From Eledone cirrhosa (Eukaryota): a stretch of 64,000 nucleotides of DNA. The DNA lies in NCBI GenBank assembly GCA_964016885.1, contig OZ024750.1, positions 36,890,001-36,954,000 of the forward strand. Direction: 5' to 3'. The translations under genes were made by a program, and so were the position numbers. Positions 1 through 64,000 of the stretch are shown here, one piece after another; within the stretch, counting starts at the first letter, position 1; each line of letters begins with the position of its first letter. The notes under the pieces were generated by a model. That model made no database searches. It saw only the letters and a program-made list of their open reading frames with translations, and was not told where the DNA came from.

Positions 1-389
1 ATAGCTTGATTATTAATAATTATGTACAAGAGAAGAATTTATATTTGCTCATAAATACTGAAAAAAAAATTGTAATTGGTAAACATTAGAGATTTCTTTG
101 TAAAATGAACTCATTTTCTTCTTGTGAATAGCCATCACTTGAGATTAATAGAGATAAAGTATGTATTATATGGAATAAATGGTTTCTGATTACCATAGTC
201 TATGTACAAGCTCAGTGGAATGTTGTTGTACTCTTTAGCCCAAGGCCAACCAAGTTTGGGCATACATATGATCAAAGCTATTCAAGCCATTACCGTCCAG
301 TCTTTTCAGTCGTAGTTCACCTTAGATTACATTATACAATGTTTTTCCATTAAAAAAAAAGACACAAAAATGTAGTGAATATGATTTAA

Positions 390-610
390 CCCTTTAGCAT
401 TTACACTACTCTATATATACTATTGTATTTTCACGGCAAAGGCTTTACCTCACATAGTTATCTCACATAATATTGAATCTATGAGATTTTGATAGTACTT
501 ATTTTAAGAACAATACCTTAACATCAGTATGAGTGGTTGGTTACAGCTGGTTTGAACAGAAAGAAGGGAGAGAATTCTGGTCGGATATGGCCAGTTTAAA
601 TGCTAAAGGG
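390..610. mobile_element. piggyBac-like MITE (TTAA target)
   Basis: TTAA-CCCTTTAGCATTTA...TAAATGCTAAAGGG-TTAA terminal inverted repeats; several homologous copies in the window. Confidence 0.85.
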
Positions 611-747
611 TTAAAAGAGATTTGGCTGCTATTTCTTTTAAATCAAGTACAAACTTCCATTTTTGTCGGGTTTACTAAATTAAATTTATTCATGTTAGAT
701 GGTGGTGGGGGATGTTAGTAAGGAATAAAAACAAGTATATATATAGA

Positions 748-962
748 CATCATCATCATAATCATCACAATCATCATCATAACCATTGTCGTCGTCATCA
801 TCACAATCATTGTTGTCATCATAATCATCAACATCATCATCATCATCATTGTCATCATCATCATCAATGTCATCAACATCATCATCGTCGTCATCATCAT
901 CATCAACGTCATCAACATCATCATCATTGTCATCATCATCATCATCATCATCTCCGTCATCA
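748..962. repeat. Imperfect (CAT)n microsatellite
   Basis: Direct reading; source of the poly-D/H/M/S ORFs. Confidence 0.95.
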
Positions 963-1169
963 TTTTTAATCCGTTTTCCATATGCTGACATGGCTTTGAC
1001 TGTTATTTCTTATAAGTCAAGTAGCTACATAGAGATTCCTTGTTAGGATTTAAGATGAGTGGAAAGGTTATCACAAGTGTGTTGGGATTTAAGAGGGGTG
1101 GGGAAGGGAGGTATGATAGGATTTAAGAGAGAAGGGTATGATGGTATGACTGGTATCTCTCTATCTCTA

Positions 1170-1586
1170 ACGCGGGTAAAATTCCGGATATCCATGGACA
1201 AGTTCTCTCCAGCGGTCTCTGACCCTCATTATCGCTGCCATGTCCTGCGTCTCCAACAGACCAGTGTCTGTCCTTAGGGCATCAACATACGTTAACCTCA
1301 GTCTCCCTCTTCCAGTGTGTCCATGTAGGGGCTCCCACAGGAGCACTTAGTGCAGTGTCAACTCTGGATGTCAGTGAGCATGTCCAGCTAACCTCAGTCT
1401 CCTCTGCGTTACTTTCAAGCTGTATATATATATACACACACACACACCTACATATCCTCGGTCTCCCGCTTCCAGTGTGTCCATGTAGGGGCTCCCACAG
1501 GAGCACTGAGTGCAGTGTCAACTCTGGATGTCAGTGAGCATGTCCAGCTAACCTCAGTCTCCTCTGCGTTACTTTCAAGCAAGCTG

Positions 1587-1619
<33 letters not shown>

Positions 1620-1830
1620 CTACATATCCTCGGTCTCCCTCTTCCAGTGTGTCCATGCAGGGGCTCCCACAGAAGCACTGAGTACAGTGTCAACTCTGGA
1701 TGTCAGTGAGCATGCCCAGCTAACCTCAGTCTCCTCTGTGTCACTTTTGAGCTGACTTTTGGGAGGCTCCCGTACAGCTCTGAGTTCTTCATCCTCAGTG
1801 TATACTGATTAATGTTCAGAGCCATCCTCA
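1170..1830 (-). mobile_element. RTE-clade LINE 3' fragment, tandemly triplicated (~170-bp units)
   Basis: Repeated peptide VLLWEPLHGHTGxGRP resembling an RTE ORF2 C-terminus; units separated by TA/CA runs. Confidence 0.6.
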
Positions 1831-2029
1831 GCATTCTCGTGTAGCACCCATCCACCATCTGAGTGAGTTTCTTGGTATGTTAGGATTTAAGAGGGGAGAT
1901 TGGTAAAGAGTTATAACTTGATCCTGGGTAGAGTGGGCTGGGGGTTTACAGTGATAATAAGGAGGGGCATGAATGGGTTGGTTTGTATCTTTTATAAGCA
2001 TTCTTCTCCAGTACTGCCACATATCCTAC

Positions 2030-2188
2030 ATATACGTATGTGTGTCTGTCTCTGTGTCAGTGTATGTGTGTGTGTATGTCTGTGTGTGTATGTCTGTGTG
2101 TATGCATGTGTCTTTGTGTGTGTGTATGCATGTGTCTCTGTGTGTCTCTATCTGTGTGTATGCATGTGTCTCTGTGTGAATGTATGTC

Positions 2189-2225
<37 letters not shown>
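2030..2225. repeat. Degenerate (TG)n/(TA)n microsatellite
   Basis: Direct reading. Confidence 0.9.
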
Positions 2226-2430
2226 CAAGTTGATTATCAAGTTGACAACTGACATCCTGTACAATACAACAAACAGTTCATGGACAAGTAGATCTGTCAG
2301 ATCAATACTGAAATTTACTATTCTATAATCATAGGGAAATATATTTTCAAGTAGATATATATAAGAGTATAACTACACAATGTAAATACATCTCTACAAT
2401 GTTACACAGGATAGAAACAGTTATGTCAGT

Positions 2431-2890
2431 GAAGGCTCATGGCATAGTGGTTAGAGCATTGGGCTTGCAATCGGAAGGTTGTGAGTTCGATTCTCAGACC
2501 GGGTAATGCATTGTGTCCTTGAGTAAGACACTTTATTTCACATCGATCCGGTGTGATCCATAGTGGTTAGAGCATTGGGCTTGCAATCGAATGGTTGTGA
2601 GTTCAATTCTTGGACCGGGTGATGTGTTGTTTCCTTGAGCAAGACACTGTATTTCACATTGCTCCAGTTTACTCAGCTGTAGAAATGTGTGTTGTGATGT
2701 CACTGGTGCCATGTTATATCGGTTTTTGCCTTTCTCTTGGACAACATCGGTGGCGTGGAGAGGGGAGGCTGGTATGTATGGGTGACTGCTGGTCTTCCAC
2801 AAAACAAACCTTGCTCGGACTTGTGCCTCAGATGAGAACTTTCTAGGTGCAAATCGCATGTTCATTCGTAACTGAAGGGGGTCTTTACTT
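2431..2890 (+). mobile_element. tRNA-derived SINE family A (duplicated head, alternative tail)
   Basis: A box TGGCATAGTGG, B box GTTCGATTC, CORE-like TCCTTGAGCAAGACAC; homolog at 44690-44995. Confidence 0.8.
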
Positions 2891-3299
2891 TTTGTCAGTT
2901 CTACAGTAACATTGCCAAGGTTGCTGGAATATAAAATACTTAATATATCAGATGTTGTAATTTGTCTACCAGTAAATCTTGAATATTGATGGCGAATTGG
3001 TAAAGACATTAGAATGTAAAATAGAATGCTTTGTGGTATTCATTTCAGCTTTCTGTTCTCTGAGTCAACTTTGAACTATTCACAACCTTTACTAAAATCA
3101 GAACTTTCCTAATGATTGATGAGGAATAGGTGGTAAGTATATTTGAAACACACAACAGAATGTCTCCCCAATCAAACACAATGATTCTCTGTCAACATTC
3201 GAGAAAATGGAGTAACACTTTGTTCAGAATTTCATTTTAGAGAGCAAAGCAAATGAAGAAACCCACAAAAGTATACAGTATGTTAATCAGGGAATATTT

Positions 3300-3704
3300 A
3301 TTATTCACAGTCTACACTGCCACTCAAAAGTGTACTGTATGTTGTTATTGACAGTCTACACTGCCACTCAAAGGTGTACTGTATATTGTTATTCACAGTC
3401 TACACTGCCACTCAAAATTATACTGTGTGTTTATTAGTCACACTCTACACTGCCACTCAAAAGTATACTGTGTGTTTATTAGTCACACTCTACACTGCCA
3501 CTCAAAATTATACTGTGTGCTTATTAGTCACACTCTACACTGCCACTCAAAAGTTTACTGTGTGTTTATTAGTCAAAGTCTACACTGCCACTCAAAAGTA
3601 CCCTGCCTCACAAAAGTGTACTGCATGTTAATCAGAGAATGTCTACTATTAACAGTCTACACTGCCAAACAAAAGTACACTGCCTCACAAAAGTATACAG
3701 TGTA
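3300..3704. repeat. 45-bp minisatellite
   Basis: Unit TTATTAGTCACACTCTACACTGCCACTCAAAAGTATACTGTGTGT; 15-aa periodic ORF. Confidence 0.9.
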
Positions 3705-3708
3705 TTAA

Positions 3709-3926
3709 CCCTTTAGCATTTACATTACTCTATATTTACTATTGTATTTTCATGGTAAAGGCTTTATCTCGAATATTTCACATAATATCAAATCTATGAG
3801 ATTTTGATATTATTTATTTTGAGAACAATACCTTAACATCAATATGAGTAGCAAGTTATGGCTGGTTTGAACCGAAAGAGTTGAGAGAATTCTGGCTGGA
3901 TATGGCTGGTTTAAATGATAAAAGGG
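3709..3926. mobile_element. piggyBac-like MITE
   Basis: Homologous to 390-610; TTAA on both sides. Confidence 0.85.
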
Positions 3927-4102
3927 TTAATCAGGGAATGTTCATTAATCGGATAGAAACCTCACATATAAATATCTAACTAATGATTAATTTAAAACAG
4001 AAACGTTTGGCAGGGGATTAACACCACATATAGATATTTTGATGATGTTTTATATTAAAATGATGGCAATTATTGAAATATTGAAACTATATATATATAT
4101 AT

Positions 4103-4543
4103 GAAGGCACATGGCTTCGTGGTTAGAGCATTGGGGTTGCAATCGAATGGTTGTGAGTTCAATTCTCGGACCGGGTGAGGTGTTGTTTCCTTGAGCAAGA
4201 CACTGTATTTCACATTGCTCCAGTTTACTCAGCTGTAGAAATGAGATGATAGGACTGGGGTCCCTATCATTCCACTGTAAAGTGGTCATGGAGGTGCCAC
4301 GGCAAAAAAGCACCCAGCCCACACTGTAAAGTGGATGTGTAGGTGCCACTACAAAAAAAGCACCCAGCACTCACTGTAAATGAGGTTGGTGTTAGGAAGG
4401 GCATCCAGCTGTAGAAATCAAGCCAGAATCAGTTCCCATATGAGCAAGACAAGGTCAGCCGACCGGACACTGCCTACAACAGGACAACCTGTCTAACCCA
4501 TGCTAGCGTGGAAGAACGGACGTAAAAACGGTGATGATGATGA
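4103..4543 (+). mobile_element. SINE family A, full length with RTE-like tail
   Basis: tRNA head, CORE-like block, ~48-bp internal repeats, CCCATGCTAGCGTGG...(GAT)n tail. Confidence 0.85.
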
Positions 4544-4597
4544 TATATATATATATATATATAAAAAAGAAAATTTCGCTCTACATGGCTGAATACA

Positions 4598-4820
4598 GTA
4601 AATGTAATCTGAGTTTTTCGAATATTAATAATAAAATTCAATTCGTTTGCAACTATGATGCTATTTTCAAAAATACACAATGACTGTTCGCATGCCAACA
4701 GAAGAGCAAGAATGAAGTGTTCATTCTACTGACATGGCTATAAAATTGAGGCTTGTTTGCATAGTTCCAAACGAATCGAATGTTATTATTAATATTTGAA
4801 AAACTCAGATTACATTTATA
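4598..4820. mobile_element. Short element with ~60-bp terminal inverted repeat, homologous to the HHR-bearing element at 41486-41790
   Basis: TAAATGTAATCTGAGTTTTTCG... and ...GAAAAACTCAGATTACATTTA; right end runs into (TA)n. Confidence 0.7.
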
Positions 4821-5129
4821 TATATATATATATGTGTGTATGTGTGTTAATATTTTCATATGAAATCTAATCAATAGAGGGATGCATTAATGATCAGATA
4901 AAAACAAACACAATAATATTAAATGGTCCATATTCACAGGATCTATTGAGATTAAATATTTCCAATAAGAATTTAAATATCTTTTAGTATTCTCATAAAA
5001 CATGATTTTTTAATAGAACATAATGTTCAATTTTTTTATAATTATAAAAGCAACTATTTTAACTTTATCAGTAGAAAACGAAGTGCATATATAGATAACT
5101 TTGATAGGAGCTAGAATATTTTATAAATC

Positions 5130-5555
5130 CGAGGTGGAGTGCAGGAGAGAAGAATATGTTGATGTGGACATGTGATGTACATGGACAATGACTGCTGGGT
5201 GAAGGAATGCCAGGAAATTCAAGTGGAAGGAAGTTGCAGTAGAGGTAGACCAAGAAAGTTGGAGTGCAGGAGAGAAGACTGCGTTGGTATGGACATGTGA
5301 TGTACATAAACAATGACCACTAGGTAAAGAAATGCTAGTAAATCCCAGTAGAAGGAAGCTGCAGTAGATGTTGACAAAGAAAGACCTGGGCAGAGGTTGT
5401 GAGGGCTGACCTCAAATCGCTAACACTGGCAGAGGAGATGATGAAGGAACATGAAGAGTGGAGAGATGTCATGCGGAGGATTCATCCAAATCATACATGC
5501 ATGGAAAAATGGACTTAAAACCGATGATGATGATCATCATCATCATAATGATGAT
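5130..5555 (+). mobile_element. RTE LINE 3' end fragment
   Basis: QERRLRWYGHVM-like coding remnants and (GAT)n tail. Confidence 0.75.
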
Positions 5556-6094
5556 AAGGATTCAATGGACTTGAAATATAAAATGTTAGGATAATAACTT
5601 AAAGATAATATCTAGAGCAAACTGCAGGTATCCATTATCAGTGTGGAGAAATGGATGTGAAATAAGGAATGAATTAATTAAATACTAGAAAACTAGGAAA
5701 CTAAGTATGTTTTGACATTCACAGGAGGAAATTGATTGTGTTTTAATGACCTCACTAGGAAATTAAATATATTGATAGGAAAACTAGTATCTAATAGCTG
5801 TTTAAAATAACAACCAGCATAGGGATTTTAGTGCAACATATTTACTATGTTCAGATTTCCTTTGCTTGATTTTGTCATACATTTTTAGTGTGTACTTCAG
5901 ATATAGATTTTCTAGGGAATGTTAGTCTTGTAGTCTTCATCATTAATTACATCGTATTGGTTTGATAAAAAGATATCAATAGATTGAGTACCAGACATAA
6001 AAAAATAAGCCTTGGGGGTTAACAGAATGACTAAAGACACAATGCATATATATATATAAACAGAAAAAAATGAGGAAGTTTCGTTTACATATAA

Positions 6095-6357
6095 TATTTA
6101 TTGTATAGTAAACCGTTATGCATGTTTCACAGAGGATTGGCTTAAGGTAGCCCATAGGAGTTATGGACCTGACTCCAGTATTGATCTGTTCTTCAGACTG
6201 AAGATTCAGCTCACATACCACAACAAAAATATATCTTTTTTGTCACATCACCAGTCTGACGAGCAGATCTTTACTGGAGTCAGGTCCATAACTCCTGTGA
6301 GTTACCTTGAGCCAATCCTCTGTGAAACACGCACAACAGGTCGATACACAATAAATA
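6095..6357. repeat. ~100-bp inverted repeat, each arm with a decayed HHR-like core
   Basis: Arms 6095-6200 and 6252-6357; CTGA(C/A)GA-RCAGA...TCTGT-GAAAC on opposite strands. Confidence 0.65.
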
Positions 6358-6464
6358 AGGTGCTTATATGTGGTTGTTATGCTGTAACTTCATGAAACTC
6401 TCTATATATATATATGTTTGTATGTATATATATATTTATGTATGTATGTGTATATATATTTATG

Positions 6465-6660
6465 TAATAGAAATGAGGAAGGCTTCAGAATCCTGGAATT
6501 ATGTGATGCTAATAACCTAACTATCTGTAACACAAACTTCAAAAATCGAGAAAACCACTTGATCACCTATAGATCAGGGAAACACGCCAGCCAGATAGAT
6601 TATATCCTTACTAGAAGGCATGACAGAGTGTCTGTTGTAAACACTAAGTCCCTCCCCCTT
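6465..6660 (+). mobile_element. RTE LINE apurinic endonuclease fragment
   Basis: RNEEGFRILELCDANNLTICNT...ITYRSGKHASQIDYILTR. Confidence 0.8.
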
Positions 6661-7179
6661 TGTGACGGTCGCGACTCCCAGTGGCAGATCCATGTACTAA
6701 ATGGAGTTGCGTCCCCCTGGGGACTATATATTTGAGAGCTTAAAGGCATTCTGTCTCACTTCCTACACCGCAGCACGAAGAACCACTTCAGACCTTGCCG
6801 AGAGAAGATTTCTGCTTTCTCTCTCTTCTCTACACACTCCAGTTTGGGAGTTGAGCCCAACTCACCATCAACATGTGGTAAAAATTATTTCTATTAATTT
6901 ATTTGACTTCTGTGAAGTAAAACTATGACACAACACTCACCTGCATTTATTGTCATTCTTAATACACTGATACTAACATTCTAAATATTTATTTATGAAA
7001 TTAAGAGTAGTTAAAACGGGGTTATTTCAACATTGCTTTATTGCATGATATATATTTCTGTTACATGATTATGCATGTGACTTCATCTGATGTTCATACA
7101 ATCATAGGTGCAGTAATGCAGTCATCGCAATATGTCCAGTTGTGATGCCAGTAGACATGTGTGTGTATATATATATATA

Positions 7180-7758
7180 TATTTCGTTTCTGAATTTGTT
7201 TAGCAAGATTCTTTATCTGAAAACGTGTGTTGAAACTAATATTGTTATACTTTGGGGGGGGGGGGGGGGGGGTCATGTTGCCAATAAGAAACACACGCAC
7301 CAGTTGCTTTCACTCCAATTTATTATAAATTAAATTTATAAATTTAAGAATTTATAAATTTCCGGTTGGTTGGTTGGTTGGATGGTTGTTCATATATTGT
7401 CAAAGTTCTTTCGTCACACATTCTGTGACCTCTTCAGTGACTGGGATTCTTTTCTTTGTTTTTGTGCCTCTCCTTTGTTCTGTCCTACGCCATCTTGTTT
7501 TTGTGTGTGTTGTGTGCTTAGTTTGCGCATGTGTTATATCTGGGTGTCTGTGTGTGTTTATATTTGTTTATTTATTTGTTTATTTACATGTTACTGGCTG
7601 GTTGTTTGACAATATATGAACAACCGTCCGGTTGTGGAACCAACCAACCAACCGGAAATTTATAAATTCTTAAATTTATAAATTTAATTTATAATAAATT
7701 GGAGTGAAAGCAACTGGTGCGTGTGTTTCTTATTGGCAACATGACCCTCCCAAAGCAT

Positions 7759-7765
<7 letters not shown>
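7180..7765 (-). mobile_element. Solo Penelope pLTR with inverted partial copy, both ends in (TA)n
   Basis: 7180-7606 matches the reverse complement of the 40005-40450 part of the pLTR; 7607-7765 is an inverted copy. Confidence 0.9.
7399..7441 (-). ncRNA. Minimal type I hammerhead ribozyme (pLTR)
   Basis: GTCA-CTGAAGA-G-GTCACA..TGTGAC-GAAA-GAA-CTT-TGAC. Confidence 0.8.
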
Positions 7766-7821
<56 letters not shown>

Positions 7822-9934
7822 CACATATATATATATACACACATATATAAAGGGAGAGAGAGAGAACTGTGCAGTTTTCCATGACTAACAACTTTTCTTG
7901 TCATGGTACCACGGAAATGCACCTGGTACACTGTGGTTAGCAACAGGAAGGACACCCCCTTTAGAATCTATACTTAAAACAGTTGAGAGGACCCTTTAGT
8001 TGTGTCAAAACACAACTTGTGATTTACACATTAAATGAACACAGTCAACACTGTAATGTGTTTAGCTGTTAGGAAGGGCATCCAGCCATAGAAAGCTTAC
8101 CAAACAAAGAGTTGGGAGGACATGATAACTTCTCCAGTGCACTCAATAGAAAGTATGATTATACATAAGTAGGATGCAAACCCCTTGGCCTATCTGGGAG
8201 TAGCCCCGCTTCAGTACTTATTTGGTCTGTGAGACTAATCCCTTGCTTGTAAGGAGAGATATGAGAATCACTCCTAAATATTTAGTCATTATATTTAGGA
8301 TACAGATCTAAGAATTACTCCCAAACAGTTACTATCTTCAGGCTGTAGAGGTGCTCAAGCAGAAATGACAACAACAACAGCAATAACATACAGTCAATTA
8401 AAATGTTGATATTTCATTCAAAATAGGAGTCATAGATTTGAAGTAAATGTTTTTATTTTCATATCTTTATGGACACGTTTTCCTCATGGTTAGTTGTGAT
8501 GTTAGGATCTAATAGCATGATTTACTGTAGAAAATAAGGTATTTTCTTTGAAGTCTTATTTATCTTTTTAATTAGACTTCTGCTAAAATAAATAGAAATA
8601 AAATACCTAAACAGAAGAATTCTTATTCACAAATGGATAAAAAGAAATATTTTAATGACTTATTTTAAAGTAATTAGTATCTATTTTTCAATAGGCAAAT
8701 TCTTTTTGAAACAACATGAGAAATCATATTAGCTTGAATTCGTTGTAAGAATATTATATCATGCATTTTAGTAGTTCATTCTTTAACACGGTTCCTATCC
8801 AATCAAAACATCATTCACCTACATATCAATTTTATCTTTATTCTTCTCTATTCAACTCTCTACACTGGAATATTACTTTCTCTATTACATATTACAAACT
8901 ATAAAATCTTTAAACTGAAACTGAAATCAAAATTTAAGAAGCCATTTTTTCACTTCACATGTGAACTCATATTTATCAAATTATTTCATATATGTGAGTT
9001 CGATTCCTGGACCAGGCGATGCGTTATGTCCTTGAGCAAGACACTTTATTTCACGTTGCTCCTTCTACCTGGAGTTGCGACCGATAGATAGTATTAGCAA
9101 TTGGAAAGACCAACGGAAACATTGTTCCCTCGGTCCAATTTGACGAAAGTCGATCGTTCCTATATATATATAAAACCATCATCGTTTAACGTCCATCTTC
9201 CACGCTAGCATAGGTTGGACTGGTTTGTCCAACTTTGAGATTGGTTGGGAGACCATGTCTCGCTCATACAGAACTGTTTCTGGCAGGTTTTCTATAGTTG
9301 GATGCCCTTCCTAACACCAATCACATTTACAGTGTGGACTGGGAGCCTTTTTACCGTGTCTTCTACACGACCACTATACAGTGTGAACTGGGTGCTTTTT
9401 GACGTGTCTCCTACATGACCACTTTACAATGGACAGAAGTGGGAGGATGGAGTAGGGGGGTGTGGGGTGTCACCGAGATTATGGAGATAATTGAGAGGAG
9501 AATGCAGGTGATCAATAAAAGGAGTAACCTGTTCAGCACCTGCCACCACAGATCAACTACAACCTTCCTCAGACTGTGTGGATTAGCAACGTAGTTGTAA
9601 TGGCTGGGGTCCAGTACAAAGCTTCACCATGGGAGCCAGACATGGCCGCACAACGCCTCCAACATCAGGTGAATTCTGGATAACCTGTGTGCATCTGCCC
9701 CGAATCAGTCTACCACCATTCAGTTATGCACGTATAGGATTTTAGACTTGTGACATGAGGGTCCGTGTTTTATATCCCTTTGTTCCTATGTTCTCCATAT
9801 GTGTACCTGCATTTATATCTGTATACCAACATGTATGTTTTTTTTGTTCCTATATTCGCTTTCTACAACTCCCATCCACAGTCTAGCAGTCGCTTTTGTC
9901 CGGGCCTGGTTGTTACCATTATTATTAATACATA

Positions 9935-10735
9935 TATAAAGTACCAGTAATGCGCTGGGTAATTGCTGGCCTTGTGCCTAAAGTAGAAACAATTATTAAT
10001 ACGTATATAGGGCGGTGGATTGGCAGTATCGGTAGAGGGTCGGACGCCATGCTTTCCAGCATAGTTACGTCCCTTTATGGTCTGAGTTCAAATCCCGCCG
10101 AGGTTAACTTTGCCTTTCATCCTTACGGGGTCGATAAAATAAAGTACCAGTAATGTACTGGGATAATTGCTGGCCTTGTGCCTAAAGTAGAAACAATTAT
10201 TACTGTAGGAATTTATTTACAGCGACCGGCACCACCAGGCCTTTTTTGTTGCCGCCATCATCATGACGGATTCATTAGCGGTGTTGTTGTTGTTGTTGGT
10301 AGTGTTGCCGTTGCCTGGCTATCGGGTGGAGATGCGGTCGCTGCCACTAGTTGGGTACTACTATTACTACTAATAATTGTTTCTACTTTTTGGCACAAGG
10401 CCAGCAATTACCCAGTGCATTACTGGTACTTTATTTTATCGACCCCATAAGGATGAAAGGCAAAGTTAACCTCGGAGGGATTTGAACTCAGATCATAAAG
10501 GGACGTAACTCTATGCTGGAAAGCATGTCCAAATAGCGGTGAATTGGCAGTATCGGTAGAGGGTCAGACGCCATGCTTTCCAGCATAGTTACGTCCCTTT
10601 ACGGTCTGAGTCTCAGTTCAAATCCCGCCGGCGTTAACTTTGCTTTTCATCCTTACGGGGTCGATAAAATAAAATACCAGTAATGTACTGGTAATTGCTG
10701 GCCTTGTGCCCAAAAGTAGAAACAACTATTACTAC
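9935..10735. mobile_element. Cluster of tRNA-derived SINE family B (Nin/Deu-domain-like), direct and inverted copies
   Basis: TGGCAGTATCGG A box, GTTCAAATCC B box, GCCTTTCATCCTTACGGGGTCGATAAAATAAAGTACCAG block, (ATT)n tail. Confidence 0.85.
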
Positions 10736-11085
10736 TACTGCAACAGCCAGTGTAGGCAATAGGGTTGTTGTTGCTGTTGTTGTTGTTGCTGTCAAAATGT
10801 GTATATTGTCCTCCCTCAAAGTCCATTTATTGCTCTTGTTGTTGTTGTTGTTACTATCACTGCGACTACAGTGGCCAATGTAGGCGATGTTGGTCGGTGC
10901 TTGCTGTTGTTGTTGTTGCCTGGAATGTAGCTGTGATCAAAATGTATACCTCACCCTCCCTCAGAGTTCTGTTTATTGCTTCCACTATCTACTGGAATCT
11001 AGCTACGCATAGACTATCGTTTGGTACTGGTCAACACAACACACTTGAATGGTTACCGTTTTGATAATTTACGACTCTAATAGAT

Positions 11086-11430
11086 GGAGGCACATGGCTT
11101 AGTGGTTAGAGCATTGGCCTTGCAATCGAAAGGTTGTGAGTTCAATTCTCAGACCGGGTGATGTGTTGTTTCCTTGAGCAAGACACTTTATTTCACATTG
11201 CTCCAGTTTACTCAGCTGTAGAAATGAGATGATAGGGACTCCAGTCCTTATCATTCCACTGCAAAGTGGTCGTGGAGGTGCCACGGTAAAAAAGCACCCA
11301 GCACTCACTGTAAATGAGGTTGGTGTTAGGAAGGGCATCCAGCTGTAGAAATCAAGCCAGAATCAGTTTCCGTCCCACCCTTGCAAGCAGGGAAAAAGCG
11401 GACATAAAATGAAATGATGTTGATGATGAA
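11086..11430 (+). mobile_element. SINE family A
   Basis: Matches 4103-4543 and 42305-42693. Confidence 0.85.
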
Positions 11431-11692
11431 TTCTATGGGAGGGGGGTGCATGAGTCCTGATTTCACTAATTGACACATAGATAGCACTTTACTCCAGAAA
11501 ACTAAGAAACCCGTTTAGGGTGCACAAGCAGAAGCATGTGTTTTTCCTGCCGGCAGCATATCACTAAATCTAATTTCATCTGAAGATAGCGTTCTCATAA
11601 CAACAACAAATGCATGAATTACATCTTGATTGCATGGGAGAACCGTTGCAATAATTATAATGAATAAACAATTCATGTAACGTCAGCATGTA

Positions 11693-11880
11693 TTGGCAGT
11701 ATCGGTAGAGAGTCGGACGCCATGCTTTCCAGCATAGTTACGTCCCTTTACAATCTGAGTTCAAATCCCGCCGAGGTTCACTTTGTCTTTCATCCTTACG
11801 GGGTCGATAAAATAAAGTACCAGTAATGCACTGAGTAATTGCTGGCCTTGTGCCAAAAGAAGAAACAATTATTATTATTA
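11693..11880 (+). mobile_element. SINE family B
   Basis: Matches 10011-10200. Confidence 0.85.
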
Positions 11881-12367
11881 TAATATATATATAAACAAAT
11901 TAACTCAAAAATAGTGTTTTGAGATGCGAGTGTATTAGGAAAATGGGAAAACTCGGCATATGGAAACTGTTAGAACAGCAAAATACTGTTGAAGCAGCGT
12001 TTGCTAAAATATTACCTCAAAGGACAGAGATCAGTGGCTTGATGTGAGTTGACTTGAAGGAAGGAAGAGAAGATATGAAAGAAGGAAAAAGAATGGATAA
12101 AAGTGAACAAGTCACAAACATTAAAATATTCTCTTCAGATCTCAACCTCCAGCAGTTTCGGCGAATCAATGAGATTACTGCGGGGATTAGGAGGCTCGTA
12201 AAGGAGAAGCAAATATCTTCTTTCATATATTGTTTGTGTTGGGATAGGTTAAAGAGTGAGAGAGAGATGGAGAGAGAGAGAAAGATGAAGTGCGTGTGAT
12301 CAAATCCAAGTCGCCACAAGAAAGGAAGAATATTGGCATATATGTAGATATATAGATATATGATATA

Positions 12368-12680
12368 TAGGAAAAAATATGACCCCGACGGCAGAGCTCG
12401 AGCCGTTTCGACGGCTATTTCTGGACTCAGAATGTGTGGGGGTAAGGAATCAAACCGTCAACATTAGTCTAACGTCTTTACCACTATGCCACTCACCTCC
12501 TTAGGACAGGAGGTTATTTATAATATTCTGGACTCAGAAATAGCCGTTGAAACGGCTTGAGCTCTGCCATTGGGATCATACTTTTTCCTATTACCCACTC
12601 TACTACCCTAAGTATTGAGTATTGAGTACTCTGGTGCGTTATGGTCCATCTGGTTCCTTACCACACCTCCTTCGTTATAT
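12368..12680 (+). mobile_element. Palindromic (GACGGC/GCCGTC) short element with an insertion in its loop
   Basis: Homologous to the two copies at 52811-53208. Confidence 0.8.
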
Positions 12681-13020
12681 GATATATGGTGCAAATTGAT
12701 TTGGCTTCAAGGCAGAGAGTATTTTCATTACAGTACAAGTATATGTAATTATGAATGGTGTATGAATTGTGTGACAAAGAAAATCAAGGTTTTCAAACAA
12801 ATTTATGCTAATGATAGACATAGCTGCTGTTTGATAAATAATAATCAATAGATATTTATATATATCAAAAGAATCCAATTACATTTTACTTTAACTTTTA
12901 ATGTGGCATTATATAATTGTTTTTTTCATTCTTGGAGAAATGGTTTACTGTTTCCCTTTTATAGAATCCAATAATATGTTTGTAGTATCAAATGAATAGC
13001 TGCAGAATTGTTCAGACATT

Positions 13021-14003
13021 GGTAGTGGTGGTGGTGGTGGTGGTAGTTGTGGTGGTGGTGGTGGTGGTAGTAGTACAGTGGTAGTTGTGGTGGTGGTGGT
13101 GGTAGTTGTGCTGGTGGTAGTAGTACAGTGGTAGTTGTGGTGCTGGTGGTAGTACTAGTGGTAGTTGTGCTGGTGGTTGTGGTGGTGGTAGTAGTACAGT
13201 GGTAGTTGTGGTGGTGGTGGTAGTGGTAGTTGTGGTGGTGGTGGTGGTAGTGGTAGTTGTAGTGGTGGTGGTAGTTGTGCTGGTGGTTGTGGTGGTGGTA
13301 GTAGTACAGTGGTAGTTGTGGTGGTAGTGGTAGTTGTGCTGGTGGTTGTGGTGGTGGTGGTGGTGGTAGTAGTAGTTGTGCTGGTGGTTGTAGTGGTGGT
13401 GATGGTGGTAGTAGTAGTTGTGCTGGTGGTTGTGGTGGTGGTGGTGGTGGTAGTTGTGCTGGTGGTTGTGGTGGTAGTGGTAGTACTAGTGGTAGTTGTG
13501 GTGGTGGTAGTAGTACAGTGGTAGTTGTGGTGGTGGTGGTGGTGGTGGTGGTGGTGGTGGTGGTGGTGGTAGTAGTTGTGCTGGTGGTTGTAGTGGTGGT
13601 AGTAGTAGTTGTGCTTGTGGTGGTGGTGGTGGTAGTAGTAGTACTAGTGGTAGTTGTGGTGGTGGTGGTGGTGGTGGCGGTGGTAGTAGTACTAGTGGTA
13701 GTTGTGTGGTAGTGGTAGTTGTGCTGGTGGTGGTGGTGGTAGTTGTGCTGGTGGTTTTGTTGGTGGTGGTAGTACTAGTGGTAGTTGTGGTGGTGGTGGT
13801 GGTGGTGGTGGTGGTGGTGGTGGTGGTGGTAGTAGTAGTACTAGTGGTAGTTGTAGTGGTGGTGCTAGTGGTAGTGGTAGTTGTGCTGGTGGTGGTGGTG
13901 GTAGTTGTGGTTGTGGTGGTGGTGGTAGTAGTACTAGTGGTAGTGGTGGTAGTGGTGGTGGTAGTGGTGGTGGTTGTGGTAGTGGTGATGGTGGCAGTAG
14001 TGG
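13021..14003. repeat. Compound (GTG/GTA)n trinucleotide repeat
   Basis: Direct reading; source of the poly-V/T/G ORFs. Confidence 0.95.
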
Positions 14004-14029
14004 TAAATGTCTGGAAATGACAAAGTATG

Positions 14030-14329
14030 GATGACCTGAGAGCGAAACTGGGTATAAGAGAAATCAGATGTACTATGTAAGAGAGGAGACTGTGTTGGTA
14101 TGGGCAGGTGATGCTCATGGATGATGGTCGCTAGGTGGAAAAGTGCCAAGTAATGCCAGTGGAAGGAAGACACAGTTGAGGAAGACCAAGGAAGACCTGG
14201 GTGGAAGTGGTAAGAGCTGATCTCAGATCACTAAAGCTCATGGACAAGGTGATAAAGGAACATGACAAGTAGAGAGAAGCTGTACTGAGAAGGAACTGTC
14301 CAACCCATGCAAGCATGGGACCGTGGATG

Positions 14330-14366
<37 letters not shown>
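14030..14366 (+). mobile_element. RTE LINE 3' end fragment
   Basis: LGIREIRC..ERRLCWYG, GRPRKTW remnants, CCAACCCATGCAAGCATGG and (GAT)n tail. Confidence 0.8.
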
Positions 14367-14670
14367 CAAGTGTTCCATGCATTTTCATTGAAACTAAAAC
14401 ATGCTTTTCAAATATCTTACTTAAAGAATTCATAAGAAGGGTGGGCTGGGGTGAGAGGAGAAAACCAACATAATTCTAAATATAATTCATATTTGAATCA
14501 AAAGAAATATGTTTGGGGTTTATTTTATGAGAAACATAACTTAACTTATAATTATCAACACTGAACATTGTGCTGTATTATTGTTGGGAAAATATGATAA
14601 AGTATTTAAAACAATCATGTAATATTGTTATGTTTGTTACAACTCATCCTTCCTATCAAAAAGCTTGCAA

Positions 14671-15562
14671 AACTGGTCATGTAGCTGTCACAACAAAAAG
14701 TGCCCAACCCACACTATAAAGTGGTCATGTTGGTGTCACAACAAATAGTGCCCAGCCCTCACTGTAAAGTGGTCATATAGGTGTCAACAAAAAGTGCCCA
14801 ACCCACACTATAAAGTGGTTATGTTGGTGTCAGAGCAAAAAGTGCCCAGCCCACACTGTAAAGTGGTCATGTAGGTGACACAACAAAAAAGTGCTCAACC
14901 CACACTATAAAGTGGTCATGTTGGTGTCACAGCAAAAAGTGCCCAGCCCACACTGTAAAGTGGTCATGTAGGTGTCACAACAAGAAGTGCCCAACCCACA
15001 CTATAAAGTGGTCATGTTGGTGTCACAACAAAAAGTGCCCAGCCCTCACTGTAAAGTGGTCATGTAGGTGTCACAACAAAAAGTGCCCAACCCACACTAT
15101 AAAGTGGTTATGTTGGTGTCAGAGCAAAAAGTGCCCAGCCCACACTGTAAAGTGGTCATGTAGGTGTCACAACAAAAAGTGCCCAACCCACACTATAAAG
15201 TGGTTATGTTGGTGTCAGAGCAAAAAGTGCCCAGCCCACACTGTAAAGTGGTCATGTAGGTGTCACAACAAAAAGTGCCCAACCCACACTATAAAGTGGT
15301 CATGTTGGTGTCAGAGCAAAAAGTGCCCAGCCCACACTGTAAAGCGGTCATGTAGGTGTCACAACAAAAAGTGCCCAACCCACACTATAAAGTGGTCATG
15401 TTGGTGTCACAGCAAAAAGTGCCCAGCCCACACTGTAAAGTGGTCATGTAGGTGACACAACAAAAAAGTGCTCAACCCACACTATAAAGTGGTCATGTTG
15501 GTGTCACAGCAAAAAGTGCCCAGCCCACACTGTAAAGTGGTCATGTAGGTGTCACAACAAAA
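14671..15562. repeat. 48-bp minisatellite with 96-bp higher-order dimer
   Basis: Unit AAAGTGGTCATGT(A/T)GGTGTCACA(A/G)CAAAAAGTGCCCA(A/G)CCCACACT(A/G)T. Confidence 0.92.
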
Positions 15563-16189
15563 ACATCGCCACTAATCATGTAATATTTTTGTAAAATATT
15601 TTGCAAACCAACTAAATAAAATTGCAAGCCAAGACAAGGAAAAGATGTAGAAAATTAACCAAATATAGATAACAACTTGTTCAAATTGATTTTACTGTGC
15701 AGAATTAGGATTAGGTAGAAATAATAGAAATATTTAAATGAAAGATATATATCATCATCATCACTGTTTAACATCCATTTTCCACACTAGCATGGGTTAG
15801 GCAGGTTGTCTCATTTGAGGCAAGTTGGGTCAGATGACCATGTCATGCTCACACAGAACTATTTCTGGCTTGGTTTCTATGGCCGCATGCCTTTCTTAAT
15901 ACCAAACGCATTTACAATGCGTACTGGGTACTTTTTGTCACCTACATGACCTCTTTATAGTGAGTACTGGGTGCCTTTTGTCATGACACCAACATGACCA
16001 CTTTACAGTGTGGGCTGGGCGGTTTTTTTCGTGACACCTGCATGACAATAAATAAAATAAACTAATAAAATAATCGATATTAAAAATAAATTAAGAGAGA
16101 TAATCGCTTAGGAAGACTTTTTGGTTGGGGTTTGTTTCTTCAATTTGTTAAAGTCATTTGTCAATAACTTCTGTCACTATTTGTTGAGA

Positions 16190-16566
16190 AATAATTGTTT
16201 GTACTTTTGGTACAAGGCCAGCAATTACCCAGTACATTACTGGTACTTTATTTTATCGACCCCATAGGATGAAAGGCAAAGTTAACCTCGGCAGAATTTG
16301 AACTCAGTCCATAAAGGGACATAACTCTATGCTGGAAAACATGGCATCCGACTCTCTACTGATACTGCCAATGAGAAATAATTGTTTCTACTTTTTGGCA
16401 CAAGGCCAGCAATTACCTAGTACATTACTGGTACTTTATTTTATCGACCCCGTAAGGATGAAAGGCAAAGTTAACCTCGGCGGGATTTGAACTCAAACCG
16501 TAAAGGGACGTAACTATGCTGGAAAGCATGGTGTCCGACTCTCTACCGATACTGCCAATCCACCGA
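16190..16566 (-). mobile_element. Two tandem SINE family B copies
   Basis: Reverse complement of the family B sequence. Confidence 0.85.
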
Positions 16567-16739
16567 AAATATAATATTTAAATATACTTCTGTGCTTTTT
16601 CACTTTTACTTTTTAACTATATATATATATATATAACAGGAAACAGCAGGCTGTCCAACTTCTACCACTTGATCAAAATCCACAGAGAAGGTGCCTGGCA
16701 TATTTCAACGAATTCTTAAGTGATTTTGCTTACTAAATT

Positions 16740-18852
16740 CAGAAATAACTTTAGTTATTCTCCATCAGGTCTAGTTTTCTGACTAGACCTGATAGAGTAA
16801 GTATTTTATTCATACAAGAGGCATATAATATGAATCAATAAAGAGAGCGTAACACAAAACAAAACAACGTACAAATAAAAATTCTAAATTGAAAATGCAC
16901 ATTGGCAAAGATTTTTTGAAGAAAATTCAAGGAATAAATTTACACTTCTTTGTGCACCATGAATGATGAGGAACAGGAGTATCTCGTTTTAAACACCAGC
17001 AATAGTCAGCCATCATCACAGCGTCCCAACGTCCTTGCTACCGAGTTTCCATCTCCTTGATGTCCTGATGGAATCGTTCGCCTTGTTCATCACTAACATC
17101 TCCGAGATTTTCAGGAAAACGATCAAGATGACCCAAAAAGATAATGCATTTTGATGCTCGTATTCGCGCCAATATAACGAAAAGTTGATATCAAATTGGT
17201 ATAACAAGATCTTTATAGTTTTCACTTTTGTGTTTTCCAAGAAAATTTTGCACTATTTCTGCAAAGGCTAGCCAAGCTCATGCTTCATTTTCACTCATCG
17301 TTTTCATGAAATTTATGTCCTTCAAGAGCTTACGGATCTGTAGTCCGTCAAAAATCCCTGCTTTAAGTTTTTCAATCGTCAGATATACTGCAGATATACT
17401 TGAAGCACTCTCCATTTTTGTCAAGAGCTTTGACAAATTGCTTGATCAATCCGAGTTTGATATGCAAAGGGGGGAAAATTATCTTATCTCGCTCAACTAA
17501 AGGTTCTTCCAATATATTGGCAGATCTACATGGAGCCATATTTGTTCGAGGCGGCCAGTCTTTCTTAACATAGTGGGTTACTCAGTCTCTACTGTCCCAC
17601 ATGCAAAGAAAGCATGGGTATTTGGTATAACCAGATTGGTGTCCCATGAGAAAATTCACCATCTTTAAGTCAACACAGATGACCCATTTATGATCATGAT
17701 ACAGTATCTTCTCTAAAAGCAACTTAATTTCTTCATACTTTTCCTTCAGAGTTGTTGAGTGGCTGAGTGGGACAGAGCCATACACATTTCTGTTGTGCAA
17801 CAATACACATTTTAAACTATGCGTAGAACTGTCTATGGAAAGACGCCATTCCTCTGGTTTGTATTCCTCAATGCCAAGTTTATTAAGAAGCCCACTGACA
17901 TCTCTGCAGTAAACCAGCTATTCCTCTTTTGTGAAGAAAGAAAGGAACTCTTCATGCCGACTCCGATAAAAGGTTATACGGACACCATTCTCTAGAAGAT
18001 TCTTCTCTTTCAGTTGGAAAGCCAACAGTTCTGCAGAATGTTTTGAGAGGTTCAAGTCACGAACTAGATCATTCAGCTCTACCTAAGAGAATAGCTGAGG
18101 TCTCAACTGAAAAGTCTTGATCTCTAGTGTCATCTTCAGGTGATGAATCTTCTTTGGTTGAGGGTAAAGTTATCTGAGGCAAGACATTGAAGACAGGAAC
18201 AGGAAGCTCTTCACTGTGTGGAACCGGTCAAATAGCAGAGGCAAGATTAGGATAGACAAGCATTTGTCGATTTTTCCGGTTAATGCCCTTCAAATTTAGG
18301 TTACAAAAATAGCAGTCGTCCACATGATTATAGGGCTCCCTCCATACCATTGGTATAGCAAACCTCATACTTTTCCTTGTCCATTTAGTCCATGTCACAA
18401 ATGTTCTGTATATTGTTTGCAGACACTATGCGGTGCCCAATATTTATTTTGGTCTCCCAGCTTGACCCCAAAATATGACATATATGCTCTTTCAACAAAA
18501 TCAGTGATGTTTTTTCGATTTTCAGGTAATGTGTATTCTCCACAAACATAACAAAACACATTTGGAGAATTAGCGCAACACTTTCTTGAAGAGGACATCT
18601 TGCTCATTTTCTATTGCTTAGTTCACCACAACATCTAAAAAGTATAGTAAAAGAAAAAAAAATTAGAATTAGAATAAGGTAACAAACACTGCGTACTGGA
18701 CGTACACACATACATAGTGACTATAGAGATGTTCAATAACTTAAAAGCTAGATCTGATAGGTCTAAAGTGAGGTTATATTTGGATTCAGGAGACCGATTT
18801 TATATAGGAATGATGTCTATTTCCTAAACACCAATAACCTTGTAGACCAGTA
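16740..18852 (-). pseudogene. Decayed DNA transposon; transposase most like Chapaev3 (CMC superfamily)
   Basis: Fragmented ORFs: FCYVCGEY..KLGDQNKYWAPHSVC, WVICVDLKM..GYTKYPCFLCMWDSR, GIFDGLQIR; multiple stops/frameshifts; family name from recall; left boundary uncertain. Confidence 0.7.
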
Positions 18853-18859
18853 TAATAAA

Positions 18860-20180
18860 TAGAAGAGGGCTAAGAACAGAGCCCTGGTGGACCAACTTGC
18901 ACGCTAAATTCTTCACCATAGTCATTGATAATTCTAACCTCACTGGCTGTTCTTCTATACATTGCTTGAATTGCCCTCACAAGCCATTCGTCAACTCCTT
19001 GTTTCCTATGAGCCCACCAGATAATGGAATGGGGGACTCTATCCAGATCGACAAATGCCAGGTAGAGCGGCTTACTCTTAGCTAGGTACTTTTCCTGTAG
19101 TTGTCTTACAAGGAAGAGGGCATCTGTGATACTCTTACCTGGGACAAATACAAAACTGCATCTCATCTTTGTTAACATGTTCTCTAATCAGCTGAGCTAA
19201 GACTCTTTCAGTGACCTTCATAACCTGGTCGACCAACTTAATGCCTCTATAGTTTTCTCTATCTCTACCTTTTCCCTTATATCTGTTTACGATGATGCTG
19301 TTACACCGGTCATTGAGTATGACACCATTTTGCATGACTTGGTTTACAATGCAAGAGACTATGGTGTGGCTCATCATACCTGAAGTTTTCAGCATCTCAA
19401 CAATTATCCCTGAACGACCATCTGTCATTATCCCATGCATTCTCCTCATTCAATAATCTTTCATAGTGACACTTCCATGCTACCTTCTTTTCAGTGCCAG
19501 TGAGGGCAAGTTTGCCAAAATCATTTCTGACACACTTCTCCCCACCGACAACACAATTTTCCCTGATACACTGTCTAGTGATCCTGAACACCTCATGTCT
19601 TTGATCCTCACGCTGCAAAAAATGCTTAAATTTTTTGTTTCCTGCTTCCCTTCTAGCGAGGTAAACTTGTTGCCTAGCTTCTCTCCTAGCTAGCCTTCTG
19701 GTAAACTTCCCTGCTACCCCCATTAAACCAATCGATCTAAGCCTGTCTTTTGTCCTTAACTGTCTCATCTACTTTACTATTCCACCATTAAGTCACTCTC
19801 CATCTCCCTAGAGACTTACTCCAACCACAGATTTCATCTTCCGCCTTCAGTAGGTTACCTTTGAGGAACTCCCACTGCTCCTCTATATCGTATGTCACTA
19901 TTTGGTCTTCCTTACTGTCAAAGGCGTCAGTCAACATATTTCTAAATTTGTCACTGTTTGATGGGTCTTTTACCTTCCATACTCGTCTCCATTAGCTTGG
20001 CTTCAGTTGCCGAGTTCTTCTAACTCTGACTATAAGGTTGTTAACTACTAAGTTATATTGGGAGGTGCATTCTTCACTGGGGAGGGACTTTGTGTTCCTA
20101 ACAGTCACTCTGTCTTGTCTTCTAGTAATGATGAAATCAATTTGGCTGGCGAGTTCACCTGATCTATATGTGATTAGGGG
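18860..20180 (-). mobile_element. RTE LINE ORF2 fragment (APE end to RT)
   Basis: ITYRSGELASQIDFI, NYRGIKL, TDALFLVRQLQEK, AFVDL motifs; frameshifted. Confidence 0.88.
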
Positions 20181-20564
20181 GCTATATATAATATATGCAT
20201 ATATATATATATCACCATCATCATACGTCCGCTTTTCCCTGCTTGCAAGGATATATATATATATACACACACACACCACACACACACATATACACACAAA
20301 CACACACCACATAGCATCACACCCATACCATAGGTAGGTAAGTAACTGTAGGTGAAATAGTGCCTTAAGTGAAAACTACTGAAAGTTTTAAAATTTAGCT
20401 TTTAGAAGCTATTTGAGAGAAGACTATTTCTAAAAAAAGTTAAAAAAATAAACTGAATGTAAAATAAAATAATATATTCAACAGTCAGTAAACACTGAAA
20501 GATTTTAACAGAAAGATTGATATTACCTATGTAGACATTCCTAAAGGAAGACTATGATAAAAGA

Positions 20565-20870
20565 TTTATTATTAATTTTATTTTTATTTATTTTTTTTTT
20601 TTATTTTATCTTTATTTTGTATTATTTTATTTTATTTATTATTTTTTATTTTATTTTCGTTTTATTTTATTTTATTTTTTATTTCATTTTATTTTTTATT
20701 TTATTTATTTTATATTCTTTATTATTTTATTAATTTTATCTTTTTTATTTTGTTTATTTTATATTTTTATTTATTTTATTATTTTATTTGTTTTTTTATT
20801 TATTTATTCATTAATTTGTCAATTTTTTTATTTATTTATTCATTATTCTGTTAATTTTTTTATTTGTTTT
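20565..20870. repeat. T-rich (TTTA)n low-complexity tract
   Basis: Direct reading. Confidence 0.9.
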
Positions 20871-21526
20871 CCCTTCAAAATCTCCTTTACATTTGTTTTA
20901 CTTTAGTTTTAGATGAAATTATTATTGGGAAAAATATTGATTGGACAAGACATTATATAGAATCCTCACTATCTTTTATCTAAGCATTTGTCTATAAAAC
21001 CAAAATCAGGTTGTTGAAATGTCTTGCTAATGGTTTTTTAATGGGTCATTAATCATCAGCGGTCCATTCCATCAAATACTCAAAATAACTTTTTATCCCA
21101 ATCTTACATACATTTTCTTCTAAGAAAATCAATTAGGAAACAATATACAAGGTTTTGATAAAATAACTTAATGTTGATATTAAACTTTTCTGCCAATATT
21201 GAGAAAAATGTGATTAATATATGAAATTCTGAAATTTTGTTTCATTCATTTTGTTTTGGATTGTGTTTTTCTAGTATATTGTTTTTAATCCATTTTTCCC
21301 CCTCATCGATATTATAATGTTGCTTCTGAGAATCTTTTGGAATGGATTCATAAAGATATATTTTGCTGTAAAAACCTCTCCCATATTTATCAAGCTCTCT
21401 TATTCTATGAATTATTTGTTATTTTATCAGCTAGTCTGTTTGATTTTTGCATTGTTATATAGCTATGATTTTAAAGATTTTATACTCTTTCTCAAATTAT
21501 CTAAATTGCCAACAACCAAAAGTTAA

Positions 21527-21737
21527 AACTTTTTTATACATTTATCTCCCGTATCTGGCTACAATTCTCTCACCTCTTTCTGTTCAAACTGGCTATAACT
21601 GACCACTCATACATATGTTAAGGTATTGTTCTCAAAATAAATAATATCAAAATCTCATAGATTTGATATTATGTGAGGTAAAAACCTTTACCACAAAAAT
21701 ACAATAGTAAATATAAAGTAATGTAAATGCTAAAGGG
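21527..21737. mobile_element. piggyBac-like MITE (reverse orientation, left end degraded)
   Basis: Ends TAAATGCTAAAGGG-TTAA; body homologous to 390-610. Confidence 0.75.
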
Positions 21738-21794
21738 TTAAGCTTTCTCTCTACTCTGAGTAAATAATATACATATACTTTATAGTTCTGAATA

Positions 21795-22295
21795 AGGATG
21801 GGATGGAAGAGGTTTAGGGAGCTGCTTCCTATGTTGACAAAGAAATGTTTCTCCCTGCAAACGAAAGGTTGGTTGTATGATGCCTGTGTGAGATGCATGA
21901 TGCTGCATGGTAGTGAGACATGGGCAGCAACTGCAGAAGATATGCGACGGCTGGAGAGAAATGAAGCAAGCATGCTCTGTTGGATATGCAATGTCAATGT
22001 GCATGAACAATCAAGCATAGACGAGTTGAGAGTGAAACTGTATAAGAGGGATAAGTTGTAGTGTACGGGAGAGAAGACTGCGATGGTATGGACATGTAAT
22101 GTGCATGGAGGTTAACTGCTGGGTAAAGAAGTGCCAAGAAATCCTGGTGGAAGGAAGACGCAGTAGACGAAGACCACGAAAAACATGGGCGGAGGTGGTG
22201 AGAGCAGACCTCAGATTGCTGAAGTTTACAGAGGAGATGATGATGGACCGTGACCAGTGGAGAGATGCTGTGATGATGATGATGATGATGATGAT
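21795..22295 (+). mobile_element. RTE LINE 3' fragment
   Basis: GWKRFRELLPML..LHGSETW..RRLERNE..RRPRKTW. Confidence 0.85.
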
Positions 22296-23184
22296 ACTCC
22301 ATGGGGCTGTTTAAAGGCATCATTTCAAACTAGAGAAAATATTCATCATTTATACATTGTATTTATTACTAAAATTGGAAAATCTTAGTAAATTTATGGA
22401 ATACCAAAATCTTAGTAAGTAGGAAAGAAGATTGCATCATGTTACTTTGAGCATAGGGCTGGTATGAACTCCATAGAATGCATCCAGTGTAAATTTTGGG
22501 TGCACAATATATGCAACTGGATTACAGGCAGACTAACAAAAAAAAGAGCTGCTGTGTGTGTACCAAATACACATGTAATATGAGCACTAGTGAACTAAAC
22601 TTTTCAATTCAAGGAAAGTTTCACAGTAGTAGATTACTCTGATTCCTGTCTGAGCAAATTAGCAGTGGAAGAGAGTACACTGAAAATATAATAACCAGAA
22701 TAATAAGGGTATGGGAAAAGTTCAGGGGGCTACTTCCTCTGCTACAAAACAAAGAGATTCTCTCTCCAAGAGGAATGTTGAAAAAAGGTAGTGGGACAAA
22801 AGCATTGAATGTAGATGTCCACTGAATACATTGTGTTAGCGTACAGGAAGAACAAGGAAAGATCTACAAGTTGGATGATTAACTGGGCATAAGGGATATC
22901 AGATGTAATATGCAAGAGAGAAGACAGTGCTGGTACAGACATGTGATGTGTATGGATAATTATGATGATGGTGACAATCTAAATGTATTTTTAGAAGATG
23001 CCTACTAGCTGCAACACCATATCATGAGCCCTTAACTCCAAATGAAGTTGTAGGGGTACCATCCTGGGCATTTTAAAACCTGGCAGAGCCCATCCCTCTC
23101 CATGTTAGAACATAGCCAATTCCTTTCAGAGAAATAGAGAGAAAGATGGAGTGTAAGTGGGAGAGAAAAAAGAAAGTTATATAG

Positions 23185-23365
23185 AGGAAGAAGTAGTGGC
23201 TCTACCTCGATTGACTTTCTGATATCCAAGCTATGCCCTTTATAGAGTAACATTACATCAAAGACCCTTTGGAGGAATCCCATGTTAGCTGCTTGCATTC
23301 ACAATCATATCGTTACAGTCATTACCCAAGATTCATGCCCATCAGAAAGGGTTGGCATGAATGCC
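23185..23365 (-). mobile_element. Second RTE family fragment
   Basis: QAANMGFLQRV..VEPLLL; homologs at 34960-35160 and 43855-44120. Confidence 0.65.
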
Positions 23366-23599
23366 AAAGTTTTTCTGAATGTTTCTTTTAAAAATGTAAA
23401 CCATATATTTCAAATTATCAAAAATTTGTACTTGTAGCTATATATATTTTATGAAAACCAGTTTTTATCATACTTCATATTAGCTAAATCAAAATATGAA
23501 CTGTATGTATCTAGCAATGTTTAGTAATTCCCTATAACTCTACAGAATAACATTCAAATTAAGACAGGAATGTTAGGATGCACAACCCAATTTCCATTC

Positions 23600-24190
23600 A
23601 TTATCATCATCATCATCATTTTACGTCTGCTTTTCCTGCTTGCAACTGATTCTGGCTTGATTTCTACAGCTGGATGCCCTTCCTAACACCAACCTCATTT
23701 ACAGTAGTGAGTGCTGAGTGCTTTTTTTCCATGGCGCCTACACGTCCACTTTACAGTGTGGGCTGGCTGCTTTTTTGCCGTGGCACCACCATGACCAATT
23801 TTGCAGTGGGAGGGTGTGGGGGCATATTGTCTATATGCTTCAGCTTCGGCTTGTTCCCATGGGGTATCGGATCTTCTGTATTACTGCGTGACGCCAGAGG
23901 TCACGGTCGTGTGTCATCGCCTTTGAGAGGTGTAACTGGGTAAGGTTGGCTCTTATCACCAACCTCATTTACAGTGAGTGCTGGGTGCTTTTTTGCCGTG
24001 GCACCTCCACGACCACTTTACAGTGGAATGATAGGGACCCCAGTCCCTATCATCTCATTTCTACAGCTGAGTAAACTGGAACAATGTGAAATAAAGTGTC
24101 TTGCTCAAGGAAACAACACATCACCCGGTCTGAGAATTGAACTCACAACCTTTCGATTGCAAGGCCAATGCTCTAACCACTAAGCCATGT
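23600..24190 (-). mobile_element. SINE family A interrupted by an RTE 3' segment
   Basis: Head at 24190, tail at 23600; 23865-23960 matches the RTE end at 56983-57077. Confidence 0.8.
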
Positions 24191-24239
24191 GTATATCCAT
24201 ACATATATATAATATGTAGATTCCTGAGTTGAGTTGGGA

Positions 24240-24377
24240 CAGGGCCGTCTTAACAGCATTATAGACCCCTGGGCAAAGCTGAGCACAGGGGCCCCTACCT
24301 ACACAACCACTCATAGGAATAAAAATACAAATGGGCCCCCTATCCTCGTGGAGCCCCCATGCTTTAAGATGGCCCTG
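24240..24377. mobile_element. hAT MITE
   Basis: TIR CAGGGCCGTCTTA / TAAGATGGCCCTG; 8-bp TSD AGTTGGGA / AGTTGGGG. Confidence 0.8.
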
Positions 24378-24535
24378 AGTTGGGGGGGGGGGGACCAATT
24401 ATAAAAGGTACTTAATACATTTGTAGGGTATAGACATCTTTATTATACGTAGAAATGGTTTCTACAGGACTAGTCCCAAGGCTCTGATACCATCAACACT
24501 ATAAACACAGAGCTGACATATCTAAGAACTGACTA

Positions 24536-24591
24536 ACTGCCTGATGAGGTCATAGCCATTCAATGGCTATCATCGAAATATATATAGCAGT
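24536..24591 (+). ncRNA. Minimal type I hammerhead ribozyme
   Basis: ACTGC-CTGATGA-stem II (ATAGCCATT/AATGGCTAT)-GAAA-TATATA-TA-GCAGT, followed by AAATAAA. Confidence 0.85.
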
Positions 24592-24876
24592 AAATAAAGG
24601 ATTATGAGTTCATGCAATTGACTTATGTTCATGCAATTCACTACATATATATATATATATATATATATGCAAAAGTTCTATTTAAAATTGTTGGGATACA
24701 ACAAGTAAATATTTTTATAACTGATATAAAGCACTCTCCGTCTTTTTCTAATTGTCCTTAACACTAAGACTTATTAAAATAATATAAACAATTCACTATC
24801 CAGATGGCTTCCAAAAATAATGGTTGCATTTTAAAAGGGTACGTCAAAGCTTATTTGTAAAACTGTTATATATTGT

Positions 24877-24940
24877 ATTTTGTCTGATGAAGGCATACCA
24901 TAATTTAATTTGGTATCCCTGAAATATGTATAATGAAATA
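24877..24940 (+). ncRNA. Hammerhead ribozyme motif, stem I degraded
   Basis: CTGATGA-AGGCATACCA...TGGTATCCCT-GAAA-TATG-TA. Confidence 0.6.
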
Positions 24941-25774
24941 AATATGGTTTTATAAATTTAGTTTCCATTTATTAATATCGTATATATATATATATATATA
25001 TATATATTGTGGTAAAAAACCAGTAGGCAGTTGGTAGAGCACTCTATCCAAAGGACGAGTTCAGTATAGAGTTAGTTCCACAGCAAATTAGTAAACATCC
25101 CTTCTCACTACAGCTATACACAGGTTGAAAATTCATCCAGTGAAACGCATGTCTTCAAGTATGGTTTGCTAATTTATTGTGGAACTAACTATATATATAT
25201 ATATAGAGAGAGAGATATAGGTTATTTTGTTTTCTATTAAACCTCCTCTATGTATGAAAGACCAAATTTAATATGGAAGCCTGTTAATTGAAACCAATAC
25301 TAAATAACTTATAAGCTCAATGAAATAACTCTACATTCTCAGTCATATAATTGTATTCTGAAGTTATCTCTTTAGTAATGTGTTAATTATGAAATCAATT
25401 GTTTTTACACATTATATCCAGAGTAAGCCTTGTGTTGAAAGGGTCCAGATAATGATTAAAAATATTGTTCAGCTCTTTAAGAGAAAGTTTTAAAAAAAAG
25501 AATAAGAAGGAAAACAAATTGCTCCCATAAATATTGATTATAGGCATCAATATTATCTGGTAGAAGATGATCAAAACTTTTAGCAACATAGCACTGACTG
25601 AGAAAAGCATTATTAAATCTAAAGGTTTTATAGATAAAATCTATGAAAATACATTAATGCTTAATGCCTTGTACCACATGAAACTACATTAGCAAGACAT
25701 TGTTAAAAACGTACAAAATACCACTATGTCTGCATCACATGATAAATTCTAATCTTCATTTTAGTTTATTGAAA

Positions 25775-26065
25775 ATTTTCACAAAAATCTGTCCACTAGT
25801 AAAGATACTATAAACATTCAAATTAACAAACTTGTTTTTAGATATCTTATGCTAAATCATTACAAGATAGTAAGAGGTAATACTACATATTTTCACAATC
25901 TGTCCATTAGTAGAGATAATATAAACATTTGATTTAACAAACCTGTTTTTAGATATTTTCTGTTAAATCATTACAAGATATTTTCACAATCTATCCACTA
26001 GTAAAGTACTATAAATATTTGAATCTACAAACATGTTTTTCTGTTCGATCATTACAGGATGTTAT
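25775..26065. repeat. ~90-110-bp tandem repeat interrupted by the CR1 LINE (resumes 29358-29465)
   Basis: TTTTCACAATCTGTCCA..TAGTA.AGAT..TATAAACATT units on both sides of the LINE. Confidence 0.7.
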
Positions 26066-29000
26066 AATAATGAAATTATTGTGTACAGTGCTCAGGTGCA
26101 CTACAACTCGTCAAAGGTGCATCTATAGTACATAGAATAATTGTTTCCACTTTAGGCACAAGGCCAGCAATTACCCAGTACATTACTGGTACTTTATTTT
26201 ATCGACCCCGTAAGGATGAAAGGCAAAGTTAACCTTGGCGGGATTTGAACTCAGACCGTAAAGGGACGTAACTATGCTAGAAAGCATGGCGTCCGACTCT
26301 CTACCGATACTGCCAATTCCCCGCCCTATAGTACATAGAATAATATACAAATGTCAAGTGAATAGTGTATGAGTCATGATATACATGTGTGTATATGTAT
26401 GGAGGGGGAATATTAGGTGTAGTGTTGGTGAATCTCAGAAAGCATGGAGGTTTTGAAGGATGCAGTGTTTTGACAGCTAACAACTGATGCAGGTAGTTTG
26501 TTCCATGCTTCAGCAACTCTGAGCGTGAAAAAATGTTTCCGAAAGTCATGGGAACTGTGCTGTTTTCTGACTTTGTGGGCATGCCCACATGTGTTAGACA
26601 CATGGAAATCAAAAAGGTACTCAGGGTTGTTGTTGGCAAGATGGTTAATAATTTTGTGCGTGTTTACCAAGTCAGTTGCCAGACGTCGGAGCTTCAATGT
26701 ATCCATGCCCAGGGAAGCAAGGTGTTCAGAGTAAGGTAGATGCCTGATGGAGGGTATTCACTTGGTTGCACGTCTCTGAACAGTTTCCAGGCTGTCAATG
26801 TTCTGAGCAAGATAGGGGTTCCAGACTGGTGATGCAAATTCTAAGTGTGGTCGCACCATAGCTATGTACAGCTTTAAATAGATAGCTGGAGAGCGGCAGA
26901 CAAAGGTCTTGCTGAGTGATGCTAAGACACCCTCGGCCTTCTTGACAATTTTAGAGATGTGCTTTGTCGAACACAAACCGCTGCAGACAGTAATGCCCAG
27001 GTCACGTTCACACGAGAACTTCTTCATATCAGTGTTGTGGAGGGAGTATGTGGACGCTGGATTTTTCCTCCCAAAATGCCTGGTGGTACATTTGTCCACA
27101 GCCAGCTTCAGTTGCCAGTCTGTGATCCATTGCTGCATTGTGTCCAGGTCTGATTGTAGGAAAGAGTTATAAATTTCAGGATCTGTCCTTTTGATTTCAA
27201 GGTACAGCTTGATGTCATCTGCATATTTCAGTACTGTGGCATTCTTTAAGTTGGCATCTATGTTATTAATGTATGCAACAAACAAAAGGGGACCAAGAAC
27301 ATATCCCTGTGGTACACCAGATGACATCTCACATGGTGAAGAATGCTGTCCTAGAACCGTGACTACTTCTTTTCGGCTGAGAATGAAGGATTTCAACCAG
27401 TTAAAAAGATCATCCTTCACACCCATTGCAGAGAGTTTTGCCATAAGTCTTTTGTGTGGCACAGAATTAAAAGCCTTAGCGAAGTCAAGGTAAACAACAT
27501 CCACCCATGAGCCGCTGTCAGTGATCCGGGTAATGTCTTCAAGGAACTCGATAAGCTGATCACAGCAGCTGGAGTTAGGGATAAATCCAAATTACGAGGG
27601 CCGTATGAGGCTGTGAGAGCTCCAGAAGTTCCAAAGTGTTTCTCTGACACAGGATTCCATCAGTTTGGCAATACAGCTAGTAAGACTGACTGGACGATAG
27701 TTGACAGGTGATGTGCGGTCGCCCTTTTTGAACAGGGGAATGACACTGGCAGTTTTCCACTGCTCCGGAATAGCACCATTGTTGAGACAGTATTGAAAGA
27801 AGAAAGAAAGCTGATGCAAAAGGAAGTACCCGCCACGTTTGAGAAGCAGGTATGTAACACCATCAAGACCAGGGGAGGCATAGTTGCGCTTATTCTTAAG
27901 GTGACATTGCAGCATTGCAGGTGTAAATTCCATAGTTGTTATGGAATTTGATGTTAGAGATGGTGGAGATGGTAAATTCTGGTTTTCAACAGTAAAAATG
28001 CTTGCAAGGCACTCAGCAATGAGTTCTGCGCATTCTTTGGGATCGTCAGTGATATGGCATGTGTGGGGATTGCGAAGAGGACCAACTGGAGAGTGAGGTC
28101 TCTGCTTTGAATGTACATATTTCCAGAACACCTTACTGTCAGGATTGGTTGCTATGCACTGTTCAAATTCAAGCAATGCCTTTTTTGTCACTTGCTTGAG
28201 ATGGTTGGAATATTTATTTCCCTTTTTTCTGTTGGCATCTGATTTATGCAGTTTATATTCCCGTTCAGCATTCCGACATTCTTTCCTGGCAAGTCGGACC
28301 GCTGAAGTTTCCCAAATTGCACTTTTGGGGTGGATTTTTTTCTGCTTACGTGGCGCTGATGCTGCACACACTATCCATATTGAGTCCAGGATGTTCTGGA
28401 GTATAGTGTTCACATCTCCAGAGTTATAGAACTCATGCCAGTTTGGGCACTGTAGCTCAGTGCAGTACAAGTTCCAATCTGCTTTCTACTAATCAAAGGA
28501 AGCAGATTGGAGATGTTTCTGGTTTTTGTTGCTGCTCGCAAGAGCCAGATTGGCAATGATCATAGCATGATCAGAGTTGCCTAGAGGTTCCTCAGTAGTA
28601 CAACTGATAACCACTTCAGGAGTAGAGGTGAAGAGCAGGTCCAAAGTGTTGTCACCTCTTGTTGGAGAGGTGACTACTTGTGACCAGTTTGAGTCCAGCA
28701 CTAGCTCAAGGAAATCGTTTGCACTTTGTGGTCAACGAAAGGTTTCCCAATCGATCTCAGGATGATTGAAGTCACCTGCAATAAACACATAAGTGGCTGC
28801 TTTGCTGGCAGCAGCTCTGAGGATATCACAAACCTGTGTGGCCTGATGGTAGTGTGGGAGGCGATAAACAACACCAAGCAGAAGTGTTGACATGGTCATA
28901 CATATGTCACAGAAAAAAACTTCTTCTTGTGATTCGTTCAAAAAATTTGAACGAACGTAGACCATCACACCACCACCACGGCGATTAATGCGGTCCTTGT

Positions 29001-29340
29001 GGAACAGGTTGTACCCAGTAATGCTGAAAACCCCATCACAGAGTAAGGAATATGCCCATGTTTCCGTGACTGTGATGAAGTCAGGGTCGATGCTTCTGAT
29101 GTAGGAGTTAAACAGACGTATCTTGTTGCATAAACTGCGAGCATTTAAGGACAACAATTTGAACCCTGCTTGCAGTTTATGATGGTGTGTAGAGGATGGC
29201 AGGTTGTTCTGGTTTAGTTTCCCAGAGTTGTTGCAGTTTTTTCATTGCCAGTTATTGTGGGTAGAGCGCACTCAGACCAGCTGGTATCTCTCTTCCACGT
29301 TTCACCAGCCTTAACAAAGCTCCAGATCTGCCCATCATCA
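26066..29340 (-). mobile_element. CR1-clade LINE, nearly complete ORF2 (APE+RT), frameshifted
   Basis: LSLNARSL, VTETW, AGDFNHP, LDLLFT, SDH (APE); NYRPVSL, YLDFAKAF, GVPQG, YADD (RT); RPHLEFASPVWNP C-terminus. Confidence 0.92.
26142..26325 (-). mobile_element. SINE family B inserted in the CR1 3' UTR, 19-bp TSD
   Basis: CTATAGTACATAGAATAAT at 26123-26141 and 26326-26344. Confidence 0.9.
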
Positions 29341-29984
29341 CGCAGACTAAAACTTTCATACTACATATTTTTACAACAATCTGTTCATTAGTACAGATAT
29401 TATAAACATTTAAATTAACAAACTTGTTTTTAGATGTTTTCTGTTAAATAATTACAGGATGTTATATATTAACGAAATATAAACTTACATCTTTTTTACA
29501 AATTCTCAATGTGTCAAATGATTTCATGATGATAGTTTTGGGAATGTTATTGATTAAACATCTGTGGAATTGCTTACAGATCAAACCCACAGCAACTAAA
29601 ACCTTCTCTTAGTAAGAAAAGTGATATATTTATTTGATCGACTTATAATACAACTTTTATGGTTACAAATATTTGTTATAAAGTAGTTACGTAATTTATG
29701 AGTACAACACATTACAGAATACGATACTGGTTTCATTTGAATAACTATATTTACAAAAGAGATTACATGAGAAATTGCAATGTTCATATCTTTGCATGTG
29801 CATTACAGTATATATGAAAACGATGCAGAATGGTTTCAATGTGAAATAAAATCTAAACAAGCAAATAATCTCAGTTATTGATGTATTTATACAATTTCTG
29901 AAGCTTAGCTTTGTTGGTTACAGGCTACCAACTTGTTTACTGTATTTCTGATCAGTTCAGTGTTTCTAACTATTGGAAGAAATA

Positions 29985-30200
29985 ATGATTTCTATTGTAG
30001 GCACAAGGCCAGCAATTTTGGGGGCAAGGGAAAGTCCATTAAATTGACTCCAGTGCATTACTGGTGCTTTATTTTATCAATCCTGCAAGGATGAAAGGCA
30101 AAGCTAACCTCAGCAGGATTTGAACTCAGAATGTAAATGGCTGTAACTCTATGCCACAAAGCAGTGTCCAACACTCTACCAATTCTGCCATTCCACCACC
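29985..30200 (-). mobile_element. SINE family B (longer variant)
   Basis: Family homology. Confidence 0.75.
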
Positions 30201-30249
30201 CTAGTGTGGAAGAAATAATGCATTTGGGAAATAAGGTGAGCATATATTG

Positions 30250-30480
30250 AACAATGGCGTTACTTGCAATGAATTCCATACAGGGTGGACCACGTGAAGG
30301 TTGCCATCTCCCAATTCATTGATGAAAAATGAAAGACAGCTCAGCATGTGACTGTTGGGACTCTGACCAGACAGTGGTGCATGTTGTTTGGGATTGCCCC
30401 CTCAGGCATTTTCCCGGTGGCCTGGAGGCAATCCATAATGTTGCAAATGACGCCTTAGTCCGGTTTGCCAATCTTGATCT
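30250..30480 (+). mobile_element. Possible L1/Tx1 C-terminal zinc-knuckle remnant
   Basis: DCWDSDQTVVHVVWDCP starting near 30350. Confidence 0.35.
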
Positions 30481-30887
30481 ATCTCTCTAACTATTTGTGC
30501 ATATATCATATGACAAGAAGATTTGGGAAACAAAAATTTTTTTTTTATTTTTAGTTTTCCTATCAGGGCTTAGAATCTTTGGTAATAATACACCTCTCTA
30601 GTGCTGGTGCCGCAATAAAATGTACTCAATAGAGTGTGGGAACATTTGAAAGTGAGATGCAGGCCCCTAACCTATCTGACTCTCAATAGAGCATGAGACA
30701 CTATGTGAAATATAAAGCCCTGGTTCATCTGAGAAGTCAGTAGCTCCACTTGAGTACTGGTTTGATCTGTGAAAACCTGTCCAACTCTTGATATAGCAGG
30801 GAAGACAAATATTAGATGATGATGATGATGATGACAACAACGATACATGGGTTAAAGTACACCTACTGAATATATTACGTACATTAA

Positions 30888-31086
30888 CTCTTTAGCATTT
30901 AAACCAATCATATCCTGCCACAATTCTCTCACCTCGTTCTGTTGAAACTGGCTGTAACTGGCCACTCATACTGATGTTAAGGTATTGTTCTCAATAGATT
31001 CGATATTATGTGACATAATTATGTGAGGTAAAACCTTTACCATGAAAATATAATAGTATATATAGAGTAATGTTAAAGCTAAAGGG
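30888..31086. mobile_element. piggyBac-like MITE
   Basis: TTAA flanks and family homology. Confidence 0.8.
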
Positions 31087-32389
31087 TTAAACCCTACATA
31101 TTTGTATTTAGGATGCAGTATGGTCCCCTTGGGTACTTTGCTTCAGTCAGATTTTTCTGATTCCAATTAAATATTTTTAAATGATTGCAAAATAAATATT
31201 TTGATTCTATAATTATCTCTACCAAAATAATTATTTTATTTATATAAAAGATAATGTTTTATTGTATATAACCGACAGGACATACCAAACATATAGCTGA
31301 AATTCCATGTATCTCCTACTTTCTATCATTAACTGGTTTCAATTATTGAACTCTGCTAAAGTTAGGACTCATCTTCAAGGATTTTAGTCAATTTCATGAG
31401 CTTCAGTAGTTGGCTAGTACACACATTTATTGATATTATATGAGATAAGACAAGATAAGACAACCTTGATGTAAAATGACTTCTGAAGTCCTGGCTTAAA
31501 TGCTCACAAGGAAATGGACTCTGTTAAAAACACCCAAGTACTAGAGATCTGGCCCAAATGTTCACAACAGAATGTAATCTACTAAAGGCACCCAAGGGCA
31601 AGTTAGTGGTGTTAAACTAGGAGATGGATTAAGTCTACCACCCAAATAAGGCACAACAGGATTTGAACTCATAATGGACAAATGTCACAATGTTACATGA
31701 CATCCTGTCTGATGATCTAATAATTCTGCCAGTCCACTGCCCTAGACTGGTACTATGTTTATGAAGCTCAGGAGAAAGAAAGGCAAATTTAACCTCAATG
31801 AGATTTGAACTCAGAATACAAGAGACTGGAATAAATACTATAAGGTATTTTCTCTAACACTTTAACAACTTTGCTAATTCATTTCTGCCTAACATGACCA
31901 GACTTAAATACTGTGAGATATTTTGATTGCTACACTAATGTCGGTTAACTAACATCAATATACATTCAATGTGCACAAAGATAGTTTCACTCACAAAATT
32001 TTGGTCAACCTGAAGCTAGGGTAAAAGCTGTTTGTCCAAGGCGCTTAACTGAGATTGAACCCATAACTAAAGTGAACTTCCTAGACACCCGAACTCTCCT
32101 GATCATATATGCTAAACATAGTTTTCTTCTAGCGAATGCCAGCCACAAATCTTTGGTCAACCTGAAACTAGGATAAAGGCTGTTTGCTCAAGGTGCCTAA
32201 TTGAGATTGAACCCATAACTAAAGTGAGCCTCCTAGACACACAGGAATGCGTAACCTTATATGCTAAACAGATTAGGTTAATGGATCAACTATAATACTA
32301 TGGTGTTAATATTATCATTTGTCACTTCAATTTAAGATGACTTTTATGAATCATTAGAGTGTTAGTCAAAATGTTTTGCAGCATTTAAT

Positions 32390-32860
32390 TAGAGCCTATT
32401 ATGTTCTGAGTTCAAATCTCACCAAGGTCAACTTTGCCTTTTATCCTTCTAGAGATAATAAAATAAAGTACCAGTCATGCACTGGGGTTCTTGTAATTGA
32501 CTCTCTCCTTCCACAAATTGTTGACCTTGTGCCTAAATTAGAAATCATTATTTATGTGAGTGGAGGTTGACTTTGCCTTTCATCCTTACGGGGTCGATAA
32601 AATAAAGTACCAGTAATGCACTGGGTATTTTGCTGGCCTTGTGCCTAAAGTAGAAACAATTATTTATGTGAGTGGATTGGCAGTATCGGTAGAGGGTTGG
32701 GCGCCATGCTTTGATGCATAGAGTTACGGCCCTTGCCTTTCTGAGTTCAAATCCCGCCGAGGTTAACTTTGCCTTTCATCCTTACGGGGTCGATAAAATA
32801 AAGTACCAGTAATGCACTGGGTAATTGCTGGCCTTGTGCCAAAAGTAGAAACAATTATTT
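32390..32860 (+). mobile_element. Three tandem SINE family B copies
   Basis: Family homology; each copy is followed by ATTTATGTGAG. Confidence 0.8.
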
Positions 32861-34273
32861 ATGTGAGGTTTTTAACTGAGATTTATATTTAGATACAGCA
32901 ACCATAGTTCAAACAGTCTTAGACAGTTTGTTATTAATCGTTTTTTTTAAATAATAATTATTGTTAATAAGAAATGATAACACTGTGAAATTTTGAAAAA
33001 GTGGTTTATTGGTTTACCTTTTTTAAGGTCAGTTCCTCCCACTGTAAAGATCTTCCTGTGATAGACTAGGATGCTATCAGCTGTAAGTTCTGTCTCATCT
33101 CTCGTGTTTATTACTATTGAAAATGGAGGTAGATAACACTCCCCCCTCTTAGATCTTTGTTATTGAGTCAAGGTTAATTTTATCTGAGTTTATAGATAGA
33201 ACATAATTGAGATGATGAATATTTATACAGTGTATCTAAGATGATACAGTATCAGGCAGAGTCAGTATGAATGACTTAATCTACCACCTAAACCTAATTT
33301 CTCCTTATAATCTACAGCCTTCTGCATCATTTCCAGTAATAAATCTTTCCAACTTGATTGTTGTGTTTTATGAATAAATTCTCACTGCTTTATGCATGAC
33401 ATATCTCAGGATAAATAAATTCAAATTACAACAGGTGTTAATGAATGTTTCAACAGAGTTTCAGAAAAAATATTGTTTTTAGAGTTTATCAAGATAAAAA
33501 TGAAAAAAAAAAAATAAAAAATAACAGAACCAAAAAAAGTAATCTGTTTGTCAATAAAACTTGTTAATTTTCTATAATTGGGCACAGAATTTGTTTAAGT
33601 TTTAAGAAGCGGACAAATAAATTAGCAGTCTTCACTTTGTTCCTAAATTTCAGATAAAATGACTCATGCATGAATAATTTCAACCATGAATCTGTAAACA
33701 GTTAAAAGCTTTGGCTTCACAGAATGTCATTTACACAATATGCAGATTTAAGTCTAATACAGCAAAGTATAGTTTTATTTCAAATAATTCCTGAAAGTGG
33801 CATTTAATTTATTTTCTTGCATGTATCAATATTGCTTGTGAGTATGGTACTTTGCAAAAGTGAAAAAGAAAAAAAAAACCATGATATCAAGAAGAAAAAA
33901 AATTAAAAGAAGTGATCAAAAATATCTGAGACAAATGATGACATTCCATTACTAGAAAAGAAATAAAAATTTAATAGCTCAAATATAAAAAAAATATGAT
34001 AATCCAAAAGATGTGTGAAGTGAAGTTGTTTTCATTTTAAAATTCTGTTGGAAATTATGTAAAATGTGGAAATGGTTACATTTCAATTTCAGAGATGCTG
34101 ACTGGTATGTAATAAGTATGATTATCACAATACCACTGACGCTTGTTGTCTTGTCATAAATTGATTGAATATTTTACTGATAGCATATAAAAATATGCAG
34201 TTTATAAATTAAGTATCCATACTATCAAAATTGTAAACTTATGCTATTTAGACTGTACTAATGTGTGAGGATG

Positions 34274-34600
34274 GTCAGGCTTCTGTCTGCTACTGGTAAC
34301 ATGTAAACCGAGTACAACCTGCGTCATAGTTGAATAGTTGGTGAGTAAACTGGCTCCCCCACCAGACCCTGGTCTGGTCATGTCAGGCTTTTGCCTGTTA
34401 CTGGTACCATGTAAACCTAGTACAACCTGCTTCATAGTTGAATGGGTGGTGAGTAAACTGGCTCCCCCACCAGACCCTGGTTTGGTCATGTCAGGCTTTT
34501 GCCTGTTACTGGTACCATGTAAACCTAGTACAACCTGTTTCATGGTCGAATAGTCAGTGACTAAACCAGCTCCCCCCCACCTAATTCTGGTCTGGTCAAC
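34274..34600. repeat. 111-bp tandem repeat (about 3 units)
   Basis: 37-aa periodicity in overlapping ORFs. Confidence 0.85.
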
Positions 34601-35424
34601 AGTACAAAAAACAAGAGCTGTTAAAAGGATGGAAGAACTCCCAGAATCATTGACCATCCACCCCAACTATGTGTTAAATAGCCTCACCAACCCACCATTG
34701 GCCAAGAGTGGTGAGTATGGCTACACCCCTAATATGACAAAAACCAAACAAAAAATGGTGGTGGTCAACCAGGGAGAGGTTCCTCCATCAAGAGTGAGAA
34801 GCCCTAGATTGGTATATTTGAGGACAATAGGGGCAGCAGGTTGTCAGCCTTCATCTTATTGCCAAGTTCATAGATGTTACCCAACCATTTTGCTCTGGGT
34901 CTCCTGTCGGTTGGTTTTGTTCATAAAAATCTGTCCAGCGATTCTTTCTAGAGACATTCTAAACACATGCCCATAGTATCAGAGAAGTAGCAGCTCTACC
35001 TGGAATGACTCTTCTGATCTCTGTGTTACACACTTTATGAAATAACATTACTCCAAGACCCTTCGGAGGAACCCCCACTTCAGCCACTTGTATACACGAC
35101 CATGTTCTTTCGATCATTACCCAAGATTCATGACCATAAGTAAGGTTTGGCACAAATACTAAATGTTCATTGTTAATATCATTGGAGGATCTGTCATATA
35201 TTATGTTATATGGGAACATACCTTCATCTAGTATTGTCTGTATATAAGATTCACACATATAGACATATCCATGCTTTATTTATGTATCTATCTGGAGAAG
35301 ATAGGATAGATTGACTAAAAAAAAATGTTTGAAAATGTTTTCATGTCAAACCACTCCCTCTTCTTCTCTCTACACATTTATCTTCCTCTTGCCATTTACT
35401 AACCATACATACATGCTTGCTTTG

Positions 35425-35463
<39 letters not shown>

Positions 35464-36238
35464 GCTTGCCGAATACAAGCCAAAACTGGTTGCGGCCACA
35501 AGCAGGTTTTAACCCCCCACTCCCTCCCTATCTCCCTCTCTCTCTCTCTATATATATATATATATTAAAGAGTTAAACAAGATTCGATGAGTACATCAAA
35601 GAATAAGTTTTACAGTAGATTGGAAGCACTCTACAGTAGTGTTATAGGTAATTTTCGTTAAAAATTACACTTAAGGGAATATTCAACAGCGTATATTTTT
35701 CTTTCGTGGGCCTAGTAAATCCTTTAATTTTGTTTTCATAAAATTCAGAATTTTAGAAATGTAACACATTTAAAAAATTTATAAAGTTCATAAAATTAAT
35801 AAATATAAATAACCATCAACTTTTAAAAACTTAAAACTTTGATTCTTCACCCTAAAATAACATAAATTAAATATTTTGAAACTTAACCGCTTAGTCCTTA
35901 TGGTGAAAAAAAAGTTTTTGCATAAATTACTCCCTTTTATCTCTCCCTCTCTTTAATCATCTATCGGTTGCCTTCATAACTGTAATAAAATTTTAATTCC
36001 AGAGACGTCTTCCTCTATAATCATAATTTGTAGTATCCCACATTTTAAAATTTCTATAACTGTTACATTAAAGCAACGTTTTTCTTACTCATACCTTCTC
36101 TATTGAATCTATTACGTTTTCGCATTTTCTCATTATTAAGGTATAAATGTTGAGTTTTCTCTTAGGTTAATCACTACCTTGATTAAATCTTAACCATTTA
36201 AGATCTCAGGGTATGTCATGTATCATTATATTTTGTCT

Positions 36239-36915
36239 GCGTAGTTTTGTGAATGATTTTTCTATTTCTGACAGACAACTAATCATATTTACCTTCTTGA
36301 ATGTCGCAAATTTGGGCGGCAGACATAACACAGTCATTTCATTATTATCTATTTCCGTGTTCCCATAAATGTTGGTATTTTTGTTGTTGAACTCTTCTGA
36401 TAATGAGGTGTCGGCCATGTTGATACCGTCAATTTTGTCGGGATATCTATTGGTATACTCTATAGTATCCCGATTTAGCTTTGCCTGTTTAAGCCACTTT
36501 AGTTTCCTGTTAAAGTGCTTATCACATTCTTGAGTAATGTACTGTTCTTCGGGGCGTATAAGGCTTATAAATATTAGTTTTTCTGTTGGTGTGGTGATTT
36601 TAGCTATTTCTTGTATTAGGTTACGCTTTTGTTTTTCTTGATGACTTAATTCTCTATAGATCTTCTTTTTTATGTTTAGAATTAAAGTTCGTTTTAGCCT
36701 ATCTGCTTGTTTTTTGGTGAGTTGTAATCTTCTAACGTCGGTATTGATGGTGTTGGTGTAGATTCTAGAAGTGGCGCACAGCTTTATGAAGTGTAGTTGT
36801 CGAGATGTTATGGTTTTTCGTAGACAACAGAACATGGTGGTTTTCAGTATCTTGTTAGCCTGGCTAAGGCTTACGATATTTCGTTTCTGAATTTGTTTAG
36901 CAAGATTCTTTATCT
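36239..36915 (-). pseudogene. Inverted N-terminal domain of the PLE protein
   Basis: QIKNLAKQIQKRNI continues the pLTR-encoded start; LCLPPKFA motif; ends EKSFTKLR, which resumes on the + strand at 36916. Confidence 0.88.
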
Positions 36916-39900
36916 GAAAAATCATTCACAAAACTACGCTGGAGCATCAAAAACAAAAGCAACAATATACGCACACACATATACAACACACATCCCAACA
37001 ACAACAGACACACAGACACAAACAACAATAACAACAACACACACATCAACAACAACAACAATAGCAACATACCCAGATACAACAACAACAGACACGCAGA
37101 CACAAACAACAATAACAACACACACAACAACGATAACACACACGGAGACAACAACAACACACATCAACAACAGCACACATCAACAACAACAACACACACG
37201 CATTCAATGCCTCTCACCACCACCACAATCTTAACAAACACACAGACACAGAAAACAAGTAATGACAGTAGCACAGAAATCAGAGAAATAAGGGAAAGTA
37301 ATAGGATTAAAAGGAAAAGGAGATGGGAGACTAAGGACAAAGAGAATAACCAAGACGAACACACAGACACACAAAATAGGGTAGATAACAACATTGAGCC
37401 AGTGGGAAGAGACAGGAGTAATTATGAGAGACATAGAAACAACCATGAGGCTGTTGGTGGAAATAGAAATAGAAACAACACAACTAACAATAACAATAGC
37501 ACTAGTACACATAAAGCAGCAGCCTGGAACTCTCCGTTTTATAATCCCTCCGATAAATCATTCGACCTGCGACGAGTCCACGCCACGACTTTGCCATTTA
37601 ACAAACGCACGCAGTTGCCGTCGCAGGTCGATGAACAAACAGAAGCACAATTTAGTATAGCTAAATCCGAACTTAGAAATATTATAGAACAGTATAGCAA
37701 GAAGCATAATAGAATAGAGGCCCAGCAACTGGGAGAAAAATCTGCAAATGGCTTGCGTAAGCTCATGCAGCGCTCGCGTAATGGAGAGATAGCATGCTTT
37801 CCAACAGACAAGTCTGGCAGAATGTCGGTTGACAGCCTGCCAAACTACATCCAGGCAATGCAACCCCACATCACTAACACAAGAGAAGTAACACAACAGG
37901 AGCATGAGGATAGAGAAAAAGCCCTCAATGCCCATATGGTGATGTGGATGAATATAATGCAGCCCAACAAAAGGACTGCCAACAACTTCCAGGCCTGGAA
38001 CAATGACGTGCCGGCGTTGTATGGGCTTCGAAAGGACCATAAAACGGGCTGGAACCCTGTCGCGGGACCACCAACACGGCCAGTCTGTGGGGCTAACATT
38101 GCTAGTAACTACAGACTGTCCTACTTCCTCTCCCTGATCATACGCCCCCTCATTGAGATGTCCCCAGATGTATGTGACAGCACGGAGGACCTCCTCAGCA
38201 GAATCGGCGCGGGTAACCGATCTGGGGACCTAACAAACTGCATAATAGGCAGTATGGATGTTGTGTCCCTGTATCCATCTATTGACGTGGATTTTGCTGT
38301 GGAGAAATGCGTAGAAATGATCAGCGAGAGCAAGGTTGAGTTCCGTGGGATTGATACCAGTGAGCTGGGACTTCTACTTAAGCTTACCCATAGTAATAGT
38401 TACCTAGACACTTATGACCTTAGCAACCTGTGCCCTACAAGAGGCAGACCACCTACCATTACCTCAATGGCCAAGAAAACCCACACAGATAGATGGAACG
38501 GGTGGACCAGAGCCATACGGACACCCGAAAACCACGATGAACTGAAGAAAATGATTGCACATGCGGTAGGGGCCAGCATAAAATTAACCCTTAAGGAACA
38601 TATGTTCAAATTTAATGGTAAAACATATGCCCAAGAGGAAGGAGCAGCCATTGGTGTTAGCATTGCAAGCGACATAGCTAACCTATTCATGGTATGGTGG
38701 GACAGTAGACTTAAACAAAAACTTAAAGAACAATTAGAAGACAGCTTAACCCTGATAATGTACTCCCGCTACGTAGATGATATAAACATCGTAGTTAAGA
38801 CACCCCCACTTAAGAACAGTCAGGAACTAGAGAAAAACACAATGGAAAGCATCCAGCAAATAGCAAACTCCATCCACCAGAGCATTAGAGTTACTATAGA
38901 CTACCCAAGTAGACACCCCAACCATCGATTACCTGTACTAGACACAGAGCTCTGGTTAGATACCATTAACAACCAAAAACAAATCCTCCATTCCCATTAT
39001 GCCAAACCCATGACTTCCAAACATCTGATCCACCGAAACTCGGTCATTTCGGACCATACCAAAATCAACATACTGATTGCGGATTTGGTACGGGTGATGA
39101 GAAATGTGTCCCGCATGTGCAACCCCGAAGAACTAGAAAGACATATACAACACTTCATCCACCGTATGCAGTTCTCTGGCTACAATCAGAGAGATAGAAT
39201 CAGAGTGTATAAAGGAGCCAGAACCAAATGGGAAAAAATGGTAAATAATGACATAAATGGGACCTGCCCCTTGTATAGGAGCAAATTTTGGAATAGAATA
39301 GAAAGAACTAGGAACAAGGCCAATAGAATAAACTCATGGTATGATAGCAATAAATACCAGAGTGTAATGTTCATCAATACAACCCCTAGAGGCGAACTAG
39401 CCTACAAATTTAGAAGGGCCCTAAATAAACATAAACTCAATATTAAGATAGTAGAAAGACCAGGTACCTCCGTAAAAACACTTATTAGCACGACATACCC
39501 GTTCCAAAGACCCTCATGTATAGATAAGAAATGTATAACCTGTAAAATAAGCCCCCATATTAACTGTAAAACTAGAAATGTAGTGTATAGCATAAGATGT
39601 ACTGAAGGACAATGTAGAAACAAAAATATAGTGTACATAGGTGAGACAGCTCATAGTATAGGGGAACGAATAAATGAACACTGGTGAGACCTTCAAGATA
39701 ATAAAGAATCATCTGTGCTCTACCAACATGCTAAGATAGAACACAGGGGTAGATTAGAGAACATAGAAATAAAAATAGAATCCACACACAGAAAAGATGC
39801 AATGTTTAGGCAAATTACAGAGGCAGTAAGCATAAAAGAATTACAACCAAAATTAAATAGAAAATATGAGTGGAACAGCAACATCACAACTTACAATTAA
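36916..39900 (+). CDS. PLE reverse transcriptase / GIY-YIG endonuclease, one in-frame TGA at 39685-39687
   Basis: 36916 is in frame with the 37207 ORF; DKSG, LYGLRKDHK, TRPV, SMDVVSLYPSI, GAAIG, RYVDD, VVYSIRC..YIGET; frame continues past the TGA to 39900. Confidence 0.9.
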
Positions 39901-40179
39901 GGACAAAATGAAAACACACACACACATAGAACAAACAACTTACAATTAAGGACAAAATGAAAACACACACAGGACAAAATGAAAACACACACACACATAG
40001 AACAAACAACCAACCAACAATAAATAAATAAATAAATAAACAAATAGATAAATGAACACAAACACACACAGACACCCGGATGTGGCGCATGCGCAAACTG
40101 AGCACACAACACACACACAGAAACAAAATGGTGTAGGATAGAAGAAAGGAAAGGCACAGAAACAAAGAAAGGAATCCCC

Positions 40180-40224
40180 AGTCACTGAAGAGGTCACAGA
40201 GTGTGTGACGAAAGGACTATGACT
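40180..40224 (+). ncRNA. Minimal type I hammerhead ribozyme in the 3' pLTR
   Basis: AGTCA-CTGAAGA-G-GTCACA..TGTGAC-GAAA-GGA-CTA-TGACT. Confidence 0.82.
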
Positions 40225-40444
40225 ATCTATAAACAACTATCTGGTTGTGGAACCAACCAACCAACCAGAAATTTATAAGTTTGTAGATTTGTAAATTTAT
40301 AAATTTATAAATATATAATAAATTGAAGTGAAAGCAACTGGTGCGTGTGTTTCTTATTGGCAACATGACCCTCCCAAAGTATAACAATATCGGTTTCAAC
40401 ACACGATTTCAGATAAAGAATCTTACTAAACAAATTCAGAAACG

Positions 40445-40479
<35 letters not shown>

Positions 40480-40571
40480 TACCATTGGCGTGTTTTACGG
40501 CATCCAGATATATATATATATAGCTGATGTACCTAGCTTTGCTTGGATAAACAGACGATAAGCCGTCTGTG

Positions 40572-40885
40572 TAGTATAGTATTACTGTTGAAAATATATA
40601 GTATAGTACAATATTACTGTTGAAAATATATAGTATAGTATTACTGTTGAAAATATATAGTACAGTATTACTGTTGAAAATATATAGTATAGTATTACTG
40701 TTGAAAATATATAGTATAGTATTACTGTTGAAAATATATAGTATAATATAGTATTATTGTTGAAAACATATAGTACAGTACAGCATTACTGTTAAAAATA
40801 TATAGTATAGTATAGCTGTTGAAAATATATAGTACAGTATCACTGTTGAAAATATATAGTATAGTATTACTGTTGAAAATATGTA
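40572..40885. repeat. ~27-bp minisatellite
   Basis: TATTACTGTTGAAAATATATAGTATAG units. Confidence 0.9.
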
Positions 40886-40914
40886 CACGAATATATAATT
40901 ATATATATATATAT

Positions 40915-41372
40915 ATCGTTTCTGAATTTGTTTAGCAAGATTCTTTATCTGAAAACGTGTGTTGAAACCAATATTGTTATACTTTGGGAGGGTCATGTTG
41001 CCAATAAGAAACACACGCACCAGTTGCTTTCACTTCAATTTATTATAAATTTATAAATTTAGGAATTTATAAATTTCCGGTTGGTTGGTTCCACAACCAG
41101 ATGGTTGTTTATATATTGTCAAAGTTCTTTCGTCACACATTCTGTGACCTCTTCAGTGACTGGGATTCTTTTCTTTGTTTTTGTGCCTCTCCTTTGTTCT
41201 GTCCTACGCCATCTTGTTTCTGTGTGTTGTGTGCTCAGTCTGCGCATGCGCCACATCCGGGTGTCAGTGTGTGTTTATATTCGTTTATTTATTTGTTTAT
41301 TTACATTTTACAGGTTGGTTGTTTATTCTATGTGCGTGTGTGTTTTCATTTTGTCCTTAATTGTAAGTTGTG
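40915..41372 (-). mobile_element. Solo Penelope pLTR (HHR at 41118-41160)
   Basis: Reverse complement of 39890-40450; intact CTGAAGA/GAAA core. Confidence 0.9.
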
Positions 41373-41416
41373 AACAACCAACCTGTAACATATGTATATA
41401 CATATATATATATATG

Positions 41417-41489
<73 letters not shown>

Positions 41490-41610
41490 GTAATCTGAGT
41501 TTTTCGAATATTAATAAAATTTGATTCGTTTGCAATTATGCAAACAGCCTCTTTAAGGCCATGTCAGTAGAATGACTCTATCATTCTTGCTGTGTTAGCA
41601 TGTAAATAGA

Positions 41611-41657
41611 ACTGCAGACACTAATGTTTCTGGGTGATTACCCTTCATCAGTGCAGT
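41611..41657 (-). ncRNA. Type I hammerhead ribozyme
   Basis: ACTGCA-CTGATGA-A-GGGT AATC ACCC-A-GAAA-CATTAGT-GTC-TGCAGT. Confidence 0.8.
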
Positions 41658-41747
41658 ATACTGCTTACCTGCCAACTGTCAGAGCTAGTGAAAATATATA
41701 TTTTCTAAAATATACAGTAACTGATCAGCTTGCTTTGCATAAACAGA

Positions 41748-41790
41748 ACTGCAGACATTAATGTTTCTGAGTGATTACCCTTCATCAGCT
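41748..41790 (-). ncRNA. Second tandem hammerhead copy, 5' stem I missing
   Basis: CTGATGA-AGGGTAATCACTCA-GAAA-CATTAAT-GTC-TGCAGT; palindromic stem III ACATTAATGT. Confidence 0.7.
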
Positions 41791-41883
41791 GTTGGGGTCC
41801 TGACTCTTTTCCTATTACCTACTCTACTACCCTAAGTGGTGCGTTATGGTCCTCCTGGTATCTTGCTACACCCTCTTTGTTAA

Positions 41884-41923
<40 letters not shown>

Positions 41924-42304
41924 TGCATATTATATATATGTGTCTGTGTTGCATATTATATATATATAAGTGTGTGTGTTTCCTATTCCAGCACTGCACA
42001 ACTTCATATATTGTATATTATTTGTGAGTAGGTTTAGTGTTATTGTTGTTGAATATCTTCTTTAGAAGACATAACATGATTAGAAATAATTGAATGAGTG
42101 TTTACACCAGAAATCTTGAACTGTCAGTGTTGCAGAATTTGTTAATAAATCACATGTATGGTCTATTATGTAGAGTATAATAACTATATGATATTGAGTC
42201 TGTTTATTGGGAATATAGTCAGCATATAGACATCTAGATTCTTATTTCTTTGTGATGTGATTTCTTAGAAGGTTGAGTGAGCACCCACACACATATATAT
42301 ATAT

Positions 42305-42690
42305 GGAGGCACATGGCTTAGTGGTTAGAGCATTGGCTTTGCAATCAAAAGGTTGTGAGTTCAATTTTCAGACCGGGTGATGTATTGTTTCCTTGAGCAA
42401 GACACTTTATTTCACATTGCTCCAGTTTACTCAACTGTAGAAATGAGATGATAGGACTGGGGTCCCTATCTTTCCACTGCAAAGTGGTCGTGGAGGTGTC
42501 ACGGCAAAAAAGCACCCAGCCCACACTCTAAAGTGGACATATAGGCGCCACGGAAAAAAAGCACCCAGCACTCACTGTAAATGAGGTTGGTGTTAGGAAG
42601 GGCATCTTGCTGTAGAAATCAAGCCAGAATCAGTTCCTGTCCCACCCTTGCAAGCAGGAAAAAGCAGACGTAAAATGATGATGATGATGA

Positions 42691-42693
<3 letters not shown>
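42305..42693 (+). mobile_element. SINE family A, full length
   Basis: Family homology; (GAT)n tail. Confidence 0.85.
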
Positions 42694-42740
<47 letters not shown>

Positions 42741-43854
42741 TCTCTCATTGGATCATAAACTGTATTATCACTTGCAGTAGTGTTTTACTGATTGTAAAGT
42801 TTAAACAATGAAAATTATATTGATAACCTTGATTGTGATGATAATGTTGGAAACAGTTATAGCAGAAATTATTGTAGTAGCATCATAAATATATCTTTTT
42901 GTCTGTGAACTATTTTATTACTCAATTCTTAAGAATCATATGACTTTTGTATAATTTATTCTGAATATAGAGTATTGGATAGCAAAAGAGGTATAGTTGT
43001 ATGGAATATAATAATTACCAATGAACTGTCTATTATAATATAGTTGTATTCACCAACAATTTGATTCTGAAATAGATATATATAGCTTTACCAATTTAGA
43101 AATTATAATAAATTATTATCGGCAATAAAATTATTTAATTATCTGTAACAATTCCTTTTATTGCAAATATTTGTTTGGTTCTAAAATGTTCTGTTTTTAG
43201 AGATCAGTACTTAAAATAATAACTGAGTAGAATAAATTGATCATAAAGCTTAGCAGAAACAAACTTGAGAGGATAGTGTATTATAGAGAAAAACATATAG
43301 AAAGACAAATATATTGATTTTTCAGTGCAATAATATATAGTAGATTAACAGTAAATAATTGATGAAGTCAGGTAAGTTTCAGTTTATAAATATATTTCTT
43401 TTGGACACAGATACATTGTGTTGTTCATTATGAATGTGTCTGATTAAAAGTGCATTTGACTTGACCATTGGTACCACATAAAATATTACATTTAAAGTAA
43501 ATAAGAACGTATAGTACAATGAAAATATTATCATAAAATTTCAATTTGTGAATAGACAGATATTTTCTTTATTGATGGCTCCTGTCAGTATCTTCGAGAC
43601 GTGTGAAGTATCTATTGCATGTAAAGAAACCATAAAAATACTTCATAGAGAATAATTAAGATTCCAAAGAAAAGTGACAAATATTTAATTTATATTTTAT
43701 TTGCTTTTGTTTCAGAAATGAGACATTTCTGCTGAGTTTCCTATGAATCTTTAATTGTCAACAATATTTATATTTATTACTTTCTCACTGTGATTATTTG
43801 GGGGTCAGATTTATATTGTCAATTGCAACCAGTAATCAGAAGGGTGGAAAGTGT

Positions 43855-44120
43855 AAAAGCCAAACTCGCTGTCTTCAATTCGGTTTTTGTGCCAACCCTT
43901 ACCTATGGTCATGAATCTTGGGTAATGACTGAAAAAGTATGATCGCGAATACAAGAGGCCAAAATGGGATTCCTCCGAAGGGTTTTTGGAGTAACATTAC
44001 CCGACAAAGTGCATAGTTTTGAGATAGGGAGAGTCACTCAAGTTAGAGCCGCTACTTCTCCGAATTGAGAGATACAGCTCCAATACTATGGTCATGTGGT
44101 TAGAATGTCTCAGGAAAGAA
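43855..44120 (+). mobile_element. RTE fragment (second family)
   Basis: FVPTLTYGHESWVMT..MGFLRRVFGV..YYGHVVRM. Confidence 0.75.
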
Positions 44121-44121
44121 T

Positions 44122-44515
44122 TGGTAGAGCATCGGACAACATGCTCTATGGCACATGGTTAGGCCCTTTATGTTCTGAGTTCAAATCTCGCCAAGGTTAG
44201 CTTTGCTTTCATCCTCACGGGCTCGATAAAATAAAATACCAGTAATGTACTGGGGTCAATTTAATCGACTTTCCCGTCCCCCAAAATTGTTGGCCTTGTG
44301 CCTAAATCAGAAACCATTATTGGTGGATTGGCAGTATCGATAGAGGGTCGGACGCCATGCTTTGACACATAGAGTTACGGCCCTTTATGGTCTGAGTTCA
44401 AATCCCGTCGAGGTTAACTTTGCCTTTCATCCTTACGAAGTCGATAAAATAAAGTACCAGTAATACACTGGGATAATTGCTGGCCTTGTGCCAAAAGTAG
44501 AAACAATTATTATTA
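44122..44515 (+). mobile_element. Two tandem SINE family B copies
   Basis: Family homology. Confidence 0.85.
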
Positions 44516-44689
44516 TCAATTGTAACCAATAATTATATTATCAATTGCACATCTTTTAGTTCCAAAATAATATCAAGAACTAATCCAGGCAGGACAAAAT
44601 ACCATAAAGGATATCAATCTCAGTTCCCCATCATTCCCAGATGACTAAAAATTAATGTAAAATTACTATTTGGGACTCAGATTTAAAAG

Positions 44690-44995
44690 GGTAAAGACCC
44701 CCTTCGGTCACAAATGACCATGGGATTTTCACCTAGAAAAGACCCACAGTCGCCCATACATACCAGTCTCCCCTCTCCATGCCACCGATGTTGTCCAAGG
44801 GAAAGGCAAATGCTGATACAGCTTGGCACCAGTGACATCACAACTCATTTCTACAACTGAGTGAACTGGAGCAATGTGAAGTAAAGTGTCTTGCTCAAGA
44901 ACACGAACACAATGCAAAGCCCGGTCCAAGAATGGAACTCACAACCTCGTTATTGTAAGCCCGATGCTCTACCCACTATGTGATGCGCCTTCACA
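44690..44995 (-). mobile_element. SINE family A variant
   Basis: Homologous to 2556-2890. Confidence 0.8.
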
Positions 44996-45362
44996 GCTCA
45001 GATTTATATTATCAATAATTTAAGAAAGTTTAACATAAAACTCCTGTACATCTTCAGCTATCAACATGTATGAAAGTAATTTTACATTAATTTTTAGTCA
45101 TTTGGGAATGATTGGAATTCAAATTGATACCATTTATTATATTGTGTCCCTCCTACAGGGCAGTGGATTGGCAGTATCAGTGGAGCGTCAGACACCATTC
45201 TTTGCAGCAAAGAGTTATGGCCCTTTACGTTCTGAGTTCAAATGCCACCGAGGTTAACTGATAAAATGAAGCACCATTAATGCACTGGGGTAATTGCTGG
45301 CTTTGTGTCAAAAGTAGAAACAATTATTTCAGAACTAAAAGACAAGAATAATGCATGTTTTA

Positions 45363-46182
45363 TTTGTAGAAACATTGTCTGATATATAACTGTTTTGTAG
45401 AAACATTGTCTGATATATAACTGTTTTGTAGAAACATTGCCTGATGTGTAACTGTTTTGTAGAAACATTGCCTGAAATTAACTGCTTTGTAGAAACATTG
45501 TCTGAAATTAACTGTTTTGTAGAAACATTGTCTGAAATTAACTGTTTTGTAGAAACATTGTCTGAAATTAACTGTTTTGTAGAAACATTGCCTGAAATTA
45601 ACTGTTTTGTAGAAACATTGCCTGAAATTAACTGTTTTGTAGAAACATTGTCTGAAATTAACTGTTTTGTAGAAACATTGTCTGAAATTAACTGTTTTGT
45701 AGAAACATTGTCTGAAATTAACTGTTTTGTAGAAACATTGTCTGATGTATAACTGTTTTGTAGAAACATTGTCTGAAATTAACTGTTTTGTAGAAACATT
45801 GCCTGATGTGTAACTGTTTTGTAGAAACATTGTCTGAAATTAACTGTTTTGTAGAAACATTGTCTGATGTATAACTGTTTTGTAGAAACATTGCCTGAAA
45901 TTAATTGTTTTGTAGAAACATTGTCTGAAATTAACTGTTTTGTAGAAACATTGTCTGAAATTAACTGTTTTGTAGAAACATTGTCTGAAATTAACTGTTT
46001 TGTAGAAACATTGCCTGAAATTAATTGTTTTGTAGAAACATTGTCTGAAATTAACTGTTTTGTAGAAACATTGTCTGAAATTAACTGTTTTGTAGAAACA
46101 TTGTCTGAAATTAACTGTTTTGTAGAAACATTGTCTGAAATTAATTGTTTTGTAGAAACATTGTCTGATATATAACTGTTTT
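45363..46182. repeat. 30-bp minisatellite (~27 units)
   Basis: AACTGTTTTGTAGAAACATTGTCTGAAATT. Confidence 0.95.
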
Positions 46183-47742
46183 GTTGTTCTTCTTAATTTT
46201 GTGGTGGTGGTGGTGGCAATGGTGGCTGCTGCTGCTGCTGTTGTTGTTCATACGGAATATTTCTTGAGTCTAGAATAGCTGTTAACTATAAATAGAAAAC
46301 ATAATATTAAAAGGGAAATGTTTCTAATAATCTATAAACTGAGATATAATGCAATATTTTGTGACTTTACCTTGATGGCTTTTATCAACAGATCATCTTT
46401 ATATGATTAGGAAATGTTCTTTGTTGCTAGACAAAAGATTTGCATTAGTGTTCACTTAATACTTGCTGTTTCATTCTCTTATGTTCTGTATTCAATATCA
46501 TCCTATACAAACATCCATATTTATCTTTAATGTATACATATATATCATTTTAATCGATGTAGCATTTTTTAATTAACAGATAATAAAATATTAGGTATTT
46601 GATCTGAAGTATTTCTTCAACAAGAATATCTTCTCTCTAACATTAATAAATATGAAACTCAACTCAGAATGTTTTTCCATTGTACATTGATTTCATCATT
46701 TTGAAATATAATCAAAAACGATGCTCATAGGCTATAAAAGCAAGAAAGTAATTTTAATATAACATGTAGGCTTATAAAATCATGATCATATTGTGTAAAG
46801 ACAATAGCATAATCTTCCTATACATCTCCCTAACAAAATGCAGTTCACTTGCAGATAATGTCAACATATTTGCTATTTATTTTGTATCCTTTTTCACTTC
46901 ACACATACACACAACAAAATAGAACCTCACAAACTCTTTTATAATCTCATCTGCCTCAACTTCATCTGCACATAGTTGCAAGCAATCCTTCAATTATTTC
47001 AGCCTAACAAAGTGACAGTTGTTTTCAAAACAGTCTCTAGCATCACTACATTCTTCAACTTTTCTTTTTTTATGTTTTAATTCCATGTTGACACACATTG
47101 GCAGTTGCTTAAATGAACCCCTGTACTTAACTGGTATATTATTTTATTGATCTTGGAACGATGAAAGGCAAAGTTAAACTTGATGGGATTTAAGCTCAGA
47201 ATATAAAGAGCCAGAGCAAATATTGTTTCTACTTCTGGCACAAGGCCAGCAATTACCCCAGTGCATTACTGTTGCTTTATTTTATCGACCCCGGAATTTG
47301 AACTCAGAACGTAAAAGATCATAACTCTATGTTGCAAAGCATGGTGTCTGACGCTCTACCGATACTGCTAATCCATCGCCCTGAATAAATATTGCAAAGC
47401 ATTTTGCCAGTTGCTATAGTAATTCTACAAATGCCCCACCCCTCAAATCATACCCTGCCTTCTGAAGAGAGAAAGGATATATTAAACAATGTAGTTCTTG
47501 ATATACAAAAATTTATAATCCAAGGTATAACAGCCATAGAATGTCTTAGCTGATAGATCTGTTTGATGAAGGTTGATCTGGAGCTATACAACAACAATAA
47601 TCTCCTCTACAATAATAAACTATGTACCATTTCTCAGCTCCCATCAAACTGTGGCACCCCCACCTATCTTCCTGTTATCCTTACTGTTGTTGTAACCCAC
47701 CCTAACTGTGTACCATTCCTCAGCTTCCATTAACCCAGCTGT

Positions 47743-48168
47743 ATCATCATCATCATCATCATTTTACGTCCGCTTTTCCCTGCTTGCAAGGGTGGGACGG
47801 ACATTGATTCTGGCTTGATTTCTACAGCTGGATGCCCTTCCTAACACCAACCTCATTTACAGTGAATGCTGGGTGCTTTTTTGCCGTGGCACCTCCACGA
47901 CCACTTTGCAGTGGAATGATAGGGACCCCAGTCCCTATCATCTCATTTCTACAGCTGAGTAAACTGGAGCAATGTGAAATAAAGTGTCTTGCTCAAGGAA
48001 ACAACACATCCAACCAGAATTCTCTCAACCCTTTCTCTTCAAACCAGCTGTATCTGGCCACTCAAACTGATGTTAAGGTATTGTTCTCAAAATAAATAAT
48101 ATCAAAATCTCGTAGATTCAATATTATGTGAGATAATTTAACAAGAAAACACAGTAGTAAAGGGTTAA
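47743..48168 (-). mobile_element. 5'-truncated SINE A fused to a partial piggyBac-like MITE
   Basis: SINE 47743-48010, MITE sequence 48012-48168. Confidence 0.75.
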
Positions 48169-48848
48169 ACTGTGGCACCTCAAACACCTCTCTCCCTCTT
48201 CTCTTTACTGTTGTTGTAATCCACCGAACCTCTCTACCATTCCTCAACTCACACTGTGGCATCCTCAAACTGTGGCACCGCAACAACTTCTCTCCGTTTT
48301 CTCCTTACTGCTAATAAAACCCACCTAAATCTATATTAACATACCTTTCCAGGTATTCCCCCACCAAATTGCAGTCCTTTATAACAGCCTCTTTGTCTTT
48401 ACTCTCTCACTGCAGGCATTAAACTGCAGAGTTTGTAATTGAACAGCAATTGTATTGACCTCATCAGCTGAAGAAGACCTTCACAAGTTATGAATGGTCT
48501 AATAACAATGCTGTTTTGGTAAGAGGATTACTTGAAATATATTTAGACAACCAATTAGATTTGTTAGAGTGTCAGGCTTAGAATTATATAATTGTAAAGC
48601 AAGGCAATAGCTATCAAATTTTAACAGATTGCTATAATCAGCTACACAATAAAGTAGCAAGCAATCATTTATATTGAAATGAACTTGGATTTAACTGAAT
48701 TTATTTTCTATATGCATCATAAGTTTTCTATTTGAAAGATTTTGGTCTTGAAGACTTGAAGTAGTAATGCTTTTTACATTTTGTTGTTTCATACTTATAA
48801 TATTTATATTTCAGCTAAATGTAGGTATATCCATGGCTGTCTGCTTAA

Positions 48849-49053
48849 CTCTCTAGCATTTACATTATTCTATATTTACTGTTGTATTTTGTTTGTAAAG
48901 GCTTTACCTCACATAATATTGAATCTATGAGATTTTGATATTTATTTTGAGAACAATACCTTAACATCAGTATGAGAGGCCAGTTACAGCTGGTTTGAAC
49001 AGAAAGAGGTGAGAGAATTCTGGTCAGATGCAGCCGATTTAAATGCTAAAGGG
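48849..49053. mobile_element. piggyBac-like MITE
   Basis: TTAA flanks, TIRs, family homology. Confidence 0.85.
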
Positions 49054-49464
49054 TTAAGAAGCATGACAACTAGGGCAAGTGTCTTCTACTATAGCCTTGA
49101 GTTGACCTGTGACTTTTGAGTGAAATTTGGTAGATGGTAACTATACAGAACCCTGTTGTATATATGTGTGTATGTATGTTTGGAGGGTGTTTGTGTGTAT
49201 TATGAAGAGGTGTTTATGTGTGTGTATTTTGAAGAGGTGTTTGTGTGTGTATTTTGAAGAGGTGTTTGTGTGTGTGTATGTTTGAGGTGTTTGTGTGTGT
49301 GTGTGTGTGTGCCTGCAGTTGATGGGATTAACTAACCTCTTGAAGGCTGTGACTATAGTGTGACCATAGTTGCAGCCCAGTGCCAAAATCCAGTAAGGAA
49401 TTAATGTATCCAGTATAGGCTATCCATACTGTCAATCTCTTGTCCTATATCTTCTAATAATAAT

Positions 49465-49647
49465 TGTTTCTACTTATGGCACACTGCCAGCAATTACCCA
49501 GTACATTACTGGTACTTTATTTTATCAACCCCGTAAGGATGAAAGGTTAACTTCGGCGGGATTTGAACTCAGACCATAAAGGGATGTAACTCTTTGCTGC
49601 AAAGCATGGCGTCCGACCCTCTACCAATACTGCCAATCCACCACCCT
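49465..49647 (-). mobile_element. SINE family B with 20-bp TSD
   Basis: CTATATCTTCTAATAATAAT at 49445-49464 and 49648-49667. Confidence 0.9.
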
Positions 49648-51097
49648 CTATATCTTCTAATAATAATGCAGGAAAGCACTGTATAGTTACAACTCTAAAC
49701 AACCTGTTTGTTTAGTCAAAAAAGCAGGGTAAAATTTAAAAAGAAAACAAAAATATATATAATATTTTCATTCAAATCTAGATTGTATTGTTCATTTACG
49801 AAACAGTTATCAACATATTGAGGAACGTCCAGCTGCTTAGCTCTTTCAATGTCACCTCTACTTCCTATCTTCATCTTTAAGTCTATTCTCTTCTTTTCTC
49901 ATTTCTGATGGACATACATAGATGTTAGGAGAAATGTGTTGTTGACTTATTTTTGTGTTATTGTTGATATCATTGTTTGTTTTTCATACTTTTGTGTGTA
50001 ATTAACAATTATTTTTGTGGTGTTCAAGTATAATTATGTTGTCGGCAATTATTCAAAATCATTAGGATGATGAAAACAAAAGTAAATTGACAATGACAAT
50101 ATGTTAATTTGGTTTCATATTCAGACACCATAGAGTCATGGCCCTTTACGCCCTGAGTTCATATCGTGCTGAGGTTAACTTTGCCTTTCATCCTTATGGG
50201 AGGGGGGTCAATAAAATAAAGCACCAGTAATACACTGGGGTAATTGCTGGCCTTGTGCCAAAAGTATAAACATATTTAAATTGAATTGAGGAATTGATAT
50301 CAGTACTTTAATTTTATATTCTCACATTGCTCCAGTATACTCAGTTGAAAATGAGTACCAGCAATAGTTGGTATCCTGTCCTGGAGGGTAGTCTTGTACT
50401 CTAAGCTGCTTCTACAATGAAACAGGGATAAGTACTGTCCTAATGAGCCTTCTGGCTTGAGACAGACTTTAGCCGCCTTAGCCTATTGAAACAGTATCAG
50501 GAGAGGACCATCCATTGTGCTTATACCCCATTAGTTATTACCAATTGACATGTACTATCAACCACATATAACTACAAAGAATTTGGCATCTGATAACTCT
50601 TTGTTCATCCATTCAATAAATTTGGTTAATCCACCAAATGTTGAAATTCGTACACATAAAATTATTTGTGGTGACATAAACAATTGCCAAATGTAAATAT
50701 GGAAGAATTTGTCATAACATCTGATTAATTGTTCAATACATATATACATATATTGGAGATTATTTGGCAGCAAATGAAGAAATCTTTCTTCAGTCTCATT
50801 TCCCACTCAAGATATTATTATGATGAATAAATAACATTAAGCTTTGTAAGGTATTTATATTTTTTTTTAAAACTGCCCCAGAATCACTGCATGTCAATAT
50901 GGCACCAACTGTTTTTATCTGGTTTACATTTGTCAGAATTTATGTCCAGAGATGATATTGTATTCTGCTATGTTAGCCACCCCCACTCCACCATTAACCC
51001 ACCAACACACACTAATGTGAAGAGCCTGGTGTCGGTTTTTGTATGACTTTACACACTGAAACTTGCCCTGCTTGGATGGTCCTGCTTGAGGTATTTA

Positions 51098-51720
51098 TTA
51101 CAATAAGTCACTGATTGCATTGCCTGCCTGGTAGAGGGCAGTGAGTGCCTGGCAACATTCCAGTTGCCAGTCACTCAGTCTCGGTCTCTTCTTGACCCAG
51201 AGCTGCAGCTCAGTCAAAGAAATGAGCTGCGAAAAGGCCCGTTTGATAAACCGTGACCACATCAGTTCACCGTTTAGGCAGAATATCTGGAGATGTTGCA
51301 GCCTCAGCACATGTCTGCGCATCATTAGCCATGGCATGCCCAGCCCTCCGCGTAGAGGGTGCTGGCAGCAGATGAACTGCCTCACCAACGGAACTTGTCC
51401 TCTCCACAATAATTTGAAGAGGAGCTGTTCCAACTAAGCGAGGCGCGGATGGGGGCAAGGCACGACGGTTAGGCGGTAGTAGATGACGGACGTGATGCAT
51501 GCATTCAGCATCTCCGCACAGCCTTTCAGTGATAGCTTCCTCGCAGCCCATTTTTGGGTGAGACTGGCTACTCTGCTCGTTACCTCGTCCCAATTCTTTT
51601 CCACCTGGAGGTCTGGCCCGAACCAAACCCCGAGCAACTTTACCAGTCCATCTATCCAGCGTCCCACAATGCTGTTGGACAGCATGGACTTGCCTCTCCA
51701 GGTGCCGAGCTGAAAGCCCA
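51098..51720 (-). mobile_element. L1/Tx1-clade LINE ORF2 fragment
   Basis: VKLLGVWFG..WAARKLSLKG..LFKLLWRG..PLRGGLGMP; one stop codon. Confidence 0.85.
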
Positions 51721-52502
51721 ATATATATAAATATAATAGATATATTTGGAGGAAAATCTTTTCTTATTTTTCTCTATATATATTTTTTTTACTTATTGAC
51801 GCTAGAACTGTTATCCTTGAAAATCTCATAAATTCTTGGACAAAAAAACATTTTTTCCCCTGAAGAATATTCCTTACTTACTTTCTAAGACATGACATAA
51901 AATAATAGTAATAATAATAATTATAATAATAATAATAATAAAATGTTCATTGATTTGCTGAAAAAATTAAATTCTATCTAAAGCAAAGTGTAGATAAAAC
52001 AGTTTATTGGAGGAGATAAAACAAAATATAAATAAATGGAATAAAATAAATTTGCATAAAAAACCAATCAATTTAGATTTTATTTCTATTTTTCAGTGAT
52101 GTGAGTAAATAGAGATTGATTCATAAATATATGTTTATGTTTTTTAAACAGAAATGGGGGTTTTTGTTGATTATGATTTTTTTTTTTTTTATCAAATATA
52201 CAAAGAATGCGTAAAAGTGAATAAATGTGAGAAGCGGATGGGAAATGAACCTGTATTTTCTTTGTTGAAATAAACATCAGTCTATTTAATGCTACACAAT
52301 AATAAGCTCTTTGACAATAACACTCAATCACTTATCACATAACACTTTTATATACTCCTATAAAGGTTATTGAACCTTGTTGCCTTTAGTGTCAAAAACA
52401 TTCATAAGAAATTTACATTAGTTACATTTGAACAAAACAACAGCAGTAAACCCTCTGTGGTAAATTGCAGATGATGTGATTTGACAGTTTTGAATTCAAG
52501 TT

Positions 52503-52790
52503 CATCATCATCACCATGGACCCCTAAACCTTTTCGGGGTCATTGGGACACTGCTTCCATCTCTGACGGTCATGGGTAAGTACTTGGGTTGTAGCAAAGT
52601 TATTTCCCTCCCACTCAGCTATGTTATCTCTCTACCCCGCTTTCTCTTCACTCACACTGTTCCCTGGATAATTATCTTTGTGAGTCCGTCTGATCTTGCT
52701 ACATGTCCATGCCACCTCAGCTTTCTCCTCTTCACTGTGGTCAGCAGATCTTCAAAGTCACTCACATGCTGGATTCTCCTAAATCATCTC
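52503..52790 (-). mobile_element. RTE 3' fragment
   Basis: DLLTTVKRRKLRWHGHVARSDGLTKIIIQGTV on the minus strand; (GAT)n tail. Confidence 0.7.
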
Positions 52791-52810
52791 ATCTCCACTT
52801 CTTATATATA

Positions 52811-53208
52811 TAGGAACGAATAGGACCCCGACGGCTGAGCTCAAGCCGTTTCGACGGCTAATTCTGGACAGAATTCTGATCAGAATTAGCCGTCGAAACG
52901 GCTTGAGCTCAGCCGTCGGGGTCCTACTCATTCCTATTACCCACTCTACTACCCTAAGTATTGAGTACTTTGGTGCGTTATGGTCCACCTGGTTCCTTAC
53001 CACATTTCCTTCGTTATATATATATAGGAAAATGTTTAACCCCGACGGCAGAGCTCAAGCTATTTCGACGGCTATTTCGACCAGAAATAGCTGTCGAAAC
53101 GGCTTGAGCTCTGCCGTCGGGGTTAAACCTTCTCCTATTACCCACTCTACTACCCTAAGTATTGAGTACTCTGGTGCGTTATGGTTCCTTACCACACCTC
53201 CTTCGTTA
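52811..53208 (+). mobile_element. Two tandem ~200-bp palindromic elements separated by (TA)n
   Basis: ~115-bp palindrome plus ~80-bp conserved tail in each copy. Confidence 0.85.
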
Positions 53209-53227
53209 TATATATATATATATATAT

Positions 53228-54462
53228 ATCGTTTCTGAATTTGTTTAGCAAGATTCTTTATCTGAAAACGTGTGTTGAAACCGCTATGGTTATACTTTGG
53301 GAGGGTCATGTTGCCAATAAGAAACATACGCACCAGTTGCTTTCACTCCAATTTATTATAAATTAAAAAAATTTATTTTTTATTTTTTAAAAAGATTTAT
53401 AAATTTCTGGTTGGTTGATTGGTTCCACAACCGGACGGTTGTTCATATATTGTCAAAGTTCTGTCGTCATACATTCTGTGACCTCTTCAGAGACTGGGGA
53501 TTCTTTTCTTTGTTTTGTGCCTCTCCTTTGTTTTGTCGTACGCCATCTTGTTTTTGTGTGTGTTGTGTGCTTAGTTTGCGCATGTGTTATATCCGGGTGT
53601 CTGTGTGTGTTTTTAGTTTTTATTTATTTGTTTATTTACATGTTATTGGTTGTTTGTTCTATGTGTGTTTTCATTTTGTCCTTAATTGTAAGTTGTGATG
53701 TTGCTATTCCATTCATGTTTTCTATTTAATTTTGGTTGGAGTTCATTTATGTTTATTGCCTCTGTGATTTGTCTAAACATTGCGTCTTTTCTGTGTGTAG
53801 ATTTTATTTTTATTTCTATGTTCTCTAATTTGCCCTTATGTTCTATTTTAGCATGTTGGTGGAGTACTGATGATTCTTTTTTATCTTGACGCTCTCACCA
53901 GTGTTCATTTAGCTGTTCTCCTATACTACGAGCTGTCTCACCTATGTACACTATATTCTTATCTTTACATTGTCCTTCAGTACATTTTATGCTATATACT
54001 ACATTTCTAGTTTTACGGTTAATATGGGGGCTTAGTTTACAGATTATGCATTTCTTATCTATACAGGGAGGTCTTTGAAAAGGGTATGTATTACTAATAA
54101 GTATTTTTATGGAGGTACCGGGTCTTTCTACTATCTTAATATTAAGTTTAAGTTTATCTAGGGCCCTTCTAAATTTGTAAGCTAATTCACCTCTAGGGGT
54201 CGTATTGCTGAACTCTGATATTTATTGCTATCATACCATGAGTTTATTCTATTAACCTTATTCCTAGTTCTTTCTATTCTATTCCAAAATTTTCTCCTAT
54301 ACAAGGGGCAGGTCCCATTTGTATAATTATTTACCATTTTTTCCCATTTGGTTCTGGCTCCTCTATATACTCTGATTTTATCTCTCTGATTGTAACCAGA
54401 GAACTGCATACGGTGAATGAAGTGTTGTATGTGTCTCTCTAGTTCTTTGGGGTTGCACATGC
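53228..54462 (-). mobile_element. 5'-truncated PLE copy (thumb, GIY-YIG, pLTR)
   Basis: Homologous to 39115-40450; HHR at 53452-53494 with GAAA changed to GACA. Confidence 0.92.
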
Positions 54463-54987
54463 CAGGGAGAGTCTTCTATTCTCAGTCACTTAATGCCATG
54501 GAAACTGGGGATAAGCACCAGCCTGGCGAGACTTCGGCTTAGAACAGACTTTAACTTAACTACTATATCACACACACAAGATATTTCAGTAGATTGACAA
54601 ATTGTTAGATATTAGATTAGAATATCAATTCTGAGTCAAATCATTCTAAAAATAATACGAAATATTTTGATGCGAAGATGAAATATTTCAGTAAAATAAC
54701 TTGGATATTTTTGTCATCCTATTATATCATTCATAAAACATCTGAAAGCTGGAAAACTTAAGTAGTTTAGTCTATTGGAATATATAATATTATTACCCCT
54801 CAATACACCACTCCCACTAACAAAAATATTCTAAACATGGTGGGGATGGATATGTAACGTCAGAAAAATCTACATCAAATAACTTAATATTATATGAAAG
54901 AAAATGGTAAAATTAATATCTCTCATGGGAAATAGATGTGTAGGTTTCATATAATGTAATATGACATTTTAATATTGATATCAAAGG

Positions 54988-55305
54988 GCTGTGGATTGGT
55001 AGTATTGGTAAAGGGTTGAACATCATACTTCACAGCATATAGTTATGGCCTTTTATGTTCTGAGTTCAAATTTGGCCGAGGTTAGCTTTGCCTTTCATCC
55101 TTACAGAGTCGATAAAATAAAGTACCAGTAATACTCTGGGGTCAAATTAATCGACTTTCTCTCCCCAAAAATAAAGCCCCTGTAACAAACCGGGGTCAAT
55201 TTGTCTTTCTCTTCCCTAAAATAAAGTACCAGTAATGCTCTGAGGTCGATTTAATCGACTTTCTGCTCCTCCAAAATTGCTGGCCTTGTGCCTAAATCGG
55301 AACCC
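54988..55305 (+). mobile_element. SINE family B, rearranged
   Basis: Family homology with duplicated 3' part. Confidence 0.7.
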
Positions 55306-56979
55306 ATTTTTACTATCAAACATGATTATATAGAATGTGTATGGGGTTGTAATGATATATATATATATATAAAATAAAGAATTGATTAACTTTACATTGA
55401 CAGGTGTCCTTGGCCCTTGGTTCAAATGATAAAGGGTTAAAATCTTCCAAAGAGATGGAATTGGTTGTAAAGGAGGTGGTGATTCCTTGCAGGCCCCTCT
55501 GTCCACTTTTTTCCATCTCCAGGGGTACTTTACCTGATTTTTGCAACTATTATTTATTTTTATTTGCGATGTCGTTCTCACATTTCAAACTTCCTTAATA
55601 CTTTTTAAGTCAACCACTTTTTCACTTCTAAAAAGATGGAAATAGTGGTCAGTGGCTCTATAGCATAGTGGTTAATGTACTTGCTCAACAGCCAACAGAT
55701 GTGGGGTTTAATTCCTTGTAGGAACCTCTCCCTCTATTTTTTTCTGTTTCTAAGTGTACTTTACCTAATTTCCTCATCTATTAGTTATAGTTATCAACTA
55801 TTATTTTGGTCATTTGCATTGGGGTGCACACATTTCAAATTATAATTTGTAACAATATAAAGATAATAATATTTAAATGAAACAAAAAAAAAATAGGGTG
55901 GAAAGAAGAAAATGAAAAAAAAAAAGAGTTAAGCAACGAAGGAAAGGGAGAGAGGGAGGGGGGACAGTCATTACACTGCAGTCAGACTTTGCAAAGGAAA
56001 TATGCAGTCAAGGACCGGAGTCACCAGAAGTCTCGACAGAGACTGATATGAAAGGAAACTACAACAATCTTAAAATCATGTTATAAAGAACTTTGATATC
56101 AGTTGATTCAAAACGTATATTTATGATGAAAAATAGTCATTTTAATCTCTCTAGATGTGTCTGTCTGAATATACCAATACACATGGGTTTATAATCAATC
56201 TTGCTGTTCAGTTTTATTCAAGAATAAAGAAAATAATATCATAGATATTCATAAAGAAGGAGATATGGTTGGTAAGAATCTAACGCCACAGAACTGTTCA
56301 TTAGTTATTCATTGCTCATCAATTATCCACTGTTCTAACATTGGTGCACAAACGATACTGAATTTTAGAGTAACTGAATAAATATCATCAGTTGAAATAA
56401 CAGTGTATTATGTTCATAGACATAGCAACAAATATGAAATAGAAAGAATGCCATAATAGTGAAAGAACATATTCAGTTTACATTCTTCTCTCTATTATTA
56501 TTGATTGGTTTAGCTTTTGGTAGTGAAGTAGAACTGTAAATATACATATTACTAAGAACCCCTCCTCTCCTCAGGTAAACCCTTGTCAAGTAGATTTACA
56601 TCAAATACATACCAGTAATGTCTATCATATCTTATCAACTAACTGTATATTTTTATTCACCCTGGCTTGTTGATAATTTTATATATATATAAAATTTCTG
56701 AAGAAACAGGGGTTGTGTAGTTGCTGGATAAAGTATATTTATAAATAAGAGGAAGGCATGAACGGGGGAAGTTTCCCTTCATCAGTTGTCTGCTGGAGAT
56801 CACAGACATCTCTATGCATTAAAGACAATATGTTTTGCTCCAGTGCGTCAATAACTAAAGGAAGTTATTGAGGGGAAAAGGAGAGAGAGGAAAATATATA
56901 ACAGAAGGGAAAAAAGGCAGGGAAAACCCCAGAAAAAAACATACTGAAGAGGGAAACAGCTTAGGCTTGTACCTGTGGG

Positions 56980-58270
56980 AAGTCGGGTCTTCTGTATTAC
57001 TGTGTGATGCCAGAGGTCACGGTCCTGTGTCATCGCCTTTGAGGGGTGCATTTGGGCAAGGTCAGCTTTTATCACCTCATCCCCGGTTCTCTTAGGTCTC
57101 CCCACTTTACGGCTTCCATCAACTTCTAGTGCTCTGCACCTTTTTATGCAGCTGTCATCCTTCATACGCATCACATGTCCATGCCAACTCAACCTCCGCT
57201 CCTGCACACAGCATTTGATTCCTCTTATGTTCAGACTTTCTCCCAATTCGTTTATGCTTTGCTGTTCGTTACACATGCACCGGAGCATGAAAGCTTCATT
57301 TCTTTCCAATCTACGCAAGTCTTCTACACACAGCGCATAGGTCTCACTACCATGTAACATTGTTGTTCGTATGCACACATCATACAGTCTGCCTTTCATT
57401 TTGAGGGAAAAGCCTTTTGCAGCTAGCAGTGGTATTAGCTCCCTGAACTTCTTCCATCCCGTTCTTACCCTGGTTAGTGCACTTTCAGAACACCCACCTC
57501 CACTGCTAATTCGGTCACCTAGATAGCAGAAGCTGTCTACTGTTTCCACAGAGCCCTCCCAGAGTTTGGTAGTGCTTGTATCCTGTGGCCATTTTCTGCT
57601 TACTGTCCCGGTGCAGCTGCTACATGTAAAGCCTACATTCTTAACTAAGCTTCCTGAGATCCCACTTCATCACTTCTGTACCCATAGTTTGCATTTGAAG
57701 CAGAGGATGAAATTCCTACCTACACCTTTCCTACATACTGAGCAAGGCCATTTCCCTGAGGCGATTTGGGTTCTGTTTTCTCGTCTGGTTACCTTAGTCT
57801 TTGTCAGGTTGACTTTGAGACCCCTTCTTTCTAGTCCCTGCTTCCATGTTTGGAATTTCTTCTTTAGTTCTGTCATAGATTCAGCTATAAGTGTAAGATC
57901 ATCCACATACAGGAGTTCTTAAACTGTTCTGTTAAAGCCTGCAATACTATAATAAACAGGTGAGGGCTAAGAACAGAGCCCTGGTGGACACTGACCAAAT
58001 GTCTCACTATAGTCATTGTTAACCCTAACATTGCTGACTACTTCCCTATACATGGCTTGTACAGCCTTCATAAGCCATTCATCTGCTCCTAGTTTTCTTA
58101 GAGCCCACCAGATAATGGAGCAGGGGACTCTGTCAAAGGCTTTTTTCCAGATCGCCAAATGCCAGGTAGAGCAACTTACTTTTAGCTAGGTACTTTTCCT
58201 GCAACTGCCTCACAAGGAAGAGAGCATCAGTGGTGCCTTTTCCTAGCACAAACCCAAACAGCTCATCCAT
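56980..58270 (-). mobile_element. RTE LINE RT to C-terminus, frameshifted
   Basis: KAFDRVP, YVDDLTL, KWPCSVCRKG, FCYLGD, LHGSETY, WHGHVMRM. Confidence 0.9.
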
Positions 58271-58287
58271 AGATAACGATAAACAAG

Positions 58288-58533
58288 AATCCTCCAGAAT
58301 CAACACATCTCCCACACTTACATCTAGAGTCAACACATCTCCCCCACTTACCTCTAGAGTCAACACATCTCCCCCACTTACCTCCAGAATCAACACATCT
58401 CCCCCACTTACCTCTAGAGTCAACACATCTCCCCCACTTACCTCCAGAATCAACACATCTCCCCCACTTACCTCCAGAATCAACACATCTCCCCCACTAT
58501 CCTCCAGAATCAACACACCTTGTTCACTATCCT
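58288..58533. repeat. 30-bp minisatellite (resumes 60062-60135)
   Basis: CCTCCAGAATCAACACATCTCCCCCACTTA units. Confidence 0.9.
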
Positions 58534-60061
58534 CAGTGGTGGATTAACAATATAAGCAAAGTAAGCACGTGCTTAGGGCATCAAAGGAAGAAGGGGCACC
58601 TCAAAATTTTTTTATATGATGAATTTACAGTTTAAATTATTAAATTAATTAATTTTATAGCAATTTTCAAAATGAAATAAGAAATGAATAAATTTGGTAT
58701 AAACATAGTTGTTCATTTCAGTTTATTTGTTAAATATCAGTTTTTCAGACGTTTATCTTTAGAAATTTTTCTGAAACTCCAATGTATTCTGGTTCAATTT
58801 TAAAATGGCTACATGCTTGCTGAAATGTTTTTTAAGGTTTATGAATATAGCCACCAGCTGAAAGTTTTTTGATACTCCCAATCCCAACTAACCAAGGTTT
58901 ATTTTCTGCTTCTTTTTATTAACAATTCTGTTCATTAGGGTTTTTTAGTTTTTTTACAAATTTTTTTTTTAACTTGAACCTTTTAATATTGTAGACTCTA
59001 TATCAAAAATAATTGTCATTTGTGTTCTAGATTATCTGCTATATAGTATAACCTTTTTATTTCTACATAATTTTTTTATTTTTTTATATTTTATCTGAAC
59101 AAACTCAAGCTTTAATTTTATAACTGTATTTGCTGATTGTTTATTTGGATTCATACCATCCTTTTTCAAATCTAACCATCAGATCTAATTAACAGATCCC
59201 CAAAAAATCTAACCATTCAAATCTAATTAACAGATCCCGAAAACCAAGATGAAACGCATTCAGTTAAAACGAAAACTTTCAAACAAGAAACAAGAAAAAG
59301 CTTCGGAATTAGATCGCAAGACAGCAAAGCTGACTAATTTTTTCTCACAAGTTCCACAACATGATTTACAGATTCCAGGTCAAAACCGATATATGTTATC
59401 AGAAGTAAACATGAATATGGCAAATACAACTTTGATTACTTCAGAATCAAAATATGATGACATTAGAAGTACCGAGATGTCGCAAGCATGTTCATCCAGC
59501 ACATGTCTCACAACTGATCTTACTTTGCCTGTGAATTCTCTTTATTCAGATACCTCTACTGCAAATGATGATAGGGCTCAAATAATTGCTGAAAATAGAA
59601 GTTTAGAGCACTGTGACAATGGCGGTGAAATTAATTTGCCTGTAAAAAATGAAGAAAATTACAATTTAGCGAACGACCCAGGAATGTGGCTTGATTTCTC
59701 TGCTAATGATATAGCTTATTTGATTACTTGTGAACCCAGTATTTGTCAACACCATAACGGGCCATTTGAAAAGTCTTGCCGTCATTTTAGTAGTGGCAAA
59801 CCAGTAAGGTATTGCTCACAGAAACTTTTTATTGGAACAAAAGCCAATAGTGAAAAATACAAGAGAGAGTGGTTACTCTATTCACCATCAAGAGGATCAG
59901 TTTATTGTTTTGTTTGTAAACTGTTTGCTCGTGAAAAAAAATCAATTTTTTGTTTCAAGAGAAGGGTTCATATATTATTGTTTATGTTTTAATCTAAAAA
60001 TGTATGGGGGCACCAACATTTTTTAGTGCTTAGGGCCTCTAAGGGTTTTAATCCGGCCCTG
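58534..60061 (+). mobile_element. Internally deleted hAT (Tip100-like) transposon
   Basis: TIR CAGTGGTGGATTAA / TTAATCCGGCCCTG; perfect 8-bp TSD ACTATCCT; subterminal GTGCTTAGGGC at both ends. Confidence 0.88.
59249..59992 (+). CDS. Truncated hAT transposase N-terminus with TTF-type zinc finger
   Basis: DPGMW and KREWLLYSPSRGSVYCFVCKLFA; no catalytic domain before the TIR. Confidence 0.7.
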   Translation: MKRIQLKRKLSNKKQEKASELDRKTAKLTNFFSQVPQHDLQIPGQNRYMLSEVNMNMANTTLITSESKYDDIRSTEMSQACSSSTCLTTDLTLPVNSLYSDTSTANDDRAQIIAENRSLEHCDNGGEINLPVKNEENYNLANDPGMWLDFSANDIAYLITCEPSICQHHNGPFEKSCRHFSSGKPVRYCSQKLFIGTKANSEKYKREWLLYSPSRGSVYCFVCKLFAREKKSIFCFKRRVHILLFMF

Positions 60062-60894
60062 ACTATCCTCCAGAATCAACACACTTCCCTCACTATCCTC
60101 TAGTATCAACACATCTCCCTCGCTATCTTCCAGAGCAATGTTTTCTTCAATATGTCTGTTGGGACCACAAGGCAGCTTGTATGTGGGCTTCTGCACACCA
60201 GAGAGCATCTTCCCACTCAATCCAGGCTCATATCATTAGGACAGTAAAACTCGAATATTCTTCTCATATTCACTGTCATTTGTTATTATTTATTTCCATC
60301 TAGCACCATTGTTTCCAACCGTTTCACCACCATAGACCCCTTTTATTTAACTATTTTGTTCCAATATTTCTAATGAAAATCTCTGCTTATGATTTTCTAA
60401 TAATTTGGAAGGATTTAGTAATATAACTAATGTTCTCATTATTAAGCTGGTGTTTGACGCATAACTTAACAAAAGTTCTTATATAAAATAACAGTCGCTT
60501 TTGTTCTGATTTCTATTCAAGGATGGAAGTGAATATTGATCTTATTAATCATAAATAGGAACATTTGATTAGCAATAATTATCTCTATTCAACTCCATTT
60601 TTATGATTTCATCTTTTGCACTAAACTAGTTGTTAAAACTTCTTTATTTCCTATATCACTGTCTGCAGATTGCTATTTCTGGAGTCTATAGCAGGTGATA
60701 TTTCAATTGGATAAACTTAAGCCTAAATCCTATTATTCCTACCATCCATCATATTTAACAAGCCAAGTATATTCTGCATGATTTCTTTATATGCTATTCA
60801 TTGTCACTTAGTATACTGCTACCATTTATGCTATTATGAATTGCTCCTGCTACAATCTTGTTTAAATTTTGATAGTTACTTTCTGCCAATTTAT

Positions 60895-63800
60895 CAGTGT
60901 CTTGGGTGAGAGGAGAAGTCACTATCACAGTGTCTTGGGTGAGAGGAGAAGTCATTATCACAGTGTCTTGGGTGAGAGGAGAAGTCATTATCACAGTGTC
61001 TTGGGTGAGAGGAGAAGTCACTATCACAGTGTCTTGGGTGAGAGGAGAAGTCACTATCACAGTGTCTTGGGTGAGAGGAGAAGTCATTATCACAGTGTCT
61101 TGGGTGAGAGGAGAAGTCATTATCACAGTGTCTTGGGTGAGAGGAGAAGTCACTATCACAGTGTCTTGGGTGAGAGGAGAAGTCACTATCACAGTGACTT
61201 GGGTGAGAGGAGAAGTCATTATGCCAGTGTCTTGGGTGAGAGGAGAAGCCACTATCACAGTGTCTTGGGTGAGAGGAGAAGTCACTATCACAGTGACTTG
61301 GGTGAGAGGAGAAGTCATTATGCCAGTGTCTTGGGTGAGAGCAGAAGTCACTATCACAGTGTCTTGGGTGAGAGGAGAAGTCACTATCACAGTGTCTTGG
61401 GTGAGAGGAGAAGTCATTATCACAGTGTCTTGGGTGAGAGGAGAAGTCACTATCACAGTGTCTTGGGTGAGAGGAGAAGTCACTATCACAGTGACTTGGG
61501 TGAGAGGAGAAGTCATTATGCCAGTGTCTTGGGTGAGAGGAGAAGTCACTATCACAGTGTCTTGGGTGAGAGAAGTCGCTCTCACAGTGTCTTGGGAGAG
61601 AGAAGAAGTCATTATCACAGTGTCTTGGGTGAGAGAAGTCACTATCACAGTGACTTGGGTGAGAGGAGAAGTCATTATACCAGTGTCTTGGGTGAGAGGA
61701 GAAGTCACTATCATAGAGTCTTTGGTGAGAGAAGTCGCTCTCACAGTGTCTTGGGTGAGAGAAGAAGTCATTATCACAGTGTCTTGGGTGAGAGAAGTCA
61801 CTATCACAGTGTCTTGGGTGAGAGAAGTCACTATCACAGTGACTTGGGTGAGAGGAGAAGTCATTATCACAGTGACTTGGGTGAGAGGAGAAGTCACTAT
61901 CACAGTGTCTTGGGTGAGAGGAGAAGTCACTATCACAGTGTCTTGGGTGAGAGGAGAAGTCATTATCACAGTGTCTTGGGTGAGAGGAGAAGTCACTATC
62001 ACAGTGTCTTGGGTGAGAGGAGAAGTCACTATCACAGTGACTTGGGTGAGAGGAGAAGTCATTATGCCAGTGTCTTGGGTGAGAGGAGAAGTCACTATCA
62101 CAGTGTCTTGGGTGAGAGAAGTCGCTCTCACAGTGTCTTGGGTGAGAGGAGAAGTCATTATACCAGTGTCTTGGGTGAGAGGAGAAGTCATTATCACAGT
62201 GTCTTTGGTGAGAGAAGTCGCTCTCACAGTGTCTTGGGTGAGAGAAGTCACTATCACAGTGACTTGGGTGAGAGGAGAAGTCATTATCACAGTGACTTGG
62301 GTGAGAGGAGAAGTCACTATCACAGTGTCTTGGGTGAGAGAAGTCACTATCACAGTGACTTGGGTGAGAGGAGAAGTCACTATCACAGTGTCTTGGGTGA
62401 GAGGAGAAGTCACTATCACAGTGTCTTGGGTGAGAGAAGTCACTATCACAGTGACTTGGGTGAGAGGAGAAGTCATTATCACAGTGTCTTGGGTGAGAGA
62501 AGTCACTATCACAGTGTCTTGGGTGAGAGGAGAAGTCACTATCACAGTGTCTTGGGTGAGAGAAGTCATTATCACAGTGTCTTGGGTGAGAGAAGAAGTC
62601 ATTATCACAGTGTCTTGGGTGAGAGAAGTCACTATCACAGTGTCTTGGGTGAGAGGAGAAGTCATTATCACAGTGTCTTGGGTGAGAGGAGAAGTCATTA
62701 TCACAGTGTCTTGGGTGAGAGGAGAAGTCACTATCACAGTGTCTTGGGTGAGAGGAGAAGTCACTATCACAGTGACTTGGGTGAGAGGAGAAGTCATTAT
62801 GCCAGTGTCTTGGGTGAGAGGAGAAGTCATTATCACAGTGTCTTGGGTGAGAGAAGAAGTCATTATCACAGTGTCTTGGGTGACAGAAGTCACTATCACA
62901 GTGACTTGGGTGAGAGGAGAAGTCATTATGCCAGTGTCTTGGGTGAGAGGAGAAGTCACTATCACAGTGTCTTGGGTGAGAGAAGAAGTCATTATCACAG
63001 TGTCTTGGGTGAGAGAAGTCATTATCACAGTGTCTTGGGTGAGAGGAGAAGTCACTATCACAGTGTCTTGGGTGAGAGGAGAAGTCACTATCACAGTGAC
63101 TTGGGTGAGAGGAGAAGTCATTATGCCAGTGTCTTGGGTGAGAGGAGAAGTCATTATGCCAGTGTCTTGGGTGAGAGGAAAAGTCACTATCACAGTGTCT
63201 TGGGTGAGAGAAGTCACTATCACAGTGTCTTGGGTGAGAGGAGAAGTCACTATCACAGTGTCTTGGGTGAGAGGAGAAGTCACTATCACAGTGTCTTGGG
63301 TGAGAGAAGTCACTATCACAGTGTCTTGGGTGAGAGAAGTCACTATCACAGTGACTTGGGTGAGAGGAGAAGTCATTATCACAGTGACTTGGGTGAGAGG
63401 AGAAGTCACTATCACAGTGTCTTGGGTGAGAGGAGAAGTCACTATCACAGTGTCTTGGGTGAGAGGAGAAGTCATTATCACAGTGTCTTGGGTGAGAGGA
63501 GAAGTCACTATCACAGTGTCTTGGGTGAGAGGAGAAGTCACTATCACAGTGTCTTGGGTGAGAGAAGTCATTATCACAGTGTCTTGGGTGAGAGAAGAAG
63601 TCATTATCACAGTGTCTTGGGTGAGAGAAGTCACTATCACAGTGTCTTGGGTGAGAGGAGAAGTCATTATCACAGTGTCTTGGGTGAGAGGAGAAGTCAT
63701 TATCACAGTGTCTTGGGTGAGAGGAGAAGTCACTATCACAGTGTCTTGGGTGAGAGGAGAAGTCACTATCACAGTGACTTGGGTGAGAGGAGAAGTCATT

Positions 63801-64000
63801 ATGCCAGTGTCTTGGGTGAGAGGAGAAGTCACTATCACAGTGTCTTGGGTGAGAGAAGTCGCTCTCACAGTGTCTTGGGTGAGAGGAGAAGTCATTATAC
63901 CAGTGTCTTGGGTGAGAGGAGAAGTCATTATCACAGTGTCTTTGGTGAGAGAAGTCGCTCTCACAGTGTCTTGGGTGAGAGAAGTCACTATCACAGTGAC
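60895..64000. repeat. 33-bp (30-bp variant) minisatellite running off the window
   Basis: CACAGTGTCTTGGGTGAGAGGAGAAGTCACTAT, about 95 units. Confidence 0.97.

What the first reader, a model, noticed from the sequence alone, without database searches (positions are those of the whole stretch)
52811..53208. Covarying palindromic element carrying only the 3' half of a hammerhead on both strands
Each copy reads TAGGAA..CCCC-GACGGC..GCCGTTTC-GACGGCTA..TAGCCGTC-GAAACGGC..GCCGTC-GGGG..TTCCTA plus a conserved tail. The arms differ between the three copies but stay complementary within each (TAGGACCCC/GGGGTCCTA, TTTAACCCC/GGGGTTAAA, TATGACCCC/TGGGATCATA; GCTGAG vs GCAGAG). The right half matches stem II-GAAA-stem III-GUC-stem I, but where CUGANGA should be there is the complement of that half. 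It can fold as a rod or a four-way junction. Possibilities: an HHR overwritten by quasi-palindrome correction yet still mobile, a trans-cleaved substrate half, or a new hairpin-type element.
Basis: partly seen in the sequence, partly recalled or inferred. Interest (0 to 1): 0.75.

Follow-up and report, generated by a model that had tools for sequence, protein, structure and literature searches.

The report
Double-primed stumps of a Penelope retrotransposon
These mirror-image repeats are short stumps of a very abundant Penelope-type jumping gene, likely made afresh at each site by copying the start of its RNA onto both cut DNA strands, and their inner ends carry an extra G that likely records the RNA's cap, which would explain why only half of the gene's hammerhead ribozyme is present.

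Summary
The palindromes are real but are not a separate element. They are the short end-product of a Hydra-type Penelope-like retrotransposon in the same genome: 3,531-bp unit, intact 717-aa RT + GIY-YIG ORF, and a complete type I hammerhead with a U3-A8 core. Each insertion sits in (TA)n and has two head-to-head arms, one ending 20 and one 100 nt past the ribozyme cut site (33,238 and 29,730 pattern hits; 4,173 reach the 5' core). Most arms stop at or just short of one base inside stem II (-41). Where an arm meets (TA)n there, 62 of 100 carry an untemplated G, against 1 of 28 three bases away: the signature of a copied cap. A smaller class stops at the cut site without that G. So the arms are likely two cDNAs run from internal start sites to the RNA's 5' end, which holds only half a hammerhead. 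The covariation is copying, not structure. The architecture is published, and this scan noted double priming before on other DNA. I found no paper with the cap signature. No RNA data were available.

The parts
52810..52869 (-). Copy 1, short arm: element positions +19 to -40 (0 = first base after the hammerhead cut site), inverted
   Evidence: positions read against full-length copies
52870..52880 (.). Copy 1, junction insert between the two arms, made of short pieces of the arm ends (end-joining scar, inferred)
   Evidence: sequence
52881..53017 (+). Copy 1, tail-bearing arm: positions -37 to +99; hammerhead 3' half with cut site at 52917^52918
52938..53017 (+). Copy 1, 80-nt tail between the two arm end points (+20 and +100)
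52943..52966 (+). Bulged hairpin (4 bp, 2-nt bulge, 4 bp) just behind the +20 end point; its twin lies at about +103 in the parent and is absent from the stumps
   Evidence: fold of the parent's sequence; role as start signal is inferred
53018..53023 (.). (TA)n target remnant between the two independent insertions
53024..53078 (-). Copy 2, short arm: +19 to about -35, inverted (different subfamily from copy 1; long parent of this subfamily is L240)
53081..53209 (+). Copy 2, tail-bearing arm: -38 to +99 with a 9-nt deletion in the tail; cut site at 53118^53119
53210..53229 (.). (TA)n target flank
12367..12678 (+). Third copy, same two-arm anatomy, split at its centre by a 93-nt insertion with a 14-bp target duplication
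41785..41884 (+). Older fragment: 3' end of the hammerhead half plus tail

Best explanation
Each palindrome is one insertion of a Hydra-type Penelope-like retrotransposon, likely built at the landing site from two cDNAs that were primed on opposite nicked strands of a (TA)n target and joined head to head. SHOWN: the parent (3,531-bp unit, intact RT + GIY-YIG ORF, complete U3-A8 type I hammerhead) exists in the genome; one arm ends at +20 and the other at +100; inner ends pile up at and just short of -41; an untemplated G stands at -42; a minor class ends at the cut site. INFERRED: transcription starts at the A of (T/C)TAGTC or TCAGTC at -41, inside stem II, so the capped RNA begins with only the 3' half of the ribozyme. 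The protein, probably a dimer bound at the tail, primes at +20 on one strand and at +100 on the other. Both cDNAs run 60 and 140 nt to the cap, copy it as a C, and are trimmed and joined. INFERRED, weaker (about even odds): long arms and tandem arrays come from a second template with no end at -41, most likely a circle made after hammerhead cleavage.
For: Parent; period 3,531; best fold match TERT; Hydra motifs match PMC8557442 section 11. One-of-each rule: 33,238 versus 29,730 arms; 52 of 54 adjacent partners of tail arms are +20 (95 copies examined); of 30 +20 arms, 22 have a +100 partner, 0 a +20 partner, 8 not called. (TA)n follows the tail in 92 of 95. Stop zone: 52 of 61 tail arms that reach -33 end by -48, and 1 of 9 ends in the next 136 nt. 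Cap signature: G in 62 of the first 100 of 291 (TA)n junctions at -41, 1 of 28 at -38, 3 of 42 at the cut site; full copies have T or C there in 56 of 56; older sister families show the same edge and G in 9 of 27. Made anew each time: 36 centres in 43 copies. Shared template: arms differ by 2.5 nt within a copy and 6.3 between copies (n = 37); long arms pair with long arms in 54 of 100 hits. In vitro precedent: another PLE nicks and extends both strands and starts at two internal sites that bound the tail (PMC11167929). Untemplated G is read as the cap in LINE-1 and SVA (PMC4859970 passages).
Against: No RNA evidence: the start site, the cap and cleavage are read from DNA scars only. An RT that prefers to add C at any strong stop could mimic a cap, though cut-site ends lack the G. 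A simple capped template does not explain long copies: only 1 of 21 ORF-bearing copies ends in the -41 zone and 18 run past -80, so a second template class must be assumed. A few insertions pair arms of different subfamilies (L129; L211; C1:13660176 with 13660273, by eye), so one RNA per event is not absolute. The G excess is weaker in the sister families (9 G, 10 A of 27, six of the A in one array). Base counts were made by eye from the listed rows. A subfamily has CTGAGAA (C3-A8 mismatch, 8 of 36) and still spread.
Confidence: 0.8

Rival explanations
1. Same parent, but the mirror arm arises by fold-back self-priming of a single cDNA or by copying an antisense transcript, as proposed for rotifer Penelope elements.
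For: Arms usually match within a copy (25 of 37 identical at the diagnostic 9-mer); short overlaps are common at junctions; proposed in PMC3846280 Discussion (passage).
Against: Either arm can be longer than the other and hold sequence the other lacks (L039, L131; L096, L106). Both arms can carry the extra G (GGACTC...GAGTCC). Some pairs are from different subfamilies. The tail-less arm ends at a fixed second site (+20).
Confidence: 0.1
2. The -41 edge is not a capped start but an RT stall or an RNA processing site in the stem II loop, with an untemplated C added by the RT.
For: The edge lies in a structured region; ends spread over -33 to -48; no RNA data.
Against: G is specific to -41 (62 of 100) and not to -38 (1 of 28) or the cut site (3 of 42). 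The edge follows the AGTC motif in diverged sister families. The motif resembles the initiator consensus TCAKTY (recalled). No constant upstream exon is seen at junctions.
Confidence: 0.07
3. A non-autonomous palindromic element (hammerhead overwritten by template switching, or a MITE-like unit) that moves as a whole.
For: Tens of thousands of similar-sized copies; one centre recurs 5 times in 43; stumps keep the likely start site and could be transcribed.
Against: 32 of 36 centres are singletons, and 30 of the loci held were picked by likeness to copy 2. Ends are asymmetric. Every subfamily checked has long ORF-linked or full-hammerhead versions. Stumps lack the second hairpin behind +100.
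Confidence: 0.03

Closest known systems
Hydra clade of C-terminal EN+ Penelope-like elements (Craig et al. 2021, PMC8557442; passages, section 11, supplement passages), e.g. Hydra-1_Obim
   Same: Single ORF of about 700 aa, DKT motif, CxCX5C linker, CxxC and CxH in the nuclease, (TA)n target, hammerhead near the 3' end; motifs match the supplement's alignment by eye.
   Different: A different family from Hydra-1_Obim (other protein sequence and other hammerhead, by eye). Unit is 3.5 kb. Core is U3-A8, stem II is long and stem III has 5 bp. Tail is 80 nt, not 30-40.
PLE insertions with inverted pLTR and optional tail (PMC3846280 passages; PMC8557442 fig. 2 legend)
   Same: Inverted 5'-truncated copy next to a direct copy, tail at one end only.
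   Different: Here most insertions are only the two stumps, with a fixed inner edge and an extra G. Those papers' passages propose self-priming or leave the mechanism open.
Poseidon_Ac in vitro (Frangieh et al. 2024, PMC11167929; parts 1-2 of 4 read)
   Same: Two internal RT start sites bounding the tail, both target strands cut and extended, AT-rich target, predicted dimer, product length set by the RNA's 5' end.
   Different: Other clade. That study saw no RNA-seq ends at the cut site and did not map a start site; here DNA scars mark both a likely capped start and the cut site.
PLE hammerheads and the circular-template proposal (Cervera and De la Pena 2014, PMC4209133; passages)
   Same: U3-A8 core variant already reported in Schistosoma PLEs; palindromic loop III; circles proposed as template for more-than-unit copies.
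   Different: Those are minimal motifs with almost no stem III; the transcript starting inside the ribozyme was not in the passages I saw.
LINE-1 twin priming and cap-derived G (PMC4859970; passages)
   Same: Two primings give an inversion; untemplated G marks the capped 5' end.
   Different: LINE-1 primes first at the poly(A) tail and inverts in a minority of events; here both primings are internal, at fixed sites, in most events.

Membership tests
EN+ Penelope-like element | Telomerase-like RT and GIY-YIG nuclease in one ORF | tested here: met
   717-aa ORF with YRDD; model pLDDT 87.8, top fold hit TERT; top homolog carries PF01541, recalled as GIY-YIG. Direct Pfam and PDB sequence scans were blank.
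EN+ Penelope-like element | Tandem or partial-tandem pLTR, inverted truncated copy, tail at one end | tested here: met
Hydra clade | DKT motif, CxCX5C linker, CxxC and CxH around E and N | tested here: met
   HSDKTG, CNCPDRSIC, CNLC, CKH against section 11
Hydra clade | N-terminal RWK motif | tested here: inconclusive
   reads RWR, a conservative change
Hydra clade | (TA)n target and a hammerhead | tested here: met
   92 of 95
Hydra clade | Generally shorter than 3 kb | tested here: not met
   unit is 3,531 bp because of a long 3' UTR; the paper gives this as a tendency
Hydra clade | Placement in the RT tree; absence of the CCHH motif | not tested
   no tree or alignment with reference PLEs was built
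Type I hammerhead (parent element) | Three stems round the core, 3-8 pair, G10.1-C11.1, GAAA, NUH | tested here: met
   three-way fold; position 7 takes all four bases; 3-8 is U-A, C-G or U-G in 12 of 14 rows, 86% of cells paired (related sequences, weak test). Rfam does not score it.
Type I hammerhead (parent element) | Self-cleavage at NUH | not testable with these tools
   indirect only: 42 (TA)n junctions at the cut site against 2, 2 and 7 at nearby positions, plus 29 in the other TA phase
Hammerhead (window copies) | Complete catalytic core | tested here: not met
   5' core absent on both strands
MITE or Helitron | Terminal inverted repeats at both ends with a DNA-transposase parent, or TC...CTRR ends | tested here: not met
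   asymmetric ends, variable centre, RT-encoding parent; no Dfam or Repbase search was available
Non-LTR retrozyme | Non-coding tandem repeats, each with a whole hammerhead | tested here: not met
   copies are dispersed, head-to-head and hold half a ribozyme

The most novel reading that the evidence does not exclude
The element starts transcription inside its own hammerhead, and this sets a switch. The capped RNA cannot cut its 5' end by itself and yields only 'strong-stop' stumps. When the 5' half is cut by the catalytic half from the RNA's 3' end (or from another molecule), the RNA is closed into a unit-length circle that yields long and tandem copies. The roughly 30,000 stumps would also be outward-facing start-site pairs spread through the genome.
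Probability: 0.3. Interest if true: 0.8.

Novelty: new member of a known kind. Interest (0 to 1): 0.52.

Why it matters
How Penelope-like elements make their inverted repeats and what their hammerheads do are open questions (PMC8557442, PMC11167929). This family gives tens of thousands of natural products with base-exact ends: two priming sites, a likely capped start and a likely ribozyme cut. Intact copies exist, so each step can be tested with RNA end-mapping and purified protein. It also warns that such palindromes give false covariation signals and can be filed as MITEs.

Tried and rejected
Rfam found no hammerhead in the window or in the parent. Pfam and PDB sequence scans of the ORF were blank. 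No RNA holder was listed among sequencing runs, so no reads were laid. No complex prediction for a dimer was obtained. Structural covariation of the rod was rejected: arms agree because they share a template. A splice acceptor at -41 was rejected for lack of a constant upstream exon. A main start at -45 was rejected: 16 junctions, 3 with G, against 291 at -41. The cut site as the main end was rejected: about 10 of the first 100 rows (by eye), and a minor class overall. A simple model in which long copies are primed at the 3' end of the capped RNA was rejected (1 of 21). A by-sequence look-up in earlier findings was blank, as was one for cap and start-site words. Paper searches for the cap signature or both-strand priming in PLEs listed nothing beyond the papers cited; the library lacks most subscription journals, and bioRxiv supplements and Repbase or Dfam entries could not be seen.

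Full report
Observation. The window holds two adjacent copies at 52810-53017 and 53024-53209, a third at 12367-12678 and a fragment at 41785-41884. Each is a long palindrome plus a one-sided tail between (TA)n runs. The arms are 94% and 87% complementary and fold as rods (z = -17, -16). The right arm reads as the 3' half of a type I hammerhead. The genome is 3.0 Gb and one tail 21-mer occurs 29,431 times. Positions below count from the first base after the cut site GUC^ (0).

The parent. Among the first 30 tail hits, 4 were not palindromic but ran upstream through ACCCC-(T/C)TGANAA-G to a longer body, and three of these led to remains of a nuclease gene. A protein search found many near-identical copies with open frames of about 784 codons, some in arrays of period 3,531. 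Locus L174 holds an intact 717-aa ORF. Its model (pLDDT 87.8) matches TERT best, and 2,049 homologs were found among 7,996 candidates scored, the best at about 40% identity. DKT, CxCX5C, CxxC and CxH motifs and the (TA)n target match the Hydra clade (PMC8557442 section 11). That paper's supplement lists a Hydra-1_Obim, which is a different family by eye. I built no tree. The host looks like a cephalopod from memory; that was not tested.

The ribozyme. In the parent the region folds as a three-way junction. Of 36 distinct full copies, 28 have TTGANAA with all four bases at position 7 and 8 have CTGAGAA. Older sister families have CTGANGA, so the 3-8 pair changes on both sides between families (14 related rows, a weak test). 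U3-A8 is already reported for PLEs (PMC4209133 passage). Rfam scores neither form.

Two arms, one of each kind. Arms ending at +20 number 33,238 and arms running on into the tail 29,730. Only 4,173 hits reach the 5' core (the patterns differ, so ratios are rough). I examined 95 of the 100 tail hits listed. An adjacent partner was called in 54, of which 52 end at +20. Of 30 arms ending at +20, 22 have a tail-bearing partner, none a +20 partner, 6 had none called and 2 were out of view. Either arm can be the long one. This fits the in vitro behaviour of Poseidon_Ac, which cuts and extends both strands and starts at two internal sites bounding the tail (PMC11167929, parts 1-2 of 4).

Why only half a hammerhead. 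Of 61 tail arms that reach -33, 52 end by -48; of the 9 that pass, 1 ends in the next 136 nt. Extents are inflated by junction microhomology and two copies were mis-anchored (L139, L167). The sharp edge is the A at -41. To avoid confusion with the partner arm I counted arms joined directly to (TA)n. There are 291 such junctions at -41, and the base before the A is G in 62, T in 26, A in 7 and C in 5 of the first 100 rows (by eye; four G rows are one array). At -38 there are 28 junctions with 1 G, and at -45 16 with 3 G. Full copies have T or C at -42 in 56 of 56. With any neighbour, purines at -42 are G in 89 of the first 100 of 6,456 hits, 34 of which could come from the partner arm. Sister families show the same edge and G in 9 of 27. 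Untemplated G is read as a copied cap in LINE-1 and SVA (PMC4859970 passages). I infer a capped start inside stem II. The stumps are then complete copies of the RNA's first 60 and 140 nt, and that RNA end holds only the 3' half of the ribozyme.

The cut site. (TA)n junctions at position 0 or -1 number 42, plus 29 in the other TA phase, against 2, 2 and 7 at nearby positions (one search excludes one subfamily).

Not a mobile palindrome. The 43 short symmetric copies held have 36 different centres. Arms differ by 2.5 nt within a copy and 6.3 between copies (37 of 43 compared), so the 'covariation' is subfamily variation copied twice. A few insertions pair different subfamilies (L129; L211), and some carry the extra G on both arms. 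Both argue against fold-back of one cDNA, the mechanism suggested in PMC3846280 (passage).

What does not fit simply. Long arms pair with long arms: 54 of 100 core hits lie in head-to-head pairs. Of 21 ORF-bearing copies among 30 loci (four from one array), 1 ends in the -41 zone, 2 near +90 and 18 run past -80. So long copies use a template with no end at -41. A circle after ribozyme cleavage, proposed in PMC4209133 (passage), fits best; read-through transcripts or efficient end-to-end jumps are alternatives. No RNA run was listed, and no dimer prediction was obtained.

Novelty. The architecture, the clade, the U3-A8 core and internal initiation are published. Earlier notes of this scan describe double-primed PLE palindromes, a short-end/long-end rule and junctions at RNA ends on other DNA; they are unchecked AI notes and not support. 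The family appears unlisted in the one supplement I searched. The cap signature and the start inside the ribozyme did not appear in my searches. Of the 2026 retrozyme preprint and the 2026 Octopus repeat paper I saw passages only, and of PMC2377424 passages only. Verdict: a new member of a known kind whose stumps make an open mechanism testable; interest 0.52.

Noticed in passing
window 12433-12525: A 93-nt insertion with a 14-bp target duplication (12419-12432, 12526-12539) splits the third copy at its centre; its reverse strand looks like the head of a tRNA-derived SINE (recalled resemblance).
   Followed up: partly
window 53230-53373, 40287-40470, 40891-41074: Another repeat family ending in (TA)n lies directly behind copy 2 and as an inverted pair at 40.3-41.1 kb; it shares the word CTGGTGCGT with the tail and may be another Penelope-like family.
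   Followed up: no
L063-L092, L253-L282: Older sister families with the canonical CTGANGA core, the same stem III, the same two-arm anatomy and the same inner edge (1,792 hits for one degenerate pattern).
   Followed up: partly
L054:400-1453: The 3' end of a different GIY-YIG family is joined to a truncated arm of this family, between (TA)n flanks; possibly a template switch or mixed insertion.
   Followed up: no
G000:C2:356030076-356031888: Seven hits of the tail-to-5'UTR junction at a 299-bp period: a short tandem array that may be a retrozyme-like derivative. L304 also shows a short tandem.
   Followed up: no
L284, L287, L289, L290, L305, L310: Arms that begin well past +100 (about +160 to +310, one at +918), which suggests rarer priming at further internal sites.
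   Followed up: no
L042, L099, L100, L103, L112, L146: A subfamily with core CTGAGAA (C3-A8 mismatch, or a register shift) that still produced copies.
   Followed up: no
L046, L143, L213: Poly(A) or poly(T) runs of 13-15 nt at the inner end of arms near -41, likely untemplated additions to the cDNA end.
   Followed up: no
window 13001-13900, 14622-15609, 45298-46290, 58251-58560, 60847-62600: Tandem arrays with periods of 9-12, 48, 30, 30 and 33 bp, and a frequent SINE-like family across the window.
   Followed up: no
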